Below are positions 1 to 64,000 of a stretch of 64,000 nucleotides of DNA, in pieces. The notes below the pieces were generated by a model. It was not told the origin of the DNA. It saw nothing but the letters and a program-made list of their open reading frames with translations, and ran no database searches. The stretch lies in the NCBI GenBank assembly GCA_043799715.1, contig JAZDNM010000003.1:28903-92902 (forward strand). Direction: 5' to 3'. This DNA is from an archaeon (GTDB lineage Archaea > Nanobdellota > Nanobdellia > Pacearchaeales > DTIR01). The position numbers were made by a program, and so were the translations under genes. Numbering within the stretch: position 1 is the first letter of the stretch; each line of letters opens with the position of its first letter.

Positions 1-3000
1 CCTGATGAGTTCCGCGAGTTCTACAGGCAGGGCACTTACAAAAAGCAGTTTGATGCCGCGACATCTGGGACAGAATGGAAAACAATCTCATGGAATGTTT
101 CAAGATACTCAAAATTCGGGCAGGAACTGGCAAAAGATGATTCAACTGTTTTGCTGATGCATTTTAATAATGATTCAAGTGTTGGGGAGAATTACAACAA
201 TTCAAATGGCAGCGTGATAAATGATTACTCTGATGGCAACAACAACGGCACGCTTCATACTGGAATTGCAAATGGCATAACCTACTCTTCAACAGGCGGC
301 AAGTTTTCAGGAGCATTCACTTTTGACGGCAAGAATGATTATGTAAGCATTCCTAATAGTGCTGATTGGAATTTTGGCACTGCAAAAGATTTCACTATTG
401 ATTTATGGGCAATATTTAGAGATATAAGCTTAATTAAGGGGCTTGTTGTTGCAGATAACTCAGCCTATACGACTGGTTGGGAATGGATATGGCAAGGAGT
501 ATCAGGGAACCTTCAACTTTTTGAAGCAGGGGGGGCGGGGTCATCCAACATATTGTGGTCTCCCTCTACGAACACTTGGTATCATCTCGCTCTTGTGCGT
601 TCAGGCTCGAACAGTACGGTTTATGTTAATGGTGTCCGTATTGGCACATATCCTAATTATAATCTCAATAATGATAATAATGCCCTTATCGTGGGTGCTA
701 CTGGAGCTGGAACTGACCAATTTTTCAACGGCACCATCGACGAAGTCGCAATCTACAACAGAAGCTTGCGTGAAGATGAGATTCAGGACCACTTTGAAAG
801 GGGCGATGAAACAAGAAAAGTTTGGATGCAGACAAGAAGCTCTGCTAATAATGTGACTTGGGGAGAATGGACTGGAAACAAGGAGATGCCACAGCCAAAT
901 GAGCAGATAACAAATTCATCAACAGCGCAGAATGGCACTTTGCTTTCTCTAAGTTTTGATGATGCTTCGACAAAAACACAGACAATTGGGCAGAGGGGCT
1001 ACAAGGGGTATGATGGAGAAAAACCAGATGCTAATACTAAACTTCTGCTTCACATGGATGGAAGTGATGCTTCAACAACCTTCACAGATTCAAGCATATA
1101 TGGAAAATTGGTAACTGCTGTTGGTAACGCCCAGCTTGACACTGCCCAGAGCAAGTTCGGGGGAGCAAGCGGCTTGTTTGACGGCACTGGTGATTATCTT
1201 TCTATTCCAGATAGTGCTGATTGGGCTTTTGGAACAGGTGATTTTACTATTGATACTTGGGTGAGGTTTAATGTATTGCCTGGTGCTGGAAATTACCCGG
1301 CATTTGTCGGTCAAAGTGATGGTGGTCTTAGTGACTGGGTTTTCAGTATTCCTGAGTCAGGCAGCACCTATAAATTAAGAATGGCTGTTGGAGGTTCTGC
1401 GCAATATGGTGATTTTAAAATGACTAATAATTGGGGTGTATCTACTAATACTTGGTATCATCTTGCTTTTGTTAGAAGTGGCAGTAATGCATACATTTTC
1501 ATTGATGGAGTTTCGCAAGCATTGACTACAGATGCTACCTGGGGAATTTTCCCTGATTCTAGTGCTGTTCTAGCTATAGGAGGTCATGTAAGAGATAGTA
1601 AGTGGTTAGATGCATGGATGGATGAGTTTAGGATTATCAAAGGCATAGCCCGCTGGACTTCAAACTTCGCAGTTCCAACACAGGCATACGTTGCAGATAT
1701 TGTCTCGTCAGGCAAGTTTCTCTCTGCTTTCAATGTTTCAAGTTTTGGAGGCGGCACTCTAAAATATCCAACAGGAGCCAGCGCTGATACTGATACAGTC
1801 CTGTTATGCAGGTTTGACAATTCATATGCATGCGACACCGGGCAAAATGGGACAATGAGTGCTGATGGGTATACCAAACTGCTTCTGCATTTTGATGGGG
1901 GGGGCAATGGTACCACAACTTTCTTGGATTCTGAAACAACTCCCAAGGCAGTAACAGCAAATGGGCAGGTTTATATTAACACAGCGCAGAAAAAGTTTGG
2001 GGCGAGCTCAGGATTTTTTGATGGGGCTGGGGATTATCTTTCTTTGGCAGATAGTGATGACTGGGCATTTGGTTCAGAAGATTTCACAATTGATTTTTAT
2101 ATAAAGTGGGCTGGAAGCGTAACTGCTAATGCCGGATTACTTTCTCATTGGGCGGGTCCTCCAAATGATGATTGGAATATTTATTATGATACTAATGGAT
2201 TTACTTTTTACTATTCTGCTAATGGAACTTATCCACCTGGCTATTTCTTTTTCCCTTGGAGAGCCACCTTAAATAATTGGCATCATATTGCTTTTGTGAG
2301 AAATGGAAATAACTTTAAGTTGTATGCTGATGGAATTCAGGTTGGTTCTACTCAAGACATGACTGGCATTAGCTTATACAATGCAGCAACAACTTTAATT
2401 ATTGGAGATGTTCCTACTTGGGAGGTATATTTTAACGGCTTTCTCGATGAGGTTAGAATTAGCAAGGGCGTCGCGCGATGGACTTCCAATTTTGCCCCGC
2501 CGACTGCGCAGTATCCATTTGAGTTTGAAACAGGTAAATACGGGCAGGGCGCGAAGTTCAATGGCAATGTGAGTTATTTAACATTGAAAGACAGCGACGA
2601 CTGGAATTTTGGCAGCGGGGATTTCACGATTGATACATGGGTTAGATTTAATTCTATGGATGGAGCAGCCCAAACCCAAGTGTCTCAATATGTAGATGAC
2701 GATAATTTTTGGAGGATAGTTCACGATGGAACATCTACTTTTATTCTTCAATTCAAAAATGGTGCAGCTAATAAAGGCTATTATTTAGCTTCATGGACCC
2801 CAGTTATAAATACTTGGTATCACGTGACATGGGAAAGAAGCGGGAGCATTGCTCTACTTTTTATAAATGGAATATCTATAACTCCAACAGAAAATACCGC
2901 CTTTGGGAGTAATGATGTAGGTAATTTAGCTGCTAATCTTAATATTGGTAAAGGAATTTCAGCCGTTCAATATATGAACGGCACCCTCGACGAACTCCAC

Positions 3001-5196
3001 ATCACAAAGGGCAGGGCGCGCACACAAAATGAGATTTATAATGATTATTTTGGAAACCTGAATAAAACTGCCGGAACTATTGCGTTCTGGACAAAGCCAG
3101 AGGGCTGGAATGGAAATGACAGCAATCCACACATATTTTATGAAACATCTGATGCAGACAATGCAGCATTCATGAGAATAGGCAAGGATGCAGGAAACAA
3201 TTTGTTCTTTAATATGAATAATGGCACTGATAATGCCACAAAACTGCTCCTGCATTTTGATGGTGCAGATGCAAGCACAACATTTACTGACAGCTCCCCA
3301 ATTCCCAAAACAGTAACACCAAACGGAGGCGCGCAAATCAGCCAGGTTAGCACATCTGGCTTGTTTGATGGAGATAGTGATTATTTAACAGTTCCAGACA
3401 GTGCTGACTGGAATATGGGGACAGGAGCATTTACTGTTGATACTTGGGTGAGGTTTAATTCTTTAGCTGGAAATACTTATGCTTTATGGGGTCAGAGTAA
3501 CAACGCTACAACATCTGGTTGGGGATTATGGCATCAACATAGTACAAATACATTAGATTTTGTATTATATTTTGGTAGTACTTCTTTATATTTGACAGTT
3601 CCTTTTACTTCCGTTACTAATAATTGGTATCATATAGCCTTGGTTAGAGTAGATGATAGTAATGCAGCAACTGGTTGGAGAATTTTTATAGATGGGGTAT
3701 CTCAAACACTTACAAAAACATCGGGAAATTGGAATGCAGGTATATCAGATATAAGTGAATTATTCAGAGTAGGTTATAGTGTTAGCACAGGTCTTGCAGA
3801 TTTAAATGGCTGGATTGATGAATTTAGAGTCTCCAAAGGCATCGCGCGCTGGACTGGAAATTTTGTTCCTCAGACAGTGCCTTACACAACTGATTCCTCA
3901 ACAAAACTGCTCCTGCACATGGATGGAAGAGATGCCTCAACAACATTCACTGATGATACAGGAAAGACTGTTACAGCAGTGGGAACTGCGCAGATTGACA
4001 CAGCACAATATAAGGTTAATTCCCAGAAATTCAGCCAGGCTGCTTATTTTGATGGCAGCGGGGATTATCTCAATTTAAGTGACAGCGCTGACTGGGATTT
4101 CGGCTCGGGAGATTTTACTATTGATTGTTGGATTAGATATAATAATGTTCAAACATATTCTTTGCTTTCTCATTGGGGTGATTCTGGAAATAGGAATTTT
4201 GAAATCAACATAAATTCTGCTACTGTATATTTTTATTATGATAATGATGGTAATAATTTTCAATTTGGTTGGAGTCCATCAACTAATACTTGGTATCATG
4301 TAGCTGCAGTTAGAAATGGAAATGATTTTAAATTCTTCATTAATGGAATACAAAGTGGAGTTACTAAAAATGCTGCACTTATAAATTTTGGTGCGTCAAC
4401 AGCAAATCTTGTTGTAGGTAGAAGTATATGGGATGAATATTTTAATGGTTGGATGGACGAACTCCGTATCTCCAAAGGCATCGCGCGCTGGACAGGGAAT
4501 TTTGAGCCGCCAAAATTATCATATCCATATGAGAAGATTGTGTATTCGGATATTTCAAACTGGAGTGCGAATGTGTGGCAGCACGTTGCTGCCACTTGGG
4601 ACAATACGAGCATGAAGCTTTATATCAATGGAACGCAGGTTAACTCAACTGTTTCATCGCCTCTTGCCCTAAATTCAGTGAACCTTTCCTCCTCAATGAG
4701 GATTGGAAGCAATGCAGATGGCAGGGAAAACTGCCAATGCTCAATTGATGATTTTGCAATTTACAATTATCCAAAAACATCGCCAAAAACACTGGGATAT
4801 ACTGCTGATACAGGGGAGAATATCGCCTCGACTATCGGAAGATACATTGAGGCAAGGGCTATTTTTGCAACAAAGGATATTGAGAAGACAGTTGTCTTGG
4901 GAGAGATAACAATAACAGCAGAGGACTTGATTTTATGGAGCACTCCTTCATATGAAGGCACAACTCTGATTAACGGAAACAGCATGACTGTTACTGTCAA
5001 CTTTTCTGACACTTCCAATCATCTATATGATGTTGTGTGCAACATTACAAGTTCTGGAGGAACAAACATGTGGGGTGTTTATCTCCCTCCAAGCTATATG
5101 CTCAGCAATACAAGCATGAACATAACAGACACAATTGATGTTTCAAGCTGGAATGAAGGCAATTATTCCATGTCATGCAAAGTCAGGGATATTTAG
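1..5196 (+). CDS. Giant surface/secreted protein made of about 8 tandem LamG (concanavalin A-like lectin) domains; 5' end cut by the window edge
   Basis: Frame 1 is open from nt 1, with no stop before the track's TTG at 151, so the gene continues upstream. The recurring module is a TKLLLH(M/F)DG..ASTTFTDSS linker, then DG.GDYL..DS.DW.FG.GDFTID.W, NTWYH.A.VR.G, and DE.R(I/V)SKG(I/V)ARWT.NF.PP. Linker copies start near nt 139, 1036, 1873, 3238 and 3901. The protein is rich in N-x-S/T sequons. Confidence 0.8.
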   Translation, partial: PDEFREFYRQGTYKKQFDAATSGTEWKTISWNVSRYSKFGQELAKDDSTVLLMHFNNDSSVGENYNNSNGSVINDYSDGNNNGTLHTGIANGITYSSTGGKFSGAFTFDGKNDYVSIPNSADWNFGTAKDFTIDLWAIFRDISLIKGLVVADNSAYTTGWEWIWQGVSGNLQLFEAGGAGSSNILWSPSTNTWYHLALVRSGSNSTVYVNGVRIGTYPNYNLNNDNNALIVGATGAGTDQFFNGTIDEVAIYNRSLREDEIQDHFERGDETRKVWMQTRSSANNVTWGEWTGNKEMPQPNEQITNSSTAQNGTLLSLSFDDASTKTQTIGQRGYKGYDGEKPDANTKLLLHMDGSDASTTFTDSSIYGKLVTAVGNAQLDTAQSKFGGASGLFDGTGDYLSIPDSADWAFGTGDFTIDTWVRFNVLPGAGNYPAFVGQSDGGLSDWVFSIPESGSTYKLRMAVGGSAQYGDFKMTNNWGVSTNTWYHLAFVRSGSNAYIFIDGVSQALTTDATWGIFPDSSAVLAIGGHVRDSKWLDAWMDEFRIIKGIARWTSNFAVPTQAYVADIVSSGKFLSAFNVSSFGGGTLKYPTGASADTDTVLLCRFDNSYACDTGQNGTMSADGYTKLLLHFDGGGNGTTTFLDSETTPKAVTANGQVYINTAQKKFGASSGFFDGAGDYLSLADSDDWAFGSEDFTIDFYIKWAGSVTANAGLLSHWAGPPNDDWNIYYDTNGFTFYYSANGTYPPGYFFFPWRATLNNWHHIAFVRNGNNFKLYADGIQVGSTQDMTGISLYNAATTLIIGDVPTWEVYFNGFLDEVRISKGVARWTSNFAPPTAQYPFEFETGKYGQGAKFNGNVSYLTLKDSDDWNFGSGDFTIDTWVRFNSMDGAAQTQVSQYVDDDNFWRIVHDGTSTFILQFKNGAANKGYYLASWTPVINTWYHVTWERSGSIALLFINGISITPTENTAFGSNDVGNLAANLNIGKGISAVQYMNGTLDELHITKGRARTQNEIYNDYFGNLNKTAGTIAFWTKPEGWNGNDSNPHIFYETSDADNAAFMRIGKDAGNNLFFNMNNGTDNATKLLLHFDGADASTTFTDSSPIPKTVTPNGGAQISQVSTSGLFDGDSDYLTVPDSADWNMGTGAFTVDTWVRFNSLAGNTYALWGQSNNATTSGWGLWHQHSTNTLDFVLYFGSTSLYLTVPFTSVTNNWYHIALVRVDDSNAATGWRIFIDGVSQTLTKTSGNWNAGISDISELFRVGYSVSTGLADLNGWIDEFRVSKGIARWTGNFVPQTVPYTTDSSTKLLLHMDGRDASTTFTDDTGKTVTAVGTAQIDTAQYKVNSQKFSQAAYFDGSGDYLNLSDSADWDFGSGDFTIDCWIRYNNVQTYSLLSHWGDSGNRNFEININSATVYFYYDNDGNNFQFGWSPSTNTWYHVAAVRNGNDFKFFINGIQSGVTKNAALINFGASTANLVVGRSIWDEYFNGWMDELRISKGIARWTGNFEPPKLSYPYEKIVYSDISNWSANVWQHVAATWDNTSMKLYINGTQVNSTVSSPLALNSVNLSSSMRIGSNADGRENCQCSIDDFAIYNYPKTSPKTLGYTADTGENIASTIGRYIEARAIFATKDIEKTVVLGEITITAEDLILWSTPSYEGTTLINGNSMTVTVNFSDTSNHLYDVVCNITSSGGTNMWGVYLPPSYMLSNTSMNITDTIDVSSWNEGNYSMSCKVRDI
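5107..5196 (+). repeat. Copy 1 of the LamG gene tail repeat (the genuine 3' end, encoding NTSMNITDTIDVSSWNEGNYSMSCKVRDI*)
   Basis: This 90-nt segment recurs at 6370-6459 and partially at 7311-7338 (direct reading of the sequence). Confidence 0.7.
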
Positions 5197-5213
5197 AAAA
5201 GAAACCCCCCAAT

Positions 5214-5233
5214 CGTTACTTTAGAAAGTAACG
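5214..5233 (+). terminator. Perfect 9-bp hairpin just after the LamG stop codon; possible terminator or recombination-site structure
   Basis: The sequence is cgttacttt-ag-aaagtaacg. A second hairpin, aagtaatg-aa-cattactt, follows at about 5249-5266. Confidence 0.3.
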
Positions 5234-5277
5234 AAAGTTATTTAAATAAGTAATGAACATTACTTTTGTAGGTAAAG

Positions 5278-5895
5278 ATGATGTCAAAAGATGAATTAAA
5301 AATTTTAGGAGTGTTCAAAGAAAATCTATTCGGAGAATTTAGCATATCTGAGGTAATGAAAAAAGCAAACAAAAAAAGCAAACCGTGGGTATTCAACACC
5401 CTTAAGAAATTTGAAAAAGAGAAATTCTTATTATCTGGGAAAAAGGCGAATATAAACTTATACAAGGCAAATTTGGGAAACCCCCTCTTGATTCAAGCTT
5501 TCTTGTTTTTAGAAAGCCAGAGTTTAGTGAATTTCAAATACCTTGGCATTATAATCAAGATTATTGAAAAGATACCAGCAGAAAATTACTGCCTCTTGAT
5601 ATTTGGAAGTTACACTGAAAACAAGCAAAGGAATGATTCAGATTTAGACCTCTGCTTTTTAGTTGAGAATAAAGAATCTGAAAGCAAAATCAAGCCTTAT
5701 TTTAATGAAATTAAGCTTCTTTCTGAGGTTAAGATTGATGAGCATTACATCACCTTTGAGGATTTTGTTAGAATGCTCTTAAAAGATGAGGAAAATTTGG
5801 GAAAACAGATGTTCAAGAAGCACAAGACATTATTTAACGGCAACATATTTTATAAATTGGTGCTTAAAGCTCATAAAAATGGATTTAATGGATAG
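5278..5895 (+). CDS. Minimal nucleotidyltransferase (MNT family) with an N-terminal winged-helix region; putative antitoxin of an MNT/HEPN pair
   Basis: It carries the nucleotidyltransferase motif GSYTENKQRNDSDLDLCF (G-S...D-x-D). It overlaps the following HEPN gene. Confidence 0.75.
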   Translation: MMSKDELKILGVFKENLFGEFSISEVMKKANKKSKPWVFNTLKKFEKEKFLLSGKKANINLYKANLGNPLLIQAFLFLESQSLVNFKYLGIIIKIIEKIPAENYCLLIFGSYTENKQRNDSDLDLCFLVENKESESKIKPYFNEIKLLSEVKIDEHYITFEDFVRMLLKDEENLGKQMFKKHKTLFNGNIFYKLVLKAHKNGFNG

Positions 5896-6367
5896 GGCAA
5901 AATTGTATTTGCAAAGGGCAAAAAATGAATTAAATTTAGCGAGAGCAATCTTTAAACTGTCTTGCGAAGAGAAGTTAAAGACAGAATTTGAACTAACTGC
6001 TGATTCAACATTTTTTAGCAATGTTATAGCCAATTCTTATTACTGTATATTTTACTCTGCAAAGGCGATATTAGCAAGTAGAGGCATAAGAACATTTCCG
6101 CCAGAGGAGCACAAAAAAACACTCAATGAATTTGAAAAATTAGTAGATTCTGGCAAGATTGACATTGAATTATTGAGGATATACAAGTCAATTGTAGTGA
6201 AAGCAGAAGAGCTTCTTAATATATTCCAAAAAGAGAAAGGCAAGCGAGGAAAATTTACCTATCAAAAGCTCCCGCAGGCAAATTTACAGCCAGCAAGAGA
6301 GAGTTTGGATAATGCTGAAAAATTTTTCAGAAATATTTATTTGATTATTGAAAAAGAAACAAAATAA
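5879..6367 (+). CDS. HEPN domain protein, partner of the MNT gene
   Basis: The helical protein has the HEPN-type pattern YYCIFYSAKAILASRGIRTFPPEEHKKTLNEF. The ATG at 5879 (MDLMDRAKLYL) overlaps the MNT stop. The track's 5786 start lies inside the MNT gene and is unlikely. Confidence 0.7.
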   Translation: MDLMDRAKLYLQRAKNELNLARAIFKLSCEEKLKTEFELTADSTFFSNVIANSYYCIFYSAKAILASRGIRTFPPEEHKKTLNEFEKLVDSGKIDIELLRIYKSIVVKAEELLNIFQKEKGKRGKFTYQKLPQANLQPARESLDNAEKFFRNIYLIIEKETK

Positions 6368-6369
6368 TG

Positions 6370-6459
6370 AACACAAGCATGAACCTCACAGACACAATTG
6401 ATGTTTCAGGATGGACAGAAGGCAATTACAGCATGTCATGCAAAGTCAGGGATGTTTAA
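6370..6459 (+). repeat. Copy 2 of the LamG gene tail repeat, not attached to any long ORF
   Basis: The sequence aacacaagcatgaacctcacagacacaattgatgtttcaggatggacagaaggcaattacagcatgtcatgcaaagtcagggatgtttaa aligns without gaps to 5107-5196. It would encode NTSMNLTDTIDVSGWTEGNYSMSCKVRDV*. It begins 3 nt after the HEPN stop. Confidence 0.75.
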
Positions 6460-6518
6460 GCCCTATACCAATTTAACAGCAAAAATGTTACATAAGCAAC
6501 AAAAGATTAAAATGCATA

Positions 6519-6635
6519 ATGGAAACTGAAACCAAAATCATAAGGATGTTAATAGAAAAGAAGAGAGCTTTTACTATTAGAGAGAATATTGTCACAGAAA
6601 AGCATATATCAAAGAATAATAACCTTTATATATAA
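6519..6635 (+). pseudogene. Short ORF (38 aa) resembling the N-terminal winged-helix part of an MNT-type protein; possible cassette remnant
   Basis: METETKIIRMLIEKKRAFTIRENIV... parallels the N-terminus of the 5278 protein (KILGVFKENLFGEFSISEV). It is below the ORF-track size cutoff. Confidence 0.25.
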
Positions 6636-6670
6636 CTTTATATAAGTTATTATATACAAATATATAAAAA

Positions 6671-6931
6671 ATGGAACAAGAAATATTGCACTATCCAAAT
6701 TTAAGAACTGTCCTGATGGTAGAGAAAATTCTGAAAGAAGCAGAAACCACAATTTCTAGAACTGAACTAAAAGAAAGGCTGCCTAAAGGCATAATGCACC
6801 AAACCCTTAATTTGATTCTTGATTATTTAGAAAAAAGAGGAATGATAGTGGATATACATAAGGGAATATTGTGGATATACAATCCAAGCCCAAAACTAAA
6901 AGCTGCAATAGAAAAAGGGACAGAGGTTTAA
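6671..6931 (+). CDS. Small winged-helix DNA-binding protein, putative antitoxin
   Basis: The 86-aa protein abuts the next ORF directly (stop at 6929-6931, ATG at 6932). An AT-rich palindromic TATA-like region lies upstream at about 6620-6660. Confidence 0.5.
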   Translation: MEQEILHYPNLRTVLMVEKILKEAETTISRTELKERLPKGIMHQTLNLILDYLEKRGMIVDIHKGILWIYNPSPKLKAAIEKGTEV

Positions 6932-7309
6932 ATGTTCAGGGGAAAAGAGATTCATGTAGTATTTTCAGAAGAAGCAAGAGAAAGTTTTGACGAACTAAAC
7001 AAAGTTGTTGGTGAAGAGATTAAGAAGGATATAATGGCTTCTGTGCACCAAACCCTGCTTAAGTCCATAAACAGGGCAAAGGAATTGCTAAGAGAAAATC
7101 CTTTTGCAGGCATTCAAATACCCAAGAGCCGAATCCCCCGCAAATACCTTTTAAAGTATAATGTTACAAACCTCTGGAAAATAAACCTTTCAGATTTTTG
7201 GAGGATAGTTTATACTGCTACTGGCAACCAAGTTGAAATCATGGCTTTTGTTCTTGACATAGTTGACCATAAAACTTATGATAAGATATTTGGTTATAAG
7301 GGGAAGTAG
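6932..7309 (+). CDS. RelE/ParE-superfamily toxin-like protein
   Basis: The C-terminal pattern NLWKINLSDFWRIVYTATGNQVEIMAFVLDIVDHKTYDKIFGY is typical of RelE/ParE-fold addiction toxins. It is translationally coupled to the small upstream wHTH ORF. Confidence 0.55.
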   Translation: MFRGKEIHVVFSEEARESFDELNKVVGEEIKKDIMASVHQTLLKSINRAKELLRENPFAGIQIPKSRIPRKYLLKYNVTNLWKINLSDFWRIVYTATGNQVEIMAFVLDIVDHKTYDKIFGYKGK

Positions 7310-7310
7310 A

Positions 7311-7338
7311 GTGCTGAGCAACACAAACATGAATAATC
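7311..7338 (+). repeat. Copy 3 (partial) of the LamG tail region
   Basis: gtgctgagcaacacaaacatgaataatc matches atgctcagcaatacaagcatgaacataa at 5098-5125 at about 20 of 25 leading positions. It starts 2 nt after the toxin stop, the same relative position as copy 2. Confidence 0.4.
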
Positions 7339-7494
7339 TCCCAATAAGTTAAACAAATGTCCAAAAAATGAAAAAATACCTAAAAATAGGTAAAAAGAGA
7401 AGTAATAATTACCTCACTTCAAAATAAATCACAAAAATATCCAATATCACTATCCTCATCACACTCTCCAGATAAAAAGCAGGGAAAGCGAGAG

Positions 7495-7528
7495 GCGCGA
7501 GAAATCCCGGGATTTCGAAATGTCTCGC
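7495..7528 (+). promoter_or_regulatory. Nested palindrome enclosing the start codon of the 7520 gene
   Basis: There is a perfect 16-nt palindrome gaaatcccgggatttc at 7501-7516. It is flanked by gcgaga (7495-7500) and tctcgc (7523-7528), and the ATG (7520-7522) sits in the internal bulge. Confidence 0.35.
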
Positions 7529-10198
7529 ATAAGCAAAAGGAACTTTGATTTAGCCGGCAGAAGCAAATTCCTTACTGGGGAGTATGCAGTTTTATCTGCT
7601 GCGTTTCTGGCTGTTTTCTTTGTTCTGCTTCTCGCTTTCCCTGAACTTGCCTATGCCAACAACACAGCATCAGGCATAAGGAGCTTTACAGTCGGCGGAT
7701 TGGTTTGCGAAGTAAACCAGACGTGCAGGGGGGGGTGGACTGACATGTTCCACGTTTCAAATATTTCTGATGCTCATGGGGAAATGGCAAACAGCTCTGA
7801 GTATGCCTATAAAGTATGCTGTGTCACGAATGAAACAGCTGTAAACTGGCTTGGGAACAACTGCAGCCAGAAATACTGGACAATGCTGCACATTTCAAAT
7901 GAGACAAACGCCCATGCAGAACTGCCGAATAATTCTCTTCTTGGAATTAACCTGTGCATAAATATGAATACTACAAGATATGTTTTCAACTGGACTTATA
8001 GCCAGAACTGCTCTGGATACGGAGACTGCATATTTTCCATAAGCAATGAGACAAATGCGCATTTTGCTGGCTGCGGCGCTGACACTTCATATGCCCTGAA
8101 ATTATGCGCTGACATAAAGTTTGACAGGACACTGCCTTCTGTGAATCTTCTTACTCCTGCAAACAACACAAATTTTTCAAGCGCATCAGTTGAGTTCAAT
8201 TATACTGTTGATGATGACAACAATATAGCCAACTGCAGCTTTATTGCAAATAGCACTGTAATAAGCACAAGCTCTTCAATAACAAAAATAGCAAACCAGA
8301 CATTCCTGCCTTCATTAAGCCAGGGAAGCTTTAACTGGACAGTCAACTGCACTGACAGCAACAGCAATACAGGAACAGCAGGAATGAGGAGACTAAGTAT
8401 AAGGGGCATGGACTGCGAAGTTGCAGCATCGTGCCAGTCAGGATATTATGACTTGCTGCATATGAATGACACTACAAACGCCCATGCAGAACTGCCAAAC
8501 AGAAGCATATTCAGCTATAAAATATGCTGCAAGAGCAATATTGCAGGCGCAAGCCTGACAGCAAACTGCTCATCAGCTTTTGGCAGCTCATGGACAATGC
8601 TCCATTTGTATCAGGAAACAAACTCCCATGTGGAAATGAACAACAGGAGCATTTACAATATTTCTGCATGCATGAACCTTAATTCAACTGCATATATCAT
8701 GTCATGCAGCTATAAAACAACATGCGCTTACGCAGAAACATGCGTTGCAGCGGTAAATCAGGAAACAAACTCCCATGTCTCAGGATGCGCTTCAGAGGCA
8801 TATGGAACAAGATTATGCTGCCAGATTGAAAAGGACACAACACCTCCTGTTGCAAGGTTAATCTCGCCTGCAAATGGAAGCACATGGGATGGCGATGCAA
8901 CAGCAACAGTAACATTCACTTATAATGTGACTGATGCGAACAACATCGTGAACTGCAGCCTTTTTGTTGATTCTGCATTTGACCAGGTTGACAATACAAT
9001 AACAAAAGACACAAGCCAGTCATTTTTGAAGGATTTTATGTTAAGCGCAAATCACACATGGTATGTGAAGTGCGTTGATGCTGCAAACAATATAGGGCTG
9101 CAGCCGTCATGGCAGTTTAATTTCTCGCGCTCTGTTATTCCTGAAACTCCAAACATAACATTTGTGTTTCCTACTCCTGCCAACAGCGAAAGGCAAGTCA
9201 AAAACTGGATTTATGTAAATGTTACAGTCAACACAACACTGAACAATGTCAGCGCATGCCTGCTTGGCTGGAATTCAGGAGCAGGAGAAGTAAACGAGAC
9301 AATGAGCAAGATTGGAACAGGCACAAATGCAACATGCTGGCTAAACAAGACAACAGTTGACGGCACAACTTACACATTCAGGGTTTATGCAAATGACACA
9401 ACAAACACATTTGGCATGTCCGGGCAGAGAAGCAATATTGAAAATTCAATTCCAGGCGCTGTTGCAGCCCTTGTTTATCCTAAAGTCAACCAGAGCACAA
9501 CAAACAGGACTTTGCAATTTAACTGGAGCGCCTCATCAGACAGCGAAGGGGATGCACTGACATATGAAGTGAATATCTCATGTTTCCCTGCATGCTCTGC
9601 TGACAACAGGAAAGTCAACTCTTCTGCAAACCAGAACTGGACAACGCTGGATTCAAGATTGAGATACTTCTGGGATGACACTTTCTATTACAACTGGACT
9701 GTGAGAGTATGGGATGGCTATGAAGTAAGCGACTGGACTGTGCCGCAGAATTTCACACTGGCAAGTTATGTTGCGCTTTCATTGCCCACAGAAAAAGTAA
9801 ATTTCAGCACGCTTACTCCGGGCTCAACCGAGGATACAACCTCAGATAATCCTGCGCCATTGGTATTGCAAAATGATGGAAACTCATTTGCTGATATCAA
9901 CCTTTCAATATTCCAGAATAACTGGCTTTGGACAAGCATAGCTGCAGCAGCTTCTGACTATTTCAGATACAAGATAGACAGTGTTCTAGGGGAATCAGGG
10001 GCGTTTAATGCAGCCGGCTCTCAAACAACACTGGCGCAGGTTCCTCAGTCAAATTTCACTGTTATTGACAACCTGAATTACACAGATGCATCTGATTCAG
10101 CAGAGATTGATGTGTCAATAACAGTGCCTCCGAATGAAGGTGCTGGAATAAAATCAAGCCAGATGGTATTTACCGGCTGGTATGTGAGGGAATTATGA
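7520..10198 (+). CDS. Large membrane-anchored or secreted surface protein with duplicated Cys-rich TNAH-repeat modules followed by Ig-like domains
   Basis: It has an N-terminal TM or signal segment. There are six copies of the motif (L/F)H.S/N.(E/T)TN(A/S)H.E...(N.S)...C(C), arranged as 2 x 3. Each triplet is followed by D.T.P.V.L..PAN and F.Y.V.D.NNI.NCS. N-x-S/T sequons are very dense. Confidence 0.7.
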   Translation: MSRISKRNFDLAGRSKFLTGEYAVLSAAFLAVFFVLLLAFPELAYANNTASGIRSFTVGGLVCEVNQTCRGGWTDMFHVSNISDAHGEMANSSEYAYKVCCVTNETAVNWLGNNCSQKYWTMLHISNETNAHAELPNNSLLGINLCINMNTTRYVFNWTYSQNCSGYGDCIFSISNETNAHFAGCGADTSYALKLCADIKFDRTLPSVNLLTPANNTNFSSASVEFNYTVDDDNNIANCSFIANSTVISTSSSITKIANQTFLPSLSQGSFNWTVNCTDSNSNTGTAGMRRLSIRGMDCEVAASCQSGYYDLLHMNDTTNAHAELPNRSIFSYKICCKSNIAGASLTANCSSAFGSSWTMLHLYQETNSHVEMNNRSIYNISACMNLNSTAYIMSCSYKTTCAYAETCVAAVNQETNSHVSGCASEAYGTRLCCQIEKDTTPPVARLISPANGSTWDGDATATVTFTYNVTDANNIVNCSLFVDSAFDQVDNTITKDTSQSFLKDFMLSANHTWYVKCVDAANNIGLQPSWQFNFSRSVIPETPNITFVFPTPANSERQVKNWIYVNVTVNTTLNNVSACLLGWNSGAGEVNETMSKIGTGTNATCWLNKTTVDGTTYTFRVYANDTTNTFGMSGQRSNIENSIPGAVAALVYPKVNQSTTNRTLQFNWSASSDSEGDALTYEVNISCFPACSADNRKVNSSANQNWTTLDSRLRYFWDDTFYYNWTVRVWDGYEVSDWTVPQNFTLASYVALSLPTEKVNFSTLTPGSTEDTTSDNPAPLVLQNDGNSFADINLSIFQNNWLWTSIAAAASDYFRYKIDSVLGESGAFNAAGSQTTLAQVPQSNFTVIDNLNYTDASDSAEIDVSITVPPNEGAGIKSSQMVFTGWYVREL

Positions 10199-10719
10199 GA
10201 ATGAAAATAATGAAGAATAACAGCAATCAAAAAATATTGAAAACGCAGATTGTGCTGAACATAGCAGCAATAATCATGTTTGTTGTAATCTTAAATTTTA
10301 GCATTTTGCTTTCCCCTTCGCAAGGGATGCAAACAAGAGGCAGTTCAGTGTCTTTCAGCTGGCTTGGATTTGCATCCTCTGCTCTTGTTGATGACAATCC
10401 TGATTTTACTTCTCCGATAATTGCAGAGAAGAACAGGCAGATTGAGCTGAAGCCGGGAACATATTACTGGTGCGTTCAGTTTATGGGCAAGTGCCTTGAC
10501 AAGCAGGAATTTGCGATAAACTCTGATGTTGTAATTGATGTCAAAACTGCGGTTATTGATAATGAAACAGCATACAGGATTGAAAACAAAGGCAACACAA
10601 GAGTAATGCTCAACATAATAGGAATGCTGACAGGAAAAGCAATACTTGAGCCGGATGCAGTGATTTACGAAAAAAATTCCTCTGATATAACAAAAATAAT
10701 CGCTTCAGAAAATGAATAA
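10195..10719 (+). CDS. Hypothetical membrane-anchored protein
   Basis: It has an N-terminal hydrophobic helix (IVLNIAAIIMFVVILNFSILL). It overlaps both neighbouring genes, which suggests an operon with the surface proteins. Confidence 0.5.
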   Translation: MRMKIMKNNSNQKILKTQIVLNIAAIIMFVVILNFSILLSPSQGMQTRGSSVSFSWLGFASSALVDDNPDFTSPIIAEKNRQIELKPGTYYWCVQFMGKCLDKQEFAINSDVVIDVKTAVIDNETAYRIENKGNTRVMLNIIGMLTGKAILEPDAVIYEKNSSDITKIIASENE

Positions 10720-11956
10720 AAACAATACAAAAACAATATTGGCTGCCTTGGCATTGATTTTGATAGCAGTTGCGATGACATCAAATGCCCTTGCTCTCGG
10801 CATTTCTCCTGGAAGATTGACGCTTAATTTTGAGCAGGGAATGCAGAGGGATGTGCAGATTACAGTAATTAACACAGAGCACAGGGATATGAATGTTGTT
10901 TTTGGCGCAACAGGGGAGCTTGCGAGCTATATCACATTGAAAAGCGATTCTCCGATAGTCCGCATAGGCGCATCAGAAAATGAAAAAACACTGACATACT
11001 CAGTTTCCCTGCCTGCAAAACTTACTCCTGGCGAGCACGAGGCAAAGATAACAGTAACTGAACTTCCTCCTGAAGGCGGCGCGGATGGAGTCCAGATAGG
11101 CGCAATGGTTGTTGTTGCATCGCAGTTGCTTGTAAAAGTGCCATATCCTTACAAATACGCAGCAATAGTGCTCAGTTCAGAGCATTTTGAAGCAGGCAGC
11201 TCTGGCAAATTTTATGTTGAAGTTGATAATCTTGGGGAGCAGGATTTGGTTGGCATGCAGGCGACAATTGAGATTATTTCAGCAGCAAACCAGAAAATAG
11301 CAGTATTAAAAACAGACAGCAAAACAATAAATTCAGGGACAAAAGGCGAGCTGCAGGCAGCATGGAAAGCAGATGTTAACCCTGGAAATTACAGGATTGT
11401 TGCAACATTGCCTTATGATGAGGGCAAGCTTGCGTCTTCTGAAAAAATAATCTCAGTTGGCTCACTGGTTGTTGATATTGTTGATATTTCTGTAAGAAAC
11501 TTCAGGCTGGGGGATATAGCCAAATTTGACATCACTGTTGAGAGCAAATGGAGCGAGAAAATCAGCGATATCTATGCGCAGCTCCAGATTCAGGATGAGC
11601 AGGAGAACTTGATTGCAAATGTCAAGACTCCTTCAATAGAGCTTTCTGCAATGGGCAGGAGCGTCTTGAATGCATACTGGGATACAGCAGGAGTAAAAGA
11701 AGGCGTGTATTCAGGAAAATTGCTGCTGAATTTTGCCAACCAGGTTCTTGAAAGGCAGCTAAAAACAGAAATAGCCCTGACTTCAATTAAAGTGGAGATT
11801 ATTGGAGTTGGAATATCCGCAAGGGCAGTATCAGCCGAGTCAGGAAAGCAGAATATGATGTTTGTGCTTGTTTTGGCAGTACTGCTCCTTGTTGTGATAA
11901 ACATAGCATGGTTTGTTTACTTTAATAAAAAGATAAAGAAAAAAAAGAGTGATTAG
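10712..11956 (+). CDS. Secreted beta-rich protein with a C-terminal TM anchor and basic tail
   Basis: It has a signal peptide (ILAALALILIAVAMTSNALA), a C-terminal helix (MMFVLVLAVLLLVVINIAWFVYF) and a KKIKKKK tail. Confidence 0.6.
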   Translation: MNKNNTKTILAALALILIAVAMTSNALALGISPGRLTLNFEQGMQRDVQITVINTEHRDMNVVFGATGELASYITLKSDSPIVRIGASENEKTLTYSVSLPAKLTPGEHEAKITVTELPPEGGADGVQIGAMVVVASQLLVKVPYPYKYAAIVLSSEHFEAGSSGKFYVEVDNLGEQDLVGMQATIEIISAANQKIAVLKTDSKTINSGTKGELQAAWKADVNPGNYRIVATLPYDEGKLASSEKIISVGSLVVDIVDISVRNFRLGDIAKFDITVESKWSEKISDIYAQLQIQDEQENLIANVKTPSIELSAMGRSVLNAYWDTAGVKEGVYSGKLLLNFANQVLERQLKTEIALTSIKVEIIGVGISARAVSAESGKQNMMFVLVLAVLLLVVINIAWFVYFNKKIKKKKSD

Positions 11957-12393
11957 ATGATTATTTCCTGCTCTGTTCTTGTTGCTTTATCATGCCAGGT
12001 TATCTCTGTCTGAAGGATATAATTTCCATGTTTGAGATTATCAGTGTTTATCCCTGCGCTGAATTTATGGCTTCCGATGTATCCTTTTCCCTCATAGCCA
12101 AGCTCTTTGTTTTTCCCTTCTACTAATTTGAAAGAGTCCTGTGCTTTGAAATCCTCCACAAAATCAAGGGCAGTTGAATTGTAAATCTCCATTGCAGTCT
12201 GATTGTTCTTCTCAAGAAAGATATGAATTACTGCGTTCGGAGGCAGGACTTCGCTTGCAGTTATTTTAATCTCTGCACTCATCACAGGAGCAGCAAAGAA
12301 ACCTGTAATCTGCGGGCGCACAATAACTGCCATTGCAATCATAACTGCCATTGTCAATGCAGGCAGCGCGTATGGAACACTTTTATGCACCAT
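11953..12393 (-). CDS. Hypothetical N-terminally anchored protein
   Basis: It is a 146-aa ORF with an N-terminal hydrophobic segment. It converges on the previous gene. Confidence 0.45.
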   Translation of the reverse strand: MVHKSVPYALPALTMAVMIAMAVIVRPQITGFFAAPVMSAEIKITASEVLPPNAVIHIFLEKNNQTAMEIYNSTALDFVEDFKAQDSFKLVEGKNKELGYEGKGYIGSHKFSAGINTDNLKHGNYILQTEITWHDKATRTEQEIII

Positions 12394-12455
12394 CCAGCAG
12401 CAAAATTGATTAAGTTTATAAATTTTCTCTGCTTAATCCTCAATAATAATTCAAA

Positions 12456-13496
12456 ATGATAAATCTGCTTTATTTCTTCCTGCCTGCAATACTCCTGCTT
12501 GGGGGCTTGGCTTCATTCTGGGATATAAGGCATGGAAGAGTGAAAAATTGGCTTGTGCTTTGGGCGCTGGCTTATTCTGCAGTTGTATATCTTCTGCTTG
12601 TTATCTATCTTAAAATCTCCGGCATGCCTGTTAATGAGGCATATATCTCAGAACTCCTGACAAACTTCCTGTCTGCTGTTGCGTTCAGCTTCCTGCTTTA
12701 TTCATTCAGGTTCTGGGCTCCGGGCGATGCAAAGCTTTTCATTGCTTTCTCTGCGCTGATACCCCTATCTTTTTATTCCAGTTTTCATATAAGCATATTC
12801 CCCTCTCTTGTCTTTTTCAGCAATACTTTTGTCATCTCAGGGGCTTATCTGCTGATAAATTCAATTGTGATGCTGTGCAAAGGCAAAAAGGGATTAGGAA
12901 AGGTTCTTGATGCCAGGGATTTTTTCAAGAAAATTTTAATCCTCGTAATCTCAATATTTTCCTTTTCGTGGATAACAAGCATGTTCCTGAGAAGCTTTCT
13001 TCCTGTTTCTGGCTTTTATTTGACATTGATTTCTTATTCCTGTGCTGCTGTGCTTAATATTTTCCTTGCCAGAATTGTTAAAAATAAGAAGATACTGTAT
13101 CTTTCTTATTTCTTGCTTTCCCTGTTTAATATGGTATTTTTTAGGGCATACACCTCCTTGCTGAATGTATTAAGCTTCTCGCTATTTTTCTCTATTTTCA
13201 AAACAGTTGCAATAGATATGCAGGCAAGGATAAATATATCAAAGGCAAGAATAGGCAGTTTAATGCCTTACAGCCAGATTATGCAGCCACTTTTCCATAA
13301 CAAAAAGGAAATATGCAAAAAAGGGGAGGTTATCAACAGAGCCAAAATAAAAGAGATGAAAAGCGCTTTCAGCCTGGACAGAAAAATACTGGTTAAAGAC
13401 AATTCCGCCCTTGCGCCTTTCATGTTTATTGGGGCTCTTGTTACAATCCTGATAAAGGGAGAAGTAATAACATGGCTCCTTGCACTGATAAGGTAA
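12456..13496 (+). CDS. A24-family prepilin/preflagellin peptidase with a C-terminal extension
   Basis: It is polytopic and carries the two aspartyl motifs SFWDIRHGRVKNW and FWAPGDAKLFIAF, characteristic of type IV prepilin peptidases. Confidence 0.7.
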   Translation: MINLLYFFLPAILLLGGLASFWDIRHGRVKNWLVLWALAYSAVVYLLLVIYLKISGMPVNEAYISELLTNFLSAVAFSFLLYSFRFWAPGDAKLFIAFSALIPLSFYSSFHISIFPSLVFFSNTFVISGAYLLINSIVMLCKGKKGLGKVLDARDFFKKILILVISIFSFSWITSMFLRSFLPVSGFYLTLISYSCAAVLNIFLARIVKNKKILYLSYFLLSLFNMVFFRAYTSLLNVLSFSLFFSIFKTVAIDMQARINISKARIGSLMPYSQIMQPLFHNKKEICKKGEVINRAKIKEMKSAFSLDRKILVKDNSALAPFMFIGALVTILIKGEVITWLLALIR

Positions 13497-13497
13497 A

Positions 13498-14163
13498 ATG
13501 AACAAACAAATGCGCTTTTTTGCCAGGGATGATGATGTTTTCGATTTAACTTCCAATTTAGTTAAATTTTCCAGAATGATGATTGAGCTTAAAGTGCCTG
13601 TTATTTATGGAATAATTCCGGGAAAAATAGAAAAAAAGCTTTCGGATTTTCTCTCAAAATTAAAAAAAGACAATGATAGTCTTGTGCATCTTGCGCAGCA
13701 CGGCTGGATGCATGCCAACTATGGAAAAACAAGAAAATATGAGTTTGGAATGTCAAGGGATTATGAAACCCAGAAAAAGGATATTCTGCAGGGGCTTGGT
13801 ATCATGCAGAAATTATTCGGATTCAAAAAGAGAATCTTTATTCCCCCTTATAATCATCTGAACAAGGCAACTGTCAGGGCTCTTGAGGGGCTGAATTTTG
13901 AATTTATTTCAACAGATTTGCCTGCAGCGCGCTTGGGAAAAATCAGGAACTTGCCTGCGATTATAAATTTTGAAACATTTACAGACAATGGCGTAAAGAA
14001 GAAAACATTAAGGGAGCTGCTGCTTGATTTTGCAATTCTAAGCAGAAAGACGAATTCATTTGGGATATATTTTCACCATAGGACTCTGGAAAAAAGGGAT
14101 TTTGAGACAATCAGGAAATTTATGGAGATACTGAAAGGAAAAAAAGTTAAATTTGTTTTGTAA
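13498..14163 (+). CDS. Polysaccharide deacetylase-like (NodB/CE4-like) protein
   Basis: It has divergent NodB-type motifs: ARDDDV, HGWMH and IPPYNH. It starts 2 nt after the peptidase stop. Confidence 0.5.
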   Translation: MNKQMRFFARDDDVFDLTSNLVKFSRMMIELKVPVIYGIIPGKIEKKLSDFLSKLKKDNDSLVHLAQHGWMHANYGKTRKYEFGMSRDYETQKKDILQGLGIMQKLFGFKKRIFIPPYNHLNKATVRALEGLNFEFISTDLPAARLGKIRNLPAIINFETFTDNGVKKKTLRELLLDFAILSRKTNSFGIYFHHRTLEKRDFETIRKFMEILKGKKVKFVL

Positions 14164-15182
14164 TGGACAGTAAAATGCAGAAAATCTCGGCAAAGAACAT
14201 AACATTTGAAATAACAAATGAATGCAATCTGAAATGTTCTGCCTGCCCTATGTGGCAGGAAGCTGAAAGAAAGAATCTTGGCAAAGATGCGATATTGGGG
14301 GTTCTGACATCGGGAATATTAAGGCATCCTCTTGAATCAGTGACATTGACAGGAGGAGAGCCGTTTATGCATCCGGAATTTAATGAAATTTTCAAGTCTC
14401 TTGTGTTGCTGAAGATGAAAAAGCAACTGAGGAAAATAGGGATATCCTCAAACGGCTATGACACTGCCAGAATTCTGGATTTTTTAAAGGAAAATAAGGA
14501 TTATGCAAGAGATATCAGTTTGTTCATCAGCCTTGACGGGTTTGGCAGTGTGCATGATAAACTCCGGGGCAGAAATAATGCCTTTGAGAAGACAATGAAC
14601 ACTATAAACGCTGTGAACAGTGAATTTGAAGATGTGAATCTAACCCTGAAATTCACAATCTGCAGTGAGAATGCAAATGAAATACCAAAAGTTTATGATT
14701 TTTGCAGCAAAATAGGCATAAATCTCCTTTTTAAGCTGCTGCAATCCTCTAATTCTGCGCATGGACTTACTCCCAAATACCGCAACAGCAGCAGGCAGGA
14801 CTTCATGAAAAAAATGCTTGATAATAAAAGCAGGGAGAAAATAGCAAAAGAGCTTCTCAGAATTATTGCTTCTGAGAAGAATTCAGGCGCATCAATTGTA
14901 AATCTGGATTACTTGTCTGCCCTTGTAGATTATCTTCAGGGAGAATTAGAGATAAAATCCTGCAAAACCCCTGAAAATTACCTTTTTATTGACTGCACAG
15001 GGAATATTTACCCTTGCTTGTATCAGGAGCCAATTGCGAATTGCCTTGATAAGGACTGGGAAAAGGAATTTTATAAAAAGAGATATGCAGAGATGATAAA
15101 TAATGCAGAAAAAGGCATATGCCCGAAATGCCTTGCTTATCATGGGTATTTAAAATACTGGAATTTCAAAAATGGCAATTAA
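14163..15182 (+). CDS. Radical SAM protein with a SPASM/twitch-like C-terminal Cys cluster
   Basis: It has the CX3CX2C motif (TNECNLKCSACPMW). The C-terminus reads CKTPENYLFIDCTGNIYPC...CPKC. Confidence 0.8.
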   Translation: MDSKMQKISAKNITFEITNECNLKCSACPMWQEAERKNLGKDAILGVLTSGILRHPLESVTLTGGEPFMHPEFNEIFKSLVLLKMKKQLRKIGISSNGYDTARILDFLKENKDYARDISLFISLDGFGSVHDKLRGRNNAFEKTMNTINAVNSEFEDVNLTLKFTICSENANEIPKVYDFCSKIGINLLFKLLQSSNSAHGLTPKYRNSSRQDFMKKMLDNKSREKIAKELLRIIASEKNSGASIVNLDYLSALVDYLQGELEIKSCKTPENYLFIDCTGNIYPCLYQEPIANCLDKDWEKEFYKKRYAEMINNAEKGICPKCLAYHGYLKYWNFKNGN

Positions 15183-16260
15183 CGAGAAAGCAGGGAACAT
15201 AAAAAGGGCAGAGGGCATAACAAAGAACAGGGCTCTTGTCGGCCCTGAAATAGCCCAGATAACAGCAGTAAGAAAATGCAACCAGTCATGCAAATACTGC
15301 TGGATTTATTCTGATGTGGCCAATAGATACTGCAAACTATATAATAATTTCTATATGAAATTCCGCAAAAATCAGGATTTTCCCATTTCCAAGTTCAAAG
15401 AGGTTGTTGATGACCTTGCTGAGATAGGAACTCCTACTCTGTCAATAAGCGGGGATGGCGAGCCATTCATGCATAAAAATCTTGGGGAAATGGTTCGCTA
15501 TGCTCATGAAAAAGGGCTTTCAGTAGGAATCCAGACAAATGGGACTATTTCCCTGGAGAATTTTAAGGAAATTGGCATGATTTCATTCCTGAATATTCAT
15601 GTTCCAAGCCTGAATGAAAAAAACTCGAGGCTTCTGCAGGCATCAGGAATTTCTTATCTTGATAGGGTTATAAGGAATATTCAGTGGATTTCCAGAATGG
15701 CTGAACATAGAACAATGCCCAAGATTGAACTTGGGCTTGTAGTCAACAAGATAAACTGCAATGAGATAATTGATTTCTTTGATTTTGCACTGAAGTATAA
15801 CATTGATTCAGTATGCCTTAAGAAACTCCGCTCTTTTAATCATGTTGATGAACTGTGCCTTGATAAGGGAGATATAGAAAAAATAAGGGACAGCGTAAAA
15901 TTTCTCCTTGGTTCAGGCAAATCCAGAAAAGTCAAGAACAACCTCGCAGCATTCCTCAAGGAATTAAACACTGAGGAAAGCAGAAAGCGCCAGAAATGCC
16001 TTGTAGGATATTACAGGGTTTATATAAATCTGGATGGAAGCACAAGCTTGTGCTGCTGGAACCCTTTCCGGTCATTCGGGAATGTTTTCAAGAAAAGATT
16101 AAAGGATATCTGGTTTTCAAAAAAGGCAGATAATCTTAGAGGAAAGATGCAGTCTATAAATACAGCAAAAGTTCTGTGGAGAACATGCAGAACCTGCCCT
16201 TTAAGCACTGTTGACTTGAACAAGAAACTATGCAATATCTCTGAGTACTTTAGTTCCTAG
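15172..16260 (+). CDS. Second radical SAM protein with a SPASM-like C-terminus
   Basis: It has the CX3CX2C motif (RKCNQSCKYCW). The C-terminus reads CLVGYYRVYINLDGSTSLCCWNP...CRTCP. It overlaps the previous rSAM gene by 11 nt. Confidence 0.75.
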   Translation: MAINEKAGNIKRAEGITKNRALVGPEIAQITAVRKCNQSCKYCWIYSDVANRYCKLYNNFYMKFRKNQDFPISKFKEVVDDLAEIGTPTLSISGDGEPFMHKNLGEMVRYAHEKGLSVGIQTNGTISLENFKEIGMISFLNIHVPSLNEKNSRLLQASGISYLDRVIRNIQWISRMAEHRTMPKIELGLVVNKINCNEIIDFFDFALKYNIDSVCLKKLRSFNHVDELCLDKGDIEKIRDSVKFLLGSGKSRKVKNNLAAFLKELNTEESRKRQKCLVGYYRVYINLDGSTSLCCWNPFRSFGNVFKKRLKDIWFSKKADNLRGKMQSINTAKVLWRTCRTCPLSTVDLNKKLCNISEYFSS

Positions 16261-17429
16261 CTGAAGATTTCCTTCCTTATTATTTTTTGGGAATTAAACC
16301 ACTCTTTTTTCATTTTTATAATATGTTTTTCACTGATTTTTTTTCTTATCTCTTCTGCCAGCCTGCCTGCGTCAATATTGCTGTATTCAATAATTGAACT
16401 ATCAGCTTTGTCTTTCAGAAGCAAAGCCCTGTAATACTGCTCTATCCCTGCTTTGCTTATGTTGTCAAATTTTGGGATGATTATTGATTTTTTTCCAAGG
16501 AGCATTGTTTCTGCAGAAGTGTTGTAGCCAGCCATGCTTACAGACAAGTCGCATGCATTGAGCAGCCTGCTGAAATCTGATGAAAATTTTATAAGTTTCA
16601 TATTTTTCCTGCCTTTAGCCATCTTCCTGAATATCTTTTCTTCTTTTGCAGTTGAGGATATCCCATAGACAACAATAAAGAAGAAATTATCCCCGAGGAT
16701 TTCTGACGCTTTTATTGCGCTTGAGATTATTTTTGGGTAGATAACTCCGCCTCCCCTGCTGGCAAGTATAATCTTTTGGTTTTTGCCTATGCCAAAAGCA
16801 TTCCTGAGACTATCATCTCTTCTTATTTTGGGCTTTGCTGTCAGATAATTTGTAAATGTAATCTTGGATGCAAGTTTGCTGAACACACTGTTATAGAAAT
16901 CAAGGATGTCATCTCTTCCTATCAGATTAAGCGCTTTCCTTATATAAGCCAAGTCAAGGTTTTCAGGGCAGTGAATCAAAATTTTGTCATAATATTCTGA
17001 AAATTTTAATATTCTCTCATTTTCAATTACAGGATATCCCACGCTTGCATAAATCTTTATTGAAGGATTAATCTGCCTGAGATGCCTTATTATTGAGGAT
17101 ATCTCAATTGAAAAGATTCTCCTGCCAAAAGGGAAAAATTCTGTTATAAACACATCAGGGCTGAAATCTTTTAACTTGTCCGTGATAAATTTTATTCTCT
17201 TTTTTATTCTTTCAATGCTTATTCTGGCTCTTCCTCCCTTGAACACCTCTTTTCCTGCTATGCTCCACGGAACATTTATTATTTCTGCATGAAAGTCTGG
17301 AATCTTTTGTGCCTTTCCTGCCTGTATAACAAGAATTTCATTTCCGGGCTTCAAAACATTAGCAAGGTTCCTTGTTCTTGATGTATGCCCAAGTGATTCA
17401 TAATGAGTATAATACAATGCGATTCTCAT
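16257..17429 (-). CDS. Glycosyltransferase (GT-B fold, GT1/GT28-like)
   Basis: The N-terminus MRIALYYTHYESLGHTSRTRNLA and the C-terminal nucleotide-sugar binding half (ASRGGG...MAGYNT) resemble MurG/MGT-type enzymes. Confidence 0.55.
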   Translation of the reverse strand: MRIALYYTHYESLGHTSRTRNLANVLKPGNEILVIQAGKAQKIPDFHAEIINVPWSIAGKEVFKGGRARISIERIKKRIKFITDKLKDFSPDVFITEFFPFGRRIFSIEISSIIRHLRQINPSIKIYASVGYPVIENERILKFSEYYDKILIHCPENLDLAYIRKALNLIGRDDILDFYNSVFSKLASKITFTNYLTAKPKIRRDDSLRNAFGIGKNQKIILASRGGGVIYPKIISSAIKASEILGDNFFFIVVYGISSTAKEEKIFRKMAKGRKNMKLIKFSSDFSRLLNACDLSVSMAGYNTSAETMLLGKKSIIIPKFDNISKAGIEQYYRALLLKDKADSSIIEYSNIDAGRLAEEIRKKISEKHIIKMKKEWFNSQKIIRKEIFS

Positions 17430-18529
17430 TTCTTCCTAAAAAACTCCCTTACTGCAGCGGAAATCTGCCTGATTTCATCCTCTTTTATAAAATGGAAAAA
17501 TGGAAGATGCAGGCATCTTTTGTAATAATCCTCTGCTCCTGGAAATTTCCTATTCTGGTTTTCTGAAAATATGCAGATTGCTGGATAAGGCAATTCTGCT
17601 AAGATATTTCTTTTTTTCAGGAAGTCATGCAGCATGTTCCTTTCATCCTCGCCTTCAAGCTGAATTACTAATCTTGTGTAAAGCCCTTCATTCTTGTTTT
17701 TTGAGTTGATAATCCTAATTTCATTTATACCGCTTAGTTCCTTGAAGTATAACTCTTTCATCTTGTTATGGCGCTCCTGCATCTTGCTGAAATACCTCAG
17801 CTGGACTGCAATGCTGCTTATCGCAGGAAGCGAAATTCTTGAAATTCCCTTGAGCTCCTTTGCCTGCATCAATCTGCTTATTTTTTCTGCATTCTCCTCT
17901 GATTTGAATGTGAGCATCCCGCCCCCGCTGCTGCCTATTGAAGAGATGAATTTTTCATTTGAGAAGCTGAAAATTGCAAAATCGCCTAAACTCCCAAGAT
18001 ACTTGTCATCAATCTTGTTTCCTATTGCCTGGCAGGCATCTTCTAAAAGAACGAGATTGTTTTTTTCTTTTATTTTAACAAGCTCTTTCATATTGCAGGC
18101 ATTTCCAAACATATGAGCTGCAACAATAGCCTTTGTATCCCTGTTGACAAGTTTCTCTGCCTTTTCTGTGTCAATTGCAAAATTTTCAGGATTTACATCG
18201 CACAGCCTCATTTTTATATCAGGGAAGCATGAGAAAGAGCTGGTTAAGCTGTAATATTCTGCTGCAGGAACAATAACCTCTGCTTTTTTTCCTCTGCTGT
18301 TTAAACTTAACAACCATAAGAAAAGAGTGAATGCCTGCGTGCCTGAACCAACGGATTTTGAATGAATAAACCCGAATTTCCTGCTGAATTCATCTTCGAG
18401 GGCAGCAGAATATTTTTGGATGTCATTTGCTCCATTTAAGCCCCTTATTGCCCTGCTGAGCTCTGCGAAATATTTTTTTTCGAGAATTTTGTCTATTCTC
18501 AGGTTGTCATGCCTTGCTTTCCACACCAT
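17426..18529 (-). CDS. DegT/DnrJ/EryC1/StrS-family PLP-dependent sugar aminotransferase
   Basis: It has the motifs GSGTQAF, EDACQAIG and GDFAIFSFSNEKFIS (Lys in the SF..K context). Confidence 0.8.
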   Translation of the reverse strand: MVWKARHDNLRIDKILEKKYFAELSRAIRGLNGANDIQKYSAALEDEFSRKFGFIHSKSVGSGTQAFTLFLWLLSLNSRGKKAEVIVPAAEYYSLTSSFSCFPDIKMRLCDVNPENFAIDTEKAEKLVNRDTKAIVAAHMFGNACNMKELVKIKEKNNLVLLEDACQAIGNKIDDKYLGSLGDFAIFSFSNEKFISSIGSSGGGMLTFKSEENAEKISRLMQAKELKGISRISLPAISSIAVQLRYFSKMQERHNKMKELYFKELSGINEIRIINSKNKNEGLYTRLVIQLEGEDERNMLHDFLKKRNILAELPYPAICIFSENQNRKFPGAEDYYKRCLHLPFFHFIKEDEIRQISAAVREFFRKK

Positions 18530-18559
18530 AAGCCTTAAAAATAATTCAAATTTAAATAT

Positions 18560-19741
18560 ATGATGGTTGAGGTTGAGGCTGCAAGAGATGAAAGGGAGAT
18601 TATAGCGCAGTTCAACATTCTATTGAAGAATTTCTCAGGTTTCAATAATCTGGGCGAAGTCAGGGAGATAAGAAAAATTGAGGACATAGATAGAATACCA
18701 ATGACAACAAGGCAGAGCCTTGAATCACTGGGAATAAAGAATGCTCCTATTCAACCTTTATGCATGCATGTGACAAGCGGCTCTTCAGGCAAAAATGTCC
18801 CTGTATTCTACTCTGAAAAATCATGGCAAGTTCTTGTGGAAAGGACAAAAAAGCTTTTTGAATTTATGGAAATTTCAAAGAAAGACATAGTCCTTAACCT
18901 GTTTGAATACGGGCTTTCAAATGAGGGGCTTGCAATAGACAATGCGCTGGCAAGTGCGGGGATAGCTGCATTTCCCTGCGGAAATCTTGAAAAGGAAAAG
19001 AAGTATCTTGCCAGGGACTTGATTAAAAAGATAAAGCCAACAGCCCTTATCTCTTTTCCTTCATTTATCTTTGACCTTATTGAATTGAATGCTGACTTGT
19101 CATCGATAAAGAAGATTATGCATGCAGGCAGCTTTGTATCAAGGGAGTTCTTTGATTTTATGCGCAGCAGGATAGATGCTGTTTTTTACAATTGCTATGG
19201 CTGCAACGAAGTCGGCCCTATTTCAATCAGCAGGACTTTTGAAGATGAATTCTCGCTTCTTATTGATAAAGGGCTTTACATAGAGGTTCTTGATGACAAT
19301 AGCAAGCCGCATGAAATAGGAGAAGGCAGGATTTTAATCACTGATTTGTATAATCTTTCAACCCCAATGATAAGATATTTTCTTGGTGACAGGGTTAAAA
19401 TAATAAAGCAGGATGGAAAAAAATATATAAAAGTCCTGAAAAGAGAGGACTCCTACTCCAAAATAAACGGCGCTGTAATGCCTGTAGGTCTGCTTGTAAA
19501 GACATGCATGGAACAAATAGGGCATGACCACTTTTCAATACTTGTGAATTTTTCAAAATCCTCAATGAAGGACGAGACTGTAATCTATCTGCTCAAAAAA
19601 GATGCAGGCAAGGCATCAGCACTGCAGAAAGAGTTCAACGAGAAACTTAATCTCTTCCCGCAAATCAAGCTGATAGGAAATATGCCCAGGACATTCACAG
19701 GCAAGATAAGGAATTTTATTGATGCAAGAAAACCAGAGTAA
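18560..19741 (+). CDS. Adenylate-forming ligase of the PaaK/CapK/F390-synthetase family
   Basis: It has the AMP-binding motif TSGSSGKNVPVFYS, and its size and architecture match phenylacetate-CoA ligase-like enzymes. Confidence 0.7.
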   Translation: MMVEVEAARDEREIIAQFNILLKNFSGFNNLGEVREIRKIEDIDRIPMTTRQSLESLGIKNAPIQPLCMHVTSGSSGKNVPVFYSEKSWQVLVERTKKLFEFMEISKKDIVLNLFEYGLSNEGLAIDNALASAGIAAFPCGNLEKEKKYLARDLIKKIKPTALISFPSFIFDLIELNADLSSIKKIMHAGSFVSREFFDFMRSRIDAVFYNCYGCNEVGPISISRTFEDEFSLLIDKGLYIEVLDDNSKPHEIGEGRILITDLYNLSTPMIRYFLGDRVKIIKQDGKKYIKVLKREDSYSKINGAVMPVGLLVKTCMEQIGHDHFSILVNFSKSSMKDETVIYLLKKDAGKASALQKEFNEKLNLFPQIKLIGNMPRTFTGKIRNFIDARKPE

Positions 19742-19750
19742 ACCTTCTTC

Positions 19751-20662
19751 TTATTTTACAAGAGAATATACATCCATATAGCTGAGGGACTTGTCAGAGC
19801 ATAGCGCCTTTAATTCCTCTGTTTTAATCAGGGAGCATTTTTCATAATTATTCTCCTGCCGGACATAGCTTATTATTGACAAGTCCATTGAAATCCTGTT
19901 GAATAGGTCATTGCAGTCTTTTCTTATAATGCCCCTGCATGCTTCAGAATACCCTATCCCCAAATTCTTGTTTGAGCATAAATTCTCATCGTTCTTAGAG
20001 ATTGCAAGCCTTTCTGTGAAATATCTCTCGCAGTCTTCATTTGAAAATTCAAGGCATCTTGATGCATTAACAAGAATCGCGCTGCATATGGCTTCTGAAC
20101 TGCCTGTTAATCCTATGCATGATTTTTCCTGCACAGCCCTGCATATTTCTTCATCAACCAAGCCCCCCTCTCCTGCTTCGTCTTTAAGCGTGCTGCAGTC
20201 TATATTTGAATATTTCTCTATATCCGCGACTATTGCTTTATAGTCATTGTAATCTGCGATGCACCACTGCCTTGAAATTGAGTTGTTTATGAAATTGCAC
20301 TTGCTCTCATTATCAGAAACAACCGCCTCACAGCTGACAACATTTGCAACCCACCTTATGTCCTTTTCAACAAGATGATACCTCAAACTCTCAACATCCC
20401 CTGAAACAACATTTTCAAAAGGAACAGGTATTTCAATAATCTTCACTCTTGGCATAAAAATAAAGATTGCAGCTATAATAAGTATGATTGAGATTCCTGC
20501 TGCAAGAAATATCATGCTGTTGTTCTTTGAGATGGAGTTTATTGCCTCTCTGGCATCTTTCTCAGGATATCCTTTTTTTCCAATTTCCTCTTTTAACTGC
20601 GCTATGGAAATCCCTTTTCTAAGTCCATTTTTTATGTAATTCACAAGAACTTGGTTAACCAT
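19751..20662 (-). CDS. Single-pass membrane protein with a Cys-rich extracytoplasmic domain
   Basis: A small N-terminal helical domain is followed by a TM helix (MIFLAAGISIILIIAAIFIF) and then about 16 Cys residues. It lies 12 nt downstream of the His/Ser-rich peptide gene on the same strand. Confidence 0.5.
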   Translation of the reverse strand: MVNQVLVNYIKNGLRKGISIAQLKEEIGKKGYPEKDAREAINSISKNNSMIFLAAGISIILIIAAIFIFMPRVKIIEIPVPFENVVSGDVESLRYHLVEKDIRWVANVVSCEAVVSDNESKCNFINNSISRQWCIADYNDYKAIVADIEKYSNIDCSTLKDEAGEGGLVDEEICRAVQEKSCIGLTGSSEAICSAILVNASRCLEFSNEDCERYFTERLAISKNDENLCSNKNLGIGYSEACRGIIRKDCNDLFNRISMDLSIISYVRQENNYEKCSLIKTEELKALCSDKSLSYMDVYSLVK

Positions 20663-20674
20663 CTTTTTTTGAAT

Positions 20675-20935
20675 TTAGTATTCTGTCTGCGAGTGGCTTG
20701 CATGATGTGAATGCGTTGCTGTTGCTGTCCCGCTGGCATAACCCTGGCTTAAGTCATTGCTGTGTGTTGCCTGGCTGTGCGCAGCAGCAGGCTGCGACAT
20801 GAGTATTATATTTGCGAGTATAACTCCTGCTTTTATTATCTTATCCTTAGAAATAGTGCCTTCCTCGTCATTCAGGAAATTTTTAAGCTCCTGCTTAATC
20901 TTTGGAAAGAATTTCTTTCCCGCCTCTTTTGCCAT
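20675..20935 (-). CDS. Small His/Ser-rich protein, candidate radical SAM substrate (HxsA-like)
   Basis: This 86-aa protein has a basic N-region, the hydrophobic segment AGVILANIILMSQPAAA, and the tail HSQATHSNDLSQGYASGTATATHSHHASHSQTEY. It starts 5 nt after the rSAM stop. Confidence 0.55.
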   Translation of the reverse strand: MAKEAGKKFFPKIKQELKNFLNDEEGTISKDKIIKAGVILANIILMSQPAAAHSQATHSNDLSQGYASGTATATHSHHASHSQTEY

Positions 20936-20940
20936 TATAT

Positions 20941-22338
20941 CTAATCGCTAATCCAATTTTTAAATATTTCCCTGTTCTCTTTCCCCTCAGCCATTTTCTC
21001 AAATATATACCTGAACTGCCCTGTGTAAATTATGTGCCTCATGCTGCAGCTTATCTTAGGCAGGACATTGCCCTGCTCGCTGTGGTTTATTACAGGGCAT
21101 GTTCCAATCCACGGAAGGAATGCAGAAAGGGGAGAGTAAAGATTCATTGCAGAAGAGCCAGCCATGTAAAACATGTTAGGACTGCCAAGAACCTCTTCAT
21201 ACCTGTTATTCTCAACATTTCCAAGCTTGAACAAGTCATTCCCAGTCATTCTTGCCTCATCGCATGTGAAAACATCGCCGTTTTCAGAGTACAATATCTG
21301 GCTTCTGCCTGCCCCACAAGGGCTCATTAGTTCAGTGTACAAAGCATCTTTTTTCAGCAGAATTTTCTTCAGCATTATAACAGAAGTTGTTTCTTTTATT
21401 TTTGTTCCTTTTTTGTTCAGTTCAAGAATGTAATCAAGTGCTGAACGCCAGAATTTTAGGAACTCTTCTGCTGTGTAGCCAATCTCTTTCCAGTTTTCTT
21501 TTGCAACTCCGAGATAATTGAGAAATCTCATATGAATGCTGTCAAAGCCCTGCTTTGCATACTCATCAACTATCTCTTTCCAGTATGGAAGCGAATTTCT
21601 TGTTATTGTTGGCAGGGCTCCGACAATTTTCCTGCTGTTCTTTTTTATTGACAGGGCATTTATTTTTCTTATTCCGCTTATGACATCATCATAACTGCCC
21701 TTGCCTGAAATATAATGCCGGTTCATGTCATGAAGGGATTTCTGCCCGTCAAGCGATGTGCATACAGTTATATCATTATCAAGGATAAAATCAATATGCT
21801 CTTCTTTTATTGATGTCAGGTTGGAGACAATTGTGATTTTCAAGTCCTTGTTTTCTATCTTGTTTATTTTCCTTGCCTCTTCTGCAATAAACTTGAGAAC
21901 ATCCCAGTTAAGCAGCGGCTCTCCGCCCTGAAATTCTATTGTTATTGCTTTTGAAGGGCTCTGGAAAATAAAATTGAGAACTTTTAATGCTGTGTCCCTG
22001 CTCATTTTCTCGATTTTTCTGTCCTTGGCATGGCAGTAAACACAGCCAAGGTTGCATTCAGGAGTCAGGCTTACTATATGCAGTGATGGACCCAAAAAAA
22101 GATTCGCATTAAGGTTCCTGTAATTTTTTATAATCCTGTTTATATTTTCCTTGCTTGCTATTATGTCCTTTTCATGAAGTTTTGTCTCCAGTTCCTTGCT
22201 GAGATTTCTGCTTAATAGGCATTTCCATTCCTCTTCATCAAGCATCGCCCATGAGCCGAAGAATGTTGTTACAAGATGCTTATCTTTTATCTTTTCTTCA
22301 TTAAACGGCAGCAGAATATGCTGTTCTTCAAGCGCCAT
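20941..22338 (-). CDS. Radical SAM/SPASM-type peptide maturase candidate (anSME/HxsB/HxsC-like)
   Basis: An extension of about 90 aa precedes the CX3CX2C motif (TPECNLGCVYCHA). Auxiliary-cluster cysteines lie downstream (SPCGAGRSQILYSENGDVFTCDE, GTCPV...ISCS). Confidence 0.8.
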   Translation of the reverse strand: MALEEQHILLPFNEEKIKDKHLVTTFFGSWAMLDEEEWKCLLSRNLSKELETKLHEKDIIASKENINRIIKNYRNLNANLFLGPSLHIVSLTPECNLGCVYCHAKDRKIEKMSRDTALKVLNFIFQSPSKAITIEFQGGEPLLNWDVLKFIAEEARKINKIENKDLKITIVSNLTSIKEEHIDFILDNDITVCTSLDGQKSLHDMNRHYISGKGSYDDVISGIRKINALSIKKNSRKIVGALPTITRNSLPYWKEIVDEYAKQGFDSIHMRFLNYLGVAKENWKEIGYTAEEFLKFWRSALDYILELNKKGTKIKETTSVIMLKKILLKKDALYTELMSPCGAGRSQILYSENGDVFTCDEARMTGNDLFKLGNVENNRYEEVLGSPNMFYMAGSSAMNLYSPLSAFLPWIGTCPVINHSEQGNVLPKISCSMRHIIYTGQFRYIFEKMAEGKENREIFKNWISD

Positions 22339-22567
22339 TCTTGCTCCCTGAAAGATTATCCATTTTTATTTTTTCCAATCCAAGGCAATAATTGCAAAAC
22401 TCAAGCGCCTGCTCCTTATCCGAAAGCAGGATGCTTATTGATGTCTTGCTCTCTGTTTTTTTTGTGCCTTCAATTCCAAAATCCTTGATTGCCTTTTCAA
22501 TGCTCTCATTGGAGTATAAGTCCTTGCTTAGTTCAAGAATTATTTTTCCTTCTTTATGGATTATCAT
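22328..22567 (-). CDS. Small HxsD-like protein (short paralog)
   Basis: This 79-aa protein shares an N-terminal pattern with the upstream 127-aa protein (KIILELSKDLYSNESIEKAIKDF) and has an EFCNYCLGLEK motif. It overlaps the rSAM start by 11 nt. Confidence 0.45.
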   Translation of the reverse strand: MIIHKEGKIILELSKDLYSNESIEKAIKDFGIEGTKKTESKTSISILLSDKEQALEFCNYCLGLEKIKMDNLSGSKNGA

Positions 22568-22576
22568 CTTGCTTTA

Positions 22577-22960
22577 TTACTTCTTGCTCTTTGTTTCATC
22601 CAAATCTCTCAGGAGCTCTTCAATCTCTTTTTCTTCTGCCTCTTCTGCTATCGAGGGATTTGCGCTGAATAAAGCCCTTTCAAGAATCATTTTCACTATA
22701 TCCTTTTCTCTTTTCAAAGAGGCATAGTAATTCCCGTAGTTTATCAGCTCGTCATAGAATTCCTGCTTTATTTTTTCTGCATCTTTCCCATTTTTCCTGA
22801 AAATCTGCACTATAATCTCTTTTTTCGGGTTTCCATCAAGGATTATGTATGCCCTATCAAGCATTGAATATGCTGCTGCATAAATCACTTGCATTGAATA
22901 TATCTGGGGATTTATCTTTATGATAACTGATTCATCTTTGCTGTTTTCATTCTCTTTCAT
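22577..22960 (-). CDS. HxsD-like accessory protein
   Basis: The patterns VIIKINPQIYSMQVIYAAAYSMLDRAYIILD and FYDELINYGNYYASLKREKDIVKMILERALF resemble, from memory, the HxsD family and its LLNDYxLRE signature. Confidence 0.5.
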   Translation of the reverse strand: MKENENSKDESVIIKINPQIYSMQVIYAAAYSMLDRAYIILDGNPKKEIIVQIFRKNGKDAEKIKQEFYDELINYGNYYASLKREKDIVKMILERALFSANPSIAEEAEEKEIEELLRDLDETKSKK

Positions 22961-22980
22961 TTTACTTTTATCCCTTCATG

Positions 22981-23015
22981 AATCAGAACCAATTGATATT
23001 GGTTCCGATACCTCC
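22981..23015 (-). repeat. R1 hairpin element, copy A (35 nt, identical to the copy at 31979-32013)
   Basis: The plus-strand sequence is aatcagaaccaattgatattggttccgatacctcc. In the sense of local transcription (minus strand) it reads GGAGGTATCGGAACCAAT-ATCA-ATTGGTTCTGATT, a 12-bp stem. It lies between the rtcB stop and the first gene of the Hxs-like operon. Confidence 0.7.
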
Positions 23016-23016
23016 G

Positions 23017-24435
23017 CTAACCCTTCATTACTGCAATTGGCTTTAATTTTGCCACAAGCTTGCCTATTCCTGCCTCGTGGCTTACTTTTACAACTTCGTC
23101 TATGTCTTTGTATACTTGCGGCGCTTCCTCTGCTATTGATTTCCACGAAGCTGCCTTGATTTCTATGTTCTTTTTTGCAAGCTCATCCCTTATCTGCTCC
23201 CCCCTGAACTCGCGCAATGCAGCGCTTCTTGAGCTTACTCTTCCTGCGCCATGCGCAGTGCTTGCAAATGAAATTTCCTCTGCTGTTTTTGTTCCGAGCA
23301 GAACATAGCTTGATGTGCCCATGCTGCCAGGCAGTATAATCGGCTGCCCTGCATCCCTGTAAACTTCAGGAATTTCCTCTCTCCCTGCCCCGAAGCTTCT
23401 TGTTGCGCCTTTCCTGTGCACGCAAACTTCCCTAATTTTGTCATCAATCCTGTGCTTTTCAATTTTTGCTATATTGTGGCATACATCATATACAACTCCA
23501 ATCTTGCATGGCAGCAGTTTGCTGAAAACTTCCCTTATCCAGTGGGTTATCATCTGCTTGTTGCAGAAAGCAAAGTTTGCTGCTGCGCTCATAGCAGCAT
23601 AATATTTCTGCCCCATGTCGGACATGATAGGCGCGTTTATCAGCTCCCTGTCAGGCAGATTTTTGAAACCATACTTGTCTTCCATCAGTTTTATGTAGTC
23701 AGAAGCAACCTGATGCCCCAATCCCCTTGAGCCGCAATGCACCATAATCATAACCTGCCCCTTTTCTGTTATGCCGAGCATTCTCGCTGTTCTTTCATCA
23801 TATATCTCTGAAACTTCCTGTATCTCAAGAAAGTGATTCCCGGCGCCAAGGCTTCCAAGCTGCGGCATTCCTCTTTCAATTGCCCTTGCTGAAACCTCTG
23901 ATGCTTTTGCAGTTTTCATGCATCCCTCTTCTTCTGTTTTTTTCCAGTCATCTGCAGTGCCAAATCCCTGCCTGACAGCCCACTTTGCCCCCTGTTCAAG
24001 AACATCCTTTATGACATCCCTTGTCTGCCTTGTCTTTCCTGCCCTTCCAACTCCGCTTGGCACATTTGAGAACAATTCATTCAGAATTTCAGTTCTTTTT
24101 TTCATCAGTTCCTTTGCTGTCAGGTCAGTTTTTAAAAGGCGGACTGAGCAGTTGATGTCATATCCAACTCCTCCTGGAGAAATAATGCCTTCATTCATGT
24201 CAAATGCCGCCACTCCTCCGATGGGAAAACCGTATCCGGAATGAACATCAGGCATTGCTATTGCATATTTGAGTATTCCAGGCAGTTTTGCAATATTTGC
24301 AAGCTGCTGCACTGCTGTTTCCTCAACATCCCTGAGCAGTTTTTCAGAGATAAATGCCTTTGCAGGCACTTTCATGCTCCCTTCTTTCGGCAGCTCAAAT
24401 TCGAACTTGCTGATTTTTCTCAGTTTTTCTTTCAT
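23017..24435 (-). CDS. rtcB: RNA-splicing ligase RtcB
   Basis: It has the diagnostic motifs GYDINCSVRLL, GAGNHFLEIQ, HCGSRGLGHQV and HGAGR. Confidence 0.95.
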   Translation of the reverse strand: MKEKLRKISKFEFELPKEGSMKVPAKAFISEKLLRDVEETAVQQLANIAKLPGILKYAIAMPDVHSGYGFPIGGVAAFDMNEGIISPGGVGYDINCSVRLLKTDLTAKELMKKRTEILNELFSNVPSGVGRAGKTRQTRDVIKDVLEQGAKWAVRQGFGTADDWKKTEEEGCMKTAKASEVSARAIERGMPQLGSLGAGNHFLEIQEVSEIYDERTARMLGITEKGQVMIMVHCGSRGLGHQVASDYIKLMEDKYGFKNLPDRELINAPIMSDMGQKYYAAMSAAANFAFCNKQMITHWIREVFSKLLPCKIGVVYDVCHNIAKIEKHRIDDKIREVCVHRKGATRSFGAGREEIPEVYRDAGQPIILPGSMGTSSYVLLGTKTAEEISFASTAHGAGRVSSRSAALREFRGEQIRDELAKKNIEIKAASWKSIAEEAPQVYKDIDEVVKVSHEAGIGKLVAKLKPIAVMKG

Positions 24436-24532
24436 ATCTCTCCTGATTCATCCCAATTGATTTATTATTTAAATAGCTTGCCCCAAATAAAGCATATTTT
24501 TCAGAATAGAAAAGTATTTATTTAATTCAAAA

Positions 24533-25732
24533 GTGGTAAAAGCTATGAGAACAACAGAAGAATATTTTAATTCATACAGGCAGGTTCAAAAGGGTTCTTT
24601 TAGAATATTGGGCAATGAGAACAAAGAAATAGAGGAGTTCAGAACAGTTGAGATAAGGCAGCAGCCGTTATTCAGGCAGTATTCAACTCTTATATGTGTT
24701 GAAAGGGCAAACAGGCCTGTAAATTTCAACCATAGCTCTAACCTTTACACCAAGGGGCATATTCAGGACGTTGTTAGTAAGATGCTCCAAAGCAATATGG
24801 ATGGAATAAATTTAGAGAAAGCAGTTGAAAATGAACTTCTAAAAATTGACCAGAGTGAAGAAAAAAAGAAAAGAGACAAATGCCCTTTCTGCTACCCTAA
24901 CCTGGAGAAGGTAACGCCAAATCCCAAGAAGATGCATAATAGCGGGCTTACAATAGAGGATTCTGAGTTTAAACTTGCGAAAATGCCTGAATCAAAAGTA
25001 ATCAGTGTTCCCAATCTCTATCCATTTACTGTTCCTCATTGGGTTACTATCTTTGCAAAACACAAGCCGGACTTGCAGGAATTGAACTTTCAGGATATTT
25101 TCAATTATATCGAAAGCGGGTATGAAATCGCGAAAGAGATAAAATTTATAGAAGGTGTTGATGGCATGTGGGATATAATAAACTGGGGTCCTGAAGCCGC
25201 TGCTTCCCAACCGCATCCGCATGCCCAGCGAGGGGGCATAGCAACAATGATGATTACTGAAATGGACAGAGAAATAGAAAAATGCACTGCCGCAAAAAAA
25301 TACCTTATGGATGACCCATTTGAGCATTATATGAATAGAATAAGGCAAAGCGCCTTATTTGGTTTTGAGAATGAGCACATACTTATTCATGCACCATTCG
25401 CACCAAAATTTCCGCATTCAATAGATATAATATGCAAGAGAAAAGCGGGCAATATACTTGATTTAAATGAACATGAAAGGAAGGTAATTGCGCACAGCAT
25501 GCTTGGTGTTTTCCACTTGCTTTATAACCGATGCGGGGTCAGGGACTTGAATGTTGTAACGCACCAAACAAGATTAAACAGCAAGAACGAGTCGGATTAT
25601 CATCTTCATTGGCACTTTATGCCCAGAAATCTCAACAAGCTTGGAGGAGTAGAAATAAATCTGAATAATTTTGTGGTTTCAGTTTTTCCAGAAGCAACAG
25701 CAAAAGAGATAAAAACACATTACAAGGTCTAA
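24533..25732 (+). CDS. GalT-branch HIT-superfamily nucleotidyltransferase/phosphorylase-like protein
   Basis: It has the zinc motif DKCPFC, the active-site-like SQPHPHAQ (His-Pro-His), and a second HLHWHFMPR. The track start is GTG, and an alternative ATG lies at 24545. Confidence 0.6.
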   Translation: MVKAMRTTEEYFNSYRQVQKGSFRILGNENKEIEEFRTVEIRQQPLFRQYSTLICVERANRPVNFNHSSNLYTKGHIQDVVSKMLQSNMDGINLEKAVENELLKIDQSEEKKKRDKCPFCYPNLEKVTPNPKKMHNSGLTIEDSEFKLAKMPESKVISVPNLYPFTVPHWVTIFAKHKPDLQELNFQDIFNYIESGYEIAKEIKFIEGVDGMWDIINWGPEAAASQPHPHAQRGGIATMMITEMDREIEKCTAAKKYLMDDPFEHYMNRIRQSALFGFENEHILIHAPFAPKFPHSIDIICKRKAGNILDLNEHERKVIAHSMLGVFHLLYNRCGVRDLNVVTHQTRLNSKNESDYHLHWHFMPRNLNKLGGVEINLNNFVVSVFPEATAKEIKTHYKV

Positions 25733-25736
25733 TTCA

Positions 25737-26162
25737 TCACAAGTCAACAACAACCTGCGCTGAAAACTTGCCTTTCTCTTTTTTTATCAGCATGCTGTTG
25801 TATGTGACTGCCTTTACCTCTCCGAATGTTTCATATTTCTTTGAGTTGTCCCCGAGAATTTCTGCTTCAAGCACGTATTTCCCTTCATTTCCTGAGATTT
25901 TCATTTTTTCAATCCTGCATGCAAGGAAATTTTTGGAATCAAGCAGGAATATAACCTCCTCAAGAAAATTATAAAGCAGGGATTCAGGATTTTTTGCCTT
26001 AACTTTTATCTTTTTGCTTGTTTTTCTGATTATTTTGCTGGTTTCGCACATCAAGTTCAGCATCGCCATTGCTGAATTGCTGAATGCCTCTTCCAGTGTC
26101 CTGCCTGTTGCAATGAACTTGCCGTCTGCAGTGTGCTCAAGATATCTGTATCCTTTTGCCAT
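25737..26162 (-). CDS. Archease (RtcB activator)
   Basis: The N-terminus YRYLEHTADGKFIATGRTLEEAF matches the archease signature EHTAD...G.tleE. Confidence 0.85.
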   Translation of the reverse strand: MAKGYRYLEHTADGKFIATGRTLEEAFSNSAMAMLNLMCETSKIIRKTSKKIKVKAKNPESLLYNFLEEVIFLLDSKNFLACRIEKMKISGNEGKYVLEAEILGDNSKKYETFGEVKAVTYNSMLIKKEKGKFSAQVVVDL

Positions 26163-26183
26163 TTTTTATTTTATATTCTGGGC

Positions 26184-26576
26184 TCACTCTATCCACGCAA
26201 AGAACCTGAGCTTCCTCGGCTCATAATGTATCATTGTTGAAGAAACAAGAATGTCATCAACATAAACTTCCTTTTCAGGAAGTTCAATGCTGCATTGCCC
26301 AGCAAGCCCGCATATCTTCACAGTGAAATTTATTCCTGGCGGCATCCTTTCTGTTATGAATGATTTCACAACTGCATCATTGCCTGATAGGGCTGCGCTG
26401 CGCACTGTCTCATTTCTTGCAGCTTCATCAAGTATGCTGTGCTGTATTTTATACATTGATTCTCCAAGGTCATTCTTTTCTGCCTGCTTTCCTATCAGCA
26501 TCAGGATAATTGATGCGAGCATTATTATTGCAATCGCGGCTTCTGCAATCCTTATCCATGCTTTCTTGCTTTTCAT
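26184..26576 (-). CDS. Putative type IV pilin-like protein
   Basis: The N-terminus MKSKKAWIRIAEAAIAIIMLASIILML is class III signal-peptide-like. It is the last gene of the pilus locus. Confidence 0.45.
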   Translation of the reverse strand: MKSKKAWIRIAEAAIAIIMLASIILMLIGKQAEKNDLGESMYKIQHSILDEAARNETVRSAALSGNDAVVKSFITERMPPGINFTVKICGLAGQCSIELPEKEVYVDDILVSSTMIHYEPRKLRFFAWIE

Positions 26577-26590
26577 TTTTTCAGTTTCTT

Positions 26591-26693
26591 CCCGAACTTT
26601 TTAATTTCTCTTTCCGAAGTTTCTCTTTCCGCGAAAAGCTTTTGCTTTTCGGGGCACAGGAAATCTTTGATTTCCTCTGTGAAAGAGAAAGCT
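26591..26693 (-). repeat. R2 element, intergenic copy (tRNA-intron-like structured spacer between two pilin-like genes)
   Basis: The minus-sense sequence is AGCTTTCTCTTTC...AAAGAGAAACTTCGGAAAGAGAAATTAAAAAGTTCGGG. It shares the blocks AGCTTTCTCTTT and GGAAAGAGAAATTAAAAAG(C/T)T with the tRNA-Trp and tRNA-Glu introns, and it contains two extra internal hairpins. Confidence 0.6.
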
Positions 26694-27425
26694 CTACCAA
26701 ACCTGCATGTTTATCGTTGCCTGGAACACTTCCCCGTTCTCGCGCATTATTTCAGCAGGCAGTTCCCTTGCATTGACTTCAACTTTTTCGGGTTTGCTTG
26801 TGCTCATGCTGATTATCTTCTGCTTTGTTGCTGAATCTATTATTTCTGCTGAAAAATCATAGCTTAAAGGGAAATTGAATGATCCCCTTAATTTAGTATA
26901 ATCACTGCTGTATGCCCTTGCCACTCCCTCCAGTTTTGGAAGATAAAGCACTTCATAAACCCTTGATGCGGCATACTTGTAGTTGCTTATATTCAGGACA
27001 TTGCAGGATATCATCTGCAGCTCAGGGATTGTAAAAATCACGCTGCCGTAGTACAGGTAATAATAACTCTGTCCTGAAGCGCCTTTCTCTATTTTTAGAC
27101 TGCCGCTGTCAAGTGCTGTCTTCGATACTCTCCCATTGCTGTCTTTTGCAAGTATATTTGCCCTGTTGCTTGTGTCAAATGGATTTGGGATTGTGAAGCA
27201 GTTCTCAAAGCCTGCTTTTATGTTCAACGGCATTTCAATAAGCTGAATTGTTGCGTTGCTCTGCAGGCTGTTTTGGACAGCATCAAGAAGAACATCCGAG
27301 ATATCCTGGTTCCTTACTGGATTAAGGAAAAACAGCAGGAAAAATACAAATGAAGCAAACAGCATAAAAGATACAACCATCTCTATGTGGCTCACTCCTT
27401 TTTTACTTGTCATTTTTATTGTCAT
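26694..27425 (-). CDS. Putative type IV pilin-like protein
   Basis: The N-terminus SKKG/VSHIEMVVSFMLFASFVFFLLFF has Gly at -1, Glu at +5 and a hydrophobic helix, as in class III (prepilin) signals. Confidence 0.5.
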   Translation of the reverse strand: MTIKMTSKKGVSHIEMVVSFMLFASFVFFLLFFLNPVRNQDISDVLLDAVQNSLQSNATIQLIEMPLNIKAGFENCFTIPNPFDTSNRANILAKDSNGRVSKTALDSGSLKIEKGASGQSYYYLYYGSVIFTIPELQMISCNVLNISNYKYAASRVYEVLYLPKLEGVARAYSSDYTKLRGSFNFPLSYDFSAEIIDSATKQKIISMSTSKPEKVEVNARELPAEIMRENGEVFQATINMQVW

Positions 27426-27474
27426 TTCTTCATCTGATTATTTAATCTTTTTGAATTTGGATTGGGTGATTGAA

Positions 27475-28314
27475 TTATCCCACTAATGCCCTGGCACCGG
27501 TTGTTATAAGATAAGCCAGCGCCATCATTATGAATGAGTGCCTTAATCCGGATTTCACGCTGCCTTCTGAAAGCTTGCCTATCACAAGCCCTGTGAAAAA
27601 ACCCTGCACAACAAGAAGCGCGAGGAACGGCTGTGACAATTCTTCTGCTGAAAGCGGGGATGTCTGCACGTTTGCCCCTGACAGGCTCATCTGCCCTGTG
27701 CCTGATAAGCCTGCGGTCATGGGTATTATTTTCATCTCTGTAACAAGCATTATTACAATGAATATCACAAATATTATGTATCCTCGAACAACAAGATTGT
27801 ACACAGCAGCTTTCTGCTCTTTCTTCGTGTCTTCTATCTCTGTGACGGATTTTCCCACAGATTCAAGAATTGTGTCTATCATCCCGCCTGCCTGCTCTGC
27901 CTCGCTTATCAGCGTTACTGCGCGGCTTACAACCTTGTTTCCTATATCCTTCGCAAAAATATCCAATGCCTGCTTTACAGGAATTCCCAGAGCAACCTGA
28001 TTTCCAAGTTTTTGTATATGGGGAGTCAGGGAGCCAAAATCCTTGTTTTGCAGGTTGATTATGCTCTTGCTGATTGGAGTGCCTGCCTTCACATTCTCAA
28101 CAAGGCTTCTTGTGAATTCAAGGAACATTTCCTCTTTTTCCCTTTCCCTGCCTACCTCTACTATAGTAGAGAGAACAAACGGGAGAACAGCTATGACAAC
28201 GGCAACTCCCAGCAGAAAATAAAAAAGTTTCTGCTGCCTCATGAATACAAAGTCAATAAGGATAATTGCTGCTGCGAATGCGATTATAACCCAAGTTTTC
28301 TTGTCAATTTTCAT
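27475..28314 (-). CDS. Type II secretion system F-domain membrane protein (TadC/FlaJ-half-like)
   Basis: It is polytopic with a soluble helical domain between TM segments. Its position next to the secretion ATPase supports the call. Confidence 0.6.
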   Translation of the reverse strand: MKIDKKTWVIIAFAAAIILIDFVFMRQQKLFYFLLGVAVVIAVLPFVLSTIVEVGREREKEEMFLEFTRSLVENVKAGTPISKSIINLQNKDFGSLTPHIQKLGNQVALGIPVKQALDIFAKDIGNKVVSRAVTLISEAEQAGGMIDTILESVGKSVTEIEDTKKEQKAAVYNLVVRGYIIFVIFIVIMLVTEMKIIPMTAGLSGTGQMSLSGANVQTSPLSAEELSQPFLALLVVQGFFTGLVIGKLSEGSVKSGLRHSFIMMALAYLITTGARALVG

Positions 28315-28320
28315 TTTTTA

Positions 28321-29628
28321 TCATACTTCCTGCCTCAACTGCAGGAACATCAGGAAAACAATGTTTATCAGGGCAACGCCTGCAACAACAAGATAGGAAA
28401 GCATCTGCATGCTCATGCCAAGCCCCATGCCTGTCACATTCATCACAACGAGCATAACCATGAATATCAATGGCGCTGCAACGAGTATTCCTATGTAGAT
28501 ATCCATTGAGGTTTCAGCCATGTTGCTGTATTTCTTTCTCTCAAGCTTGTAATCAAGAAGAGTGTCTTCTGCCCTCTTGTTTAGGTAGTCCTTCAGGCTG
28601 CCGCCCCCGGAAATAGTTGTTGCAATGCCGTTGAACAGTTCTCCTAACCTTTCATTTGAAGTTGTTTTTGAGACATTCCTCAGTGAGTTGACCAAATCGT
28701 ATCCGTAAAGATTGACATAATTTATTATCTTTTTTATCTCCTTGCTTATCGCAGGATATTCAGGGCTTACTGCAAGTATCTGGAATACTCTTGATGGTTC
28801 AACTCCCGAGCCTGCAATGCTTGCCATGTGTATCGTAACAAATGGCATTTCCCCTCTTATTTTGGTGCTTATTGAAGCAGCCTGCGTCGAGGGATAAATG
28901 TAAAAAAACCAGAATGTCGCAGCCCCTGCTGCAAGGGAAATACCTGTGTTCTTGAGCAGCCTGCTGGCAAGCCCTAATGTTCCGAGAAAATTGAATGTGG
29001 GATAAAGCCTGCCCATAGGCATGCTCACACTAAAAAACGCAAGGAAAAGGGATATTGCAAGTGCAGTAAGCAGCACAGCAAAAGTTGAGAAAATTGTTAT
29101 TGACAGATATGTGCTCAGAAGATGTGGCATATTTGCTTTCCTGAGCTGTTCCTGAAGCCCCTTAAACGCCCCTGAATCAGCCATTTTAAACGCCTGTTTG
29201 GAGAAAAATCTGGATGCAAGCACAGTGTACTCAGAAGGCTTTTTGAAATCGCTCTCCTCCATGACGCTCTTTTCCCTTTTCTTTTTTCTTATCTCCCTAA
29301 GCGCGTCTTCAGATATCCTGAGTTCGTCTATGAATTTTTTCCTGTATTCCCTGTTGAGCATTACAATTCCTGAAGGAATCTTCACTTCAACAGACATTTC
29401 AACAGGGGAAGTTTTCACAGCTTTTTTTTCAGGAAGTATGCTGCTGATTATCCCGGGAATTGAATTATTTATCATCTCCAGTTGTTTTATCATTGCGCTG
29501 GCAGCAGTGTTGAAAAAATCCTTTTCATCAGAAATTTTTGAAGATTCAGCTTCGTGGCTGAGCACAGCAAGCTCCTCAATAATCCTTTTGCTTTGCATCA
29601 AATTTGAATTTAATATTTCCAAGCTCAT
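28321..29628 (-). CDS. Type II secretion system F-domain membrane protein (TadB/FlaJ-half-like)
   Basis: It has a long N-terminal cytoplasmic region followed by TM bundles. It is adjacent to the ATPase and to the second F-domain gene. Confidence 0.6.
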   Translation of the reverse strand: MSLEILNSNLMQSKRIIEELAVLSHEAESSKISDEKDFFNTAASAMIKQLEMINNSIPGIISSILPEKKAVKTSPVEMSVEVKIPSGIVMLNREYRKKFIDELRISEDALREIRKKKREKSVMEESDFKKPSEYTVLASRFFSKQAFKMADSGAFKGLQEQLRKANMPHLLSTYLSITIFSTFAVLLTALAISLFLAFFSVSMPMGRLYPTFNFLGTLGLASRLLKNTGISLAAGAATFWFFYIYPSTQAASISTKIRGEMPFVTIHMASIAGSGVEPSRVFQILAVSPEYPAISKEIKKIINYVNLYGYDLVNSLRNVSKTTSNERLGELFNGIATTISGGGSLKDYLNKRAEDTLLDYKLERKKYSNMAETSMDIYIGILVAAPLIFMVMLVVMNVTGMGLGMSMQMLSYLVVAGVALINIVFLMFLQLRQEV

Positions 29629-29640
29629 TTTTCTTCTTTA

Positions 29641-29808
29641 TCAGTGCAGCAGATTCATGAATTTTTTCTGCAGCACCAGAATAAGTGATTTCAATCTTTC
29701 AGCTTCAATACTGTCCTTTTTGTCAAGAGATTTTTCCAGTTTTAATGCAGCTTCACTCATCTCCTGGTTAAGCTGCGACAGGGATTTTAGCTGGCTGTTG
29801 TCTGTCAT
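29641..29808 (-). CDS. Small coiled-coil ORF (55 aa) between the ATPase and the platform gene
   Basis: MTDNSQLKSLSQLNQEMSEAALKLEKSLDKKDSIEAERLKSLILVLQKKFMNLLH fills the gap exactly. It is below the ORF-track cutoff. Confidence 0.3.
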   Translation of the reverse strand: MTDNSQLKSLSQLNQEMSEAALKLEKSLDKKDSIEAERLKSLILVLQKKFMNLLH

Positions 29809-29810
29809 CT

Positions 29811-31385
29811 TTACATGGAAATGCCAAGTTTTTGCATTGCCTGCTGTGGATTTTTGTAATAGTTATTAATAACCTTTTGAACTTCGTCAAAATCAAATAT
29901 TTTCCGCTTGTAAAGCTCAAAAATGATTTTTGTCCTTATTTCAAATTCCCTCATAAGCTCCTCCTTGCTTAAGCCATTCCTGTTCATTATCTTCTCGAAT
30001 ACCTTGCTGTCTTTTTTGAAGAAAAATTGGTCATTTACAGGATTCCACCTGAAAGGCGTATTTGTCATTGCAACCCCGTCAGGAGTCACATTCACAACTT
30101 CAACTATCTCCCTTAATCTTCTTGTTTCCTGCTTGTTGACAACAGCATGCGTCATAACAGCAACTGCGTCAAGAGTGTTTACAAGAGTTGGCGAAAGCTC
30201 TATTGGCGGAGTTTCAAGCCTTTTGATTACTGTATCAACAGAATCTGCGTGCATTGTGCTCAGGGAGGAATGCCCTGACGCCATGCCCTGAAAAAGGACA
30301 TATGCTTCTTTTCCCCTGACTTCTCCAACAATCACATAATCCGGATTCTGCCTGAATGAGTTTTTTAAAAGAGAGAACAAATCCACTTCTCCCACTCCTC
30401 CTATAGTCACGCCTGTTCTTGCCACGCTTGGCAGCCAGTTTTCCCTTGGGAGGTTGAGTTCCCTGGTATCTTCTATGCTTACAACTCTTGCTTCAGGAGG
30501 AATAAAAAACGCAAGCGCATTCAGCAGTGTTGTTTTTCCAGAGCCTGTGCCTCCTGTAATAAGGATATTGCATTTGTACTGCATTAAAATCCAAAAATAA
30601 GCAAGCATCTCGGGGCTCAGGGAATTCATTGTTATGAGCTGCACTGGAGTCCAGGGAACCTTTGTGAATTTTCTTATGGTCATTGTAGGCCCCTTGCTTG
30701 TCACATCCATTGTGTAAGTTGCATTTACTCTGCTTCCGTCAGGCAGGCTCCCGTCAAGCAATGGAGAAGCATAGGAGATGTATCTGCCGCATCTCTGGGC
30801 AAGTTTTTCAATAAAGCTGGCGAGAACATTCATGTCATTGTATGCTATATTTGTCCTCAAGTTTCTGTACAGCCTGTGAACAACATAAACAGGGGTGTTA
30901 ATGCCATTGCATTCAATATCCTCTATAAAATAGTCTCTTAGCAATGGCTCTATATCATTCAGCCCGACGAAATTCCTGTAAAGATAATAAAATAATTTTT
31001 TGTATGAATCCTCGCTGATTTTCAATCCCATCTCTGTTATAAGCAGCCTGGCTGTTTTGTCAAGATATTCTATTGTGGCCTCAGGATTTTTTTCAATAAG
31101 GACATTGAGGTTCATAAGCTCGCGCATGCCGCTTTCAACTTTTATGAGATTTGCTTTTTCATCATCGCTTAAAATCGGCTCTTCAATGTCATACACAACC
31201 TCTGAGATTTCAGGATTCCAGTATATATGCGCTGAAACATAAGGCGAAAGAAGCATGTACCTAACATCAATCATGCTTTTGTCAGAAAATTTTGGCAGGA
31301 CAGGTATTTTTGGGGATAAATCAATCTTTATCGGTTCTGCGAGAACAGAGTTTGAGTTCACACTTGCCCCCTTTTTTCCGAACAT
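29811..31385 (-). CDS. Type IV pilus/archaellum-type secretion ATPase (FlaI/TadA/VirB11 superfamily)
   Basis: It has Walker A ITGGTGSGKTTLLNAL, an Asp box VVSIEDTRELNL, Walker B/His box GEVRGKEA and GHSSLSTMHA. Confidence 0.9.
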   Translation of the reverse strand: MFGKKGASVNSNSVLAEPIKIDLSPKIPVLPKFSDKSMIDVRYMLLSPYVSAHIYWNPEISEVVYDIEEPILSDDEKANLIKVESGMRELMNLNVLIEKNPEATIEYLDKTARLLITEMGLKISEDSYKKLFYYLYRNFVGLNDIEPLLRDYFIEDIECNGINTPVYVVHRLYRNLRTNIAYNDMNVLASFIEKLAQRCGRYISYASPLLDGSLPDGSRVNATYTMDVTSKGPTMTIRKFTKVPWTPVQLITMNSLSPEMLAYFWILMQYKCNILITGGTGSGKTTLLNALAFFIPPEARVVSIEDTRELNLPRENWLPSVARTGVTIGGVGEVDLFSLLKNSFRQNPDYVIVGEVRGKEAYVLFQGMASGHSSLSTMHADSVDTVIKRLETPPIELSPTLVNTLDAVAVMTHAVVNKQETRRLREIVEVVNVTPDGVAMTNTPFRWNPVNDQFFFKKDSKVFEKIMNRNGLSKEELMREFEIRTKIIFELYKRKIFDFDEVQKVINNYYKNPQQAMQKLGISM

Positions 31386-31428
31386 GCTATCCAGAAGTCA
31401 AATTTCTTTAAAAATCTACCGATGTTTT

Positions 31429-31974
31429 CTATGCTTTCTTGTCCCTGATTATAAGGATGCTGCTGCCTATTAAATCAGAAACAACAGCGCTGACTGACAT
31501 GTCGTCTAATCTTGCCTTGAAAACGCCTTCCTGCAATGGAATTCTTGTTTTTCCAGAGATTTTTTGCATGACTTGTTTTAAATCATTCTCACTTATCTTA
31601 ATCCCACTGTCCTCAAACAAGCTGCCTTTTTTTACAAGAATGCTTCCCCCTGAGATTTCAATTGCGTTTACACTTGCATCTTCAAGCAGCCTGTCAATAT
31701 CTTCATTAAGAGCTATGCTCTGCTTTTTTTTGGCAGGAACTTCGGCAATCTCTTCTCTTGCTTCCTCTTTTCCAGCCATCCCGGGAAACTGCCTTATTAT
31801 CAGCCTTACTTTCTCAAGCGCTTCCTCTCTTACTCTATCCTCTTCTTTAGGGATAATCGGAATAATTTCCTGTTCCAATTCTGCTTTTACCGGCATTGCT
31901 TCTATAGCATTATTTACAAATTCCTGAAGAAATTCCTCCTTTTCAGAAGAGGTTAGATATACAGTCTCAAACAT
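31429..31974 (-). CDS. Stand-alone protein resembling the N-terminal domain of secretion ATPases
   Basis: The C-terminal half VNAIEISGGSILVKKGSLFEDSGIKISENDLKQVMQKISGKTRIPLQEGVFKARLDDMSVSAVV parallels the N1/N2 region of GspE/CpaF/FlaI-type ATPases. It has no Walker motifs. Confidence 0.45.
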   Translation of the reverse strand: MFETVYLTSSEKEEFLQEFVNNAIEAMPVKAELEQEIIPIIPKEEDRVREEALEKVRLIIRQFPGMAGKEEAREEIAEVPAKKKQSIALNEDIDRLLEDASVNAIEISGGSILVKKGSLFEDSGIKISENDLKQVMQKISGKTRIPLQEGVFKARLDDMSVSAVVSDLIGSSILIIRDKKA

Positions 31975-31978
31975 TCTT

Positions 31979-32013
31979 AATCAGAACCAATTGATATTGG
32001 TTCCGATACCTCC
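31979..32013 (-). repeat. R1 hairpin element, copy B (identical 35-mer)
   Basis: It is the same 35 nt as 22981-23015. It lies between the 114-aa gene stop and the 181-aa gene start, 4 nt upstream of the ATG. Confidence 0.7.
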
Positions 32014-32030
32014 ATAAATATAAACAATTT

Positions 32031-32375
32031 TTAAAATCTGAATTCAGGCAGGGGCTTAGGCTTTGTTTTTTCAGAAGTCATCTCTTCCTCAACCATGCTC
32101 AGCCCCCTTGCAATTGTCTTGTTTTGCTCTGTAAGCTCATTCAGCTTTTCTGTCAAGCCCCGGACTTCGGTTTTCTGCTGCTCTTTTCTCTCCTTGAAGT
32201 TTTTTGCTGATGACTCAAAAAGTTTCAGCAGATTTGAAATCTGTTCAGTCAGGGTTGAAAGCTTTCCTGAGACTTCTGTGAGAACTTTCTGCAGGGAGAT
32301 AAAATTTCCTATGAGCAGGTCTGCTGTAGAATCCTCTTTTTTCTCTTTGTTTTCCTCATCCCCTTTTGCAGCCAT
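32031..32375 (-). CDS. Hypothetical coiled-coil protein
   Basis: It is a 114-aa Lys/Glu-rich helical ORF at the head of the pilus locus. Confidence 0.4.
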   Translation of the reverse strand: MAAKGDEENKEKKEDSTADLLIGNFISLQKVLTEVSGKLSTLTEQISNLLKLFESSAKNFKERKEQQKTEVRGLTEKLNELTEQNKTIARGLSMVEEEMTSEKTKPKPLPEFRF

Positions 32376-32417
32376 GCTTTAGATAGTGGATTTCAATTTA
32401 AAAAGATTGTGTCAATA

Positions 32418-32570
32418 TGGGGACAGGGCGAATCGAACGCCCAACCGACGGTTTCTTCGCTATTGTAGTTTCTTTCTACTTCCAAGCTTTTTAATTTCTC
32501 TTTCCAAGGTTTCTCTTTTGAAAGAGAAAGCTTTCTGGAGCCGTCCGTTTTACCATTAAACTATGCCCCC
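32418..32570 (-). tRNA. tRNA-Trp (CCA) with an intron of about 81 nt at the canonical 37/38 position
   Basis: Manual fold: acceptor GGGGGCA/TGTCCCC, anticodon stem GACGG/CCGTC, loop CTCCAGA, T arm GGGCG-TTCGATT-CGCCC, discriminator A. The intron spans about 32453-32533. Confidence 0.85.
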
Positions 32571-32621
32571 GTTCTTCCTTATATAATCAGAATTCCTGAT
32601 TTAAAAGATTTGCTTAATTTG

Positions 32622-33296
32622 TCATAGCCTTTTCAGCTCCTCAATCTCCTGCCCGGATATCGCGCATCCCTTAAATTTCAATGCATACAGAAATGCATCA
32701 ACAAGGTGCTTTCCGTCAGGCAGCCCCATCAAGCTTTTTTTGTATGCAACATATGCAAGCTCAGAACTCCTTATTATCTTTATTCCTGAAAACAATTCAA
32801 AATTTTTCTCTTCTGCACGGATAGGGGTGTGCAGCTTGCTTTCAAGCAGCTTCTTCAGGTTCAAGGGCATCTCGCAGAGCATTCTCGCTGTTCTTTCATC
32901 AACCATAAATGCACAGTTGAATCCCTTCTCGGCAGCGATTCTTGCAAGTGCAAGACAGCTTGTCTCGCCGTGGCTGATAATATGTATCCACTCGCCTTTT
33001 GCATTGAATGTATGATTTGCCAGCTGCATCAGCTGCTCTTTTTCCCTGCCTATTTCTTTTGGGCTTATATTTATTGATTCAGGGGATTCAAATGTTCCAT
33101 CACTAACAAGCTGCTGTATCATCAGTGATTCAAGCTCATATTTTTTTATATGCCCTGGTGTCTCAATAATCTCTCTTTTCACATCCTCTGTCACTATAAA
33201 CCTGACTCCTGGTTTTTTCATCTTTCTAAACAGGTAAAGAAGGCTGTTCATTGCAAGTGAGATTATGCTGCTGGAGTCAAGTATTATGATATTCAT
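32622..33296 (-). CDS. PIN-domain-like nuclease family protein
   Basis: The N-terminus MNIIILDSSSIISL carries the PIN first acidic residue, and later acidic positions include HGETSCLALA and VDERTAR. It overlaps the upstream gene by 4 nt. Confidence 0.5.
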   Translation of the reverse strand: MNIIILDSSSIISLAMNSLLYLFRKMKKPGVRFIVTEDVKREIIETPGHIKKYELESLMIQQLVSDGTFESPESINISPKEIGREKEQLMQLANHTFNAKGEWIHIISHGETSCLALARIAAEKGFNCAFMVDERTARMLCEMPLNLKKLLESKLHTPIRAEEKNFELFSGIKIIRSSELAYVAYKKSLMGLPDGKHLVDAFLYALKFKGCAISGQEIEELKRL

Positions 33297-33853
33297 CCCA
33301 GAACCTCCTCTGCTGTTTTCAATCTCTCTTTTACGTTTTTTGTAATGCTTAAGTCCACATCGCTTATTCCTGTTGAGCCCGCATATTCAGCAAGCTCGAA
33401 CACGCTGATGCCAAGAAGTTCAGATGTTTTCTGCATGCTGATGCCGTGCTCGTAAACCCTTGATGCTTTGGTTATCTCTGCTTTTCTGAAAACATCCTGG
33501 ATATAATGCCTCAGGTTGCCTGATATCCTTCCAACCCTGCTTCTTATCTCCTTAATTGCACTCCTGAATTTCCTTGAATCTCCCTTCTTCAGGGCTATAA
33601 TCGCTATGCTGAGCCCGTTCATGCATGTCTGGAAAAATTTAGGCCAGTCAGGATATTCGTGATATTTTTTCCTTTCAACTATCTTGCTTAGGGAATAGAC
33701 TATTACCGCTATTGCGATGTTATCCTCATCCCCGTATATCGAAGCTGAATGCACAGTCCTGTCGCTCAGTTCTCTCATCAGCACAACGTCTTCATCTTTT
33801 ACCGCCTGCTTTGTCTTTAGAAGTATGTCAAGAAGATTCTCTTTTTCCTGCAT
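33293..33853 (-). CDS. Helical protein with a C-terminal HTH
   Basis: It has the HTH-like segment MQKTSELLGISVFELAEYAG. It is coupled to the PIN-like gene. Confidence 0.45.
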   Translation of the reverse strand: MQEKENLLDILLKTKQAVKDEDVVLMRELSDRTVHSASIYGDEDNIAIAVIVYSLSKIVERKKYHEYPDWPKFFQTCMNGLSIAIIALKKGDSRKFRSAIKEIRSRVGRISGNLRHYIQDVFRKAEITKASRVYEHGISMQKTSELLGISVFELAEYAGSTGISDVDLSITKNVKERLKTAEEVLG

Positions 33854-33935
33854 AAGCCCTCAAATGCAGAATATTATTTAAAACTTGCTAAAAGGGGTTG
33901 AAAAACCTTTTAAATTGCTTCTGCCTTGCTGATTC

Positions 33936-34316
33936 ATGATAATCGCCCTGGATACAAATTTCCTTGTTTACTGCGCGAGGCAGAAGCTTGATTTTATCAG
34001 GGAAATTGAAAGGATGTGCAGCTGCACAAATAAAATTGTTGTTCCGGGGCAAGTTCTTAAGGAGCTTGAAAAACTGTCAAAATCTAACTCTCTTGACAGC
34101 ATCTCCGCAGCACTTGCGCTAAAAATGACAAAGGATTATATCTCTAAAAGCAGAATGCATGCCGAGATTATTGATGCAGACACTGCTGATTCAGCGCTTC
34201 TTGAACTGGATTTTAAAGGCAACGCTATAGCAACGCTTGACGCGGAACTGAGAGCAAAATTCAAAAATGCAAAGGTTATTGTGATACGCCAGTTCAACCA
34301 TCTTGAATGGGCTTAA
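33936..34316 (+). CDS. Small PIN-domain protein (Fcf1/Utp24-like)
   Basis: It has MIIALDTNFLVY, VPGQVLKELEKL and ATLDAELR. Its size matches archaeal Fcf1-like PIN proteins. Confidence 0.55.
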   Translation: MIIALDTNFLVYCARQKLDFIREIERMCSCTNKIVVPGQVLKELEKLSKSNSLDSISAALALKMTKDYISKSRMHAEIIDADTADSALLELDFKGNAIATLDAELRAKFKNAKVIVIRQFNHLEWA

Positions 34317-34403
34317 TGCAGGAAAAATGGAAGAGAAAAAGGTTTAAAAATGCCTTTTTTATGATACTAATGGATTAACTTTTTATAAAAATATTACCAA
34401 AAA

Positions 34404-34991
34404 ATGTTTTACATACTTAATGTTGAGGACCATATCCGAGTAGAACCAGAGCTTTTTGGGCTTGAAACAAAGGAAGCAGTGCTGAAACAGCTTGAAAAGA
34501 CATACAGCGAATTTATCAGCAAGGATTTCGGCGCTGTAATAGGCATTCTTGATGTTCTTAATGTAGGAGAGGGGATAATCATACCAGGAGACGGTGCTGC
34601 GTACTACAAGACAAATTTCAAGCTGCTGTCTTTCAGGCCTGAATTGCAGGAGCTTATTTTTGGCATTGTTGAGGAAATAACCAATTTTGGAGCATTGGTT
34701 GATATCAGCGTTATGACCGGCATGATGCACATTTCGCAGGCAATGGATGATTTTGTAAATTTCAGCAAGACAAACACGCTTATCGGAAAAAACTCAAAGA
34801 GAAGCCTAAAGAAAGGGGACTTGTGCCTTGCAAGGATTGTTGCAGTAAGCTACAAAACTGCAGAACAGAAGATAGGACTCACAATGAGACAGCCGGGCTT
34901 GGGCAAGCTGGAGTGGCTGGACGAGGAAAAGCGGAGAGCAAAAGTAAAATCACCCCCGCCTGAAGAAAAAGAAAGGAAAAAGAAAAAATGA
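34404..34991 (+). CDS. rpo7: DNA-directed RNA polymerase subunit Rpo7 (E')
   Basis: It has the N-terminus MFYILNVEDHIRVEPELFG and an S1-like C-terminal domain. The conserved Rpo7-Spt4-S24e-S27ae gene order supports the call. Confidence 0.85.
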   Translation: MFYILNVEDHIRVEPELFGLETKEAVLKQLEKTYSEFISKDFGAVIGILDVLNVGEGIIIPGDGAAYYKTNFKLLSFRPELQELIFGIVEEITNFGALVDISVMTGMMHISQAMDDFVNFSKTNTLIGKNSKRSLKKGDLCLARIVAVSYKTAEQKIGLTMRQPGLGKLEWLDEEKRRAKVKSPPPEEKERKKKK

Positions 34992-35170
34992 AGAAAGCAT
35001 GCAAGAAATGCAGGATAATTTTCTCAGGAGAGAGATGCCCTATCTGCAATAATATTGATTTTACAGAGGCATGGAAAGGCAGGGTTGTAATCCTTAAGCC
35101 GGGAGAATCGGAAATAGCAAAAAATCTTAATCTTAGCAAGGAAGGAATATACGCTATAAAAATAAAGTAA
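34988..35170 (+). CDS. spt4: Transcription elongation factor Spt4 (RpoE'')
   Basis: It has the zinc ribbon CKKC...CPIC, and its size and position fit. Confidence 0.75.
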   Translation: MKKACKKCRIIFSGERCPICNNIDFTEAWKGRVVILKPGESEIAKNLNLSKEGIYAIKIK

Positions 35171-35177
35171 CTTTAAA

Positions 35178-35483
35178 ATGGAAATTAAATTAAGGGACAA
35201 AAAGCATAATATCTTTCTGGACAGGGATGAGATAACTGTTACTGTTATATCGGATGCAACACCAAAAACAGAGCAGGTTAAAAAAGAGGTTTCTGCGAAA
35301 TTTAATATTTCCGAGGATGCAATAGCCATAAAGAGGATTAAGGGCAATTTTGGCAGGAAGGAATTTGAGATTGAGGCATATGCCTACAAGGACAAGGAAG
35401 CATTTGAGAAGAGTGAGCCCAAGTCAAAATCAAAGAAAGCAGATACAGCTCAGGATGCAGCAAAGGCAGAAGAGAAGAAATAA
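35178..35483 (+). CDS. rps24e: Ribosomal protein S24e
   Basis: It has the N.FLDRDEITV...ATP pattern and conserved synteny. Confidence 0.85.
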   Translation: MEIKLRDKKHNIFLDRDEITVTVISDATPKTEQVKKEVSAKFNISEDAIAIKRIKGNFGRKEFEIEAYAYKDKEAFEKSEPKSKSKKADTAQDAAKAEEKK

Positions 35484-35492
35484 TTTTTATAA

Positions 35493-35699
35493 TTGAAAAT
35501 GGCAAAAGTTGAGAAAAAAGGCAAGAGGGAAAGAAAGCCTAGAATTTCAAGCAAGAAGTGGGAAAAATACAAGATTGAAGGTGATGCTCTGAAAAGAACG
35601 CATAAATTCTGCCCAAGGTGCGGACAGGGGATATTTCTCGCAGCTTCAAAAGGAAGGTTATTCTGCGGCAAGTGCCATTACACCGAATTTGTCAAATAG
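35493..35699 (+). CDS. rps27ae: Ribosomal protein S27ae
   Basis: It has the zinc ribbon CPRCG...CGKC after a basic N-terminus. Confidence 0.85.
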   Translation: MKMAKVEKKGKRERKPRISSKKWEKYKIEGDALKRTHKFCPRCGQGIFLAASKGRLFCGKCHYTEFVK

Positions 35700-35722
35700 A
35701 AATTCATTGGAAGATATCAAGA

Positions 35723-36361
35723 ATGAAACTTAATCGGATAATCAAGTATCTTGTTTATTCAGATTTGATTTTTTATACTGGCTGGGGGCTTATATCCCCC
35801 CTTTTTGCAATCTTTATCCTGCAGTCAATTGCAGGAGGAAGTGTGTTTGTTGTCGGGATGTCAGCAGCGGTTCATCTTATTACCCGTTCGCTCCTGAGAG
35901 TTCCTTTTGGGATTCAGGCTGATAAAAGCCAAAAAAAAGCTTATTGGTATATGTTCTGGGGTTTGCTGATTGCTTCTTTTGTTCCTGCAGGATATATCAT
36001 CTCGGCAAATCCGTGGCATATTTATCTCTTGCAGGCAGTTTTAGGCAGCAGCCTTGCGATGTCTACAGCAGGATGGACAGGAGTATTTACCAAGCATATG
36101 GACAAGGGCAAGGAGAGCACAGAGTGGGGCGTTGATGCAGTTGCTGTAGGTTTAGGCCCGGGCATCGCAGGAGCCTTGGGGGGCGCTGCTGTGACTTACT
36201 TAAACTTTGATGCTGTATTCGCAGCTGTGGGGATTATAGGGATAATAGGGGCTTTACTGCTGCTTGCAGTGAAAAAAGATATCCTGAAACATAGTTCAGG
36301 CAGCGGGAGATTATTTATTCCTCATGAGATCAGAAGGCTGAAAAAGGCAAGGATACATTAA
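35723..36361 (+). CDS. Six-TM membrane protein (MFS-half-like)
   Basis: The hydrophobic profile starts at the ATG at 35723 (MKLNRIIKYLVYSDLIFYTGWG). The track's upstream extension overlaps rps27ae. Confidence 0.5.
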   Translation: MKLNRIIKYLVYSDLIFYTGWGLISPLFAIFILQSIAGGSVFVVGMSAAVHLITRSLLRVPFGIQADKSQKKAYWYMFWGLLIASFVPAGYIISANPWHIYLLQAVLGSSLAMSTAGWTGVFTKHMDKGKESTEWGVDAVAVGLGPGIAGALGGAAVTYLNFDAVFAAVGIIGIIGALLLLAVKKDILKHSSGSGRLFIPHEIRRLKKARIH

Positions 36362-36410
36362 TCTGGCTGAATATTAATTATAAATCAAAAAACAAAAGTT
36401 GCTGGTCTAT

Positions 36411-36681
36411 TATAAAAACCAAAAAATCCAAAAGGATTTTAGGGTGCTCAGAAATGTTAAACATTTCTGACATAATAGAAAAGCCAGCCAACTTTAATCA
36501 TAATAGTGGAGGTATCTTAACACTCTTGAAGGGAAAGTATCGGAAACCGTAGGTTTCTGATAAAGAAAACCCTTAGAGGACCTTCCCGCGTATTCAAAAA
36601 GAACTGCGTCAAGGTCCTCTTGGGTAAAAAGAGGTGATACTATTTTCAAGGAACTACACTTTATAAATCTTTCGGTTTTGT
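36411..36681. ncRNA. Unassigned structured, non-coding locus (candidate ncRNA or long structured UTR; orientation unresolved)
   Basis: A 22-nt BRE/TATA-like box at 36660-36681 is identical to the one upstream of the S-layer-like gene (minus orientation). Several hairpins are present: 36448-36471, 36537-36562 (R1-like), 36576-36619 and 36615-36636. A hairpin plus T-run in minus sense lies at 36411-36440. No credible ORF is present. Confidence 0.3.
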
Positions 36682-36774
36682 TGTCTTTGAGTAGTGACAG
36701 CATTCTATTCTTTCCTGTTTTCCGTCCTGGCAGCAGGACAAAAGGATTTTAAACTTTTGATTGCTCTGAGTTCA

Positions 36775-37566
36775 ATGCAGGAAAAAGAGACAGTCAGCCA
36801 GGAGCAGCTTTATGATATGCTTCTTTCCCATGAACTCAGCTGGCAAGAGATAATTTATGAGCTTATCAAAACAGAGCAGCTTGACCCGTGGAGCGTCGAT
36901 ATAACCCTTCTTGCATCAAAATACCTTGACAGGATAAGGCGGCTCGAAGAGGCTAATTTTCTTGTCTCAAGCAAAGTCCTGCTTGCAGCATCTATACTGT
37001 TAAGGATGAAATCAGAGCTTTTGCTGAGCAGATACATCAAAACACTTGACGAACTGCTTTTCGGCAGGAAAGACGATGCAAGAAAGCAGGAGAGAATAAT
37101 ATTTGATGAGGAAATACCTGAACTGCTTCCTAAAACTCCATTGCCAAGGCTGAAGAAAGTCACGCTGCCTGAGCTTATGCAGGCTCTTGAAAGAGCGATA
37201 ACAACAGAGCAGAGAAGGATAAAAAAAGACATAGCGCTGAAGCATGCTGGCAGGAATATAATTTTCGTTTTGCCAAAAGTCCGCGTCAACATAAAGGACA
37301 GGATAATGGGCCTTTATGGCAGAATAAAGGAATTTTTCAGGCAAAAACCCGGAGAAAAACTGACATATACAATTCTTACAGGGGCTGAAAGAGAGGAAAA
37401 AATAGCCTCATTTCTTCCATTGCTGCATTTAGACAGCCAGGGCAAAGTCTCTCTTGAACAAGAGAAGCATTTTGAAGAAATCTACATTATGCTTCAGGAA
37501 CATTCAAAGAGAAATGAATCAGTAATGCCAAATCTTGAATGGCTCAACACAGAACCCTCTGCTTAA
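36775..37566 (+). CDS. scpA: Segregation and condensation protein A (ScpA kleisin)-like
   Basis: The N-terminus LYDMLLSHELSWQEIIYELIKTEQLDPWSVDITLLASKYLDRIRRLEE has the typical ScpA pattern. The ATG at 36775 is preferred over the track start. Confidence 0.55.
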   Translation: MQEKETVSQEQLYDMLLSHELSWQEIIYELIKTEQLDPWSVDITLLASKYLDRIRRLEEANFLVSSKVLLAASILLRMKSELLLSRYIKTLDELLFGRKDDARKQERIIFDEEIPELLPKTPLPRLKKVTLPELMQALERAITTEQRRIKKDIALKHAGRNIIFVLPKVRVNIKDRIMGLYGRIKEFFRQKPGEKLTYTILTGAEREEKIASFLPLLHLDSQGKVSLEQEKHFEEIYIMLQEHSKRNESVMPNLEWLNTEPSA

Positions 37567-38708
37567 GTTAACGCTTTGATTATCCCTATTTCAGAAAGCA
37601 TATTTTCTTTTCCTGTCTTCATATCTCTCAACTTGAATTTCTTCTCTTTTGCTTCTTTCTCCCCGACAAAAATCACATAGGGGATATCAAGAGAATTTGC
37701 GTATTCAAGCGCATTCGTGATTTTATACATTACAATCACATCAACATTCTTCTTCCTCAAACTTTCTGCAATTTTCACAGCTTCCTTGTCCTGCGCAATG
37801 CTGACGATTATAATCCTCCTGTCCCTTGCAGAGATATTTGCAATGCTTGAAATTCTGTCAAGCCCGAAGCTTATCCCTGTTGCCTGGATGTTATTGACAG
37901 TATAACTGCCGCCTGCAATGATTGTTTCTTTCATTTCCTTTGTTTTAATCTCAAATATGCTGCCGTTGTAATAGCCAAGCCCTCTTGAAAGATTCGGCTT
38001 GAATTTCACGCCGATATTATAATATAAGCAGTATTTTTTCAGCTCTTCAATTTCCTTGTATGAACTGAATTTCTTGAAATAACTTTCAGGATTTTTGAAC
38101 AGCTCAACCAGTTTATCCGCCCTGAATTTTTTCAGATTTTCTTTTATATCCTTTTCAGGAATCTTGTCTATTTTGTCTATCTCCCTCAATACAGCTTCTT
38201 TCTCGATTATTCCCTCTTTTTCCATAATCTCATTCAGGAGTTTCCTGTTGTTTATGCAGATTTCCGCCTTTATCCCGAGATTTTCAAGAATTTTTCCTGC
38301 AATGCAGAGAATCTCTGCCTCATCCCTTATGCCTGCGCCTACAATATCAGCATCACACTGGACAAACTGCCTGAATCTGTTTGAAGAAACAGGTTCATCC
38401 CTGAAAACTTCCCCGATCTGATATCTCTTGTAAGGCAGTTTTTTATTATTTGCGAGCCTTTTCAGCTGGAATGTGAATTCATATCTCAATGCAAGATTTC
38501 TCTTTCCCTTGTCCTGCAGCCTGAAAATATCAGAGATAGCCTCCTGCCCGAGATTTCCCGCCTTGACAAATTCCTCATTCTCAATTATAGGAGTTTCTGC
38601 AGGCTCGAAACCGTAAAGCTTGAAAGTTCCCACTAGGATTTTCTTTATTTCTTCTCTTTTCAGGGCTTCCTTGCCTGAAACATCCCTAAAACCTTTTACT
38701 TGTTCCAT
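37563..38708 (-). CDS. hisS: Histidyl-tRNA synthetase
   Basis: It has KGFRD, LALRYEFTFQLKR, YQIGEVFRDEP..NRFRQFVQCDADIVG, motif 3 GGSY...GISFGLDR and a C-terminal anticodon-binding domain. Confidence 0.85.
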   Translation of the reverse strand: MEQVKGFRDVSGKEALKREEIKKILVGTFKLYGFEPAETPIIENEEFVKAGNLGQEAISDIFRLQDKGKRNLALRYEFTFQLKRLANNKKLPYKRYQIGEVFRDEPVSSNRFRQFVQCDADIVGAGIRDEAEILCIAGKILENLGIKAEICINNRKLLNEIMEKEGIIEKEAVLREIDKIDKIPEKDIKENLKKFRADKLVELFKNPESYFKKFSSYKEIEELKKYCLYYNIGVKFKPNLSRGLGYYNGSIFEIKTKEMKETIIAGGSYTVNNIQATGISFGLDRISSIANISARDRRIIIVSIAQDKEAVKIAESLRKKNVDVIVMYKITNALEYANSLDIPYVIFVGEKEAKEKKFKLRDMKTGKENMLSEIGIIKALT

Positions 38709-38718
38709 TCTATTGAAG

Positions 38719-38802
38719 GGCGGAAGGAGAGAATCGGACTCTCTTTTAGCGGGTTCTGCAGATTTCCACAGCCGCTTGTTCTGCCATTAAACTACATCCG
38801 CC
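38719..38802 (-). tRNA. tRNA-His (GTG) with encoded G-1 and a 12-nt intron
   Basis: G-1 pairs with C73. The acceptor is GCGGATG/CTTCCGC with one U-U, the anticodon stem is AGCGG/CCGCT and the loop is CTGTGG. Intron AAATCTGCAGAA (38754-38765) gives a good bulge-helix-bulge, with CTGT pairing to GCAG. The T loop TCCGATT is atypical. Confidence 0.8.
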
Positions 38803-38867
38803 ATGGTGCAATATTAAGAAACAGATGTTATCAATTTTAAAGCTTTTGCCTTGCAAGCTCTGCCTGC

Positions 38868-39173
38868 TTATTTAACCACAAACAAATTGCTGTCAGAAAC
38901 GTCAAACAAGCCCAGCCTGCTTCCTGCGTCAATCCAGCCGTGCGCGTAATTTACAGCAGCAAATGCATTCACATAATCCCCTTTCTTCCGGAAATATTCT
39001 GCATCGCTCAGGTATCTTGAAGCCATATCAAGAACTGCCAGGGCATCTTTTTCCCGGGATTTCACAATATGCTTTTTTGCTTCTTTAATCGCCTTGTCTG
39101 ATATGCTGAAATATTTGTCAAGGCGGGCGTCGCAAACAAGATTTATTTTTTTGCCTTTTTCTTTCTTTGCCAT
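38868..39173 (-). CDS. DUF357-family archaeal protein
   Basis: It has the pattern RYLSDAEYFRKKGDYVNAFAAVNYAHGWIDAGSRLGL. Confidence 0.6.
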   Translation of the reverse strand: MAKKEKGKKINLVCDARLDKYFSISDKAIKEAKKHIVKSREKDALAVLDMASRYLSDAEYFRKKGDYVNAFAAVNYAHGWIDAGSRLGLFDVSDSNLFVVK

Positions 39174-40004
39174 TTATACCTCCTCAACAGCCAAGTCATC
39201 AATACTTTTAATATCTTTTTCTAAATCTGCAATTGCAACTATTCTCCTTCTTGGGTAAGCAGAAGATGTAAATATTGTGAGGCATTTTTTGTCAAACATA
39301 GCCTCTGCAGCTTCTGATTGATGCCCCCGTATCAATACCTTTTTGTTGTATCTATTCATCAACTCATTGAAATAATCTGCACCAAAGAGCGGTCTTTTCC
39401 AAGGGCGTTCTTCCAATATTCCCCCTTTGACTTCTGCAAAATCCCCCCTGAGAATTTTCATCCAATTTTTATCCCTATCTTCAATTTTGTTTATATCCTC
39501 TAATTTTTCAACAGCAGGCAGTGCCCCATGCAATGCCACTATCCCCCCGGCAGAAATGGCAAGAGGAAAATTTTCAAATATCCTAAAATAATTTTGTTTT
39601 TCTCTTTCTTCAAGGCTTTCCCAGAAATCATTTGGATAGCATTCCTGTATGCCAAAAGCATCATGATTGCCCAAAAGAAGATAAACTTGTTTGGGATGTT
39701 TCTTTCTTGCCTCAAGCAAAAAATCAATATTGCCCTTGGAGTCATAGCCCCTGTCCACATAATCCCCGAGAAAGACAATTTTGTAATTTGATTTCAGGTA
39801 ATTCCCAATGATTTTTTTGCTTGCTTCCAAATCCCCATGAGTGTCCCCGACAAAAACGATTTTACCCTTTGCTGGCAGCACAATAAGCTTTTCCTGTTTC
39901 ATAACTTTTAAAAACAATTCTGATTTTAAAAATCTATGCAGGAAATCATCAGGAATAAGTGATGACAGATTAAACCCTTTTGAAATATCCTTTTTCTGAC
40001 ACAA
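39174..40004 (-). CDS. PPP-family metallophosphoesterase (Ser/Thr phosphatase-like)
   Basis: It has the motifs GDTHGD, GDYVDRG and GNHD. Confidence 0.75.
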   Translation of the reverse strand: MCQKKDISKGFNLSSLIPDDFLHRFLKSELFLKVMKQEKLIVLPAKGKIVFVGDTHGDLEASKKIIGNYLKSNYKIVFLGDYVDRGYDSKGNIDFLLEARKKHPKQVYLLLGNHDAFGIQECYPNDFWESLEEREKQNYFRIFENFPLAISAGGIVALHGALPAVEKLEDINKIEDRDKNWMKILRGDFAEVKGGILEERPWKRPLFGADYFNELMNRYNKKVLIRGHQSEAAEAMFDKKCLTIFTSSAYPRRRIVAIADLEKDIKSIDDLAVEEV

Positions 40005-40036
40005 ATTTTTATAAATTAACTTCCTCTGCGATAGAG

Positions 40037-40909
40037 ATGGATGAGAAATTTCTTGATGCAGTTTATATTGATGCTTTTAATCTCGATGATGCGTGGTTCC
40101 AGTGCGTCAACAAGATTCTTGACAGGGGCTATAAGTACACAATAAGCAAAGGGAGCTATGAAGGGAATCAGAGGCTGGAATTTGACTATGTTACAGTAAA
40201 AGTCAGGAAACCTGGTGCTGAGCCGATTATACCTATTATGCCTGAGGGCTGCTCAATTCCTGCGCCAACAGATATGAAATATGTAACTGAAAATTATTTG
40301 CCGTATCTTCTTACCCCCCAGAAAACAGCAACAGAGAATTACACTTACGGAGAAAGGATGCATGAGCCAAAGGCAAGGCTTGAAGATAAATTAAGCATAG
40401 AGAAAGTCAAGGAAGGCGGTGTTGAATTAGGCAGTAAAACAGACGAGGAAATCAAGAAAATTTATCCATACACTCTTAATGTAAGAAGGGATGATGGAAA
40501 CATTATATTGTCAAGAGAGATTCCTTTTAATATGAATCCTTTTGAGCAGATTATAAAAGATTACAAAGAAAAGGGCTTTGGCACAAATCAGGAAACAATG
40601 GAGATAGCAATGCCTTCGGACATTGTGCTTAAGGACCCTCCATGCCTGAGATTGATTGATACAAGGATAAGGTATGGCAAGCTTCATTTTATGGTTTATT
40701 TCCGCTCTTGGGATTTGTGGGGAGGTTTTCCTTCAAATCTTGCCGGGCTTGAATTAGTAAAGCAGCACATGGCATCTGAGATTGGAGTGGAGAACGGCGA
40801 GATTATAGCGTCAAGCAAGGGACTGCATCTTTACAATTACGTGTGGGACCTTGCAAAAGCAAGGACGCATAAGGAAATTGATTTTGATAAATACAAGAAT
40901 CATGATTGA
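40037..40909 (+). CDS. thyA: Thymidylate synthase, archaeal ThyA-like
   Basis: It has the catalytic-Cys context DPPCLRLID and FRSWDLWGGFPSNLAGL. The ATG at 40037 avoids overlap with the convergent upstream gene. Confidence 0.65.
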   Translation: MDEKFLDAVYIDAFNLDDAWFQCVNKILDRGYKYTISKGSYEGNQRLEFDYVTVKVRKPGAEPIIPIMPEGCSIPAPTDMKYVTENYLPYLLTPQKTATENYTYGERMHEPKARLEDKLSIEKVKEGGVELGSKTDEEIKKIYPYTLNVRRDDGNIILSREIPFNMNPFEQIIKDYKEKGFGTNQETMEIAMPSDIVLKDPPCLRLIDTRIRYGKLHFMVYFRSWDLWGGFPSNLAGLELVKQHMASEIGVENGEIIASSKGLHLYNYVWDLAKARTHKEIDFDKYKNHD

Positions 40910-40912
40910 AAA

Positions 40913-41554
40913 ATGAACAAGCTGAAAAAAGGAATTCTTGTGCTGTTTGAAGGCGGAGAGAGCTGTGGGAAAAGCACTGCGCAGGAAAGCTGTTTCAATT
41001 ATCTTTCTTCAAAATATGACACAGTTAAGATGCGCGAGCCAGGCACTGCCCCTGTATCCGAGGGCATAAGAGACCTTTTGCTGAATCATCCTGAAATGAA
41101 AATGTCAAATCTTACAGAGCTTTTTCTTTATGAGGCAGCAAGGACGCAGTTTGTAGAGGACTTGCTCAAGCCCGCCTTGCAGCAGCACAAATTAGTGTTG
41201 TCTGACAGATATTACTATTCAACAATAGCTTATCAGGGCTTTGGAAGGGGGATTGATTTAAGAGTGATTGACTCTTTGAATAAAATCGCAACAACTGGAA
41301 TCAGGCCGGATATAGCATTTATATTTGACGTCCCTTATGAAATAGCGGCGGAAAGAATGCGCAATGCAGGAAAATCTCCTGATAGAATAGAAAGATTAGG
41401 CAAGGAATTTCATGAAAAAGTGAGACAAGGCTACCTTTACGCTGCAAATAACAAGGAAGCTGTGAAAATAGACGGCACTTTAAGCAAAGAAGCTATAAGC
41501 AAGCAGGTTATAAGCATGATAGAAGATTACCTTAATCCCTTTATAATTCAGTAA
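40913..41554 (+). CDS. tmk: Thymidylate kinase
   Basis: It has the P-loop FEGGESCGKST, DRYYYSTIAYQG and a LID region. Confidence 0.85.
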   Translation: MNKLKKGILVLFEGGESCGKSTAQESCFNYLSSKYDTVKMREPGTAPVSEGIRDLLLNHPEMKMSNLTELFLYEAARTQFVEDLLKPALQQHKLVLSDRYYYSTIAYQGFGRGIDLRVIDSLNKIATTGIRPDIAFIFDVPYEIAAERMRNAGKSPDRIERLGKEFHEKVRQGYLYAANNKEAVKIDGTLSKEAISKQVISMIEDYLNPFIIQ

Positions 41555-41602
41555 AGGATTTAAATCTCTGTTTCTCTAAGATTTCAGATTAAAAGAGGCA
41601 AG

Positions 41603-42136
41603 ATGATAATAAGCATTTCAGGCACCCCCGGCTCTGGCAAGACAACTCTTGCAAATTTTCTGTCAGGAAAACTCAGGATGAAAGAGTATCTTGTTGGCGA
41701 AATGGTAAGGAAGATTGCTGAAAAAAAAGGGATTTCTATTGTTGCGCTTGACAAAAAGGCAGTAAGCGACAGGGCAATTGACAGGGAGATAGACAAAATT
41801 CACCTGAAGCTGAAGAATAAAGATAATTTCATTATTGACAGCAGGGTTGCCTTCAAGTTCTTTCCAAAGTCATTGAAGATATTTCTTTATTGTAGTCCTG
41901 CGGTTGCAGCCAAAAGGATTTTTGAATCAAAAAGGGAAACAGAAAGAATGAATCTGAAAAAAACACTGCAGGAAGTCAGGCAGCGCAACCGCCTTGATAG
42001 ATTGAGATACAAAAAATATTACGGGATAGACCTAGATTATGCCGGCAATTATGATATAATAGTTGATACTTCGCGCATGATAATAAATGAAATGTGCAAT
42101 ACTATCCTGAAAGCAGCTGAAAAATTCAGGAATTAG
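41603..42136 (+). CDS. cmk: Archaeal-type cytidylate kinase
   Basis: It has MIISISGTPGSGKTTLA and IDREIDK, matching archaeal CMP kinases. Confidence 0.65.
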   Translation: MIISISGTPGSGKTTLANFLSGKLRMKEYLVGEMVRKIAEKKGISIVALDKKAVSDRAIDREIDKIHLKLKNKDNFIIDSRVAFKFFPKSLKIFLYCSPAVAAKRIFESKRETERMNLKKTLQEVRQRNRLDRLRYKKYYGIDLDYAGNYDIIVDTSRMIINEMCNTILKAAEKFRN

Positions 42137-42189
42137 CAGCTTTTTCCAATTAGCAATCTTTTTAAATTTGGATAATCAAAGTTTTCTGT

Positions 42190-42348
42190 GCGGGGATGCC
42201 GGAGTGGCCAAACGGGCAGGACTCAGAAGAAGGTATCGGAAACCTTGGTTTCTGATGTGCCAAACTTAAGGTCCTTCGGAGAAACGGGAAAAGGGATGTG
42301 AAATCCTGTGGCTTAGTGCCTGCGTAGGTTCGATTCCTACTCCCCGCA
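42190..42348 (+). tRNA. tRNA-Leu (CAG), class II, with an intron of about 75 nt at 37/38
   Basis: The acceptor is GCGGGGA/TCCCCGC, the anticodon stem CAGGA/TCCTG and the loop CTCAGA. It has a long variable arm and T arm GTAGG-TTCGATT-CCTAC. The intron spans about 42228-42302 and carries an R1-like hairpin at 42230-42257. Confidence 0.85.
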
Positions 42349-42435
42349 TTTATTTTTTGTTTCTGATGATATTAAAGGTAATAAAGAATAAAAAATATAA
42401 AAAAATAAAAAGAAAAAACAAAAATCTAAGAAGAT

Positions 42436-42561
42436 TTACTTCTTCTTTTTCTTCTTTCCGCCGCGGGCCATCTTTGCTTCGCATACATTGCCCTTTCCGT
42501 CGACGTAATAAAGGAATCCTGTTTTCCTCTTGATGGCGTTTTTAACGAGAATCTTTCCCAT
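42436..42561 (-). CDS. Small basic protein (41 aa), unannotated by the ORF track
   Basis: The sequence is MGKILVKNAIKRKTGFLYYVDGKGNVCEAKMARGGKKKKKK. It is compact with a lysine tail. Family assignment is not possible from memory. Confidence 0.4.
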   Translation of the reverse strand: MGKILVKNAIKRKTGFLYYVDGKGNVCEAKMARGGKKKKKK

Positions 42562-42662
42562 TTTGAAATCACACCTCCATTTTTATTTTTATATTCGATA
42601 AATCATCATCGCTTGTATTTAAACCTTTCTTTTTCCTTCGCTGTTATGGAAAAATGGAAAAA

Positions 42663-43043
42663 TTATCCCTGCTGCTTTTCATGAATTCCCTGAACACAAA
42701 TTCCACGTTTTTTCTTGTTACAAAGTCGTGATGCTTGAATCCCCCCTCCAAATGCCTTCGGGATGTGCATTATTTCATGTATTAATGTCCTTGTCTGCTC
42801 ATCTTTTGGAAGCCTGTCAAACCTTTCACTTATCACTTCCACTATATATGCCGCCTTGCAGTCGAGAACTTTCTGCCATATCTTGCCAAGAGCATAGCAC
42901 CTCGCTATAACCCCTGATGCAGTCGAGCCGCGGCTTCTTATGCAGAAAACCCTTGACATGTCAATATGCTTTATGTCTGTCTTTTTCAGTATCTCAATTA
43001 TCCTCTCCTGGATGTCAGGGGCGAATTCATATTTGATTGGCAT
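42663..43043 (-). CDS. Putative zinc metallopeptidase (HExxH)
   Basis: It has the HEIMH motif in the context LIHEIMHIPKAFGGG. Confidence 0.45.
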   Translation of the reverse strand: MPIKYEFAPDIQERIIEILKKTDIKHIDMSRVFCIRSRGSTASGVIARCYALGKIWQKVLDCKAAYIVEVISERFDRLPKDEQTRTLIHEIMHIPKAFGGGIQASRLCNKKKRGICVQGIHEKQQG

Positions 43044-43045
43044 TT

Positions 43046-43267
43046 TTATTCTTGAATCTCAATAATTTTATTGTGCGATGTTATTCCCCTCTTGATTCTT
43101 ATTTTTGAGCTTGAAATCCCGAAATGCCCTGCCAGCAGTTTTATTAATGCAGTATTTGCCTTTCCTTTTTCTGCCCTTGCCTTCACGCTTGCTTCGTAGC
43201 TGTTAATATTTATAGGGGTTATTTTTTCAGCACTGCCGCCTGGCTTGACTTTGACATTGATTATCAT
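43046..43267 (-). CDS. DUF167 (YggU)-family protein
   Basis: It has MIINVKVKPGGS...GKANTALIKLLAGHFG...IRIKRGITSHNKIIEI. Confidence 0.6.
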   Translation of the reverse strand: MIINVKVKPGGSAEKITPININSYEASVKARAEKGKANTALIKLLAGHFGISSSKIRIKRGITSHNKIIEIQE

Positions 43268-43317
43268 GCTAGGGAAAAATTGAAAGAATATTTAAATCTT
43301 GCATATCTTTTTCCCTG

Positions 43318-43941
43318 ATGATAAAACAAATCTTCCATGATGTATGGAAGCTTTATTATGATAATTTTGGCTCAAACTGCTATCTTGTGAAAGCAGAGGG
43401 CAAGCATATTTTGATTGACACAAGCGGCAGGGAAAATAGGGAAGAGCTTATTTCTGATTTGAAAGATTTAAACCTCAATTTAGAAGATATCAGCCTTGTT
43501 CTGCTTACACATCTTCATTATGACCATATTGGCAATCTTGATTTGTTCAGGAATGCAGAATTTTTTGCTTCAAAGCAGGAAATTGAGGATTTCGAGAAAA
43601 ATCAGTTTGATGCTGTTTTGAATGAAAATTTTATTGAGAAGATAGTGGAAGGAAAAAGCAGCACCAAGCCTACAAAAGAATTTGCCGAGCTTGGCAAGGT
43701 TAAGATAAACCCTGTTGAAGATTTAAAATTTGAATCAATGGAGATAATTAAAGTTCCGGGGCATACCCAAGGAAGCATTGCTTTTTACATGCCTTCTGAA
43801 AGGATACTGTTTTCAGGAGACACTCTTTTCGAGGAAGGCACAGGCAGGACTGATTTGCCTACAAGCAATGCAAAAGAAATGGAAAACTCATTGAAAAAGC
43901 TGGATAAGTTAAGATTTAGATTCCTTTGCGCAGGGCACTGA
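43318..43941 (+). CDS. MBL-fold metallo-hydrolase
   Basis: It has the HxHxDH motif (THLHYDHIG), a later PGHTQGS, and GDTLF. Confidence 0.7.
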   Translation: MIKQIFHDVWKLYYDNFGSNCYLVKAEGKHILIDTSGRENREELISDLKDLNLNLEDISLVLLTHLHYDHIGNLDLFRNAEFFASKQEIEDFEKNQFDAVLNENFIEKIVEGKSSTKPTKEFAELGKVKINPVEDLKFESMEIIKVPGHTQGSIAFYMPSERILFSGDTLFEEGTGRTDLPTSNAKEMENSLKKLDKLRFRFLCAGH

Positions 43942-43948
43942 CTTCTGC

Positions 43949-45142
43949 TTATGTTACAATTTCAATTCCGTCCCTGTGCTTGAGCTTATGCTCCTTGCCG
44001 ACAGCAAGCTTTGTCTTGGCATCTATCGCCCTTATGAATTTCTTTCCCAAGTCTGTATGCACAGCATATGCAAAATCAAGTGCAGTAGAGCCGTTTGGCA
44101 GCAGGAAACAGTCAGGAAGAATATTCCCCTTGCTGTCAGCAAGCTTTGTTGCGCCTGCAGGGAAAATAGCGATATAATCCAAAAGCTGGAATACAGTTTT
44201 GTTCAGGATTTCCTGCACTCCTGTTGAGCTGTTTGCATCGAGAATATTATTTTTTATGAACTCAAGAGCTTTTTGCTGTTTTTCGCTGATTGTTCCCTTA
44301 ATTTTAAAGCTGCTGTCTCCTGGAACATAATCAATAAGATTATCCCTTGCAGCCTCTCTTAATGCAAGCTCTGCTTCTGCAGAGCAGGGAATTATAATCT
44401 TGTCAGGGAATTTTTCCTTTATTTTTTTCAGGTTCTCAACTGCCATCGCAGTATCACATTTGTTTGCCGCGATTATCATCGGCTTGCTCAATGCCCTGAG
44501 CTCATGCGCAAATCTTGCAATATTCTCTTCACTCCATGAAGTCAATCTCTCAGAGAAATTCACTTTTGAAAAAACTGTTTTCACTAAATTCTCGCTGATT
44601 TTGAGCCCTGAAAACTGCTTTGCTATTGCCTGAACTGCATTCTGGTGCTGCATGTCAACAGTTCTTGAAAACGCTTTCCAAACCTTGTTCAATATTCCGA
44701 GAAACCATAAGTCAAGCTCTTCTTCAAGGAAGATTATGTCATTGACAGGATTATATCCCTGGGTTTTCTTGCCTTCAACATCTGTTGTTCCGCTTAAATC
44801 AACAATCTGTATGAATGCATCTGCCTGCCTTAAGTCATCAAGGAACTGGTTGCCAAGCCCTTTTCCCTTGCTTGCCCCCGGGACAAGCCCTGCCACATCC
44901 ATAAGCTCAACAGCAACGAATCTCTTGTGATTGATGCAGAATCCTATTCTCGGCATGCACTGAACTCCAAGTTCCTTGTCTATGCAGTCAACTTTCACAT
45001 ATCCCATTCCGTGATTTGGCTTTATTGTTGCAAACGGGTAATCTGCTATCAGCACTTCAGCGAGGGTTGCTGCCTTGAAAAAAGTGCTTTTTCCTACATT
45101 CGGTTTTCCCACAAGTCCAATTAACATAAATCTGCGAGACAA
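43949..45142 (-). CDS. Obg-like GTPase/ATPase (YchF/OLA1-DRG group) with a C-terminal TGS domain
   Basis: It has G1 GKPNVGKST, G3 DVAGLV, G4 NKCD and LGNQFLDDLRQADA. Confidence 0.75.
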   Translation of the reverse strand: MSRRFMLIGLVGKPNVGKSTFFKAATLAEVLIADYPFATIKPNHGMGYVKVDCIDKELGVQCMPRIGFCINHKRFVAVELMDVAGLVPGASKGKGLGNQFLDDLRQADAFIQIVDLSGTTDVEGKKTQGYNPVNDIIFLEEELDLWFLGILNKVWKAFSRTVDMQHQNAVQAIAKQFSGLKISENLVKTVFSKVNFSERLTSWSEENIARFAHELRALSKPMIIAANKCDTAMAVENLKKIKEKFPDKIIIPCSAEAELALREAARDNLIDYVPGDSSFKIKGTISEKQQKALEFIKNNILDANSSTGVQEILNKTVFQLLDYIAIFPAGATKLADSKGNILPDCFLLPNGSTALDFAYAVHTDLGKKFIRAIDAKTKLAVGKEHKLKHRDGIEIVT

Positions 45143-45180
45143 GAAAGTTTTAAATATCTTTTTAGTATCCCTGTTCCAAT

Positions 45181-45321
45181 GGGCCTGTAGCTCAGCCAGG
45201 TTTAGAGCGCCTGTCTTATACGACGGTAAGAGGATACTCTTATCAATTGGATAAAGTAATCTTTATCAGAAAGTTGCTCTAAGCAAGCAGGTGGCCCGAG
45301 GTTCGAATCCTCGCAGGCCCA
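45181..45321 (+). tRNA. tRNA-Ile (TAT) with an intron of about 65 nt at 37/38
   Basis: The acceptor is GGGCCTG/CAGGCCC, the anticodon stem CCTGT/GCAGG and the loop CTTATA. A bulge-helix-bulge can be drawn, with C32-A35 pairing to intron TAAG and bulges TA|C and CA|A. The anticodon call depends on this intron placement. Confidence 0.7.
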
Positions 45322-45373
45322 TTATTCTCTTTTAGAGTTAGATTTAAATACAATTTTTTTCTCTCTATCAGGT

Positions 45374-45491
45374 GCCCCTTTAGTCTAGAGGCCCAGGATA
45401 GAGCCCTTTCGATGAGCTTTCTCTTTAGGAAAGAGAAATTAAAAAGTTCAATAGAAAGGCTTTGACACGGGTTCGAATCCCGTAGGGGGCA
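45374..45491 (+). tRNA. tRNA-Glu (TTC) with an intron of about 45 nt at 37/38
   Basis: The acceptor is GCCCCTT/AGGGGGC, the anticodon stem GAGCC/GGCTT and the loop CTTTCG. The T arm is ACGGG-TTCGAAT-CCCGT. The intron (about 45412-45456) contains R2 blocks. Confidence 0.8.
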
Positions 45492-45493
45492 TA

Positions 45494-45754
45494 TCAGTAT
45501 TTCCATTCAGAGTGCCCGAATTGGACAATCATGTCAAAATTAAGATTTTCAAGATGCAGGGGCAGGTCGCATGCGCCAAAGCATGAGCCAAGCCAGATAA
45601 AGCATTTTGCGCCTGTTTTTTTCTCAATCTTTTCTGCAATCTCTGTTGCATCCTGCTTCAATCCGTCAGGAAACTGAAGGCAGACAAGCTTTGCCCTGCT
45701 TTTCTCAATCTTTTCTGCAATCCTGTCTGTTTCAGGCTCATACATTGTTTTCAT
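45494..45754 (-). pseudogene. dph2: N-terminal fragment (86 aa) of diphthamide synthase Dph2
   Basis: KLVCLQFPDGLKQDATEIAEKIEKKTGAKCFIWLGSCFGACDLP...MIVQFGHS matches the first ~85 aa of archaeal Dph2 (about 330 aa). The ORF stops 2 nt from the 3' end of tRNA-Glu, and no continuation exists downstream. Confidence 0.55.
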
Positions 45755-45842
45755 TTCAGCAGAATGAATGGACGGTTTAAATATTTGATTGGCTTGTTTC
45801 AGGTGTAGGAAGTTTTTTAAATTTCAATCTGCTGCTCGAATT

Positions 45843-46010
45843 ATGAATTGCTCAATCTGCAGTGCTGAACTTAAAGAAACCTTTCTTGGAAAAATTGATG
45901 GTGCAATTGTCAAGGTTAATGAACAGGGCAAAAATAAGATTGTTTATTTCTGCCCTGAATGCCAGAAAAAAGAAAAAAATCTCAAGGAGAAAGCAGGAAA
46001 AATAAAATGA
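45843..46010 (+). CDS. Small zinc-ribbon protein
   Basis: It has CSIC...CPEC. Its stop overlaps the dut start. Confidence 0.4.
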   Translation: MNCSICSAELKETFLGKIDGAIVKVNEQGKNKIVYFCPECQKKEKNLKEKAGKIK

Positions 46011-46480
46011 AAGGGAAAATACTGAAAGTCATGAAGCTTTCCAAGGATGCTGAACTGCCTGAGTATGCCACAGAAACAGATGTGGGATTTGACTTGAGAG
46101 CTTCAGAAAGCATGGATATTGAGGCAGGCGAACAGAAAACAATAAAGACAGGAATAGCGATTGAGATTCCTGAAGGGCATGTCGGCCTGGTAAGGGATAG
46201 GGCAGGGATAACAACAAGAATGAGCTTGCATACAGCCGCAGGAACATTTGACCCTGCATATAGAGGAGAGGTTTCAATTGTCATGATGAATTACGGGGAT
46301 GAGACAGCATGCATTGAAAAAGGCATGAGGATAGCCCAGATGCTTGTCCTGCCTGTTGCAAAAGTCAAAATTCAGGAATCCAAGAAGCTTACAAAAACAG
46401 CAAGGGGCAGCAGAGGTTTTGGCTCTACAGGAAACAAGGAGATTCTTGAAATAGAAAAAGAGCTTAACAAGGATGCTTAG
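46007..46480 (+). CDS. dut: dUTP diphosphatase (trimeric dUTPase)
   Basis: It has the motifs GFDLRA, GLVRDRAG, GTFDPAYRGE and RGSRGFGSTG. Confidence 0.9.
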   Translation: MKGKILKVMKLSKDAELPEYATETDVGFDLRASESMDIEAGEQKTIKTGIAIEIPEGHVGLVRDRAGITTRMSLHTAAGTFDPAYRGEVSIVMMNYGDETACIEKGMRIAQMLVLPVAKVKIQESKKLTKTARGSRGFGSTGNKEILEIEKELNKDA

Positions 46481-46516
46481 AAAAACTTAAAATCCATGAT
46501 TTCTATTTTAGGATAT

Positions 46517-46650
46517 GCCTCCGTAGCTCAGCTGGCAGAGCACGGCTTTCGTAAAGCTTTTCTTTGCTAAAGAAAACCTTGGAAAAGAAAAGTCTGTAGG
46601 AAACTACTTGAAAAAAGCTGGGGTCGCAGGTTCAAATCCTGCCGGAGGCT
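46517..46650 (+). tRNA. tRNA-Thr (CGT) with an intron of about 61 nt at 37/38
   Basis: The acceptor is GCCTCCG/CGGAGGC, the anticodon stem CGGCT/AGCTG and the loop TTCGTA. The T arm is GCAGG-TTCAAAT-CCTGC. The intron (about 46554-46614) is homologous to the tRNA-Trp intron. Confidence 0.85.
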
Positions 46651-46662
46651 TTTATTCTTTTC

Positions 46663-46872
46663 TTATTCCCTTCTATCGCTCCTTTTGGCAGTTCTCCTGT
46701 CTGCGGATGTTACTCTCCTTTCAAGCCTGCTCGCGGCTTCCCTTAATCCCTTTTTAGGCATATTTTTGCTTGCTGTATAAGCCCCATAGTTCATGCCCTT
46801 GTATTTTAAAGTGATATAATCCCCGCTGAATTCAACTATAATCCCCTCAGGCAGCCAGTTGAAATCTCCCAT
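46663..46872 (-). CDS. Hypothetical small protein with a basic C-terminus
   Basis: It is a 69-aa ORF with no recognisable motif. Confidence 0.35.
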   Translation of the reverse strand: MGDFNWLPEGIIVEFSGDYITLKYKGMNYGAYTASKNMPKKGLREAASRLERRVTSADRRTAKRSDRRE

Positions 46873-46964
46873 GTTTTTCTGGATAAATTCAGGTTTAAAA
46901 ATTTATCCTGTTTTTCCCACAACATTTATAAATTGAGTAATTTGGTTATTCCTGATATCATAAA

Positions 46965-47081
46965 ATGAAACGCTCATCGAGAAGGTGGAAAAAGAAAGGG
47001 CAAATGCGCTGGAAATGGCAGCGCAAGAGGCTTAGGCGAGAGAAGCATAAGAGAAAGCAAAAAAGGCAGGCTGCAAAGTAA
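46965..47081 (+). CDS. Ribosomal protein eL41-like (38 aa, extremely basic)
   Basis: MKRSSRRWKKKGQMRWKWQRKRLRREKHKRKQKRQAAK resembles archaeal L41e sequences (RKWKKKGRMRWKW...RLKR pattern, recalled from memory). A TATA-like catttataaatt lies about 35 nt upstream. It is below the ORF-track cutoff. Confidence 0.5.
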   Translation: MKRSSRRWKKKGQMRWKWQRKRLRREKHKRKQKRQAAK

Positions 47082-47179
47082 GCGTCTTATTTCTGGGATT
47101 TACTTATCTGTTTGTATTCTTACAGAGCTCAAAAAGCAAAATTTTAAATATCCCCCTGCTTTGCCAATTAAAGGAGGGG

Positions 47180-47713
47180 ATGATTATGCCAAAAGAGGGA
47201 AATCTGATTGTTACTTTTGAGCCTACGCATCAGGATTCTGCGTTAAAGGAGATTTCTATGCTGCTTTCAGAAGTGAAAGACAAGGGTGATATCATCAAGG
47301 CAGAGGAGGGTGTTGCAGAGCTTATTGTCAAGGATGCAAAAAAAGCAGTGAGGGAGCTGTCAATGCTTTCAAAAAAGAGCCCTGATAAATTTGCATTTAC
47401 GTCGCATTGGATTCCTGTTGAGAAGTGGTGCAAAAATGCTGTTGCTGACATGCAGAAGGAGATAAAAAGCCTTGCCTTAGGAATAAAGAAAAATGAAAAG
47501 TGGAAAATGGACCTCAAAATAAGAAAACTGAAAGAGAGGCCTGATGAAATCAAGCTGATAACAAAGCTCACAGAGGTTGTTGACAATCAGAATGTTGATT
47601 TAGGCAATCCTGATAAGATTATCAAGATTGAGATAATCGGCAGCAAGGCAGGATTGGCTTTGCTGGACAAGGGCGAATTTCTGAACCTTTCAAAGCTTAA
47701 GCAGAAGGGCTGA
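47180..47713 (+). CDS. Hypothetical protein, possibly THUMP-like RNA-binding
   Basis: Its size and alpha/beta pattern fit. GGAGGGG lies upstream of the ATG. The family call is weak. Confidence 0.4.
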   Translation: MIMPKEGNLIVTFEPTHQDSALKEISMLLSEVKDKGDIIKAEEGVAELIVKDAKKAVRELSMLSKKSPDKFAFTSHWIPVEKWCKNAVADMQKEIKSLALGIKKNEKWKMDLKIRKLKERPDEIKLITKLTEVVDNQNVDLGNPDKIIKIEIIGSKAGLALLDKGEFLNLSKLKQKG

Positions 47714-47821
47714 ACTTTTTTATCCTGTTCCCTGTGAATTTTCTCAGTTGGAGCTGCAACTGCGGAAACTATATCATAAAAATACAGCAATCTTTATAAA
47801 ACTCCTGATATAAAGAGAAGC

Positions 47822-48799
47822 ATGCCAGAAAAGGATTTTTCTTATGGTGAGATGTGGACTGAGAAATACAGGCCAAAGGACTTTCAGGGAATAGTCGGGC
47901 AGGAAGAGATTGTCAAAAGAGTCAAAGCTCTAACCAATTCACAAAACATCCCTCATTTGCTTTTTGCAGGCCCTGCAGGAACAGGAAAGTCATCGCTTTC
48001 TCTTATAATTGTCAAGGAGTTGTTTGGAAAGAACTGGCGCGAAAATTATCTCGAGCTTAATGCCAGCGATGAAAGAGGGATAGATGTTGTGAGGCAGAAA
48101 GTCAAGGATTTTGCAAGGACAAAAGCCCTGGGTGATGTCCCGTTCAAGATAATCTTCCTTGATGAGGCTGACGCGCTGACAAGAGAGGCGCAACAGGCAT
48201 TGAGAAGAACAATGGAGAATTTTACATCAACATGCAGGTTCATAATGTCATGCAACTACAGCAGCAAGATAATAGACCCTATCCAAAGCAGGTGCGTTGT
48301 TTTCAGGTTCAGGCTTCTTGAGAAAAAGGATATAGAGAAGATAATAAAGAGAATCACAGAGGAAGAAAAAATTGAGATTGACAGCGGCGCAATGGAAATC
48401 CTGTATGAGGTTTCAGAAGGCGATTGCAGAAGAATGATAAACTTATTGCAGGCAACTGCATCAATAAGCCAGAGGATAACAAAAGAACTTATTTTCACTC
48501 TTGTTTCCTCGGCAAAGCCGAGTGATATAAAGATTATTCTGGAATACGCGCTTGCAGGCGACTTTCTGAAGGCAAAGGACAAGCTTCTTGATGTAATGCT
48601 AAAGGAAAGCATATCAGGGCAGGATATCATCAAGGCAATTCAGAGGGAAATATGGAACCTGCATATAGAGCCTGAGATAAAAGTCAGACTTACAGAGAAG
48701 ACAGGGGAGGCAGAATTCAGGATTGTTGAGGGAAGCGACGAGTTTATCCAATTGGAAGCCCTGCTCGCCTCGTTTGTGCTTGCTGGGAAAAAGCAATAA
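47822..48799 (+). CDS. rfcS: Replication factor C small subunit
   Basis: It has WTEKYRPK, GPAGTGKSS, FLDEADALT and the SRC motif (IQSRC). Confidence 0.9.
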   Translation: MPEKDFSYGEMWTEKYRPKDFQGIVGQEEIVKRVKALTNSQNIPHLLFAGPAGTGKSSLSLIIVKELFGKNWRENYLELNASDERGIDVVRQKVKDFARTKALGDVPFKIIFLDEADALTREAQQALRRTMENFTSTCRFIMSCNYSSKIIDPIQSRCVVFRFRLLEKKDIEKIIKRITEEEKIEIDSGAMEILYEVSEGDCRRMINLLQATASISQRITKELIFTLVSSAKPSDIKIILEYALAGDFLKAKDKLLDVMLKESISGQDIIKAIQREIWNLHIEPEIKVRLTEKTGEAEFRIVEGSDEFIQLEALLASFVLAGKKQ

Positions 48800-48812
48800 C
48801 TGCCTTTTGAAT

Positions 48813-49334
48813 ATGGACATAACTGAGAAAATTAATTCATCAAAGATTGTTGCAGAGGCATACCTGCTTGCTTTTAATGCGCATTCAGGACAAAAAAGAA
48901 AATCAGGCGAAAATTATTTTATGCATCCTCTTCAGGTTGCAGTAATTGCAATTGACAATAATGCAGATGATGCAATTGTTGCAGCTTCATTGCTGCATGA
49001 TGTTGTTGAGGATACAGTCATAACACTGGATGAAATAAGAAGCAAATTTGGAGAGGAAGTTTGCTTTTTGGTGGATGGTGTTACAAAAGAAAAATCTGAT
49101 GAAGGCACTTTCAACAAAATCAGAATGTACTCCCAAAAAGACAAAAGAGTTTTGTTTGTGAAGCTTGCAGACCGGATTCATAATATGCAGACACCTATTG
49201 ACTCTGATGAGTGGAAGAAAAAATACTGCAGCTCAACAAAGGAGTTTTATATCCCTATGGCAAGGGAATACGGCTTTGAAAATTTTGCTGACAGACTGGA
49301 AAACTTGCTGGGCAAACTGAAAAATGCAGAATAA
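48813..49334 (+). CDS. SpoT/RelA-type HD-domain protein (small alarmone hydrolase-like)
   Basis: HSGQKRKSGENYFMHPLQVAVI...LLHDVVEDT...FGEEVCFLVDGVTK matches the (p)ppGpp hydrolase HD domain. It has no synthetase domain. The ATG at 48813 is preferred. Confidence 0.75.
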   Translation: MDITEKINSSKIVAEAYLLAFNAHSGQKRKSGENYFMHPLQVAVIAIDNNADDAIVAASLLHDVVEDTVITLDEIRSKFGEEVCFLVDGVTKEKSDEGTFNKIRMYSQKDKRVLFVKLADRIHNMQTPIDSDEWKKKYCSSTKEFYIPMAREYGFENFADRLENLLGKLKNAE

Positions 49335-50514
49335 AAGCGAAACTTGGGCAGAGAAGTACAGGGCATTTTCCCTGGATGATTTTAAAGGGCAGGATGATGC
49401 TATTTTCATGCTGAAAAAATTCATAATAAATTTCAGGCATGGCAAGCATGCAGCCCTGATTTACGGCGCAAGCGGGACAGGAAAAACCTCAATGGTTTAT
49501 GCCCTTGCAAGGAATTTGGGGTTTGAAGTTATTGAGCTTAATGCAAGCAGCATGAGAAGCAGGGAGCAGATAGAATCCATATTAAACCCCGCATCATCGC
49601 AGGCAAGCCTTTTTGCCAAATCCAAAGTAATTCTTATTGACGAGATTGACGGCATTTCAGGAAAGGACAGGGGGGGCATAGATGCAATTGTCGGGCTTAT
49701 TGAGACAACAAAATATCCTATATTCATAACAACAAATGATGCGTGGCAGCAGAAGCTCAATCCCCTTAGGCATAAAACAGAGATGATAGAATTTAAGCAG
49801 ATAAATTATAATGCCCTTGCTTTCATCCTTGATGTTATATGCAGGAAAGAGGGCTTGTGCATTAATCCCGAGCTTCTCAAGAGCATTGCTGTCAAGTGCA
49901 GGGGCGATGTCAGGGCTGCGATAAATGACCTGCAGTCAATATCTCAAAGCACTGAAATTGACACCTCATGCATTTACGAAAGGGAAAAGGACGAGAGCAT
50001 ATTCAATGCAATGAAAAAAGTGTTCAAGGCGGTTAAGATTGACATGTCAGTTATAGAAGCTTTTGACTCGGTCAATGTCCCTATTGATGATATTTTCCTG
50101 TGGATAGAGGAAAACATTCCTGCAGAATATTCAGGCAGCGATTTGGCTAATGCATATGATGCCCTGAGCATTGCTGATGTTTTCCGCGGCAGGATTCACA
50201 GGCAGCAGCACTGGAGATTTCTGATTTATGAGAATGCTTTTTTGACTGCAGGCATCGCTGCTGCAAAGAAGCAGGCAAAACTTGAATTCACGCCTTACAA
50301 AAGGCCTTCAAGAATTCTTAAGATATGGATGGCAAAGCAGAGAAATGCAGTCAAGAAATCAATTGCAGCAAAGCTTGCCTCGGCAACACATACTTCACTT
50401 AAAAGGGCGCTGAAGGACTTTTATTTTTACAGGATAATACTGCAGAAAGGCAAGATATACGCTGACAATCTTAAACTAAGCGACAGGGAGATGGAATTTA
50501 TTCTTGAGAAATAG
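49324..50514 (+). CDS. rfcL: Replication factor C large subunit
   Basis: It has WAEKYR and YGASGTGKTS. Its AAA+ architecture and position support the call. It overlaps the HD gene by 11 nt. Confidence 0.8.
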   Translation: MQNKSETWAEKYRAFSLDDFKGQDDAIFMLKKFIINFRHGKHAALIYGASGTGKTSMVYALARNLGFEVIELNASSMRSREQIESILNPASSQASLFAKSKVILIDEIDGISGKDRGGIDAIVGLIETTKYPIFITTNDAWQQKLNPLRHKTEMIEFKQINYNALAFILDVICRKEGLCINPELLKSIAVKCRGDVRAAINDLQSISQSTEIDTSCIYEREKDESIFNAMKKVFKAVKIDMSVIEAFDSVNVPIDDIFLWIEENIPAEYSGSDLANAYDALSIADVFRGRIHRQQHWRFLIYENAFLTAGIAAAKKQAKLEFTPYKRPSRILKIWMAKQRNAVKKSIAAKLASATHTSLKRALKDFYFYRIILQKGKIYADNLKLSDREMEFILEK

Positions 50515-50577
50515 TGAAGGAGAAGATTTATAAATTCCTCTTTTTGAATTTAAGTATCATACAATCAATGTGCAAAA

Positions 50578-50925
50578 ATGAAAATATCTGAATTACAGGC
50601 AGGACAGGGAAACGTGGATATAGAAGCCGAGGTTGTTGAAGTCAGCGCTCCAAGAGAATTCAACAAGTTCGGCAGGAATCTCTCTGTTGCAACAGCAACA
50701 ATAAAGGATGATAGCGGAACTGTAAAAATGAGCTTGTGGAACCAGGACATAGACAAAGTAAAGGCAGGCAGCAGGATAAAGGTTACAAGCGGATATGTCA
50801 ATGAGTTTCAGGGCGAGAAGCAGTTCACATCAGGCAAGTTCGGAAAGATTGAAGTTCTTGGAGAGGGAAAATCTATACAGGCAGAAGAGAAAAGCGAGAA
50901 TTTTGAAGAAGAAAGGATTGGGTAG
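50578..50925 (+). CDS. OB-fold single-stranded DNA-binding protein with an acidic tail
   Basis: It has the pattern MKISELQAGQGNVDIEAEVVEVS..REF....G....VATATIKDDSGTVKMSLWN and the C-terminus EEKSENFEEE. Confidence 0.55.
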   Translation: MKISELQAGQGNVDIEAEVVEVSAPREFNKFGRNLSVATATIKDDSGTVKMSLWNQDIDKVKAGSRIKVTSGYVNEFQGEKQFTSGKFGKIEVLGEGKSIQAEEKSENFEEERIG

Positions 50926-50946
50926 GAATAAGGATATATCCCAAGA

Positions 50947-51759
50947 TTAAGCCCAGAGTTCCTTTTCTATATACTCTTTCAGGGATTTATTCTCCTTCAT
51001 GATTAGGGAATATTCCAAATCAATGTTCCTGATGTTTTTTACAATGGCAATCTTTGAATGATTTATTTCTTCTTTGCACATTCTTCCCTCTGCCTCAAGA
51101 AACTCACTGAACCCCCTTCTCTCCTCCTCTTCATTCACATTCTCCCCCTGCTTTTTAAGAATAGGCAGATGCACTGTTTCAAACAATCTTTTTCCTATCA
51201 CTTCCTTGCTTGCAAAGTCAACGTGCATGTCAGCTATGTCAACAAGGGTGTCAATTGAAAGATTGTACAGCCATGAAAGCTCGCTGCATTTGTTGTATTT
51301 AATCCTGTTAAAAAAATTGTAAGCTGAAAGCTTTTTGCCGTTATGCTCGACTGAAAAGTTCATGTCAAAGCTGCTGAATATTCTTGATATCTGGCTGATG
51401 AATCCGCTGCTAACCATCAGGCTTTTGAACGGCTTTTTCAGGAGTTCCATATCCTCCTTGCTCATTCCTGCTTCATACATCAGCAATTCTGAAAGTTTTT
51501 CCCCTGACAGAGTCTTCCACTCATTTACTCTTGTGCTTATGCCTGTGTCATATCCATTCATGAAAGATTCATATTCGCTCATGAAAACAAAAGGGTTTCC
51601 CTTTATGATGCCGCTTTCAGATGAATCCACCTTTTTTTTGATATATTCCAAAAAATGCTCAGAGCATTTGCTCAGCGGCTCTTTTTCTATCTCCAGCAAG
51701 TCAAGGCATTCAACAATGCTGTCAATCTTTTTTTCAAGGCAGGAGTCGCTGCTTTTCAT
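50947..51759 (-). CDS. Hypothetical protein
   Basis: It is a 270-aa ORF with coding-like composition and no recognised motif. Confidence 0.4.
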   Translation of the reverse strand: MKSSDSCLEKKIDSIVECLDLLEIEKEPLSKCSEHFLEYIKKKVDSSESGIIKGNPFVFMSEYESFMNGYDTGISTRVNEWKTLSGEKLSELLMYEAGMSKEDMELLKKPFKSLMVSSGFISQISRIFSSFDMNFSVEHNGKKLSAYNFFNRIKYNKCSELSWLYNLSIDTLVDIADMHVDFASKEVIGKRLFETVHLPILKKQGENVNEEEERRGFSEFLEAEGRMCKEEINHSKIAIVKNIRNIDLEYSLIMKENKSLKEYIEKELWA

Positions 51760-51838
51760 GGGATTGAAAGGCAGAGATTATATTTAATCTTTGCTGTTAA
51801 TCAACGCTGAATTGTTACGAGAAAAAAGCTTGTTATGA

Positions 51839-52894
51839 TTAGCCGCACTGTGGTGTGTCCCCATTTGATGCTGCAGCGCCTGTCACGCTTGCTGTCACAG
51901 TCACAGAGCATTCGCTTGGCTCTGTGCTGAATGCAGAGCAGATTGCTGCCTGTGCTGCTTCAGTTCCAGAGTAAATTGAATCGCTCTTGACTCCGTTAAT
52001 TAAGAGTGTAGGGCTGCCTGAAACGCTGTGCTCTGCAGCGTCTGCTTCATCCTGCTTCAATAAACTTGTGCCTTCTGCGCCATAAGCCGCAGCTTCTATC
52101 TTGCTGATGTTCATTCCTAATTTTGTTGTGGCATTTTTCCAGCATGCATCAAGCTTTGCAGCATTGCTTGCAACAGAATAGCAGTTATTGTTAAATTCCT
52201 CAAGGTAAGCATAATACTTGGCAGGATAATATTTCATTATTACTGCCTGCCTCGCGTCTTCCTTTGCCTCGTTTATGCCATGCAGGGAGCTTACATCATT
52301 GATTGTGTTTCCGTTTACAGTTGAGATGAACTTGACTTTAAAATCAATCTTATTCTTTAGAAGTTCAGCTACAGGCAGGATATTATTCTCGGCATTGACT
52401 CCGTAAGGGCAGAAGCTCATCACAAAAAGCTCAACAACTGGCTTGTCTGATTTTGGAATTTCTGTTTCAGCTGCTGCTTCTGCAGGCGTCTCCAAATCAG
52501 AAACGCTTATTATGCCGCTTGGAAGAATAAGGAACTTGGCATCTTTTGTAAGATAAACAGGAATCTTGTTTGAGTTGTAGTTTAATGTGACTTTGTATAA
52601 TCCGCTTTCAATGCTTATAGAATCAAGTGTTGCAGAACTGTCCTGCACAAAATTATCATTGACTAATTTCAGGACTTTCTCCCCTGCTGCTTTGCTGTTT
52701 ATTGTACTGCCTGAGAAAATCTGGAGTGAAATGAATATTAAAGCAATCACAGCCAAAGCAACTGTAGAAACAACCCAAGGATTTATTTTTCTTGGCTTTT
52801 TTTCATGCTCGTGCATTGTTTTTTCGTGTTTCTTTGCCATATATACCTCTGCTTTGGACAATTTATAAAGTTTATGGATTTCATGGCTTTGCAT
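51839..52894 (-). CDS. Membrane-anchored thioredoxin-fold (DsbA-like) protein
   Basis: It has a TM helix (WVVSTVALAVIALIFISL) and a thioredoxin-like region FVMSFCPYG. The start may be the internal MAKKHEK. Confidence 0.5.
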   Translation of the reverse strand: MQSHEIHKLYKLSKAEVYMAKKHEKTMHEHEKKPRKINPWVVSTVALAVIALIFISLQIFSGSTINSKAAGEKVLKLVNDNFVQDSSATLDSISIESGLYKVTLNYNSNKIPVYLTKDAKFLILPSGIISVSDLETPAEAAAETEIPKSDKPVVELFVMSFCPYGVNAENNILPVAELLKNKIDFKVKFISTVNGNTINDVSSLHGINEAKEDARQAVIMKYYPAKYYAYLEEFNNNCYSVASNAAKLDACWKNATTKLGMNISKIEAAAYGAEGTSLLKQDEADAAEHSVSGSPTLLINGVKSDSIYSGTEAAQAAICSAFSTEPSECSVTVTASVTGAAASNGDTPQCG

Positions 52895-52947
52895 ATTAAA
52901 GTAAAAATTATATAAAGACAGATTATATTCTTATTTGATAAAAAAGA

Positions 52948-54267
52948 GTGAAAATGGCTTTTGACATAATTCTCGGAAGGGACGAGGCGGACAAGAAGAA
53001 ATTTGGAAATTCTGGACTTATATACATAGGAAAGCAGTATGTAAACATGGGGCAGACAACCTCACTTTCAAACAGGATTCTGATGGACATAGCAAGAAGC
53101 CATGTTATCCTAATTGCAGGCAAGAGAGGCTCAGGAAAATCATACACCCTGGCAGCAATAGCAGAGGAGTTATCACTGCTGCCTGAGGAGATATCAAAAA
53201 ATATTGCCTCGCTTATTTTTGACACAATGGGCGTGTTCTGGACAATGAAATATGCAAATGACAAGGAGTATCAGCTTTTGAAGGAATGGCAGCTCAGCCC
53301 GCAGAAACTGCCTGCAAGAATTTTCGTGCCTTATGGCTTTGCTTCTGATTACGAAAAAAAAGGCATTCCTGTCGACAGCTCTTTTGCCTTGTCAGCAAGG
53401 GAATTAAGCGCTGATGACTGGTGCATCACATTCGGCTTGAATTACATAAACCCTGTTGCAATAGTCATACAGAAGGTTGTCTCTGCTCTCAAAGCGAAGG
53501 ATGCTGATTTTGATATCGAAGATATAATCCTCGGCATAAAAAAAGACAATGAGTCAGGAGTGGATGTCAGGCAGGCTGCAATGAACCTTTTTCAGGGTGC
53601 AAATACATGGGGTGTTTTTGCAGTAAAAGGGCAGAAAAGCATGACAACAAGGGAACTGGTTGAAGGCGGGATAACAAGCATTGTTGATTTGAGTTGTTAC
53701 AGTTCAATAGGCACTTTTAATGTCAGGGCATTAATTATCGGATTGATTTCAAGGAAATTGTTTAATGAGAGAATGTCAGCAAGAAAGGCTGAAGAAGTAG
53801 AGGCAGTGCAGCATGGAATAGATTATATGAGCTACAGGCAGGACAGGGAGATGCCGCTTGTATGGATTTTTATTGATGAAGCGCATGAATTCCTACCCAA
53901 GATAGGCGAGACAGCTGCAACAGACACTCTGATACAGATACTGAGAGAGGGCAGGCAGCCAGGCATCTCTCTTGTGATGGCAACACAGCAGCCAGGCGCA
54001 ATTCACGAGGATGTTATGACGCAGTCAGATATTGTAATCGCGCACAGGGTTACTTCAAAGCCGGATATTGAATCCCTTAATGTTATAATGCAGACATATG
54101 TCTTGGAAGATATAAGGGCCTATATGAATAACCTTCCTGATTTGAAAGGAAGTGCCATTCTGCTTGATGACAATTCAGAAAGGATTTATCCCTGCAGGAT
54201 AAGGCCGAGATTCACATGGCATGGCGGAGAAGCCCCGACTGCTGTGAAGGTTGAGAGAAGGATATAG
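52948..54267 (+). CDS. HerA/FtsK-superfamily P-loop ATPase (DUF87-like)
   Basis: It has Walker A IAGKRGSGKSYTL and Walker B VWIFIDEAHEF, followed by ATQQPG. Confidence 0.65.
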   Translation: MKMAFDIILGRDEADKKKFGNSGLIYIGKQYVNMGQTTSLSNRILMDIARSHVILIAGKRGSGKSYTLAAIAEELSLLPEEISKNIASLIFDTMGVFWTMKYANDKEYQLLKEWQLSPQKLPARIFVPYGFASDYEKKGIPVDSSFALSARELSADDWCITFGLNYINPVAIVIQKVVSALKAKDADFDIEDIILGIKKDNESGVDVRQAAMNLFQGANTWGVFAVKGQKSMTTRELVEGGITSIVDLSCYSSIGTFNVRALIIGLISRKLFNERMSARKAEEVEAVQHGIDYMSYRQDREMPLVWIFIDEAHEFLPKIGETAATDTLIQILREGRQPGISLVMATQQPGAIHEDVMTQSDIVIAHRVTSKPDIESLNVIMQTYVLEDIRAYMNNLPDLKGSAILLDDNSERIYPCRIRPRFTWHGGEAPTAVKVERRI

Positions 54268-54414
54268 ATTTTTCTTGTGATTAATCAAAAATAAAAAAGA
54301 AAAATAAAAGGGAACAAAAAATAAAGTTCCTGAAAAAGGAATTTTTTAGCTGATGTTTTCTGCTTGCTGTTTACCTAGTTTCTTAAAACGTGGGTTGATA
54401 AGGGCTTGCCCTTA

Positions 54415-55659
54415 TTAATAGTAAGCTGTCTCTTCCTCGCCCATTTCCTTTGGCTTTCTCACTGTGACAAAAAGCACAATCATAAGCACAACAAACATAA
54501 TGCCCAACACAACTGAAAGTGTCAGAGCTGATTTTGATGTGCCTGCACTCTTTGCCTTTACAACATTTGCAGTTATGCCAACTTCCTTTGTAGTGTCATC
54601 CTCTGCGGATGTGATTGTCAAAGGCACGTTGTAGCTTCCTGTTGTTGTCTCGCCGCTTGCTTCAACCTGGACTTCAACAACCTGACTTGAATCAGCAGGC
54701 ACTGTTATCACAGAAGGTGTTGTAGTAACCTTGACTCCCTGTGCTTCCAAAGCAGCAGGAGTTGTTATTGTCACTGTCTTTGCCTCGTCGCTTGGATTGA
54801 ATATCTCAATCCTGTAGGTTTCCTTGCCTCCGATGGCAACTTCCTTTTTGAGCTGTTCGCTTGTAGCAAGGATTTCCATGCTAACCTGCTCGTCAACGCC
54901 CTTCACTATAACACTGTCGCTTACGCTTGCAGTGGACTCGTCGTTGTATGCCTCTATAACCACTTTGTATGTCCCGGACTCTGTGCCCTTAGGAATGCTT
55001 ATAGAAACTGTCTTCTCAACTGTGTCTTCTTTCTCACAGTCATCGTCATCACAGTCAACAGCAACCAAGTCTCCTGCGTAAACTTCCCTGCTTGTAAGTC
55101 CAAGCTCAGAAATTCTTGCCTTGACAAAATTGTCCTCAACTTTCTTGCTGCCCCTGTTCTTTATCACTGCGTTTATCTGCAAAGTGTCCCCTGCCTTGAC
55201 TTCCCTTACAAAACTTGCAGATAAAATCTCAAGTTCGTATGCAGGCCTTTGCACAGTAAGCTGATAATCCTGCTCATCAGCCCTGTTCTTGCCAGCGATT
55301 CTGACAACAAGCTTTGAGTCCTCAGCGACATCAAAATCAATAGGCAATGCAATTGTCAGCTTTTTGGTGTATGTCCTGCCTGAGACAACATCGAATCTTC
55401 CTGATTTCTCAAGAATTTCTTCTTTGTATCCTTCCTCAGTCCATACCTTAACAACTACATCCTTGTCATCAACAACAGCAGTAAAGCTGACTTCAACATC
55501 AAAGCTCTGCCCTGCTGTCACTGAGATTGTCTTGCTGTCAACAACAGTATTGTCAACCCTGACTGATACGTTGCTTGCAAGCTCTGCAGCATAAACCGCA
55601 AAACTTGCTGAAACTAGGAGAATTGCAAACAAAAATCCTAACAAAATATTTTTTGACAT
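54415..55659 (-). CDS. Acidic S-layer-like surface protein with a C-terminal TM anchor
   Basis: It has a signal peptide (LLGFLFAILLVSASFAVYA), beta-rich V/T/E repeats and the C-terminal helix LSVVLGIMFVVLMIVLFV. A strong promoter-like box and a GGAG lie upstream. Confidence 0.65.
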   Translation of the reverse strand: MSKNILLGFLFAILLVSASFAVYAAELASNVSVRVDNTVVDSKTISVTAGQSFDVEVSFTAVVDDKDVVVKVWTEEGYKEEILEKSGRFDVVSGRTYTKKLTIALPIDFDVAEDSKLVVRIAGKNRADEQDYQLTVQRPAYELEILSASFVREVKAGDTLQINAVIKNRGSKKVEDNFVKARISELGLTSREVYAGDLVAVDCDDDDCEKEDTVEKTVSISIPKGTESGTYKVVIEAYNDESTASVSDSVIVKGVDEQVSMEILATSEQLKKEVAIGGKETYRIEIFNPSDEAKTVTITTPAALEAQGVKVTTTPSVITVPADSSQVVEVQVEASGETTTGSYNVPLTITSAEDDTTKEVGITANVVKAKSAGTSKSALTLSVVLGIMFVVLMIVLFVTVRKPKEMGEEETAYY

Positions 55660-55701
55660 TTTTCTCCATTAATTTTATTTTAAAGACTGCAGTTCCCCAG
55701 A

Positions 55702-55723
55702 TTTATAAATCTTTCGGTTTTGT
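55702..55723 (-). promoter_or_regulatory. BRE/TATA-like promoter box of the S-layer-like gene (duplicated exactly at 36660-36681)
   Basis: The minus-sense sequence ACAAAACCGAAAGATTTATAAA lies about 45 nt upstream of the ATG at 55659. GGAG sits 5 nt before the ATG. Confidence 0.45.
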
Positions 55724-55754
55724 AACTACTATAGAGTTTTAAAAATATCACACT

Positions 55755-56585
55755 TTACTCTGCCAGCTTCTGCATTTCCAGGGCGTCAAGGTCAAGGTTT
55801 GGCGATTCAGAGATGATTGTGAGCATGAGTTTCTTGCTTTTTATCACTTTTGCAAGCTGCCTGAAATCCGGCTGCCATCTTTCTCCAAGAGAAAGATGCC
55901 TTCTTTCCCCTTTTTCAGTGAACTCAATTTCTGCGAAATGGCAGTGCATCTGTTTCAGATAATCTTCCCCCAGCTCTTTTTTTATTTTATCGAAGATTTT
56001 CTCATAATCCTCCTTGCTTTTTATGCTTCCATTTGCTCGGGCATGCAAGTGCGCAAAATCTATTACAGGCTTGACTTCAGGCAGAATTTTTGCAAGTTTT
56101 ATGTTCTCGTCAAGAGAGCCGAATGCGCTTTGCTTGCCTGTTGTTTCTGCTCCAAGAATGCAGTGCAGTTTCTCGCTTTTCATTTTTTTGATAACTTCCC
56201 TTAGAACAGATACACATCTGCTCATTGCCTGTTCAGGGCTCTGCCCCTGGTAATATCCTGGATGGAACACTATAATATAAGCTCCGAGAAGCTCGGCAGC
56301 CCTTGCTGTCTGGAGCAGATTGCGCACGGATGTTTGCTGCTTGTCTTTTGAAGGCGAGCAGCAGTTGATATAATAAGGGGCATGACAGCTTAGCAGGACA
56401 TCATTTTTCTTAGCAGTTAACTTTGCTTCAGCCCAGTCCTCTTTGTTGCCTCTTACACCCCTGACAAACTCAACTTCAAATGCATTTAACCCTTCATTTG
56501 CAGTGTATTCAATTCCCTCTGCCAGCTTCCTGCCTTTCATTGCAAGTGGCATGCCTGCAGGCCCGAACCTTAATTTTGGTTGCAT
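55755..56585 (-). CDS. nfo: Endonuclease IV-like (AP endonuclease family 2, TIM barrel)
   Basis: It has metal-ligand-like motifs HAPYYIN, VFHPG, DFAHLHA and HCHFAEIE. Confidence 0.6.
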   Translation of the reverse strand: MQPKLRFGPAGMPLAMKGRKLAEGIEYTANEGLNAFEVEFVRGVRGNKEDWAEAKLTAKKNDVLLSCHAPYYINCCSPSKDKQQTSVRNLLQTARAAELLGAYIIVFHPGYYQGQSPEQAMSRCVSVLREVIKKMKSEKLHCILGAETTGKQSAFGSLDENIKLAKILPEVKPVIDFAHLHARANGSIKSKEDYEKIFDKIKKELGEDYLKQMHCHFAEIEFTEKGERRHLSLGERWQPDFRQLAKVIKSKKLMLTIISESPNLDLDALEMQKLAE

Positions 56586-56666
56586 TAAAATAAGCAGAAT
56601 TTTTTATTAATAAATGTTATCAAGGATAAATTTATAAAATCTTTTCTGCTTCCAGATAAGAGAAAA

Positions 56667-58400
56667 ATGAAAATTCTGTCATTGCACTGCGATTATATAA
56701 AATTCAAGCCCCTGAAAAAGGCGCTCAAACAACCTGAAGAGCTTAATGCAGAGCAGTTAAAAGGAGATGAAGTCAGGGAGTGCATTGTAATCCTTTCAAG
56801 CGTTGAAAAAAGAGACGAGGGGAATGAGCAGGAAATTGTCAAAAAGCTTGTCGAAAATGTCAAGGATATAGCATCTCAGGTTAAATGCAGCAAGATTGTT
56901 CTTTACCCCTATGCGCATCTTTCATCCGAGCTTGCGTCCCCCCAATCTGCAGTTAAAATATTGAATGATGCTGAAACTGCGCTGAAAAAAGCAAAATTTG
57001 AGGTTATAAGGGCGCCTTTTGGATATTACAAGGAATTTGAGCTGAAATGCAAAGGGCATCCTCTTGCTGAGTTGAGCAGGGAGATTTTTGTCGGGGAAGC
57101 AAAAGAAGGAGAGAAGGGCAAGAAGTTAGAAGTAATTGGGGAAAAATATGATTACAAGCAATTGCTGAGGCAGATTTCTCAGGTAGGACTGGATACTACA
57201 AAATTAAAGGAAAATGACCACAGGATTCTTGGGCAGAAGCTTGATTTGTTCAGCTTTAATGAAGTTGCGCCAGGCATGGTTTTCTGGCATAACAACGGAC
57301 TGATAATTTATAATGAATTGATAAATTTCTGGAGGGATGAGCACAGGAAATCAGGATATCAGGAAATTTCAACTCCTTTTGTCCTGGACAAGAGGTTGTG
57401 GCAGATTTCAGGGCACTGGGAGAAGTACAGAGAAAATATTTTCCTTACAAAATATGAAGGCAGGGATTTTGCAGTCAAGCCTATGAACTGCCCTGGAGGA
57501 ATTCTCGTGTACAAGACAAAAACAAGAAGTTACAGGGATTTGCCGCTCAGGGTTGCAGAGCTTGGAATTGTGCACAGGCATGAGTTAAGCGGTGTTCTGG
57601 CAGGATTGTTCAGGGTTATCAAATTCACGCAGGACGATGCTCATATCTACTGCACAGAAGAGCAGCTTGAAGATGAAGTTTCAAATGTAATGCAGCTTGT
57701 TGACAAGTTTTACAAAAAGTTTGGGTTTGAATACCATGTTGAGTTCTCAACAAAGCCGGAAAAAAGAATTGGCTCTGATGAGATATGGGACAAGGCAGAA
57801 AAAGCCCTGAGCAATGTCTTGAAAAAGAAAAAAGTAGAATTTAAGATAAATAAGGGAGACGGCGCTTTCTACGGCCCTAAGATTGATTTTCATATAAAAG
57901 ACAGCTTGGGAAGAACTTGGCAGTGCGCAACAATACAGGTTGATTTCTCAATGCCTGAAAGGTTTGAATTGAGTTACACAGGCAAGGACAACAGGGAGCA
58001 CAGGCCTGTAATGGTGCACAGGGCAATCTATGGCAGCCTGGAAAGATTTATTGGAATCCTGCTTGAGCATACAAACGGGAATCTGCCTTTATGGCTTTCT
58101 CCGATACAGGCAAGAGTTCTTTCATTCACAGAAAGGAATACCAAAGCAAGCGGGCAGATTCTGCAGAAACTCAAAGAGGCGGGGATAAGGGCTGATTCTG
58201 ATTTTGAATCTTCGACAGTGAACGAGAAGGTTAGGAATGCAGAGCTGATGAAAATCCCCTACATCCTTGTTATTGGAGACAAGGAAGAGAAAAACAACAC
58301 AGTTGCAGTCAGGGAAAAAGGCAGGAAAGAGCTAAAATTTGGGGTGAAGATTGAGAAGCTTGTTGAGGAATTAAAAAAGAAAATTGAAGAGAGAGCATAA
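56667..58400 (+). CDS. thrS: Threonyl-tRNA synthetase, archaeal type with an N-terminal editing domain
   Basis: It has the archaeal editing domain (MKILSLHCDYIKFKP), class II core motifs (FRVIKFTQDDAHIYC, VMVHRAIYGSLERF) and a C-terminal anticodon-binding domain. Confidence 0.9.
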   Translation: MKILSLHCDYIKFKPLKKALKQPEELNAEQLKGDEVRECIVILSSVEKRDEGNEQEIVKKLVENVKDIASQVKCSKIVLYPYAHLSSELASPQSAVKILNDAETALKKAKFEVIRAPFGYYKEFELKCKGHPLAELSREIFVGEAKEGEKGKKLEVIGEKYDYKQLLRQISQVGLDTTKLKENDHRILGQKLDLFSFNEVAPGMVFWHNNGLIIYNELINFWRDEHRKSGYQEISTPFVLDKRLWQISGHWEKYRENIFLTKYEGRDFAVKPMNCPGGILVYKTKTRSYRDLPLRVAELGIVHRHELSGVLAGLFRVIKFTQDDAHIYCTEEQLEDEVSNVMQLVDKFYKKFGFEYHVEFSTKPEKRIGSDEIWDKAEKALSNVLKKKKVEFKINKGDGAFYGPKIDFHIKDSLGRTWQCATIQVDFSMPERFELSYTGKDNREHRPVMVHRAIYGSLERFIGILLEHTNGNLPLWLSPIQARVLSFTERNTKASGQILQKLKEAGIRADSDFESSTVNEKVRNAELMKIPYILVIGDKEEKNNTVAVREKGRKELKFGVKIEKLVEELKKKIEERA

Positions 58401-58898
58401 ATGAATTTTGCTGAAACACTTGAAAAACTTGAAGCTAGCAAGGAATTCAGGAATTTTAAGAAAAAAAATACTGATGCCTATTTATGCGCAGGCTTTTTTG
58501 TGATTGATTTTGAGGCAGGCAAGGACACGCAGCAGATGGATTTCCAGTGCGATGAGCAGATTGCTGCTTTTTCTGTTTCTGATAGGATAGAAATGAAAAT
58601 GGAAGAAACCATTGACAAGAAAAAAGTGCCTGAAATAAAAAAAGAAATCAAGATAGATTTGGATGAGATGCAGAAGATAGCAGGAAAGGAGATAGAAAAA
58701 AGCAAGATTTCAACAAAGCTCAACAAGATGATAGCCATACTGCAGATGAATAATGAAAAGCAGATTTGGAACATTACATGCATTTTTGCCTCGCTTGCAA
58801 TGCTCAGAGTTCATATTGACGCCTTTTCAGGGGATGTTCTCAGGGCAGACAAGTCAAGCTTGTTTGATTTTGTCCAAAAGGGCGGAAAAAACAGCTGA
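58401..58898 (+). CDS. Hypothetical protein
   Basis: This 165-aa ORF starts at the thrS stop. No motif was recognised. Confidence 0.4.
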   Translation: MNFAETLEKLEASKEFRNFKKKNTDAYLCAGFFVIDFEAGKDTQQMDFQCDEQIAAFSVSDRIEMKMEETIDKKKVPEIKKEIKIDLDEMQKIAGKEIEKSKISTKLNKMIAILQMNNEKQIWNITCIFASLAMLRVHIDAFSGDVLRADKSSLFDFVQKGGKNS

Positions 58899-58942
58899 TT
58901 GAGGACAGATATTTTTAAATAATCTTTCTATCAATCTTTCTT

Positions 58943-60253
58943 ATGCTAAAGAGACTATCAAAACTTGGATTAACAGCGTTGCTTTCTTTATCATTGGCAG
59001 GATGCGCAACAACTAATATCGCCAAGATAGAAACAGAAAAGAGGTATGGGGGTCCTGTTGAGCAGCAGATTTCAAGGGAAATTGTTTCTTCGAAATTAAA
59101 TTATTCAATTGACAAGTTCCTTCAGAACAATTCAGATATTTCAGTCTATGTAAGCGAATCAAAAAAAGATAACATAATAATTACCACTCGGATTTCAAAA
59201 GAGGTTTTTGAGGGCAAGTATGAAGTTGTAGAGCACAAGAATTATGGGAGTTCAACAATCGGCAATCTGATATGCCTGCCCCTGATTATTCTGGGGTCTC
59301 AGCCTATAGAGCCTGCTACTTCAACAGAGAGGCGTAAGGTTAGCGAGACAAAAACAGGAACTGAAAAAACCACAAGGAAAAAAGAGCGCACTATTGATGC
59401 TTACATAAATGAGCCAGCAAGGAATATTCTTGTCAAGATAAGCAGCCAGGATTTGGGTTTTGGGGATGACAAAGCAGATTCAGTCATTGCAAGAACTGAT
59501 GCAAATGGCATTGCAAAAGTTAAGATAACAAAAAAGCCTTTTCTGTTCTATTTTCCAAGCGATGATGTCCGTAAGGATTTGAAAAATATCATGCTGCAGC
59601 AAACAAAAAAAGCGCTTCAGGAGAAAATTGTCAATGAGAACTATTCTTTCAAGGCTAAGGAATATCCGGTTACAGCAAAGACAATTTCTGATGCAGGCGC
59701 GGTCCTATCTGAAGAGGGAAATGTTGAGAGGATAAATGATGAAAAAACCTTTTCTGCAGGGGGAATGGAAACGGATATTTCAAACCTTTTATCGCAAACA
59801 GAGCAAATAATCATGGCAGAGCTTGAAAGCAAATACAAGTCAAAAATAATCTCAATAAGCGCAGTAGGCGAGGACTTGCTTCCTGTTGAAGCATACATTT
59901 GGTTTAAGTCAGGCAAGGAACTGGGGTTGGAAGAGGTGCTTGAAGAATCAGAGAAGATAAAAGAAAAATATCTTGTGAAAGATTTGGAATTATACAAGAG
60001 AGTGCAAGTTGATTCTGCTTCAATTGTCAAAAATAATACAGACAAAGGCGCGGTTATTCCTGTTACAGGGTTTGATTTTTCTGTTAATGTGCCGTCAGAG
60101 TACAGAATAAGAATCATGAAAGAGGAGTATGCCCCTGTTGATGAGACAATCAAATTCACAGAAAAGATGAAAGGCAAGATAGAAGTTAAACTGAACCCGC
60201 TCAGCAAGAAATTTGATGTTGGCAGCAGCAAGAGCTCGTTTGATGTTGAGTAA
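58943..60253 (+). CDS. Putative lipoprotein
   Basis: It has a signal peptide ending in the lipobox-like LSLAGC. Confidence 0.5.
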   Translation: MLKRLSKLGLTALLSLSLAGCATTNIAKIETEKRYGGPVEQQISREIVSSKLNYSIDKFLQNNSDISVYVSESKKDNIIITTRISKEVFEGKYEVVEHKNYGSSTIGNLICLPLIILGSQPIEPATSTERRKVSETKTGTEKTTRKKERTIDAYINEPARNILVKISSQDLGFGDDKADSVIARTDANGIAKVKITKKPFLFYFPSDDVRKDLKNIMLQQTKKALQEKIVNENYSFKAKEYPVTAKTISDAGAVLSEEGNVERINDEKTFSAGGMETDISNLLSQTEQIIMAELESKYKSKIISISAVGEDLLPVEAYIWFKSGKELGLEEVLEESEKIKEKYLVKDLELYKRVQVDSASIVKNNTDKGAVIPVTGFDFSVNVPSEYRIRIMKEEYAPVDETIKFTEKMKGKIEVKLNPLSKKFDVGSSKSSFDVE

Positions 60254-60886
60254 TCATCTGCTCACAACAAAAACAAGATTTCTTCCGAAAGTATTTTTCT
60301 TCAGTATTTTAAATCCCGCCTTTTTTATCAGCCTTGACAGCTCAAATGAACTGAATAAGTGATAATATCTCTGATATGTTTTTTTCCTGCTGTGCCATGG
60401 TATTGAAATGTCCTTTTTGCTAAAAAAGAATCTTGGCTGAAGCTTATTCCATACAGTTATAATCGCCCTGCCGTTGGATTTCATTAACCTTTTTATTTCC
60501 TGAAGCGCTTTCACTCTTTCTTCTGCATTCAAGTGATGCAGCATTGCAATTGAAAGCACATAATCAAAACTCCTGTCAGGAAACGGAATTTCTGTTGCCA
60601 GCCCGTATTTCAGCTTCACATCAACATCATGCTTTTTGCAGTAGTTGCCTGACATCTCAAGCATCTTTCTGCTGAAATCTATGCCATAGCACTCAAAATT
60701 ATTGTATGAAAATAAAAGCAGATTTCTGCAGTTCCCGCAGCCAATCTCCAGAACCTTCCCTTTCTGCCAGCTTTCTGCGCATTCTTTCAAAATTGCTGCG
60801 AGTTCAGGAACTGGCTTCTGCCTGTAGGAGTCCCAGCCCTCTGCGATTTCATTCCATACTTCCTGCTGTGATTCCTCTTTTTCCAT
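60254..60886 (-). CDS. Class I SAM-dependent methyltransferase
   Basis: It has motif I VLEIGCGNCRN and a typical Rossmann layout. Confidence 0.7.
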   Translation of the reverse strand: MEKEESQQEVWNEIAEGWDSYRQKPVPELAAILKECAESWQKGKVLEIGCGNCRNLLLFSYNNFECYGIDFSRKMLEMSGNYCKKHDVDVKLKYGLATEIPFPDRSFDYVLSIAMLHHLNAEERVKALQEIKRLMKSNGRAIITVWNKLQPRFFFSKKDISIPWHSRKKTYQRYYHLFSSFELSRLIKKAGFKILKKNTFGRNLVFVVSR

Positions 60887-60926
60887 TATGAGAATAATAA
60901 AAAGTTGTTTAAATATCTTTATCAGG

Positions 60927-61589
60927 CTATTTTAAAGAAAGCTCCCTTATTGCATCGCCTGCAATCCACTTCGCAGCTTTTGAATCTGACTTTCTGATTT
61001 CTTCTGCTGCGGCTATTGCGGCATTTTTTAGATTTTTGTTTCTCTTGCCTATCTGTCTTAATGCCCAGTTAACAGCTTTTTTCACAAAATTTCTTTCATC
61101 AGTTGATTCTCTTTTTAGTATTGGCAGGAATTTCAGGAATTTCCTGTCATCTGCATTCTTGTCATGGCAAGCAAGTGCAGCCATCATTGCAAATCCTGCT
61201 CTTTTGACAAATTCACTTTTGTTTCTGCTCCATTCCTCTGCTTTTTTCCATGCAACTTCTGTTTTGTCAAAAAGATTCATGCATGTCTGGTCGCAGACAT
61301 CCCAGGAGTCAAAATCTCCTGCCCATAAATCCATCTGGCTTGATGTGACAAGAGCGGGCTCATCAATCATTGATGCGAGGATTTTTGCCTCGTGAATACC
61401 AGAAGCCCAGAGTTTCAGCGCAAGTTCGTGATTTTTTCCTGTCTCTTTTGCGATTTTCCTCACAGCAGGGATTGGAACTCCAAGTGTTTTATATGAGCTT
61501 ATCCCGAATCTTGCCATGCCCTCAATATTTCTTGGGTTGGAAAGTGATTTCAGTTCTTTTATTATCTTTCTGCAAGATGAATTTTCCAT
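60927..61589 (-). CDS. DNA alkylation repair protein (AlkD-like HEAT repeat)
   Basis: The pattern NIEGMARFGI...LGVPIPAVRKIAKE...LALKLWASGIHEAKILA is typical of the family. Confidence 0.65.
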   Translation of the reverse strand: MENSSCRKIIKELKSLSNPRNIEGMARFGISSYKTLGVPIPAVRKIAKETGKNHELALKLWASGIHEAKILASMIDEPALVTSSQMDLWAGDFDSWDVCDQTCMNLFDKTEVAWKKAEEWSRNKSEFVKRAGFAMMAALACHDKNADDRKFLKFLPILKRESTDERNFVKKAVNWALRQIGKRNKNLKNAAIAAAEEIRKSDSKAAKWIAGDAIRELSLK

Positions 61590-61597
61590 TTGAAGAA

Positions 61598-62428
61598 TTA
61601 GAGAATTTCGCTTATGCTCTCATTGCAGCTGCATTTTTCTGATTTGATTTCAGGTATTGCAGCAGCCAAAAGTTTTTTCACATTGTCGGCGTTCTGCTTC
61701 ATTCTTTCTGTAATCATCTCCCATGTTACAGGCTCTTCGCCTTCTTTCCAGCAGTCATAATCAGTTGACATTGCAATTGCCTGATAGCACATTCCGGCTT
61801 CCCTTGCAAGAATGACTTCAGGAACAGTTGACATGTTGATTATGTCTGCGTTGAAGCCTCTGAACATATTGCTTTCTGCTTTTGTTGAAAACCTTGGCCC
61901 TTCTATTGTAATCACTGTGCCTTTTTTGTGATGCTGCAGATTTAATTTCTCTGCTGTTTTTATCAGGATATTGCGAAGCCCAGCACAAAACGGCTCTGCC
62001 ATTGATGTATGAACAACTTTTGAATCATGAAATGTCAATGTCCTGTGCTTTGTGAAATCTATGAACTGGTCAGGAAAAATCAGATGTCCGGGCTTTATTT
62101 CTTCCCTTAAAGAGCCGCATGCTGTTGTTGCGAGAATATGCGTGCAGCCGCTCTGCTTCAGTGCAGCAATATTCGCCCTGAAATTCACTCCGGTTGGATA
62201 GATTGTGTGCCCCTCGCCATGCCTTGCAAGGAGGACAACATCAACCCCTGAAATCTTTCCTGTTGTCAATAGTGAGCTTGGCTTTCCGTATTTTGTTTCA
62301 ACAGAAATTTCCTTGAAATCCTTTAGAATTTTAGGGTCATCAAGCCCTGAGCCGCCGATTATCCCCACTTTTATCATATCATCAGGACTGGAAGGATAAT
62401 TTAAATAACTTATCATATTATTTAACAT
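61598..62428 (-). CDS. mtnP: S-methyl-5'-thioadenosine phosphorylase
   Basis: It has GIIGGSGL, ARHGEGH, ACGSLRE and NMSTVPEVILAREAG. Confidence 0.8.
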   Translation of the reverse strand: MLNNMISYLNYPSSPDDMIKVGIIGGSGLDDPKILKDFKEISVETKYGKPSSLLTTGKISGVDVVLLARHGEGHTIYPTGVNFRANIAALKQSGCTHILATTACGSLREEIKPGHLIFPDQFIDFTKHRTLTFHDSKVVHTSMAEPFCAGLRNILIKTAEKLNLQHHKKGTVITIEGPRFSTKAESNMFRGFNADIINMSTVPEVILAREAGMCYQAIAMSTDYDCWKEGEEPVTWEMITERMKQNADNVKKLLAAAIPEIKSEKCSCNESISEIL

Positions 62429-62629
62429 ATGGCAAAAAAGAAGGGCAGGCTTATTGATCTAATTCCCCCTTGTCTTCCTGCAAATGCTGTTGCAAGAGAA
62501 GCGCAGCCGGGCTATAAGGCAGGAAACCCCTTGATTGACAGGGTAAATGAAAATTCAAGGGAAACATTATTCAGGAAGTTCATGGATTTTTATAACAAGA
62601 TTATTAAGAAGAAATAACTGTTTCTTTTT

Positions 62630-64000
62630 ATGGTTCAGTTAAAAAAAGCAGCATTCAGAAAGCCCTCAAAAACAATTGCAGGAGTTACTCCAGTAGCAGT
62701 AATGCTCAAGCCGCGGAAGTGCAAACATGGCACTTGCCTGTACTGCCCTTCTCTTGATGTTCCTCAAAGCTATACTCCAAGAAGCCCTGCTGTGCTGAGG
62801 GCAAAAATGTTTGGATATGATGCATTCAAGCAAGTTGAATCAAGATTAAAGGCATTTGAAATAATGAGCCATCCCACAGACAAAATTGAACTGATAGTTA
62901 TGGGAGGGACTTTTTCGGATTATCCTCTGGCTTACCAGAAAAATTTCATCAAGAAATGCTATGATGCCCTTAATGGCAGGATTTCTTCAAGCTTGGAACA
63001 GGCTAAAAAACTGAATGAGAAAGCAAAACACAGGTGCGTTGCTCTTTGCATAGAAACACGTCCTGACCTTTGCTCTGAAAAAGAAATTCAGAGAATGCTT
63101 GAACTTGGGGCAACAAGAGTCGAGCTTGGAGTGCAGGCAATTGATGACAGGATTTACAGGATTGTTGAAAGAAAACATACTGTTGAAGATGTTGTGAAAG
63201 CAACTCAATTACTGAGAGATGCTGGCTTTAAGATTGGCTATCACATAATGCCGGGCTTGCCTGGAAGTTCCTTGAAACATGACTTGGAAATGTTCAAGCA
63301 GCTTTTTTCTGACTCAAGGTTCAAGCCAGAGCAGTTGAAAATTTACCCGTGCCAGGTTATCAGGGGAAGCAAGCTTGAAAAATGGTTTGAGAAAGGGAAA
63401 TATAATCCATATTCTGAATCTGAGATTGTTGATTTGATTGTTGAAATGCTCAGGCAAGTTCCTGAGTATTGCAGGGTAATGAGAATAATGAGGGAGATTC
63501 CCCCTGAATATCTGGTTGCAGGAACACAAAGAATTGATTTGAGAAAAGTGATTGATGAGAAACTTGCTGAAAAGAAAATAAAGTTGAAAGAGATAAGAAG
63601 CAGGGAAATCGGTTTTATGATGCGCGAGCACAGGAAGATTGACAGGAATTTAAAATTAAAAGTTCTGGAGTATAGCGCTTCAAATGGCAGGGAGTTTTTC
63701 TTAGAAGTTGTTAACAAGCAGAATTTTCTGTTTGGATTGCTGAGATTGAGAATTCCTTTTAAGCCTTTTATCCAGGAATTGGATGATGCTGCTATTGTTC
63801 GCGAGTTGCATGTCTATGGCAAGAGCATTTCTTTAGGAAAGAAATCCTCGGCAAAGAAATTTGATGCTGTCCAGCACAAGGGCTTGGGCAAGATGCTTAT
63901 GAGAAAGGCAGAAGAGATTGCAAAAAAGCAGCATATGAAGAAAATTGCTGTGATTTCTGGGGTTGGGGTGAGGGAGTATTATGGGAAATTGGGATATCAT
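62630..64000 (+). CDS. elp3: Elp3-type tRNA modification radical SAM/acetyltransferase; 3' end beyond the window
   Basis: It is absent from the ORF track because no stop is reached. The frame from the ATG at 62630 is open to nt 64000. It has the Elp3 cluster CKHGTCLYCP, GATRVELGVQ, PGLPGS, RELHVYG, QHKGLGKMLM and the terminal GKLGYH. Confidence 0.85.
   Translation, partial: MVQLKKAAFRKPSKTIAGVTPVAVMLKPRKCKHGTCLYCPSLDVPQSYTPRSPAVLRAKMFGYDAFKQVESRLKAFEIMSHPTDKIELIVMGGTFSDYPLAYQKNFIKKCYDALNGRISSSLEQAKKLNEKAKHRCVALCIETRPDLCSEKEIQRMLELGATRVELGVQAIDDRIYRIVERKHTVEDVVKATQLLRDAGFKIGYHIMPGLPGSSLKHDLEMFKQLFSDSRFKPEQLKIYPCQVIRGSKLEKWFEKGKYNPYSESEIVDLIVEMLRQVPEYCRVMRIMREIPPEYLVAGTQRIDLRKVIDEKLAEKKIKLKEIRSREIGFMMREHRKIDRNLKLKVLEYSASNGREFFLEVVNKQNFLFGLLRLRIPFKPFIQELDDAAIVRELHVYGKSISLGKKSSAKKFDAVQHKGLGKMLMRKAEEIAKKQHMKKIAVISGVGVREYYGKLGYH

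What the first reader, a model, noticed from the sequence alone, without database searches (positions are those of the whole stretch)
26591..26693. R2: tRNA-intron sequence family also present as a structured spacer between two pilin-like genes
The introns of tRNA-Trp (about 32453-32533), tRNA-Glu (about 45412-45456) and, in diverged form, tRNA-Thr (about 46554-46614) share several blocks. These are AGCTTTCTCTTT, its complement AAAGAGAAA, CCTTGGAAAGAGAAATTAAAAAGCT, and in Trp/Thr GTAG.AA..ACTAC. The same blocks, in the same order and in the sense of transcription, make up the 103-nt spacer between the two pilin-like genes. That spacer reads AGCTTTCTCTTTC, two extra hairpins, then AAAGAGAAACTTCGGAAAGAGAAATTAAAAAGTTCGGG, and ends 15 nt before the ATG of the last pilin gene. 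So homologous intron-type RNA is embedded in an mRNA. It could be excised by the splicing endonuclease with RtcB, act as a processing or stability element that uncouples pilin expression, or be a relic of intron mobility. The AAATTAAAAA box about 30 nt before the ATG could alternatively act as an internal TATA box.
Basis: seen in the sequence. Interest (0 to 1): 0.7.

Follow-up and report, generated by a model that had tools for sequence, protein, structure and literature searches.

The report
Hairpin-plus-promoter repeats shared with tRNA introns
The spacer between two pilin-like genes of this tiny (DPANN) archaeon is built from two short repeated hairpin elements that also sit between unrelated genes in relatives, and copies of the same elements have recently landed inside tRNA genes as introns, which points to where new archaeal tRNA introns come from.

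Summary
A 19-mer (GGAAAGAGAAATTAAAAAG) occurs exactly three times in 64 kb: in the spacer and in the tRNA-Trp and tRNA-Glu introns. tRNA-Thr carries a diverged copy.

The spacer (26577-26693, minus strand) is a composite.
- Module A is the hairpin AGCTTTCTCTTT/AAAGAGAAA, followed by a second AAAGAGAAA and TTAAAAAG.
- Module B is two 10-bp hairpins (26629-26680) nested in A's loop.

Both modules are dispersed repeats in related Woese/Pacearchaeota-like genomes.
- A sits after a stop codon, with its TATA-like box 25-29 nt before the next ATG (rpoE', rps2, and orthologous pilin spacers). This is the window's usual leaderless-promoter geometry.
- B occurs in at least 8 intergenic places, in both orientations, with compensatory stem changes. 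One copy lies inside a relative's tRNA-Ile intron.

Orthologous tRNA-Trp and tRNA-Glu genes in relatives lack these introns, so the repeats most likely entered the tRNA genes, not the reverse. No bulge-helix-bulge motif flanks the spacer, so splicing of the mRNA is not supported.

Most likely function: a 3'-end hairpin cassette plus an internal promoter for the 130-aa gene and archease. This function is inferred, not shown.

The parts
26694..27425 (-). Upstream cistron: 243-aa pilin-like protein (KKG|VSHIE N-terminus). Its TAG stop (26694-26696) directly abuts the element.
   Evidence: ORF list. Operon context T2SSE/T2SSF. Orthologs of 237-239 aa in L052/L054/L056/L058/L093-95.
26577..26693 (-). 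Whole 117-nt spacer: module A with module B nested in its loop. Predicted three-way junction.
   Evidence: Sequence. Fold -38.7 kcal/mol, z -4.2. The L052 ortholog gives the same fold.
26681..26693 (-). Module A 5' arm, AGCTTTCTCTTTC.
   Evidence: It pairs with an AAAGAGAAA block in the fold: 26605-26613 in the predicted MFE/centroid, with 26620-26628 as the alternative.
26629..26680 (-). Module B: two hairpins (26655-26680 and 26629-26654), one copy of a dispersed repeat family.
   Evidence: nhmmer E=5e-16 and at least 8 other copies in relatives. Covariation in both stems.
26605..26628 (-). AAAGAGAAA-CTTCGG-AAAGAGAAA: the 3' arm of module A and its direct repeat. The second copy sits in the BRE position.
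   Evidence: Same arrangement in the Trp intron, L065 and L066.
26597..26604 (-). TATA-like box TTAAAAAG. Its first T is 28 nt before the ATG at 26576.
   Evidence: L065 27 nt, L066 29 nt, L056 25 nt.
26184..26576 (-). Downstream 130-aa pilin-like gene with no Shine-Dalgarno. Presumed leaderless start of a unit that continues into archease.
25737..26162 (-). Archease gene, 21 nt after the 130-aa gene, with no TATA-like hexamer 25-30 nt before its ATG.
   Evidence: Pfam. Upstream sequence.
32453..32534 (-). tRNA-Trp intron (82 nt): a module A copy plus a GTAG..CTAC hairpin.
   Evidence: 45/46 identical to the L065 intergenic copy.
45412..45456 (+). tRNA-Glu(UUC) intron (45 nt): the short form of module A. 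Its ends GAGCUU/AAGUUC form the intron-side helix of the BHB.
   Evidence: A relative's tRNA-Glu(UUC) has no intron.
46554..46614 (+). tRNA-Thr(CGU) intron (61 nt): a diverged module A with matching changes in both arms (TTTTCTTT/AAAGAAAA).
42229..42258 (+). Start of the tRNA-Leu intron: a hairpin related to a third repeat, module C (GRAGGTATCGGAAMC...GGTTYCTGAT).
22977..23015 (-). Module C copy 1 nt after the RtcB stop codon. An orthologous copy follows RtcB in L056.
31977..32016 (-). Module C copy between the 114-aa and 181-aa genes of the pilus operon.

Best explanation
The spacer is not a displaced intron. It is a composite of two short palindromic repeat families that populate intergenic spacers of this DPANN clade.

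Module A is a 9-bp hairpin (UUUCUCUUU/AAAGAGAAA) that starts 0-5 nt after a stop codon in four of its five intergenic copies. It is followed by a purine-rich block and a TTAAAAA box 25-29 nt before the next ATG. Module B is a 52-nt pair of hairpins inserted into A's loop.

In the spacer they most likely act as intercistronic punctuation. First, a very stable three-way junction at the 3' end of the 243-aa pilin cistron protects the 3' end or gives partial termination (inferred). Second, a BRE/TATA promoter gives a leaderless transcript of the 130-aa gene and archease (inferred from geometry).

Copies of the same repeats have entered the anticodon loops of tRNA genes: A in Trp, Glu and Thr here, B in tRNA-Ile of a relative, and a C-like hairpin in Leu. 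They survive there because the element's terminal inverted repeat plus the anticodon stem makes a bulge-helix-bulge substrate that is spliced out.

Shown: homology, dispersal, stem covariation, promoter-like geometry, and absence of the introns from orthologous tRNAs. Inferred: promoter activity, the 3'-end function, and the direction and mechanism of copying.
For: Composite nature: alignment and folds.

Orthologous spacers: L052 keeps both hairpins and the closing stem, with changed but still pairing sequence. L056 has the short A form.

A at unrelated loci: it lies between a PIN gene and rpoE' (L065, 45/46 identical to the Trp intron core) and upstream of rps2 (L066). None of the true metagenome hits is in a tRNA.

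Promoter geometry: the TATA hexamer start peaks at 27-29 nt before the ATG in the window. 20 genes have TATA and no SD, against 8 with SD and no TATA; the 130-aa gene is in the TATA+/SD- class. A TTAAAA-type box also sits 30 nt before tRNA-Thr. L052 lacks the box and instead has GGAG 13 nt before the ATG.

B is dispersed: at least 9 copies in 7 loci, in both orientations, and nested in other palindromes. Four stem pairs carry double changes, with 0/500 shuffles reaching the observed score. B lies inside the 109-nt tRNA-Ile intron of L097 but not in the orthologous introns of L099 or the window.

Intron gain: tRNA-Trp is intronless in L054, L058 and L093 and has a 13-nt intron in L056. tRNA-Glu(UUC) is intronless in L097.

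Conservation: RtcB fourfold-degenerate sites are only 45-52% identical, and the flanking pilin proteins are 40-65% identical. The modules are about 90-98% identical.
Against: - No transcript data exist, so promoter and 3'-end roles rest on position only.
- The box is ATTAAAAAG, not the commoner TTTAAA(A/T).
- Only 3 of 8 orthologous pilin spacers carry the element, so it is dispensable there.
- All three intron copies and all intergenic A copies are in the sense orientation. This could equally indicate an RNA-level constraint or an RNA-mediated mechanism.
- Direction of transfer is inferred from only about 250 kb of relatives and 8 of their tRNA genes.
- No transposase, target-site duplication or conserved target sequence was found.
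Confidence: 0.6

Rival explanations
1. The modules are purely selfish or neutral MITE/REP-like palindromic repeats that happen to sit in the spacer. The TATA-like box and the hairpins have no role in expressing the pilin or archease genes.
For: B occurs in both orientations and as tandem arrays inside an operon (L054 4175-4633). Presence among orthologous spacers is patchy, 3 of 8. Insertions are nested. Near-identical copies occur in genomes whose synonymous sites are saturated.
Against: Four independent intergenic A copies keep the A/T box 25-29 nt before an ATG and lack an SD. The one copy without the box (L052) has an SD-like GGAG. All A copies point towards the downstream gene.
Confidence: 0.2
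2. One reading: the spacer is an intron-like RNA that the splicing endonuclease cuts out of the polycistronic mRNA and RtcB re-ligates or circularises.
For: Real homology to three spliced introns. The spacer shares the GAGCUU...AAGUUC closing helix with the Glu intron. The genes for RtcB and archease are adjacent.
Against: A BHB scan that recovers the Glu, Thr and Ile introns finds no comparable motif bracketing the element in any of five spacers. The only candidates use weak G-U central helices or partners inside the downstream ORF. L052 lacks the 3' half, including AAGUUC. Excision would join a stop codon to a start region and change no coding sequence.
Confidence: 0.05
3. Module A is a DNA operator. 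The palindrome TTTCTCTTT-N-AAAGAGAAA plus a third half-site 15 nt on binds a transcription factor next to the BRE/TATA. The intron copies are accidental.
For: A palindrome plus a direct repeat lies immediately upstream of the A/T box. Sequence conservation is very high across genomes and upstream of housekeeping genes such as rpoE' and rps2.
Against: A 52-nt insertion splits the palindrome in the window and in L052, yet the arms still co-vary so as to pair. The Thr intron changes both arms in concert (TTTTCTTT/AAAGAAAA), which a single factor's half-sites would not favour.
Confidence: 0.08
4. Intron mimicry. The intron-like RNA in front of archease, and module C/B hairpins behind RtcB, titrate or sense the splicing machinery and feed back on archease/RtcB expression.
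For: The element lies upstream of the 130-aa gene and archease unit. Modules C and B lie directly after RtcB in the window and in L056. All six tRNAs in the window need splicing.
Against: Sampling was anchored on RtcB, so there is ascertainment bias. Other copies flank unrelated genes: rpoE', rps2, a PMT_2 glycosyltransferase, and T2SSE/T2SSF. Five of eight relatives have no element before archease.
Confidence: 0.07

Closest known systems
tRNA intron 'transposition' families of Thermoproteales (Fujishima et al. 2010, as summarised in PMC4090602)
   Same: Near-identical introns sit in tRNAs of different isoacceptors (Trp, Glu, Thr). They are absent from orthologous tRNAs of relatives, are bounded by BHB motifs, and their gain is thought to occur at the DNA level.
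   Different: Here the intron sequences have homologs outside tRNA genes: intergenic repeats, one of which carries a promoter-like box. The lineage is DPANN and all insertions are at the canonical 37/38 site. The review states that the mechanism and source of transposed introns are unknown.
Bacterial REP/BIME-type extragenic palindromes and MITEs
   Same: Short (about 25-55 nt) imperfect palindromes that are multicopy and intergenic, often lie just after stop codons, occur singly or in tandem, and take both orientations (module B). Stems are kept by compensatory change. A plausible role is protecting the 3' end of mRNA.
   Different: No RAYT/IS200-IS605-type transposase, terminal inverted repeat with target duplication, or conserved 5' tetranucleotide was identified. 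The host is an archaeon with a small genome. Copies also occur inside tRNA introns.
Reused or 'mobile' promoters in prokaryotes (PMC3575422)
   Same: A highly similar promoter-bearing segment lies upstream of non-homologous genes (130-aa pilin-like, rpoE', rps2, LamG protein), within and between genomes.
   Different: The segment is coupled to a hairpin and is also found inside tRNA genes. Promoter activity is untested.
Split and recently split archaeal tRNA genes (Nanoarchaeum, Caldiarchaeum; PMC3218864, PMC3293823)
   Same: The disruption is at 37/38, and a promoter would be needed in front of a 3' half. The intron-gain model involves integration of foreign or mobile DNA.
   Different: The genes here are continuous. 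The intron-borne box lies only 21 nt (Glu) or 45 nt (Trp) before the 3' exon. No separate halves were seen.

Membership tests
Archaeal BHB intron (applied to the spacer itself) | Bulge-helix-bulge (3-nt bulge, 4-bp helix, 3-nt bulge, with flanking helices) at both boundaries | tested here: not met
   The scan recovers the Glu, Thr and Ile introns. It gives no comparable bracket for the spacer in the window, L052, L056, L065 or L066.
Archaeal BHB intron (applied to the spacer itself) | Interrupts a functional RNA or reading frame that is restored by excision | tested here: not met
   The element lies wholly between the TAG at 26694-26696 and the ATG at 26576.
Archaeal BHB intron (applied to the spacer itself) | Excised and ligated or circular RNA detectable | not testable with these tools
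   No transcript data are available.
Archaeal BRE/TATA promoter of a leaderless mRNA | A/T-rich box about 25-30 bp upstream of the start point (here the ATG) | tested here: met
   The first T is 28 nt before the ATG. The window-wide peak is 27-29 nt. Other A copies give 25, 27 and 29 nt.
Archaeal BRE/TATA promoter of a leaderless mRNA | Purine-rich BRE directly upstream and no Shine-Dalgarno before the ATG | tested here: inconclusive
   AAAGAGAAA abuts the box, and the gene is in the TATA+/SD- class, 20 genes against 8 SD-only. The clade's BRE consensus is not established.
Archaeal BRE/TATA promoter of a leaderless mRNA | Mapped transcription start | not testable with these tools
   Needs dRNA-seq or Cappable-seq.
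REP/MITE-like dispersed palindromic repeat | Multicopy, dispersed, mostly intergenic | tested here: met
   Module B: at least 9 copies in 7 loci. Module A: 4 copies in the window plus L052, L056, L065 and L066.
REP/MITE-like dispersed palindromic repeat | Palindromic stems kept by compensatory change | tested here: met
   Module B: 93.8% of cells paired, 4 pairs with double changes, covariation 0/500 shuffles, and slid controls far lower.
REP/MITE-like dispersed palindromic repeat | Either orientation relative to flanking genes | tested here: inconclusive
   Met for B (antisense copies in L054). Not met for A, whose 8 copies are all sense.
REP/MITE-like dispersed palindromic repeat | Cognate transposase, or terminal repeats with target-site duplication | not tested
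   No duplication or common target is visible at the 7 B junctions inspected. Transposase genes were not searched for.
Transposed tRNA intron family | Similar introns in tRNAs of different identity | tested here: met
   Trp, Glu and Thr.
Transposed tRNA intron family | Intron absent from orthologous tRNA in relatives (recent gain) | tested here: met
   Trp: L054, L058 and L093 are intronless and L056 has an unrelated 13-nt intron. Glu(UUC): L097 is intronless. Thr was not examined.
Transposed tRNA intron family | BHB at the exon-intron junctions | tested here: met
   Glu has central helix 3/4 and flanking helices 4+4. Thr has central helix 4/4. Trp is only relaxed, with a 4-nt bulge (my reading, 51 sequence).

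The most novel reading that the evidence does not exclude
In this DPANN lineage, new tRNA introns are born when short intergenic palindromic cassettes, including one that carries a BRE/TATA promoter, are copied into anticodon loops. The cassettes seem to prefer hairpin loops: module B sits in the loop of module A and of another palindrome, and module A sits in anticodon loops. This would identify a concrete non-tRNA source for archaeal intron gain. It would also mean that some introns already carry a promoter in front of the 3' half, which makes them ready-made intermediates towards split tRNA genes.
Probability: 0.35. Interest if true: 0.8.

Novelty: new variant of a known kind. Interest (0 to 1): 0.6.

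Why it matters
Similar introns in different archaeal tRNAs have been known since 2010. The review read here (PMC4090602) states that the mechanism of this 'intron transposition' is unknown, and it names no donor sequence outside tRNA genes. This window and its relatives supply such donors. Two, probably three, families of intergenic hairpin repeats reappear as the body of tRNA introns that orthologous tRNAs lack. That makes the origin of BHB introns testable by whole-genome scans and by phylogeny of the copies. It also links intron gain to REP/MITE-like repeat dynamics in very small genomes. Locally, it gives a simple reading of the pilin operon: a punctuation cassette that separates the pilin cistron from the 130-aa gene and archease unit.

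Tried and rejected
- ARAGORN with default settings found no tRNA. Rfam and aragorn -i were needed.
- A scan of genome contigs with the 19-mer returned 51 single hits in unrelated bacteria, all consistent with chance. The one Nanoarchaeota hit is inside coding sequence. The source genome is not among those representatives.
- Exact-protein look-ups of the 130-aa protein and of the source RtcB found nothing, so the rest of the 352,935-bp source contig could not be read.
- Rfam at permissive thresholds gave only noise for the spacer.
- Viral contigs have no module B copy, and their three A-pattern hits look like chance hairpins.
- Pfam and NCBIfam do not recognise either pilin-like protein.
- I considered and rejected: a C/D-box sRNA (no C/D boxes), a hammerhead-type three-way junction (no core motifs), a bacterial-type intrinsic terminator (no U-run after the hairpins), and a degraded tRNA gene (the flanks are coding).
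- I did not build a covariance model, because nhmmer --max already separated the copies from background.
- YchF-anchored loci were not syntenic with the window's tRNA cluster. They did supply a relative's tRNA-Glu and tRNA-Ile genes.

Full report
**Observation**

- The 19-mer GGAAAGAGAAATTAAAAAG is exact at 26597-26615(-), 32487-32505(-) and 45428-45446(+). Shuffles expect 0.15 matches, and 0/100 reach three.
- AGCTTTCTCTTT is exact at the 5' end of the same three elements.
- Rfam finds six tRNA genes. ARAGORN at default settings had found none.
- With intron search on, all six tRNAs have introns: Trp 82 nt, His 12, Leu 75, a fourth tRNA 65, Glu 45, Thr 61.
- A profile of the shared core, scanned without filters, hits only four places in the 64 kb: Trp intron, spacer, Glu intron and, weakly, Thr intron.
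- The bare 9-mer AAAGAGAAA is commoner, with 16 matches of which 8 lie outside the elements. The composite is therefore specific, not generic low complexity.

**Setting**

RtcB of the window is 100% identical to an NCBI 'MAG: archaeon' protein. The best named relatives are Woese/Pacearchaeota.

On the minus strand the gene order is: tRNA-Trp, two small genes, a T2SSE ATPase, two T2SSF proteins, a 243-aa and a 130-aa protein with pilin-type N-termini, then archease. RtcB follows after an inserted plus-strand gene. This order is conserved in eight related contigs, with RtcB 75-79% identical.

**Anatomy of the spacer (26577-26693, minus strand)**

The sequence reads: TAG | AGCTTTCTCTTTC | ACAGAGGAAATCAAAGATTTCCTGTG | CCCCGAAAAGCAAAAGCTTTTCGCGG | AAAGAGAAA CTTCGG AAAGAGAAA TTAAAAAG TTCGGGAAGAAACTGAAAA | ATG.

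It folds into a three-way junction at -38.7 kcal/mol, z = -4.2. I call the outer part module A and the two inner hairpins (26629-26680) module B.

**Orthologous spacers**

- L052 keeps both B hairpins, with a G-C to U-A switch in hairpin 2. It also keeps a closing stem of altered but still pairing sequence, and gives the same fold. It lacks the TTAAAAAG box and has GGAG 13 nt before the ATG instead.
- L056 has the short form of A: AGCTTTCTCTTT-AAAAAG-GAGAAA...CTTAAAAAAT, 25 nt before the ATG of a different (LamG) gene.
- Five other relatives have spacers of 2-66 nt or overlapping genes, with no element.

**Module A elsewhere**

One metagenome scan with an A-specific pattern gave 34 loci. Three are true relatives, and none is in a tRNA.
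- L065 lies between a PIN-domain gene's stop codon and rpoE'. It is 45/46 identical to the Trp-intron core, and its box starts 27 nt before the ATG.
- L066 (duplicated as L076) lies upstream of ribosomal protein S2, with TTTAAAAA 29 nt before the ATG.
- L072 is the L056 spacer.

In the window itself, a TT[TA]A[TA]A hexamer starts 27-29 nt before the ATG in 20 of 51 occurrences across 37 genes. Of 66 ORFs, 20 have such a box and no Shine-Dalgarno, 8 have a Shine-Dalgarno only, and 2 have both. The 130-aa gene is box-positive and SD-negative. A TTAAAA-type box also lies 30 nt before tRNA-Thr.

Module A's 3' half therefore has the geometry of this organism's leaderless promoters. Archease, 21 nt downstream of the 130-aa gene, has no TATA-like hexamer 25-30 nt before its ATG.

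**Module B is a dispersed repeat**

nhmmer finds strong copies at the following places.
- The window and L052 spacers.
- Directly after RtcB in L056, preceded there by a third hairpin repeat, module C.
- Between convergent genes in L058.
- Near the end of L097. In both L058 and L097 it is nested in the loop of a longer palindrome that is nearly identical between the two genomes.
- L072.
- Tandem arrays of three to four hairpins in L054, antisense to the operon.

On an alignment of eight copies, 93.8% of cells pair. Four pairs show changes on both sides, and no shuffle of 500 reaches the covariation score. Sliding the partners drops pairing to 28-58%.

The 109-nt intron of tRNA-Ile(UAU) in L097/L098 contains a full B copy. 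The orthologous introns of L099 (63 nt) and of the window (65 nt) lack it. B is therefore a discrete insertion of about 53 nt that can sit in an intron or in a spacer.

**Introns**

- The intronless tRNA-Trp genes of L054, L058 and L093 have the same exons as the window's gene. L056 has an unrelated 13-nt intron.
- tRNA-Glu(UUC) of L097 is intronless.
- A BHB scan places proper motifs at the Glu, Thr and Ile introns. In Glu, the intron-side helix is the element's own terminal inverted repeat, UGAGCUU/AAGUUCA.
- Trp is only a relaxed BHB.
- The Thr copy changes both hairpin arms together, TTTTCTTT/AAAGAAAA.
- The tRNA-Leu intron begins with a hairpin related to module C. Module C also lies 1 nt after the RtcB stop and between two operon genes.

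**Is the spacer spliced?**

The same scan finds no comparable BHB bracketing the element in five spacers. The candidates use G-U-rich central helices or partners inside the downstream ORF. The L052 ortholog lacks the 3' half, and the element interrupts nothing. Splicing is not supported, though only RNA data can exclude it.

**Conservation**

- Between the window and its relatives, RtcB fourfold-degenerate sites are 45-52% identical.
- The flanking pilin-like proteins are 40-65% identical.
- The modules are about 90-98% identical.
- This implies either strong constraint or ongoing copying between sites and genomes.

**Mechanism**

Most likely (0.6), the spacer is a punctuation cassette built from dispersed repeats. 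A stable 3' structure follows the pilin cistron, and an internal leaderless promoter serves the 130-aa gene and archease. Copies of the same repeats have entered tRNA anticodon loops and persist as spliceable introns.

The rivals are: neutral selfish repeats (0.2), a transcription-factor operator (0.08), intron mimicry feeding back on archease/RtcB (0.07), and true excision (0.05). The steps from geometry to function, and the copying mechanism, are inferences.

**Comparison with known systems**

- Similar introns across tRNAs are known from Thermoproteales. The review read here calls the mechanism unknown.
- A mobile-element model of intron gain exists for Caldiarchaeum.
- Reused promoters are known in prokaryotes.
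- I found no report of DPANN intergenic hairpin repeats shared with tRNA introns. That search covers open-access text only.

**Limits**

- Only 64 kb of the source genome and about 250 kb of relatives were read.
- Loci were anchored on RtcB and YchF, so sampling is biased towards those neighbourhoods.
- Whether L065 and L054 come from one genome is unknown.
- No expression data exist.

Noticed in passing
window 22977-23015(-), 31977-32016(-), 42229-42258(+), 36535-36563(+); L056 11430-11458: A third repeated hairpin, module C (GGAGGTATCGGAACCAAT-NTC-AATTGGTTCTGATT). It lies 1 nt after the RtcB stop in the window and in L056, and between two pilus-operon genes. A related form opens the tRNA-Leu intron. 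It starts with a perfect Shine-Dalgarno-like GGAGG about 40 nt before the next ATG.
   Followed up: partly
window 36362-36774: A 413-nt stretch without ORFs and full of hairpins, including a module-C-like one. No Rfam match even at E<=1. It could be an unrecognised structured RNA or a cluster of repeats.
   Followed up: partly
window 45181-45321 (+): ARAGORN calls this tRNA Ala(TGC). BHB-guided splice sites give the anticodon loop CUUAUAA, which is tRNA-Ile(UAU), matching the orthologs in L097 and L099. tRNA-Ile(UAU) is an uncommon isoacceptor.
   Followed up: partly
window, all six tRNA genes (32418-32570, 38719-38801, 42190-42348, 45181-45321, 45374-45491, 46517-46650): Every tRNA gene in the window has an intron (12-82 nt), so default tRNA finders miss them all. 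Relatives have fewer or shorter introns in the orthologs examined.
   Followed up: yes
L093 7597-8484 and L096 970-1854; window 24533-25732(+); L095 4784-6478(-): The gap between archease and RtcB is a variable slot. It holds a free-standing LAGLIDADG_3 ORF in two relatives, a HIT/GalT-like gene in the window, a phosphorylase in L095, and nothing in the others.
   Followed up: no
Gene after the 237-243-aa pilin-like gene: window 26184-26576; L054 7681-8748; L056 7337-9154: The cistron after the conserved pilin-like gene is swapped between relatives. It is a 130-136-aa pilin-like protein, or a 353-605-aa Laminin_G_3 protein, or both. Module A sits at this junction only where a spacer exists.
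   Followed up: partly
L054 4175-4633 (-): Tandem array of three to four module-B-type hairpins, antisense to the operon, on both sides of the conserved 56-aa gene between T2SSE and T2SSF. One called 51-aa ORF overlaps a repeat and is probably spurious.
   Followed up: partly
L058 15790-15900 and L097 15600-15720: A composite of about 110 nt, with module B nested in the palindrome AAGAACAC..ACTCCACA / TGTGGAGT.GTGTTCTT, is almost identical in two different genomes. It looks like a larger mobile unit.
   Followed up: no
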